Shown in pieces: positions 1-15,429 of a DNA stretch of 15,429 bases. A program made the position numbers and the translations under genes. Under the pieces are notes generated by a model. The model did not search any database and was not told where the DNA came from. It was given only the letters and a program-made list of their open reading frames with translations. The stretch lies in the IMG/VR virus record IMGVR_UViG_2540341028_000012, one strand, 5' to 3'. Positions within the stretch are counted from its first letter, which is position 1; the number at the start of each line of letters is the position of its first letter. The stretch comes from a virus. Its lineage: Duplodnaviria > Heunggongvirae > Uroviricota > Caudoviricetes.

Positions 1-10
1 TCCCCCTTCA

Positions 11-40
11 AGGCGCTGCATCGACAGCGCCTTTTCTTTA
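11..40 (+). terminator. Rho-independent terminator for a gene lying upstream of the window
   Basis: 8-bp GC-rich stem AGGCGCTG (11-18) / CAGCGCCT (25-32), 6-nt loop, followed by TTTCTTTA on the + strand. Confidence 0.5.
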
Positions 41-140
41 TAAATTCCTAAAGTTGTTTTCTTGCGATTTTGTCTCTCTCTAACCCGCATAAATACTGGT
101 AGCATCTGCATTCAACTGGATAAAATTACAGGGATGCAGA

Positions 141-371
141 ATGAGACACTTTATCTATCAGGACGAAAAATCACATAAATTCTGGGCAGTTGAGCAACAG
201 GGAAACGAGTTGCATATCAGTTGGGGAAAAGTTGGCACCAAAGGGCAAAGCCAGATAAAAAGTTTTTCAGATGCTGCGGCAGCGGCAAAAGCGGAGCTTA
301 AGCTGATTGCGGAGAAGGTGAAGAAGGGGTATGTGGAGCAAGCGAAGGATAATGAGGTGTACTGGCAATAG
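141..371 (+). CDS. WGR-domain protein, N-terminal portion (MolR-like); native sequence ends at 352, last 6 codons and stop come from the IS end
   Basis: ORF track 76 aa; W-G-K/R motif (ISWGKVGTKGQ) and KKGY ending typical of WGR domains; SD-like AGGGA 6 nt upstream of ATG; reading frame runs into IS terminal repeat starting at 353. Confidence 0.55.
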   Translation: MRHFIYQDEKSHKFWAVEQQGNELHISWGKVGTKGQSQIKSFSDAAAAAKAELKLIAEKVKKGYVEQAKDNEVYWQ

Positions 372-395
372 CGGACACTACCATTTGTTCTTTTT

Positions 396-1214
396 TTAAG
401 CAGCCATCTGATGATATTTTTCCCTGAAGGCTGCCGGGGAGATATTCCCCAGACGAGAGTGACGACGCTGACGATTGTAGAAAATCTCAATGTATTCCCG
501 TATTACTGAGATGGCTTCATCCCGGTTATTAAAACGATAGTGGCTCAGGCTCTCATTTTTCAGCGTTCCCCAGAAGCTTTCCATCGGAGCGTTGTCGTAA
601 CAGTGACCTTTACGCGACATTGATGTTTTCAGACCAGACTGCTCCTGTATGACCCGGTAATCGTATGCGCAGTACTGTGAACCTCGATCAGAGTGGTGGA
701 TTAGCCCGGCAGGTGGGCGCTGGCTCCTGAGCGCCATAAACAGGGCTTTACCTGTCAGCTCTTTTGTCATGCGCTCTCCCATGGCGTAGCCGACAATTTC
801 GCACGTATAAACATCTTTGATGCCAGCGAGGTACAACCATCCCTCCTGTGTGGCAACATACGTCAGGTCCGCCACCCAGACCTGATTTGGTGCTGTAGGA
901 GCGAACGTCTGGTTCAGCAGATTTGGCGCAACTGGCAGATTGTGGTTCGGGTTCGTAGTCGCTCTGAACTTGCGTTTCTGCTTACAGCGTAGCCTTAGCT
1001 CCTTACGAAGACGTGCCAGTCGGTCACGACCAACGATGATGCCATTCTCTGCCAGCTCCGTCTGGAGCCGCCGGATTCCATATGTTTCGCGAGTGCGGAT
1101 ATGTGCCACCTTAATCTCCAGTTTTAGCCGCTCATCACTTTGTTTTCTGTCTGAGGGTTCATGCTGTACCCAGTTGTAATAACCGCTCCTGGATACACCA
1201 AATACCTGACACAT
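396..1214 (-). CDS. IS600-like OrfB (DDE transposase catalytic domain)
   Basis: ORF track 272 aa; IS3-family OrfB motifs (HSDRGSQY, CYDNAPMESFWGTLK); normally expressed as OrfAB by -1 frameshift. Confidence 0.85.
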   Translation of the reverse strand: MCQVFGVSRSGYYNWVQHEPSDRKQSDERLKLEIKVAHIRTRETYGIRRLQTELAENGIIVGRDRLARLRKELRLRCKQKRKFRATTNPNHNLPVAPNLLNQTFAPTAPNQVWVADLTYVATQEGWLYLAGIKDVYTCEIVGYAMGERMTKELTGKALFMALRSQRPPAGLIHHSDRGSQYCAYDYRVIQEQSGLKTSMSRKGHCYDNAPMESFWGTLKNESLSHYRFNNRDEAISVIREYIEIFYNRQRRHSRLGNISPAAFREKYHQMAA

Positions 1215-1263
1215 CGCTTCAATGGGAAATTGTTGTCGCCATTGTTCGATTAACGCGTATTTT

Positions 1264-1551
1264 TCAGCGACTCCTGTGCAAAATACGCTGTTGCTTTTTT
1301 AATATATCTCGCTCAAGGCGAGCTTCATTTAACGCCTTACGCAGTTGCAGAATTTCAGATTCCAGTTCAGCCACCGTGCGGGAACCAGGAGTACCGAGCC
1401 CTTTTCTGGCGGCGGTAACCCATTGTCCTAAAGTGCCTTCAGGAAGGGATAATCGGGAAGCGCCTTCACTGACCGAAAGTTGATTTTCAAGAACCGTTCT
1501 GACAGCTTCGGCTTTGAACTCTTTAGAGTAACGTTGGTTTTTTCTGCTCAT
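1264..1551 (-). CDS. IS600-like OrfA (HTH transposase subunit), C-terminus altered by 1-nt contraction in the frameshift run
   Basis: ORF track 95 aa MSRKNQRYSKEFKAEAVRTVLENQ...; ends ...ILKKQQRILHRSR instead of ...ILKKATAYFAQESLKNTR seen in copy 2. Confidence 0.8.
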   Translation of the reverse strand: MSRKNQRYSKEFKAEAVRTVLENQLSVSEGASRLSLPEGTLGQWVTAARKGLGTPGSRTVAELESEILQLRKALNEARLERDILKKQQRILHRSR

Positions 1552-1615
1552 TATTAGCTCCTTCTGATGCCATTCTATTTCAGGAAGGAGTGTCCGTTAA
1601 ACTCAGGCTACCTCA

Positions 1616-2197
1616 ATGTGTTGCGTCATATCAATCATCCGTTCGCATTGACACTGCTTATACGTGTAGCCGGGCAAACTAAACGCTGTCACGATCGGAT
1701 GACGAAAGCCATTGCTGCGTTCCCACATGCAGCAATGGCGGCACTGACGGAACTTCTTGGGCAAAAAGAAGAGAACAGTTGGCGCATTATGCTAATGACA
1801 ATGCTTATCTCACAACCAGCACTGGCAGAACAGGTCCTTCCCTGGCTCTCGACACCCGCAGTTGCCGTACTGAAATCATACCAGCAACAACTGACACAGC
1901 CCTCAAACCATGCCTGCGCCGATCTACTGCCTGCCGTATTAGTCTCACCGCCCTGGCTTTCGAAAAAGAAAAAATCTGTAATGCCGGTATTGGATTTAAC
2001 GCCATTACCGTTGGAGTCATGCTGTACATTGACTGAGACGGCAGAAAAAGAGATTCATACAAGGCATCGCTGGCACGCACATCAAATAGACATCGGCCAA
2101 AAAGAGGATATTCAGAACTACCTGGCACGTCTGGGTTTCAATCGCTGGAATAATGGCCAGTATATGAAAGCGTCTGATGCTGTTGTAGAACTCTGGC
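1616..2197 (+). pseudogene. Internal fragment of a larger gene (possibly remainder of the MolR-like gene), bounded by IS600 at 5' and IS911 at 3'
   Basis: Open frame continuous across whole interval (part of track ORF 1567-2271 whose Met lies inside the IS and whose stop lies inside IS911); no own start or stop. Confidence 0.4.
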
Positions 2198-2205
2198 TGA
2201 AGTGG

Positions 2206-3373
<1,168 letters not shown>

Positions 3374-3445
3374 TGGAGCACCTGTGTTGTTCTGAGGTGA
3401 GCATATCACCTCTGTTCAGGTGGCCAAATTCAGTGTGCCACTTCA

Positions 3446-3506
<61 letters not shown>

Positions 3507-3509
3507 ATA

Positions 3510-3585
<76 letters not shown>

Positions 3586-3587
3586 GC

Positions 3588-3664
3588 TGGCCCACCACCG
3601 AGGACTCGAACCTCGCACCGTCAACTTAGAAGGTTGATGCTCTATCCGGATGAGCTAGTGGTGG
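3588..3664 (-). tRNA. tRNA-Arg (anticodon UCU, reads AGA)
   Basis: Reverse complement CCACCACTAGCTCATCCGGATAGAGCATCAACCTTCTAAGTTGACGGTGCGAGGTTCGAGTCCTCGGTGGTGGGCCA; perfect acceptor and T stems, anticodon loop CTTCTAA, encoded CCA. Confidence 0.8.
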
Positions 3665-3665
3665 T

Positions 3666-3742
3666 TGGTGGCCCTTGCTGGACTTGAACCAGCGACCTGG
3701 CGATTATGAGTCGCTCGCTCTGACCAACTGAGCTAAAGGGCC
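3666..3742 (-). tRNA. tRNA with CAU anticodon, ileX-like (probable lysidine tRNA-Ile2 reading AUA; elongator Met not excluded)
   Basis: Reverse complement GGCCCTTTAGCTCAGTTGGTCAGAGCGAGCGACTCATAATCGCCAGGTCGCTGGTTCAAGTCCAGCAAGGGCCACCA; anticodon loop CTCATAA; resembles E. coli ileX from memory. Confidence 0.75.
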
Positions 3743-3751
3743 GGAGGCAGA

Positions 3752-3780
3752 ATAATAACCATATGTCATCACATCTGCAA
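3752..3780 (-). promoter_or_regulatory. Candidate sigma70 promoter for the tRNA cluster
   Basis: On minus strand -35 TTGCAG (3775-3780), 17-nt spacer, -10 TATTAT (3752-3757); predicted start about 2 nt upstream of the tRNA-CAU 5' end. Confidence 0.4.
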
Positions 3781-3830
3781 ACCCATCTGACCACCAGCAC
3801 GTTTAACGTCCTGTGCCGTTTTTCAGGTAT

Positions 3831-3852
3831 AAAAAAACCCGCATAAAGCGGG
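3831..3852 (-). terminator. Rho-independent terminator (minus strand) downstream of the small ORFs, upstream of the tRNA promoter
   Basis: Minus-strand stem CCCGC / GCGGG (3838-3842 / 3848-3852) with 5-nt loop followed by seven U (3831-3837). Confidence 0.5.
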
Positions 3853-3932
3853 CTCTTTCAAATGTCCATGTCTGCTATTCGCCTCGCGGTACAGCTTTGC
3901 GAAGCGTACAAGAATTGAAGCAGTTTTTTACG

Positions 3933-4196
3933 TCAAAAAGCAATAACTTTTTTCTCTATACCAAAAGCCATAACCATTGGTTTGTACAAAATAAATTCTG
4001 CCACCTTTAGCCAATGCTCAATGCGTCTTTCACAGGTTCTTAAACTCCATTTCGGGTGTGCATCATTCAGCAGTTCAGCCATTTTGCGTTTGGTCATCCC
4101 CCGCCCCTCATACCGTTGCCGAAGGACGCTAATCAATCCTGGATGCTCTGCCAGCACCTCACTTATGACCCGATCAATACATAACGCCTCTGGCAT
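3933..4196 (-). CDS. Hypothetical phage-associated protein (87 aa), unknown function
   Basis: ORF track 87 aa; overlaps upstream ORF by 23 nt in the +1 frame; followed by terminator at 3831-3852. Confidence 0.4.
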   Translation of the reverse strand: MPEALCIDRVISEVLAEHPGLISVLRQRYEGRGMTKRKMAELLNDAHPKWSLRTCERRIEHWLKVAEFILYKPMVMAFGIEKKVIAF

Positions 4197-4488
4197 CAGT
4201 ACAATGCGCCAGCCAGCTCTTTTGCTTACCGTTAATCATATCCCGCAAAAAAGCCTCAAGTTCAGACTTGTTCAGACCTGCTTTTTTCATCCTCCGGAGC
4301 GCCTCGTTAATTGCCGTTTTTGTCAGCTTTTTAGAGGCCAACAACTGGTTGAACATATTCCCCGTCTTACCGCCGCCAATATACGACCAGCGCCCCCACA
4401 TGCGCAGTTTTCCCTGAATCCAGACACTTTCCAGCGTGGTGAGACGAAGGTGTTCCCCGCTTTTGCCTGTATTTGTTGGGTAAATCAT
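4174..4488 (-). CDS. Hypothetical phage-associated protein (105 aa); weak resemblance to Q-type late antiterminator N-terminus, unverified
   Basis: Internal Met of track ORF 4174-4638 at 4488 preceded by GGAAGG SD-like sequence 6 nt upstream; the 5' 150 nt of the track ORF lie inside IS600 and are not native. Confidence 0.4.
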   Translation of the reverse strand: MIYPTNTGKSGEHLRLTTLESVWIQGKLRMWGRWSYIGGGKTGNMFNQLLASKKLTKTAINEALRRMKKAGLNKSELEAFLRDMINGKQKSWLAHCTDARGVMY

Positions 4489-4543
4489 AAATAACCTTCC
4501 TGAGGTGTACTGGCAATAGCGGACACTACCATTTGTTCTTTTT

Positions 4544-5362
4544 TTAAGCAGCCATCTGATGATATTTTTCCCTGAAGGCTGCCGGGGAGATATTCCCCAG
4601 ACGAGAGTGACGACGCTGACGATTGTAGAAAATCTCAATGTATTCCCGTATTACTGAGATGGCTTCATCCCGGTTATTAAAACGATAGTGGCTCAGGCTC
4701 TCATTTTTCAGCGTTCCCCAGAAGCTTTCCATCGGAGCGTTGTCGTAACAGTGACCTTTACGCGACATTGATGTTTTCAGACCAGACTGCTCCTGTATGA
4801 CCCGGTAATCGTATGCGCAGTACTGTGAACCTCGATCAGAGTGGTGGATTAGCCCGGCAGGTGGGCGCTGGCTCCTGAGCGCCATAAACAGGGCTTTACC
4901 TGTCAGCTCTTTTGTCATGCGCTCTCCCATGGCGTAGCCGACAATTTCGCACGTATAAACATCTTTGATGCCAGCGAGGTACAACCATCCCTCCTGTGTG
5001 GCAACATACGTCAGGTCCGCCACCCAGACCTGATTTGGTGCTGTAGGAGCGAACGTCTGGTTCAGCAGATTTGGCGCAACTGGCAGATTGTGGTTCGGGT
5101 TCGTAGTCGCTCTGAACTTGCGTTTCTGCTTACAGCGTAGCCTTAGCTCCTTACGAAGACGTGCCAGTCGGTCACGACCAACGATGATGCCATTCTCTGC
5201 CAGCTCCGTCTGGAGCCGCCGGGTTCCATATGTTTCGCGAGTGCGGATATGTGCCACCTTAATCTCCAGTTTTAGCCGCTCATCACTTTGTTTTCTGTCT
5301 GAGGGTTCATGCTGTACCCAGTTGTAATAACCGCTCCTGGATACACCAAATACCTGACACAT
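4544..5362 (-). CDS. IS600-like OrfB (DDE transposase catalytic domain)
   Basis: ORF track 272 aa; one substitution versus copy 1 (ETYGTRR vs ETYGIRR); -1 frame relative to orfA through the A7 run. Confidence 0.85.
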   Translation of the reverse strand: MCQVFGVSRSGYYNWVQHEPSDRKQSDERLKLEIKVAHIRTRETYGTRRLQTELAENGIIVGRDRLARLRKELRLRCKQKRKFRATTNPNHNLPVAPNLLNQTFAPTAPNQVWVADLTYVATQEGWLYLAGIKDVYTCEIVGYAMGERMTKELTGKALFMALRSQRPPAGLIHHSDRGSQYCAYDYRVIQEQSGLKTSMSRKGHCYDNAPMESFWGTLKNESLSHYRFNNRDEAISVIREYIEIFYNRQRRHSRLGNISPAAFREKYHQMAA

Positions 5363-5397
5363 CGCTTCAATGGGAAATTGTTGTCGCCATTGTTCGA

Positions 5398-5700
5398 TTA
5401 ACGCGTATTTTTCAGCGACTCCTGTGCAAAATACGCTGTTGCTTTTTTTAATATATCTCGCTCAAGGCGAGCTTCATTTAACGCCTTACGCAGTTGCAGA
5501 ATTTCAGATTCCAGTTCAGCCACCGTGCGGGAACCAGGAGTACCGAGCCCTTTTCTGGCGGCGGTAACCCATTGTCCTAAAGTGCCTTCAGGAAGGGATA
5601 ATCGGGAAGCGCCTTCACTGATCGAAAGTTGATTTTCAAGAACCGTTCTGACAGCTTCGGCTTTGAACTCTTTAGAGTAACGTTGGTTTTTTCTGCTCAT
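5398..5700 (-). CDS. IS600-like OrfA (HTH transposase subunit)
   Basis: ORF track 100 aa ending ...RDILKKATAYFAQESLKNTR, typical IS3-family OrfA C-terminus; slippery A AAA AAA at the LKK codons. Confidence 0.85.
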   Translation of the reverse strand: MSRKNQRYSKEFKAEAVRTVLENQLSISEGASRLSLPEGTLGQWVTAARKGLGTPGSRTVAELESEILQLRKALNEARLERDILKKATAYFAQESLKNTR

Positions 5701-5756
5701 TATTAGCTCCTTCTGATGCCATTCTATTTCAGGAAGGAGTGTCCGTTAAACTCAGG

Positions 5757-8700
5757 CTACCTCACAACAACCAGCAAATCGCTGATACTTGCTGTGGGAT
5801 ACCAGCCATTTACCAGCCATGCCGATACAGAAAACTCCAGCGTCATGTGACCGTGACCGGCAGGCATATCAATAACACCCGTATATATCAGCGTATTATC
5901 CAGGGTCGTTCGGTTATAAATTTCAGCACCGTTTTTCTTCACTATCAGGCTGCATGACGAATAAATATTGTTATTCTTCCGCTCATGTTTAGCACCGCGA
6001 AACGCCACCGCGGGAATAACAATTTGCCGATCAAACGGCTGATCGTCATAAACCCTGACGGTAATGGTCCCTGATGGCCACCTCTCCGGTGCCCGGGAGT
6101 CCCGTGGGAAAGGTTTGCCCACTGTTTTAACGAGATCGCCTTCAATCTGGTTCGCGGACAATTTTCCCAGAACCCGACAGTTCTTATTAATCGTGACGTT
6201 GTTGAGCGTCCCGGAGTTCGCGTTCACGTTACCGCTGATATCGGCATTTTTCGCCGTCAGCCGTCCGCCAGGTGTCAGGGAAAATGCCGGAGGATTACCG
6301 CCGCTGGTAATGGTCGGAGCCGTCAGGCGTTTCAGGAACACGTCGTTCATGAATATCTGATCGCCCTGACCAACAAACATCGGCTTTGTGTTGCCATTCG
6401 CAGGATTAATCATCGCAATCCTGTCTGCCGCCAGCAGCACCTGACTCTGCATTCCTGCTGGCGTATTCTCAATACCGGCACCGATACCCGCAATATAAAG
6501 GCGTCCGTCCTTCATCTGTTGCAGCTTCACAGCCCACATGCTGTTCAGGTTATTATTTGTATCAACCTGAACTTTCTGTATCTGCTGGATTGCAGCACTC
6601 TGATTTTCCAGTTTTTTATTGACGGTTTGCGTGATTTCATTGCTGACATTCGTAATGGACGTCCTGATTTCAGTCAGGTCCGGCGCAAGCTGACCGTTAT
6701 CAATCTGCGTCCACAACTCCTTGCCGAGATGCGTGTTATTGATCAACCCTTTATAAAAACTCAGATAACCTTCCGCATCATCGCTCGCCCGACCGACGGC
6801 CTCCACAAATGCCGATTTGCCAACGGTGTTCACACTGCGAACGTAAAAATAATAATCATGGCCCGGCCTGATATTGATACTGGCGGCTATCCAGTACAGC
6901 GCCGTGCCAAGATAGCGGGCGCTGGTTTCAACCTGCCTGATATCCGCAATCCGCTTTTCCGAAAACCAGAACTCAAACTGCACCGTCGGGTCGTATACAG
7001 CCAGTTTCGGGACCGCCGTTATCTGAAAATACCCCGGTATCAGTTCAATAGTGACAGGCGCTGCCGGTGCCGCAATCCGGAACGATACCGACGCCGGATC
7101 GCCCTGCTGCCCCCGGGCATTTACCGCCCGGACTGTCAGACTGTAATTCCCCAGCGCCAGCTGCCTGAAGCGGTATGTGGTTTCCGTCGTCCTGGCTGTG
7201 CTGACCAGCCGCTCACTGCCGTCGTCCGCTGCCACGGTCAGGCGAAGCAGGAAGCTCACACCCTTCACCACCTTCGGCGTGTCCCATCGCGCCAGCACCT
7301 GATATTCCCCGCTGTCTGCGGTGACTTCGGCGGTCAGATGCTGCACCGCTGGCGGCGTGACACCATTCACCGTGCCGCGCCGGTCACCGTCAAAGTGTGC
7401 CCCGTTATCCACGATGGCCTCTTTTTCCGGCACATGCTGCACGGCGGTGATGGCATACGTGCCGTCGTCGTTCTCACGGATACTCACGCAGCGGAACAGG
7501 CGCTGGCGCAGCGTCGGCAGCTTCAGCCCCCACACGCTGTATTCTGCAACGCCGTCAGGAACCCGGCTCACTTTCACCTTCACGCCGTCGGTGACGGACT
7601 GAACCTCCACGCTGACCGGATTGCCATTTCCGTCAACCAGGCTTATCAGCGTGGTACAGGAGGACGGCAGCGTGATTTCACGGTCGAGCGTCAGCGTCCG
7701 GGTCTGGCTGTTCACCGCCAGTACGCGACCACCGGTGCTGATACCGGCATAATCATCATCGCAGATTTCAATGACATCACCCGGTACATGGCGAAGCCCT
7801 TCTGCGCCGACGCTGAAGTCCACGGTCTGCGTTTCCAGCAGTTCCGTTTTAATCAGCCACAGCCCGGCGCGGTGCGCCTGTCCCCGGCTGGTACAGCCAA
7901 AGGCATCCATCTTCGTGACGTTACGACCGTAACGGAGAATGGCCTGCGCGTCCTCCACAAGCTCTGTCGCCGTCTCATGACCGTTGTCCGGATCAATCCA
8001 GTTCACCTCAACGACATTATGGCGGTCCTTCAGGGCGCTGAAGCTGTAGCGGAACGGCGCGCCATCATCCGGCATCACCACATTACTGCGGTTATAGGTC
8101 CACACTTTATCCGACGGTCGGTCCTGCACGAACGTCAGCGTCTGCCCGTTCCATACCGGCATACAGCGCATCGCCGAGCAGAAATCACTGAGAACATCCC
8201 ACGCCTTACGCTGTGTGGTCAGGTAAGCGTTACAGGTGATGCGCGGCTCCGTGCCGCCAAATCCGTCCGGCACTGACTGGTCGCAGTACTGGCCGATGAC
8301 ATACAGCGCCCATTTGTCCACATCTGCCGCACCAAGACGTTTCCCCATGCCGTAGCGCGGATGAGTGAGCATGTCCCACCGACACCAGGCCATGTTGTTG
8401 CTGTATGCTGGCTTAAGCGTTCCGTCCCAGATACCGCTGTATTGCCGCGTCTGCGGGTTATAGTTCGACGGCACCTGCAGAATGCGCCCGCGAAGATGAT
8501 AATTGCGACTCACCTGCTGGTTACCGAACTGCTCTGAATCCACCTGCACGCCGACCAGCGCCGTGTTCGGGTAGCACTGTTTCACATCGATGATTTCGGT
8601 GTACGACGACCAGAGCGTTTTGTTCTGCAGCTGGTCTGTGGTGCTGTCCGGTGTCATCCTGCGCATCCGGATATTAAACGGGCGCGGCGGCAGGTTACCC

Positions 8701-9206
8701 ACCACCACCGAGGCCAGATACTGCGAAGTGGTTTTGCCCTTAATGGTGATGTCTTTTTCCGTCACCCAGCCACCGTTACGCTGTATCTGAACCAGCAGGC
8801 GGACTTCCGACGGATTCCGGTCCCCCTTTGAGGTGTTTTCCACCAGTGCCTGCACACTGAAGGTCAGGCGCAGACGATCAATGTTTGCCGACGTGATGGT
8901 CCGGGTGATCGGCGTGTCGTATTTCACTTCCGTACCCAGCACAGTCTCTGAGCCGGAAGATTCAAACCCCTCCGGCGGTGTCTGCTCCTGCTCGCCGGCG
9001 CGGAACACCACCGTAACACCGGAAAAGTTTGTCTTCCCCTCGCTGTCCAGGACTGGCGTACCGTTCAGCAGCACGCTTTTTAATCCATCCACCGGACCGT
9101 CAACCGGCCCTTCGCTGATGGCATCAATCACACTCAGCAACTGCGTGGATTTCAGGTTGTCCTTCGCTTCGCGCGGGGTATGCCCCTTACTGCTGCCTTT
9201 ACCCAT
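5757..9206 (-). CDS. J: Lambda-like tail tip / host specificity protein J, extreme C-terminus replaced by IS600 end (native part 5765-9206)
   Basis: ORF track 1149 aa; N-terminal about 900 aa closely match lambda gpJ as I recall it ([34 protein letters not shown]...); last codons and stop lie inside IS600 terminal repeat. Confidence 0.9.
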
Positions 9207-9266
9207 TCCTCACGCTCCATAAACGACAAAACCGCCCGCAGGCGGTTTCACATGAAACATTTTGCA

Positions 9267-9908
9267 TCAGCGACCAATCACCACAACCTGACCACCATCC
9301 CCTTCGTCTGCCGTGCTGATCTCCTGAGATACCACCCGCGACCCCACGCGCATTTCACCGTACAGAACAGGCAGAACATTGCCCTGGGCAACCATGTTAT
9401 CCAGTGAGGAGAAACAGGTGTTCTGTTTGCCGTTATCCGTTGTCTGTGTACGGGGAGTTCTGGCTTTCGGTGCCAGCATCTGTGCAACACCGCCAAGCGT
9501 CATACTGGCACCGAGAGAAAACAGCAGATTACTCGCCATAATTCCTACCCCCGGCATCCATATAGCAACCGCCATAACAGCTGCCCCCAGCACCGCCTGA
9601 AACACACCGCCACTTTTAGCTCCCACCAGACGCGGTACTATGTGGATCACTGCACCATTTGCCAGCGGCTCATTAAGACGGGCAGACAATTCGGTTTCAC
9701 CTGCATCACGCCCGGCAATGCGCACCTGATACCAGCCGTCACTCAGTTTCTGACGAAACGCCGGGAGCTGTGTGGCCAGTGCGCGGATGGCTTCAGCCCC
9801 CGTTTTCACACGAAGGTCGATGCGGCGGCCAAATCGTTGCAAATCCCCGTAAAGGCAGATGCGTGCCATTCCCGGTGACGCCAGAGGGAGTGTGTGCGTC
9901 GCTGCCAT
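9267..9908 (-). CDS. I: Lambda-like tail assembly protein I
   Basis: ORF track 213 aa MAATHTLPLASPGMARICLYGDLQRFGRRIDLRVKTGAEAIRALATQL...; start overlaps K 3' end by 103 nt as in lambda. Confidence 0.85.
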   Translation of the reverse strand: MAATHTLPLASPGMARICLYGDLQRFGRRIDLRVKTGAEAIRALATQLPAFRQKLSDGWYQVRIAGRDAGETELSARLNEPLANGAVIHIVPRLVGAKSGGVFQAVLGAAVMAVAIWMPGVGIMASNLLFSLGASMTLGGVAQMLAPKARTPRTQTTDNGKQNTCFSSLDNMVAQGNVLPVLYGEMRVGSRVVSQEISTADEGDGGQVVVIGR

Positions 9909-10549
9909 TTGTCGGTATACCTCTCTCGTTTACTCAGTTGTTCAGGAATATGGTGCAGCAGCTCACCGTCGCCGCAGTAAATGGCGGCATGATTCGGCAC
10001 CGATGAACCAAAACAGCACAGCAGCACATCGCCCGGTTGTGCTGATGACAACGGCACCTGATACAGCCCTGTGGCCTCCAGATTATCCAGATAGAGATTC
10101 TGACCGTGACGCCACCAGTCATCCCCGCGATGAAAATCCGGCATCTCAATCCCCGCCAGATGATAAGCATCCCGGAACAGCGTGTAACAGTCCGTCACCC
10201 CGTGCTCAAAGCGCCGCCCGGTGAGATGCGGCACACAGCGGAACTTGTGAATCGCCCCCCGGCAGACCAGCCACCACGGCAAATCACTCTGCACCTGCAG
10301 CCGCCGGTCAGCCTCACTCAGCCAGGGCAGACCACCGGGATGACTGTGGACCAGTGCCACAATCTCCCCCTGCATCTCTGCCCGCAGCCAGTCTTCCGGT
10401 GCGATACGAAAATACGCCTCCGGCTCTGCAGAAATATTCACACAAGGGATATACCGCTCCCCCTCCGGCGTTCTCACCACGAAGCCACACGACTCCGCTG
10501 GCGCACATCGCCGGGCGTGCGCCAGAATCGCTGATTCTGTCTGTGTCAT
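9806..10549 (-). CDS. K: Lambda-like tail assembly protein K (JAMM/MPN plus NlpC/P60-type domains)
   Basis: Internal start MTQTESAILAHARRCAPAESCGF... within track ORF 9806-10813, 4 nt after L stop; JAMM motif HSHPGGLPWLSEAD (HxHx7Sx2D); Cys (GVTDCYTLF) and His (NHAAIY) of an NlpC/P60-like fold. Confidence 0.85.
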   Translation of the reverse strand: MTQTESAILAHARRCAPAESCGFVVRTPEGERYIPCVNISAEPEAYFRIAPEDWLRAEMQGEIVALVHSHPGGLPWLSEADRRLQVQSDLPWWLVCRGAIHKFRCVPHLTGRRFEHGVTDCYTLFRDAYHLAGIEMPDFHRGDDWWRHGQNLYLDNLEATGLYQVPLSSAQPGDVLLCCFGSSVPNHAAIYCGDGELLHHIPEQLSKRERYTDKWQRRTHSLWRHREWHASAFTGICNDLAAASTFV

Positions 10550-10553
10550 GGAT

Positions 10554-11253
10554 TTACTGAGAAAGTTTATTGATGGAAAGGAAACCGCCGAAATTACCGG
10601 TATTGTTGCGCAACTCACACCCGCGCATACACTTGCTGCATTTGTCCTTCCGGATATCCGTCGTTGGTTTGTCGAACTCGTCAGCCACTGCCCTGCCCGT
10701 GTAACCACACTCATCAGAACGGTAGGTCCACATACAGGTATTCGCCAGCATGATACGCCCCGGGAAAACCGCGCCATCCGTCTCCGTTGGTGTGGCCAGC
10801 ACAAAAGAGGCACTGACCGCGCTCAGTTCGCTGCACTGCTCGATGCGCCAGCGGCTGATCACCTCCTGCTCCGGATCGGCGTCACTGTTTCCGTTGACGA
10901 AGTTCACCGCATCCAGAAAACGGGCGTAAACCTTACGCCGGACCACCGTTCCGCCGACCAGACTCTGCAGATCTTCCGCCATCCCGGCGACCATACCGTA
11001 CAGGTTAGAAACCGTCAGCGTGGGGCGCGTACTGGTGCCTTTGCCATTCAGTTCAAAACCACTCCCCCTGAATGGGATACGGCTGATACTGTCGCCCCTG
11101 CCAGGTGACCGGCTCACCTTTTTCGTTCTGCTCATTACAGAAAAAATAACGTTCTCCACCGACCTCTGTCAGGTCGATTTCCCAGAGCACCACGCTGGCC
11201 GACTGCTCCGCACGGGTGCATTCATTCAGTGTTTCCTGCCGGATATCCTGCAT
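10554..11253 (-). pseudogene. L: Lambda-like minor tail protein L, frameshifted
   Basis: N-terminal 66 aa (11053-11253, MQDIRQETLNECTRAEQSASVVLWEIDL...) and C-terminal part (from 10554) are in different frames; junction at a C5/G5 run (11064-11068) where lambda L reads QGSGFELNGKG. Confidence 0.75.
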
Positions 11254-11582
11254 CAGTTCACCACCTGTTCAAAATCGGCCGTTACAGTCACCCATAACGC
11301 CCCCACGCTTGCCGACCATTTACGACAAGCCACCCTGATCGGTTTCCAGTCATAAGGTGGCGTCCACTGAAATGCGCGGACGCCACCGTGCCGTTCCAGA
11401 AAGGCTTTTAAAGGTGGGTGTTCACCTTTACGAACACGTATCGTCACGCTGTAAGTCGACAGCAGATTATTCAGTCCCGCCGGGCGACGCTGTTCATAAC
11501 CATCACCCAGCTTCACTGCCACCACTTTTGGCTCTGATACCACATTCATATCCGGGCGCACCTTCCAGCGAAACGTCTCCAT
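11253..11582 (-). CDS. M: Lambda-like minor tail protein M
   Basis: ORF track 109 aa METFRWKVRPDMNVV..., same length as lambda gpM; start overlaps H stop (TAATG), stop overlaps L start. Confidence 0.8.
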   Translation of the reverse strand: METFRWKVRPDMNVVSEPKVVAVKLGDGYEQRRPAGLNNLLSTYSVTIRVRKGEHPPLKAFLERHGGVRAFQWTPPYDWKPIRVACRKWSASVGALWVTVTADFEQVVN

Positions 11583-14500
11583 TACCGGTATGCTCCACTT
11601 AACCGGCCACCATCACGGGCCTGCTGTTGCATAAAGTCCGCGGCCGCTTTTTTCCCGAGGTCATAAACCACCTTCAGTGCTGCCGGACCTATCTGCCCGT
11701 TCGTGCCGTCGTTATTGATCCCGATGTTGTACTGCGGGGCAAACATCACCATGCCTGAACCACCAGTATCCGCCACAACCCCCAGCTTACCATCAGCACC
11801 GCGACGCAGTGGCAGAATGGCTTCAGGTCCCGCTTCCCCCATCACACCCGCGCCTTTTGCAAAAGCAAAAAACGTCGGACGGTTAACCACCGTGCCACTG
11901 TAGCGACTCAAATCAGCAGACTGGTAAACACCGCCATCAGCATTAGTCGTGAAGCCGAATAAAGAGCCGACGCCCTTTACCGCCTGCATCATGGCCATCT
12001 GTGCCATAATTCTGGCCATATCTGACAACAGGGAAGAGGTGAAGGATTTAAAATTCAGCTTACCGGTGGTACAGAATGTCGCCAGTGCATTACCGGCACT
12101 GCTGAATGCCACTGTAAACATCTGTTCTGCCGTTCCCACCGCATTATCCGCATCCGCCGTAAAATTCTGAAACGCCCGCATGGCACCGTTTTTCCAGTCG
12201 CCCTGCGCCACTTCCAGTTCCTGCCAGTAGCGTTTGTTTTCATTCAGTTGTCGCTTCAGGCTCCCCTTCAGCACCTCCTCAGCCCTCCGGTAGTCCTCCG
12301 TCCCGTAAGTGCCTTTCTGGCGACTGTCATTCTCAAGCTGTTGCAACTGTTGCCGGTATTCCTGCCGGATGCGCAACTGTGCCTGGTAGCGCTGCCGCTG
12401 CTTATCCCCCATACCTGCAGTGGCAATATCCAGATTGTGCTGCTCACGCAGTGCACGTTCTTTGTCTGCCAGCTGGCTGGTCAGCTGAACCGTTTTTTTT
12501 CTCAGGTCGTTAAGCGCTGTCTGTTTCTGCAGCTCCTGCTGTTTCACATCCAGCAGCGTCAGCGCCTGAATCAGCTCATTCTTACGGGCCAGCACACTCT
12601 TTTCATCTGCCGTCAGCTTTTTCCCGTCCAGGTCGCTGATGCGCTGCTGCAGGGCCAGAAGCTGTTTATGCGCTTCAGTCATCCTTTCAGTGGCAATGCC
12701 TGCTGACTGTCTGGCAGCAGCAATCTGCCCTTCCACCTGTGCCTGCTGCTGACTGTACTGCAGCAATAACCGGGTGGCCTCATCATTACGGGTTGCCCGT
12801 GTATTTTTCTTAATGGCTTTTTCGTAACGTTCATTTTCACGCTGTATCGCCGCATCCCTGACAGCCTGGTCGGCGTACTGCATGGCATTAATACGCGCAA
12901 TTTCCCGCTGATGTCGTGCAGCTTCCGTTTCATTCATCCGGTTCAGCGCGGCATTTTCAGCATTCCGGCGTTTCTGTTGCTCCTGGTAATTCCGTTCTGC
13001 CTGCGCTTTTGCATCCTGCAAATCCTTCCGGCGTTTTTTCTCCTGAAGATCGTTAAGACGCTGCTGATCGTACTCCACCTGTGTGGAGGCGTTTGTCCAC
13101 GGATATTTTTTCGCGCGCTGAATTTTTTCCTGTAACGCATCAATCTGCGCATCCAGCGAGTCTTCACGACCAATATTCATGGCCGCATCCCAGAACTGCT
13201 TCCACCAGTCAGACAAGGTTTGCAGCGTACTACCCAGCGCATTGAGATTATTATCAATATCAGATGTGCGTTTACCGGTTTCCTCTGCCAGCGCAGACAT
13301 GGCGATCCGGGCCGCATCACTGGACCGCCCCTGCTCCCCAAGGACGCGTATCTGCTCAAGCTGAGTGGCAGTCAAAAAATGCAGCGCATTGTCCAGCGCC
13401 TTCGCGGCATTTACAGGATCATCCTTCAGCCGCTTAAACTGATTTATGGTATCGCTGACCGACTGGCCAACCGATCGCTCCATCTGTGCGGCAGCTTTCG
13501 CCACCATACCAATATCGTTTCCATGAAATGCCCCACTGCCCACCACCTGTGCCAGCGCACCGGCTGCCGCATGTTGCGTGATACCATTCCCGGATATGGC
13601 CCGGCTGAGTTTCCACAACTGCCCGACAGTGACACCGGCATAATGTCCCGTCAGCGCCAGCTGACGGTTAAATTCCTCGCCCTCCTTCCGGCCGTCATGC
13701 CAGGCTTTACCCAGACCCAGGACCGCCGCGACAAGTCCGCCAATAACGCCGCCAGTCATCATGCCTTTCGGCGACATCAGTGCGCCTGTCCATCCGGCAC
13801 GGTTAGCCAGCGTTATCCCGGATCCCCTCAGCGCACCAAAATTGCCGCGCGCCATCTGACTGATTAACACCCCCAGCTCCCGCCGGGCTGCCGCACTTTT
13901 CAGCCCCAGCGAATGTGTGGCTTTTCCTGCCCGCTCCATTTTGCGGATATACACTTCTGCAGCACTGCTTACCCCCAGCTGAGCCGCCCTGGCGCGAAGC
14001 AACTCAGAAGACGACAGATTCTGGCGGGTTGCCTGCTCTTTAAGCTGGCGGATAAACGCCGCTTTCTGCCGGGTGGCCTGTTCCTCTGCCTGCGTCAGGG
14101 CACGGGTTTTCGCCGTGATCTCCGAAATCAGCGCCAGATAATCCTGCTGACCAACCCCGCCACTGTTTCTGGCCTGTCGGATCTGCTGCTGAATACGCTG
14201 TAATTCCTGAAGCCCCGCACCGGCCTGTTTCACACTGTCAATCTGGCGATAAAAGGCGGCAGCCGCTTTATCCTGCGCCTCCGCCAGTGCCCTGGCCTGC
14301 GCCTGTTCCTCGCGCATTTTCTGATTCAGGGCATCCACGCGCAGACGGGTTTGTTCCACCTCACGGGCCATGCGTTCATGAGCCCGTGCATTCTTCTCCA
14401 CCGTCTGCGCATGGGCTGATGCTGCTGTTGCAGCCGAAGAAGCCGCATGCATTGTCTGCCGGGCCGCCTGAGTCTGACGCTCCATAAAACGCTGCATACG

Positions 14501-14623
14501 GGCAGAAGACCGTTCTGCATCACCGGCTGCACCATTCAGAAGGTTTTTGATACGGGGAATTTCATTTTTAAACTCTGCCGCATCAATCCCCAAATCAATG
14601 ACCAGGTTGGCTATCTGGTCCAT
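11582..14623 (-). CDS. H: Lambda-like tail tape measure protein H (1013 aa)
   Basis: Track ORF 11582-14653; probable start at second Met (MDQIANLVIDLGIDAAEF...) preceded by GGAGG 8 nt upstream; coiled-coil Q/R/E/A-rich middle; C-terminus ...NDGTNGQIGPAALKVVYDLGKKAA... resembles lambda gpH end. Confidence 0.9.
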   Translation of the reverse strand: MDQIANLVIDLGIDAAEFKNEIPRIKNLLNGAAGDAERSSARMQRFMERQTQAARQTMHAASSAATAASAHAQTVEKNARAHERMAREVEQTRLRVDALNQKMREEQAQARALAEAQDKAAAAFYRQIDSVKQAGAGLQELQRIQQQIRQARNSGGVGQQDYLALISEITAKTRALTQAEEQATRQKAAFIRQLKEQATRQNLSSSELLRARAAQLGVSSAAEVYIRKMERAGKATHSLGLKSAAARRELGVLISQMARGNFGALRGSGITLANRAGWTGALMSPKGMMTGGVIGGLVAAVLGLGKAWHDGRKEGEEFNRQLALTGHYAGVTVGQLWKLSRAISGNGITQHAAAGALAQVVGSGAFHGNDIGMVAKAAAQMERSVGQSVSDTINQFKRLKDDPVNAAKALDNALHFLTATQLEQIRVLGEQGRSSDAARIAMSALAEETGKRTSDIDNNLNALGSTLQTLSDWWKQFWDAAMNIGREDSLDAQIDALQEKIQRAKKYPWTNASTQVEYDQQRLNDLQEKKRRKDLQDAKAQAERNYQEQQKRRNAENAALNRMNETEAARHQREIARINAMQYADQAVRDAAIQRENERYEKAIKKNTRATRNDEATRLLLQYSQQQAQVEGQIAAARQSAGIATERMTEAHKQLLALQQRISDLDGKKLTADEKSVLARKNELIQALTLLDVKQQELQKQTALNDLRKKTVQLTSQLADKERALREQHNLDIATAGMGDKQRQRYQAQLRIRQEYRQQLQQLENDSRQKGTYGTEDYRRAEEVLKGSLKRQLNENKRYWQELEVAQGDWKNGAMRAFQNFTADADNAVGTAEQMFTVAFSSAGNALATFCTTGKLNFKSFTSSLLSDMARIMAQMAMMQAVKGVGSLFGFTTNADGGVYQSADLSRYSGTVVNRPTFFAFAKGAGVMGEAGPEAILPLRRGADGKLGVVADTGGSGMVMFAPQYNIGINNDGTNGQIGPAALKVVYDLGKKAAADFMQQQARDGGRLSGAYR

Positions 14624-14950
14624 AACGCACACCTCCGGAAATACCTTCCCCAAGATGCATCAGTTCTTCGTCCGTTCGCTCCGGTATCCCGTTCTCTTCC
14701 GGTAAAAGGCTGAAATCAGCCACCGCAGCATCACTGCTGCCGGACACCATTCTCACGATCAATGCCTTCAGCGAGGCAAACTGCGCATCCATCCACACAT
14801 CACTGAAGCTCTGCATCCGGAAATAATCGCCCCCTCACCAAGCTCAGTGGCCGACATTTCCGACAGCATCCGCCGCCAGTCTGCCCGCCGGAACTCCCGG
14901 GCAAGCCGCATGACAAACTGCATTTCCCGCGTCAGGACTTTTCCGGCGTC
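14595..14950 (-). pseudogene. T: Tail assembly chaperone T region (G-T frameshift product), apparently disrupted by a 1-nt indel
   Basis: -1 frame relative to G is open from the G 3' end to a stop at 14768; a different frame (track ORF 14595-14816) is open from 14834 to 14595 and overlaps H start; the two would join with one extra G/C in the C5 run at 14830-14834. Confidence 0.35.
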
Positions 14951-15168
14951 AGCGCCTCATGATCATCATCCCCGGCATTCTCAATGGTCCCCATACCGCT
15001 CAGCGACAGAACCCTCTCCGCCCCCGCGCCCAGCGCATCATACGACCATGTTGTCATAATGGATGCGCAAAGCGTCTCAACATCCTGAGACTGCTCAGCA
15101 TTCCACAGTGAGCGGGAAACCAGCCAGGCATTGATATCCATTCCCATACGCAGAAAAGCAATCTGTCG
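14932..15168 (-). pseudogene. G: Tail assembly chaperone G, 5'-truncated by IS629-like insertion
   Basis: Frame open from IS junction (15168) to stop at 14932; track ORF 14932-15147; ...AWLVSRSLWNAEQ... aligns by eye with C-terminal half of lambda gpG; N-terminal roughly 60 codons absent. Confidence 0.55.
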
Positions 15169-15429
15169 TGAACCGCCCCGGGAATCCTGGAGACTAAACT
15201 CCCTGAGAAAGAGGTAAACAGGATGACTAAAAATACTCGTTTTTCCCCCGAAGTCCGTCAGAGGGCGATTCGTATGGTTCTGGAAAGTCAGGGCGAATAT
15301 GACTCACAATGGGCGACAATTTGTTCCATTGCTCCAAAGATTGGCTGTACGCCGGAGACTCTGCGTGTCTGGGTTCGCCAGCATGAGCGGGATACCGGGG
15401 GCGGTGATGAAGGGCTCACCCCCCGTTGA
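15169..15429 (+). mobile_element. IS629/IS1203-like insertion sequence (IS3 family), left end only; continues beyond window
   Basis: Terminal sequence TGAACCGCCCCGGGAATCCTGGAGACTAAACTCCCTGAGAAAGAGGTAAACAGG followed by orfA start; matches my recollection of the IS629 left end. Confidence 0.75.
15223..15429 (+). CDS. IS629-like OrfA (partial, 3' end outside window)
   Basis: ORF track 68 aa MTKNTRFSPEVRQRAIRMVLESQGEYDSQWATICSIAPKIGCTPETLRVWVRQHERDTGGGD..., runs to window edge without a stop. Confidence 0.8.
   Translation: MTKNTRFSPEVRQRAIRMVLESQGEYDSQWATICSIAPKIGCTPETLRVWVRQHERDTGGGDEGLTPR

Follow-up and report, generated by a model that had tools for sequence, protein, structure and literature searches.

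The IS elements between molR and the tail tip gene J of Shigella flexneri CDC 796-83 likely go back to IS600 and IS911 insertions of the ordinary kind, after which separate copies of one and the same element underwent homologous recombination with each other. The window, the whole stretch of 15,429 nucleotides that was analysed, matches a draft contig of this serotype 6 strain (AERO01000018) with 100% identity. It carries two IS600 copies with an IS911 between them and a third, terminal IS3-family element further downstream (Table 1). A 71-aa ORF at the third element, G', was tried as a marker in exact-protein look-ups and discarded, as it is not junction-specific and matched unrelated prophages. 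None of the three elements between molR and J is flanked by a target duplication. According to our reading, the duplications are missing because recombination fused two older, ordinary insertions into each of these elements, which are therefore hybrids.

Table 1 Features of the window around the IS elements
Feature	Position	Strand	Remarks
End of metG region and metG-molR intergenic spacer	1..140	+	Collinear with E. coli L002 7663-7802, 3' of annotated metG
molR 5' fragment (WGR/DUF4132 gene)	141..352	+	Truncated by IS600 copy 1; 99.7% identical to E. coli L002 7803-8014
IS600 copy 1	353..1615	-	1263 bp; flanks TAA/ATG; in place of 986 bp of molR
molR internal fragment	1616..2197	+	582 bp; 99.1% identical to E. 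coli L002 9001-9582
IS911	2198..3445	-	1248 bp; flanks GGC/GGA; left junction in molR, right junction inside phage tRNA-Gly gene
Phage tRNA-Gly(UCC), 5' part	3446..3509	-	61 nt, plus 3-nt spacer to tRNA-Thr; partial Rfam tRNA match at 3443-3497
Three intact phage tRNAs: Thr(UGU), Arg(UCU), CAU anticodon	3510..3742	-	ARAGORN, Rfam, RefSeq (L022/L023)
DUF1133 Q-like late antiterminator gene	3933..4488	-	ORFs, Pfam DUF1133; broken by 1-nt C insertion near 4193
12 bp 5' of the Q-like start codon	4489..4500	-	Ribosome-binding site; 3' end of ybcO/DUF1364 gene; left junction of copy 2
IS600 copy 2	4501..5764	-	1264 bp; flanks TCC/CAA; read as a hybrid
Lambda-type tail tip gene J	5765..9206	-	Pfam J domains; last 10 codons replaced by IS600
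Third IS3-family element, terminal part	15169..15429	.	Interrupts tail chaperone gene G; outside the IS600 pair

The IS600 copies lie in the same orientation, with the transposase on the minus strand in both, and their starts are 4,148 bp apart. A preliminary description made from the sequence alone had reported two direct repeats of 1.26 kb around a 2.9-kb patchwork; the lengths of the copies and of the enclosed segment (2885 bp, 1616-4500) agree with it. The identity of about 99.6% given there was slightly too low, as 1261 of 1264 positions (99.76%) are the same. The three differences are A/G at 1075/5223, C/T at 1473/5622 and one T less in the copy 1 run at 1295-1300. Both copies start with TGAGG and end with CCTCA, and the terminal ends (TGAGGT...ACCTCA) constitute imperfect inverted repeats, with matches at 19 of the first 30 positions. 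Their products contain HTH_Tnp_1 and rve (DDE transposase) matches in Pfam. In copy 2, the orfA of 100 aa ends over A AAA AAG, which leaves the A6G -1 frameshift motif intact, and orfB encodes 272 aa. At the frameshift site between orfA and orfB, copy 1 lacks one base of the A-run, which shortens its orfA to 95 aa. The missing A may be a homopolymer sequencing error, and the same may hold for all four 1-nt indels, located at about 1295-1300, 2414 and 4193 and in metG. Both copies are 99.5-100% identical to those annotated in RefSeq as 'IS3-like element IS600 family transposase'. They share the length, the TG...CA ends, the orfA/orfB A6G motif and the rve domain with IS600, an IS3-family element that has expanded in Shigella chromosomes and in the virulence plasmid pINV, and show no structural difference from it; the lack of duplications would stem from later rearrangement.

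The 3-bp flanks of all three elements were correctly read in the preliminary description, and no cross-combination of them matches. Neither IS600 copy of the window has a 3-bp target duplication. Among the fetched loci, complete IS600 copies elsewhere are flanked by duplications of CAA, TCC, AAT, CTC, ATC and GCT, and other IS911 copies by GGC and GCT, so the absence of duplications in the window is informative. Junction pairs without a duplication are also common, at 6 of the 12 distinct IS600 pairs in the fetched Shigella and E. coli loci. Since the same insertions have target duplications in relatives (TTG/TTG and TCC/TCC), the duplications were lost secondarily, and the assignment to IS600 stands.

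On the molR side, all ten of the Shigella loci that were examined (L004-L013) share the junction pair of copy 1, and neither of its junctions occurs in any of 5,426 complete E. coli genomes. The stretch of molR absent at this site is defined by comparison with the E. coli locus L002. We found no copy 1 state that has a duplication and retains these 986 bp. The called 76-aa ORF (141-371), the product of which has a Pfam WGR match, extends into copy 1. The IS911 element is bounded by TGAAGTGG...CCACTTCA (TG...CA) and is 99.7% identical to RefSeq-annotated IS911. In six loci (L004, L006, L007, L008, L010 and L011), IS911 is found in molR as a simple insertion with GGC/GGC flanks, while the site is empty in L009 and L002. 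The molR-IS911-molR order is kept in L004 and L007, the two complete serotype 6 genomes in which the molR locus was read. At column 249 of the IS911 alignment, all six molR-resident copies have T; the window copy has C, as do copies elsewhere, together with the private variants G222A and C433A. This is the pattern that a hybrid copy would show.

The slice of prophage between IS911 and copy 2, with the Q-like gene and the tRNAs, spans 1,055 bp. The final 14 nt of tRNA-Gly were removed by IS911; an intact annotated tRNA-Gly is present at 7987-8061 in L023. The tRNA with the CAU anticodon is labelled Ile in RefSeq relatives (L022, L023). The Q-like homologue is intact in E. coli L022 (184 aa), and an exact-protein look-up returned the 104-aa fragment of the window only from the CDC 796-83 assembly. 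A promoter and terminator scan of 3400-4600 gave nothing exceeding shuffle expectation. The IS600 site upstream of the Q-like gene is empty in L022 (AACCTTCC/TTTCTCC) and in L023. In L024 (CP026866) it is filled, with TCC on both sides of an IS600 located 12 bp upstream of the gene. The same locus carries the entire IS911-tRNAs-Q-IS600 block, which is collinear with 2198-5762 of the window at 99.66% identity. CP026866 and AKMY01 share the junction between IS911 and the GGA of the tRNA but without a link to molR, which makes this junction older than the join seen in the window. A parental IS911 in tRNA-Gly with both flanks was not found in any fetched locus, and the exact IS911-tRNA-Gly junction pattern had zero matches among the GTDB species representatives.

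At the J site, the product of the gene measures 1149 aa in the window, compared to 1159 aa when intact. The site is empty and J is intact in L043, L045, L048 and L049. Six loci (L015/L046, L040, L041, L044 and L047) have a filled site, in which IS600 is flanked by TTG on both sides (CAA/CAA in the orientation of the window) and is accompanied by the J tail, lom and ipaH. The J-IS600-lom order is kept in 18 of 18 chromosome-scale contigs with an identical tape-measure gene. The first E. coli matches that paired IS600 with J were set aside as a coincidence, the IS600 there being located in the tail-fibre gene of another prophage. Over its entire length, copy 2 does not differ from the J-resident copy, and it also matches the consensus; copy 1 has two private substitutions, and the variants of the L024 copy are private as well. 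The mosaics of IS600 variants revealed no crossover point.

These comparisons show a series of insertions and suggest that recombination followed. An early event, common to all related Shigella loci, was the insertion of IS600 into molR with loss of the adjoining 986 bp. IS911 entered molR 582 bp further on, duplicating GGC. In serotype 6 genomes, an IS600 insertion ten codons before the end of the prophage gene J duplicated TTG. In a lambdoid prophage, an IS600 insertion 12 bp ahead of the Q-like gene duplicated TCC, and IS911 entered the fourth tRNA gene downstream of it. Finally, in the CDC 796-83 lineage, the IS911 in molR would have recombined with the IS911 in the tRNA gene, and the IS600 upstream of the Q-like gene with the IS600 in J. 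Each surviving IS would thereby combine the left flank of one parent with the right flank of the other, and the 1,055-bp Q-tRNA slice would come to lie between molR and J. These exchanges may have been inversions or deletions. Of the six window junctions, at least three, and probably five, are inherited without change, the pairing of the flanks alone being secondary.

Alignment to related genomes had been proposed as the way to find the ancestral arrangement. It yielded parental states at J, upstream of the Q-like gene and in molR, thus for three of the four insertions, each with a target duplication and an empty site. The earlier suggestion that IS-IS recombination or deletion lies behind the missing duplications therefore holds for the pairing of the flanks. 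It does not hold for the individual junctions, which are ordinary insertions with TTG/TTG, TCC/TCC and GGC/GGC in relatives. Relatives sharing the junctions and having matching repeats had been named as evidence against the suggestion; such relatives exist, yet they support it.

An argument against this history is that a single 454-era draft contig is the sole source of both hybrid joins. The true chromosome of CDC 796-83 could have the parental arrangement, like complete serotype 6 genomes, with the assembler of the 2011 draft having mis-joined unique segments across the IS911 and IS600 repeats. Since the joins occur in one draft and the 18 chromosome-scale relatives are parental at J, we give such a mis-join a minor but appreciable chance. 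Three consecutive IS boundaries differ from those of every chromosome-scale relative, and only short unique segments, of 582 and 1,055 bp, lie between the IS copies. Indels in homopolymers are present in the assembly as well, one of them shifting the frame of the essential gene metG, and its oacC contig ends at an IS (PMC4206707). On the other hand, the IS copies do not represent a collapsed consensus but carry copy-specific variants, namely the private substitutions of copy 1 and of IS911. Furthermore, the IS911 lacks T249 less than 250 bp from its molR flank, where reads anchored in molR should show it if the arrangement were parental. The third IS junction (15169) is backed by the independent drafts L017-L019.

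Two routes that involve transposase were also considered. IS3-family elements, as known from IS911, can generate adjacent deletions and inversions when transposase is overproduced. The molR IS911 and the J IS600 could each have attacked a nearby target intramolecularly, with no need for a second copy, which would leave junctions without duplications. We consider this highly improbable at the hybrid joins: the far-side junctions are nucleotide-identical to independent ones in other contexts (TCC-IS600 in CP026866, IS911-GGA-tRNA in CP026866 and AKMY01), and an independent attack at the exact base twice is very unlikely. For the loss of 986 bp of molR at copy 1, either this route or recombination of two nearby copies is possible. 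Arrival of the whole 5.4-kb unit (353-5764) as an IS600 composite transposon would fit the two direct copies with complete outer ends. We regard it as practically ruled out, given that the outer flanks do not match (TAA and CAA), that each outer junction is found separately in relatives without the unit, and that the unit occurs only in AERO01000018.

The present locus has two direct, near-identical repeats of at least 1 kb (99.76% over 1264 bp), as expected for a deletable or amplifiable segment. RecA-dependent recombination between them would excise 4,148 bp, with molR'-IS600-J as the product. The preliminary description put forward that the segment between the copies could be lost or mobilised, which is plausible as a prediction. 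No contig with a single IS600 joining the 76-aa molR ORF to J was found; as most assemblies break at IS elements, this says little. Amplification or deletion variants of the segment were not found either. The codons AUA, AGA and ACA, which match the anticodons of the three intact tRNAs, are rare in E. coli. That the 5.4-kb unit works as a cassette which can be amplified or mobilised, retained for these tRNAs and tuning their supply, is a very remote prospect. If true, its behaviour would resemble that of the IS-flanked stx region of S. dysenteriae type 1, with tRNA supply in place of toxin dose.

An IS600 is located upstream of stx in the IS-flanked Shiga toxin region of the defective prophage of S. 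dysenteriae type 1 (PMC7819885). That region and the present locus are both late-region remnants of lambdoid prophages with IS copies in a Shigella chromosome. The present locus has no toxin genes; its cargo consists of IS911, a piece of molR, three tRNAs and the disrupted Q-like gene. McDonough and Butterton reportedly described in 1999 that the flanking IS repeats of the stx region allow its tandem amplification or deletion. Another parallel is the loss of the type III secretion island of pINV, which Pilla et al. (2017, PMC5629016) traced to recombination within a pair of IS600 elements. In both cases near-identical IS elements serve as portable homology, and hybrid IS copies join formerly distant flanks; the plasmid events were observed experimentally, while those at our chromosomal locus are deduced from genome comparison.

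Five IS types have expanded throughout Shigella, IS600 and IS911 among them. Hawkey et al. (2020, PMC7373316) describe that homologous IS copies promote rearrangements and deletions, and that IS elements are probably a major reason why genes are lost. Compared to that survey, the window is a single-locus case, with parental states for three of the four insertions. IS-mediated rearrangement is already well documented in Shigella, and the locus represents routine scrambling, with no new element, mechanism or function. It serves as a warning that draft contigs crossing several IS copies need checking. At the same time, it provides a clean worked example of how the Shigella chromosome is scrambled, useful for teaching and for annotation, where hybrid IS copies can be flagged.

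The window is 100% identical over its full length to AERO01000018.1, a draft contig of the serotype 6 strain Shigella flexneri CDC 796-83. Its two IS600 copies share the same orientation and thus form direct repeats, both starting with TGAGG and ending with CCTCA. Two substitutions (1075/5223 and 1473/5622) and one base in a T-run (1295-1300) separate them. The preliminary description recognized this pair at about 99.6% identity, which pairwise alignment raises slightly to 99.76%. It also reported that the two copies and the IS911 between them lack target-site duplications. We obtain the same 3-bp flanks, TAA/ATG (copy 1), TCC/CAA (copy 2) and GGC/GGA (IS911), and no cross-combination among them matches.

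Features of the window around the IS600 pair
Feature	Position	Remarks	Basis
metG-molR spacer and first 212 bp of molR (WGR/DUF4132 gene)	1-352		
IS600 copy 1	353-1615 (1263 bp)	transposase on minus strand	repeat finding and pairwise alignment
molR internal fragment	1616-2197		
IS911	2198-3445		99.7% identity to RefSeq-annotated IS911
Slice of lambdoid prophage late-control region	3446-4500		
IS600 copy 2	4501-5764 (1264 bp)	transposase on minus strand	repeat finding and pairwise alignment
J (lambda-type tail gene)	5765-9206	followed by I, K, L, M and the tape-measure gene	

Related Shigella loci were gathered by exact-protein look-ups using junction-spanning ORFs, and the parental J, Q and molR insertions were each found with a 3-bp duplication. 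The J site is empty (GTTGTTG followed by TGATGAAG) in four loci with an intact 1159-aa J: L043 (CP000036, presumably S. boydii Sb227), L045, L048 and L049. Six loci, including the serotype 6 genomes 64-5500 and CP055124, have the same IS600 at the identical position, where it is a simple insertion (TTG-IS600-TTG) beyond which lie the J tail, lom and ipaH. The window J is without its final ten codons. At the Q site, upstream of the DUF1133 Q-like late antiterminator gene, CP026866 (L024) reads TCC-IS600-TCC with ybcO on the far side. This genome bears the entire IS911-tRNAs-Q-IS600 block, collinear with window positions 2198-5762 at 99.66% identity. Its Q-upstream IS600 ends in CCTAA, not CCTCA (L024 ~8725-8727); the mutated terminal CA, otherwise conserved, would probably immobilize this end.

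The molR site is empty (CTCTGGC/AGAGGGG) in the Shigella locus L009 and in E. coli, and six loci, the serotype 6 genomes CCH060 and 64-5500 among them, contain GGC-IS911-GGC followed by the remaining molR. The IS911-tRNA junction (IS911 followed by GGAATCGAACC) recurs in CP026866 and two AKMY01 contigs, unlinked to molR there. The TAA/ATG pair of copy 1 is present in 10/10 Shigella loci (L004-L013) and in 0/5,426 E. coli genomes. The molR fragments lie 986 bp apart in E. coli (L002), so copy 1 occupies the place of 986 bp of molR. Half of the distinct IS600 junction pairs in the fetched loci (6/12) are without a duplication.

Every IS in the window probably started as an ordinary insertion that duplicated 3 bp. 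In copy 2, the Q-upstream IS600 would have supplied the left flank and the J-resident IS600 the right; in the window IS911, the left flank would stem from the molR copy and the right from the tRNA copy. These hybrid joins (molR-IS911-tRNA and Q-IS600-J) are best explained by homologous recombination between copies already in place rather than by new transposase attack, because the far-side junctions occur independently elsewhere, to the nucleotide. The earlier proposal of IS-IS recombination or deletion instead of simple insertion thus stands for the pairing of flanks, as the parental junctions exist in relatives, but the insertions themselves were ordinary (TTG/TTG, TCC/TCC, GGC/GGC). IS911 column 249 agrees with the hybrid-copy reading at the sequence level: T occurs in all six molR-resident copies, and C in the window copy and in copies at other sites. 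The window copy further has two private variants, G222A and C433A. The IS600 variants are uninformative on recombination.

The 986-bp loss at copy 1 is older than the two later exchanges. It could be an adjacent deletion or recombination between two nearby IS600 copies; no intermediate of this loss was found. The later exchanges, read from one contig, may have been inversions or deletions. The contig connects metG to kdsB-mukFEB, which map at ~47 min and ~21 min in E. coli, so a large-scale rearrangement is implied.

Alternatively, the hybrid joins could be assembly artefacts, which we consider unlikely. They occur solely in the draft AERO01000018, while J-IS600-lom is kept in 18/18 chromosome-scale contigs bearing the identical tape-measure gene, and molR-IS911-molR in L004 and L007, the complete serotype 6 genomes read at molR. 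Homopolymer indels are a further feature of the draft, one of them an AA to A frameshift in the essential metG (L005 ~8775, just upstream of the window). However, copy-specific substitutions rather than a collapsed consensus mark the IS copies of the contig, T249 is lacking less than 250 bp from unique molR flank, and independent drafts confirm the adjoining third IS junction (15169). Given these indels, sequencing error may account for four 1-nt differences: that in metG, the A-run loss at the copy 1 frameshift site (~1295-1300), shared by the PacBio genome behind L009, GGG to GG splitting IS911 orfB (~2414), and C to CC splitting the Q-like gene (~4193). The same may hold for all frameshift calls in the window.

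The third IS (15169-15429) is an IS3-family element (orfA 108 aa, orfB 295 aa; 96% identity to the L004 and L007 copies). It cuts the tail chaperone gene G and connects prophage tail genes to ycaR-kdsB-mukFEB (L042 1-9350), a junction common to drafts L017-L019; at the G side, glsA-GGDEF-IS66-Z-U-V-G is found instead in the 18 chromosome-scale relatives. Tail gene L is called as 66-aa and 146-aa pieces (intact L, ~232 aa in other prophages) and K as 211 aa versus 247 aa in relatives. The K/L sequence (9267-11600) is identical in L015, and from these calls the tail module appears to be already decaying, independent of the IS events.

The prophage slice contains a truncated tRNA-Gly, three intact tRNAs and the Q-like gene. 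It is unbroken in E. coli CFSAN029787 (99.5% identity), in the order DUF1367, ybcO/DUF1364, DUF1133, four tRNAs, holin, lysozyme. The intact genes (3510-3742, minus strand) are a CAU-anticodon tRNA annotated Ile, Arg-UCU and Thr-UGU, matching AUA, AGA and ACA, which E. coli rarely uses; IS911 truncates the fourth, Gly-UCC, and the remainder of the slice is wrecked. The AKMY01 draft carries the Q C-terminus-tRNAs-IS911 module in two copies (AKMY01000018, AKMY01000024) and an additional IS911 within the Q-like gene (CCC(C) duplication), which suggests that the IS-bounded Q-tRNA module was repeatedly duplicated or shuffled. Other IS911 copies have mismatched flanks, TCT/AGG (L009 3679), TCT/CAT (L010 3832) and AGG/GGA (L024 reverse strand 8106); the recurrence of TCT and AGG between genomes points to a series of IS911 x IS911 exchanges in these lineages.

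Arrival of the IS600-bracketed unit as a composite transposon is rejected, as its outer flanks mismatch and the unit is found nowhere else. A molR'-IS600-J deletion product was not seen in related assemblies, most of which break at IS copies. Five IS types have expanded in all Shigella, IS600 and IS911 among them, and are associated with deletions and rearrangements (PMC7373316). Experiments have shown that IS600 x IS600 recombination can delete the pINV secretion island (PMC5629016), and for the S. dysenteriae type 1 stx region, which lies in a prophage remnant with IS copies, a reference cited in PMC7819885 reports spontaneous tandem amplification and deletion. The absence of duplications is a correct observation, neatly resolved, of an ordinary and already known phenomenon. 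Recombination between copies 1 and 2 would delete 4,148 bp, leaving TAA-IS600-CAA and connecting molR' to J.

Follow-up and report, generated by a model that had tools for sequence, protein, structure and literature searches.

Two probable origins for four single-base frame breaks in a prophage remnant and nearby insertion sequences of a Shigella flexneri draft contig

The four single-base frame breaks considered here most probably belong to two classes (we put the probability at about 0.72): those in the tail genes T and L are true inherited lesions, and those in the first of two IS600 copies and in IS911 are draft-assembly errors. The breaks lie in a stretch of 15,429 nt, called the window throughout, which is contained at 100% identity in the draft contig AERO01000018.1 of Shigella flexneri CDC 796-83, a serotype 6 strain (strain, serotype and draft status as given in PMC6397287 and PMC4206707). 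A sequence-only reading had listed the breaks, placed all of them in homopolymer runs, and offered either decay or systematic miscalling as the cause. The breaks are indeed present where it put them, and each could be located against near-identical intact references; however, neither cause fits all four, as decay accounts for T and L and miscalling probably for the two insertion sequences.

Results

The tail genes were compared with the near-identical intact prophage of the EIEC strain CFSAN029787 (locus L002, 98.75% identity), and the IS600 and IS911 insertions in molR with the orthologous insertions of two close relatives, AMJZ01000022.1 and CP026811.1 (loci L015 and L016). Protein products were counted in a collection of 15 billion proteins with contigs from NCBI and Logan sources, and E. 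coli searches covered 5,426 complete genomes. The features of the tail region are:

14935–15169, minus strand: 3' part of the tail chaperone gene G, its first ~50 codons removed by an insertion sequence
14595–14923, minus strand: tail assembly gene T, in the −1 frame relative to its partner G and disrupted behind codon 30
14830–14834, minus strand: break in T, C5 (G5 on the coding strand), with the lone T of a TGG (Trp) codon deleted
10554–11253, minus strand: tail gene L, split into a 66-aa fragment and a C-terminal fragment in two frames (tblastn)
11064–11068, minus strand: break in L, C5 (coding strand G5), G4 having gained one base (C4 in CFSAN029787)
5757–9206, minus strand: tail tip gene J, ending in an Arg codon and a stop from IS600 in place of the final 11 codons

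On the comparative evidence the breaks in T and L are genuine inherited pseudogene lesions, because many projects, with more than 20 assemblies between them, have the same bases at these sites, in a distribution such as a nested phylogeny would predict. Over the 9.4 kb of tail genes aligned with CFSAN029787 these two breaks are the only gaps; residues 1–30 and 32–109 of T match at 100% identity in two frames (tblastn), and both fragments of L match Pfam PF05100. The codons GAG TGG GGC of T have become GAGGGGGC, i.e., GAG-T-GGGG now reads GAGGGGG, and the C5/G5 run exists because a lone T between G and GGGG was lost. Both lesions are found base for base in more than 20 independent assemblies, including L005–L012 (base-identical at both sites), L032, L036 and L057–L062. 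The T deletion is present in 24 of 24 related loci that retain the site, among them L032 (CP000036.1), the genome of S. boydii Sb227; this genome, described in a 2005 paper, reportedly predates flow-based and nanopore sequencing. At L, the G5 allele is carried by L005–L012, L032 and L036, and G4 by L031, L033–L035, L037 and L038. Among L031–L038 and L040, all with the T deletion, G5 is confined to L032 and L036, and six loci combine the T deletion with an intact 232-aa L (G4). Sister genomes of one accession series also differ at this site, with G4 in CP026807.1 against G5 in CP026811.1, and the 66-aa L product was identified on 64 contigs (NCBI and Logan). T and L therefore show both the recurrence in independent assemblies and the nested descent of inherited pseudogenes; the breaks in IS600 copy 1 and IS911 do not recur, their orthologous copies being intact.

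Based on this distribution, the T lesion would be the earliest, through loss of the lone T beside a G4 run, and the L lesion would have followed by classical slipped-strand expansion from G4 to G5; since the deletion in T predates the insertion in L, the two can serve as lineage markers. We envisage a decaying lambda-like prophage inherited vertically in a Shigella boydii / S. flexneri serotype 6 lineage. Later, in the sub-lineage of CDC 796-83, insertion sequences would have cut 5' sequence from G and the final 11 codons from J, with loss of the head genes as well.

The remnant is damaged in other respects as well. The head genes are gone, everything upstream of G being deleted, and the 5' end of G is cut at 15170 by another insertion sequence. 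J, previously counted among the intact long ORFs, is 1149 aa here and 1159 aa in L005, its last 11 codons having been replaced where IS600 copy 2 sits at its 3' end. With insertion sequences cutting into both G and J and no head genes left, the tail module is dead regardless of the calls at T and L, and the earlier view that the origin of the breaks decides this point does not hold. Other relatives have private indels of their own, A8 to A7 in H, G6 to G5 in K and a further one in J, the J lesion of L009 deleting non-repeated bases, and one relative carries a nonsense mutation. As a test of relaxed selection, substitutions within the clade were counted, and these few comprised eight nonsynonymous and seven synonymous changes.

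The association of the breaks with homopolymer runs was only partly upheld. An ancestral run changed by one base at L (G4 to G5), IS600 (A7 to A6) and IS911 (C3 to C2), but not at T, which lost a single unrepeated T; homopolymers at break sites may thus result from a deletion instead of causing it. The 1-base loss in IS911, given earlier as GG for GGG, was confirmed, but the run there is only three bases long and, since runs of three or more hold 16% of all bases, it lends little support to a homopolymer effect. Using the ancestral run lengths (7, 3, 4 and 1) and a uniform per-base indel model, we obtained a combined p of ~0.02, owed mostly to the A7 run. Of the lesions we regard as genuine, that in L is, by these alignments, the only true run-length slip.

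The features of the insertion sequences IS600 and IS911 are:

353–1615, minus strand: IS600 copy 1, in molR, 1263 bp long owing to the change from A7 to A6
1295–1300, minus strand: break in IS600 copy 1, T6 (A6 on the coding strand), the orfA/orfB slippery run shortened from A7
4501–5764, minus strand: IS600 copy 2, intact, with the slippery T7 at 5443–5449, inserted in the 3' end of J
2196–3445, minus strand: IS911, in molR, 99.7% identical to the intact copies of L003 and L004
2414–2415, minus strand: break in IS911 orfB, GG (CC on the coding strand) for GGG, a 1-base deletion relative to intact copies
3116–3122, minus strand: programmed −1 slippery heptamer of IS911, A AAA AAG, intact and with a normal frame change, as read from the sequence

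Copy 1 of IS600 lies between the WGR part of molR (141–352) and a molR fragment (1617–2195), and IS911 between that fragment and a tRNA segment (3446–3760). The two IS600 copies are 99.76% identical, with two substitutions and one gap. Copy 2 and six further IS600 copies have T7 at the gap, and the same molR::IS600 insertion reads A7 in both relatives (L015 and L016). In copy 1 orfA is closed at 95 aa and orfB is at +1 rather than −1; a heptamer A AAA AAG is in phase, but with orfB at +1 there is no programmed −1 cassette. Such cassettes are found in copy 2 (TTA AAA AAA GCA), which is 100% identical to copies in L016 and L057, and in IS911. The 95-aa orfA product of copy 1 was found on one contig only in the entire protein collection. 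Copy 1 also has one substitution (1075) in common with another IS600 copy of the same genome, so a real gene conversion could have made its allele. In elements of the IS3 family the programmed slippery site is also the longest run, so that a change there has a specific functional meaning; the sequence-only reading had not recognised the IS600 run as such a site. Genes avoid A7/U7 motifs, a bias that may stem from high indel rates and transcriptional slippage (PMC4066793). Shortening of A7 to A6 is also the likeliest of all real mutations in IS600, which counts against calling it an artefact.

IS600 copies with A6 are not peculiar to this contig. They occur at nine or more other loci, including at least four in Sb227, on both Shigella-type and E. 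coli-type backgrounds and without a compensating change, and account for about one tenth of annotated orfA products (95-aa A6 products on 122 and 184 contigs, vs more than 1000 each for the A7 forms). The PGAP pipeline labels A6 copies "programmed frameshift" by annotation alone. The change converts the site to the canonical heptamer A AAA AAG, with orfB at +1. It seems rather improbable that A6 is a maintained mobile variant rather than a dead copy; possible routes to a product would be transcriptional slippage restoring an A, or a −2/+1 ribosomal shift, and transposase production by A6 copies, if it still occurs, would mean that a single IS species has an alternative mode of recoding.

The IS911 deletion strikes the Pro codon of DNSPMERFF, two codons ahead of the Glu of the DD(35)E motif, and a private substitution (2418) lies three bases away. 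The same molR::IS911 insertion reads CCC in AMJZ01000022.1 and CP026811.1, and the intact copies of L003 and L004 are annotated "programmed frameshift". The CC allele was absent from ten other IS911 loci with a 68-aa orfB tail, in which the breaks have other causes, and an 81-mer search of the 5,426 complete E. coli genomes gave a best identity of 97.6%. Exact-pattern scans of species-representative genomes and metagenome contigs returned no match to either private IS allele; these scans were run without a positive control on collections that probably hold little Shigella, and are weak negatives.

The list of four breaks, although correct, was incomplete, with at least two more unprogrammed breaks in the window:

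3933–4488, minus strand: DUF1133 prophage gene, split by a 1-base insertion, GG at 4192–4193 vs a single G in L054
15170–15429, plus strand: end of an IS629/IS1203-like IS3-family element, whose orfA stops early after a C6 at 15419–15424

Pfam matches to DUF1133 cover profile positions 1–102 and 100–176 on separate ORFs, and the resulting 104-aa product is unique to this assembly. In the IS629-like orfA, orthologous copies read CCACC where the window has C6, and the indel is three bases from a private substitution. In having an indel beside a substitution, this site and that in IS911 point to a faulty consensus more than to a clean slip.

A control came from metG, on the same contig, where ~1.09 kb outside the start of the window a TT to T deletion (GGCTTGCGG to GGCTGCGG) splits the gene into 326 and 349 aa between the HIGH and KMSKS motifs. 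The split is unique to this assembly, both relatives having an intact metG of 677 aa, and metG was matched at ≥80% coverage in 5,425 of the 5,426 E. coli genomes; this is a lesion that should be impossible in an essential single-copy gene. Like it, the changes in IS600 copy 1 and IS911 are private with intact nearest relatives, which those in T and L are not. A core from 4501 to 15169 is 100.000% identical over 10,669 nt to JWSL02000004.1, and four to six private indels fall outside this core and none within it (p ~0.03 to 0.008); the number expected from the observed divergence is ~0.15. In a second contig of the same assembly (3.7 kb, L020 vs L019) we found no further indels. Judged by these comparisons, the repeat-rich flanks of the contig are unreliable and the unique core is error-free.

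Discussion

The identity and ancestral state of each lesion, its distribution among assemblies and the metG control are direct observations; what we infer is that the private deletions of the two insertion sequences arose as artefacts, and not by gene conversion or very recent genuine mutation. The breaks in IS600 copy 1 and IS911 are probably artefacts of this draft, as they are private, lie near a private deletion in metG and have intact counterparts in the relatives, all of which fits miscalls or repeat-consensus errors; either homopolymers would have been called too short or multi-copy repeats merged into a mixed consensus. It is unlikely, though the most serious alternative, that all four breaks are genuine, those in IS600 and IS911 being very recent strain-specific slips or gene conversions within the same unselected decay. 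Indels are known to favour the A7 run (PMC4066793), A6 copies of IS600 exist at many loci of related genomes, the substitution that copy 1 has in common with a paralogue hints at exchange, and the relatives have private indels in H, K and J. Against this, such a history needs four to six private 1-base indels in ~8 kb at a divergence from the relatives of 2 substitutions per 10 kb, one of them breaking the essential metG between HIGH and KMSKS, and the IS911 allele was found nowhere else among the searched loci, genomes and collection scans.

That all four are homopolymer miscalls of a flow-based or nanopore-type platform is scarcely credible, even though every site now shows a mononucleotide run and metG shows that the assembly holds at least one false single-base deletion. 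For T and L this explanation is refuted by the recurrence of the alleles, which are the same in more than 20 assemblies of many projects and years, finished genomes included; moreover, CP026807.1 and CP026811.1 differ (G4 vs G5), the distribution is nested and phylogeny-like, and the T lesion removes a non-repeated base. Among the private changes are substitutions and one insertion in a non-run context, which pure flow-type miscalling does not explain and which to that extent also count against the artefact class. Programmed ribosomal frameshifts misread as damage are likewise very improbable as the source of the IS and G/T frame changes. Programmed −1 frameshifting is indeed found in IS600, IS911 and G/T alike, with the lesion of IS600 falling exactly in the slippery run, but the three programmed sites are distinct from the flagged breaks and intact: the A7 of IS600 copy 2 (5443–5449), the A6G of IS911 (3116–3122), and the G to T shift, with residues 1–30 of T in the −1 frame of G. 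Frame analysis excludes the flagged breaks from this role, since A6 puts IS600 orfB at +1 relative to orfA, the break in IS911 comes 700 bases after the slippery heptamer, and the T break is 90 bases inside T.

We consider the two-class origin an ordinary finding that moves no open biological question. Its value is mainly in quality control: the tail-gene pseudogenes of the prophage remnant are trustworthy, and, unless resequencing bears them out, the draft's frameshifts in IS600, IS911, DUF1133, the IS629-like element and metG should not be taken for biological gene loss.

Each component has a known counterpart. Pseudogene formation and prophage decay in Shigella, with reduced selection and IS expansion (PMC2374995), produce the same frameshifts, IS insertions and truncations, and the nonsense mutation of one relative; the lesions here, too, have been inherited in a nested pattern across S. 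boydii and S. flexneri 6 genomes, with nothing unusual about them. Streisinger slips correspond to the change of G4 to G5 in L, to those of A8 to A7 in H and G6 to G5 in K of relatives and, if real, to that of A7 to A6 in IS600, but differ from the lesions of T and of J in L009, in which non-repeated bases were lost and, in T, the lesion merely adjoins a run. Homopolymer and consensus errors of drafts give the same private single-base deletions at runs of 2, 3 and 7, one in an essential gene, though here there are also substitutions beside indels and a 1-to-2 insertion, to which a mixed repeat consensus may contribute. In lambda, T has no independent role and lies in the −1 frame of G, an arrangement retained here (tblastn placed G in frame −1 and residues 1–30 of T in frame −3), and the flagged break inside T is not the programmed site. 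Finally, the −1 frameshifting of the IS3 family (A AAA AAG in IS911, A AAA AAA in IS600) is matched by IS600 copy 2 and IS911, with orfB at −1 and the heptamer in the overlap, and PGAP annotates such copies "programmed frameshift"; IS600 copy 1 differs in that its run is one base short, so that slipping by −1 yields no more than wild-type OrfA again, with a shift of +1 or −2 required for OrfAB.

Origin and layout of the contig

Contig AERO01000018.1 (assembly GCA_000193935.2) matches the window at 100% identity; two papers (PMC6397287; PMC4206707) and protein records identify the assembly as Shigella flexneri CDC 796-83 (serotype 6), listed there as only "partially sequenced". All of the relevant features of the window are on the minus strand:

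141-371, minus: start of molR (WGR domain)
353-1615, minus: IS600 copy 1
between IS600 copy 1 and IS911, minus: molR fragment
2196-3445, minus: IS911
3443-3742, minus: truncated tRNA, then tRNA-Thr, tRNA-Arg and tRNA-Met
3933-4488, minus: DUF1133 prophage gene, split in two
4501-5764, minus: IS600 copy 2, intact
5757-15169, minus: lambda-like tail module J, I, K, L, M, H, T and the 3' part of G
from 15170: end of an IS629/IS1203-like element (orfA region 15223-15429)

One relative matches the core (window 4501-15169) at 100% identity; there IS600 copy 2 is simply inserted in J and lom comes next (L057 13507-15414), and in the window this element (4501-5764) is adjoined not by lom but by a DUF1133/tRNA segment from another prophage. 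IS911 adjoins the truncated tRNA (3443-3497), and in another relative molR goes on at this point (L015 8643 onward). These two junctions reflect either rearrangement mediated by IS elements or a chimeric join in the contig.

Frameshifts in the tail genes T and L

The intact, near-isogenic prophage of EIEC strain CFSAN029787 aligned to the window with 98.75% identity over 9,409 nt and only two gaps, which are the L and T sites that the sequence-only reading had listed as broken. On the coding strand L reads CAGGGGGAG in the window vs CAGGGGAG in this reference, a G4 to G5 expansion (plus-strand C5, 11064-11068). In T, GAG TGG GGC of the reference has become GAGGGGGC; loss of the single T in the Trp codon joined the G to GGGG, so that the C5 run at 14830-14834 is the result of the deletion and not an altered run length.

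Both alleles are base-identical in eight fetched assemblies, and the 66-aa N-terminal L fragment was found in 64 contigs (NCBI and Logan sources), indexed in 109 blocks. As several of the eight carry intact J (1159 aa), lom and full-length G, the two frameshifts predate the truncation of J and G by IS elements. A look-up of the 73-aa T fragment added ten further loci; the T deletion was present in all nine that retain the site, including S. boydii Sb227 (CP000036.1), while only Sb227 and CP026811.1 among these nine have the L G5 allele, and six have an intact L (232 aa, G4). This nested distribution places the T deletion first and the L insertion later. Within one accession series the call is G4 for one strain and G5 for a second, a difference that rules out a shared systematic miscall, and the core is 100.000% identical to JWSL02000004.1 over 10,669 nt. 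On these comparisons the T and L frameshifts are genuine.

The same T-deletion allele also occurs within a different prophage backbone (L040 5001-5222), which has a 1021-aa tape measure and a different L, suggesting that resident lambdoid prophages have recombined with each other.

Private deletions and the quality of the flanks

IS600 copy 1 has an A6 run on its coding strand (1295-1300), whereas copy 2 and six other IS600 copies have A7; IS911 has CC (2414-2415) vs CCC in intact copies, the lost base belonging to the DNSPMERFF Pro codon, two codons ahead of the Glu in the DD(35)E motif. Using the chimeric ORF across the IS600/molR/IS911 junctions we located both of these insertions in AMJZ01000022.1 and CP026811.1, where the runs are A7 and CCC. 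The 95-aa product of IS600 copy 1 occurs in a single contig in the entire protein collection, and the CC allele was not found in other IS911 loci, complete E. coli genomes or collection scans. As far as these collections reach, no other assembly shares either deletion.

An internal control, metG, about 1.1 kb outside the window start on the same contig, indicates that false single-base deletions are present in the draft. Between its HIGH and KMSKS motifs one T of a TT pair is missing, which splits the gene into 326 + 349 aa (7604-8584 and 6552-7601 of L013, the extended contig); both fragments occur in this assembly only, metG is intact (677 aa) in AMJZ01000022.1 and CP026811.1, and the region was matched at ≥80% coverage in 5,425 of 5,426 complete E. 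coli genomes. Methionyl-tRNA synthetase is essential, and the deletion is thus almost certainly a sequence error. Two further breaks had not been listed by the sequence-only reading. A G to GG insertion (4192-4193) splits the DUF1133 gene (3933-4488), giving a 104-aa product seen in this assembly only; this fifth unprogrammed frame break is outside any homopolymer. The IS629/IS1203-like orfA beside G stops early after C6 (15419-15424), where the orthologous copies of two relatives have CCACC vs CCCCCC in the window, i.e., one substitution plus one insertion. An intergenic T6 (3924-3929) is T5 in the closest reference (EIEC, L054). Altogether there are four to six private single-base indels in the IS-rich flank of about 8 kb and none in the 10.7-kb core (binomial p about 0.03 to 0.008); the observed divergence (2 substitutions per 10 kb) predicts only about 0.15 real indels.

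An artefact is probably the explanation of the IS911 deletion and is somewhat favored for that of IS600 copy 1. IS911 and the IS629-like element each have a private substitution 3 bases from the indel, and IS600 copy 1 shares one substitution with another IS600 copy of this genome; these observations suggest a repeat consensus that is mixed or of low quality as much as plain homopolymer undercalling. A genuine recent slip or gene conversion may instead have occurred at the IS600 copy 1 locus, as A6 is a real allele at other loci: exact A6 81-mers are present in complete E. coli genomes, and the A6 orfA product was found in 122 contigs for the Shigella type (at least four loci in S. boydii Sb227) and 184 for the E. 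coli type, compared to >1000 for each of the A7 forms. The fetched A6 copies (L041-L053; 1263 bp, orfB in +1) represent at least nine different loci and have no compensating change; PGAP labels them "programmed frameshift", although a -1 slip cannot join their orfA to orfB. Their abundance is the sole mildly novel thread here. E. coli genes avoid runs of A7 and U7, perhaps owing to high indel rates and transcriptional slippage (PMC4066793). Whichever applies to copy 1, the genome has an intact copy 2, and IS600 as a family is thus not dead here.

Programmed sites and run association

The orfA frame of copy 2 is TTA AAA AAA GCA, from which a -1 slip enters orfB, identifying the A7 run as the IS600 slippery heptamer. 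In copy 1 the in-phase heptamer is now A AAA AAG; a -1 slip merely restores the wild-type OrfA tail, and with no shift translation stops after 95 aa, with orfB in the +1 frame. The IS911 slippery site (3116-3122) is intact, and codons 1-30 of T are in the -1 frame of G, like the expected G/GT chaperone arrangement. We rejected programmed frameshifting as the source of the four listed breaks, all of which are additional to the programmed sites of IS600, IS911 and G/T.

The proposal that all four fall in homopolymer runs located each of them correctly and fails for T, the one event that does not fit. Runs of ≥2, ≥3, ≥4 and ≥7 hold 45%, 16%, 6.4% and 0.3–1.1% of the window's bases, respectively; with ancestral run lengths of 7, 3, 4 and 1 and a uniform per-base indel model, the combined probability is about 0.02, mainly from the A7 run. 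The run association is real but modest. Slipped-strand decay and homopolymer miscalls, offered as alternatives, were each half right: decay applies to T and L, and artefact is the likelier account of IS600 copy 1 and IS911.

State of the tail module

The death of the tail module had been thought to hinge on these calls, but it is dead whatever their outcome: T and L are frameshifted, IS600 copy 2 has removed the last 11 codons of J (listed as intact), another IS has taken about 50 codons from G, and, as the IS beside G adjoins the chromosomal genes kdsB and ycaR in this strain, no head genes are left. Other relatives have extra lesions, namely A8 to A7 in H, G6 to G5 in K, a lone-T deletion in J and, in CP026811.1, a TGC to TGA nonsense change in G (equivalent to window 15067). 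These are compatible with a shared remnant that is still decaying independently in the relatives, those in single assemblies being indistinguishable from errors. Within the clade there are 8 nonsynonymous and 7 synonymous substitutions, too few for a test of relaxed selection. Taken together, the observations stay within what is known of Shigella genome decay and of errors in draft assemblies.
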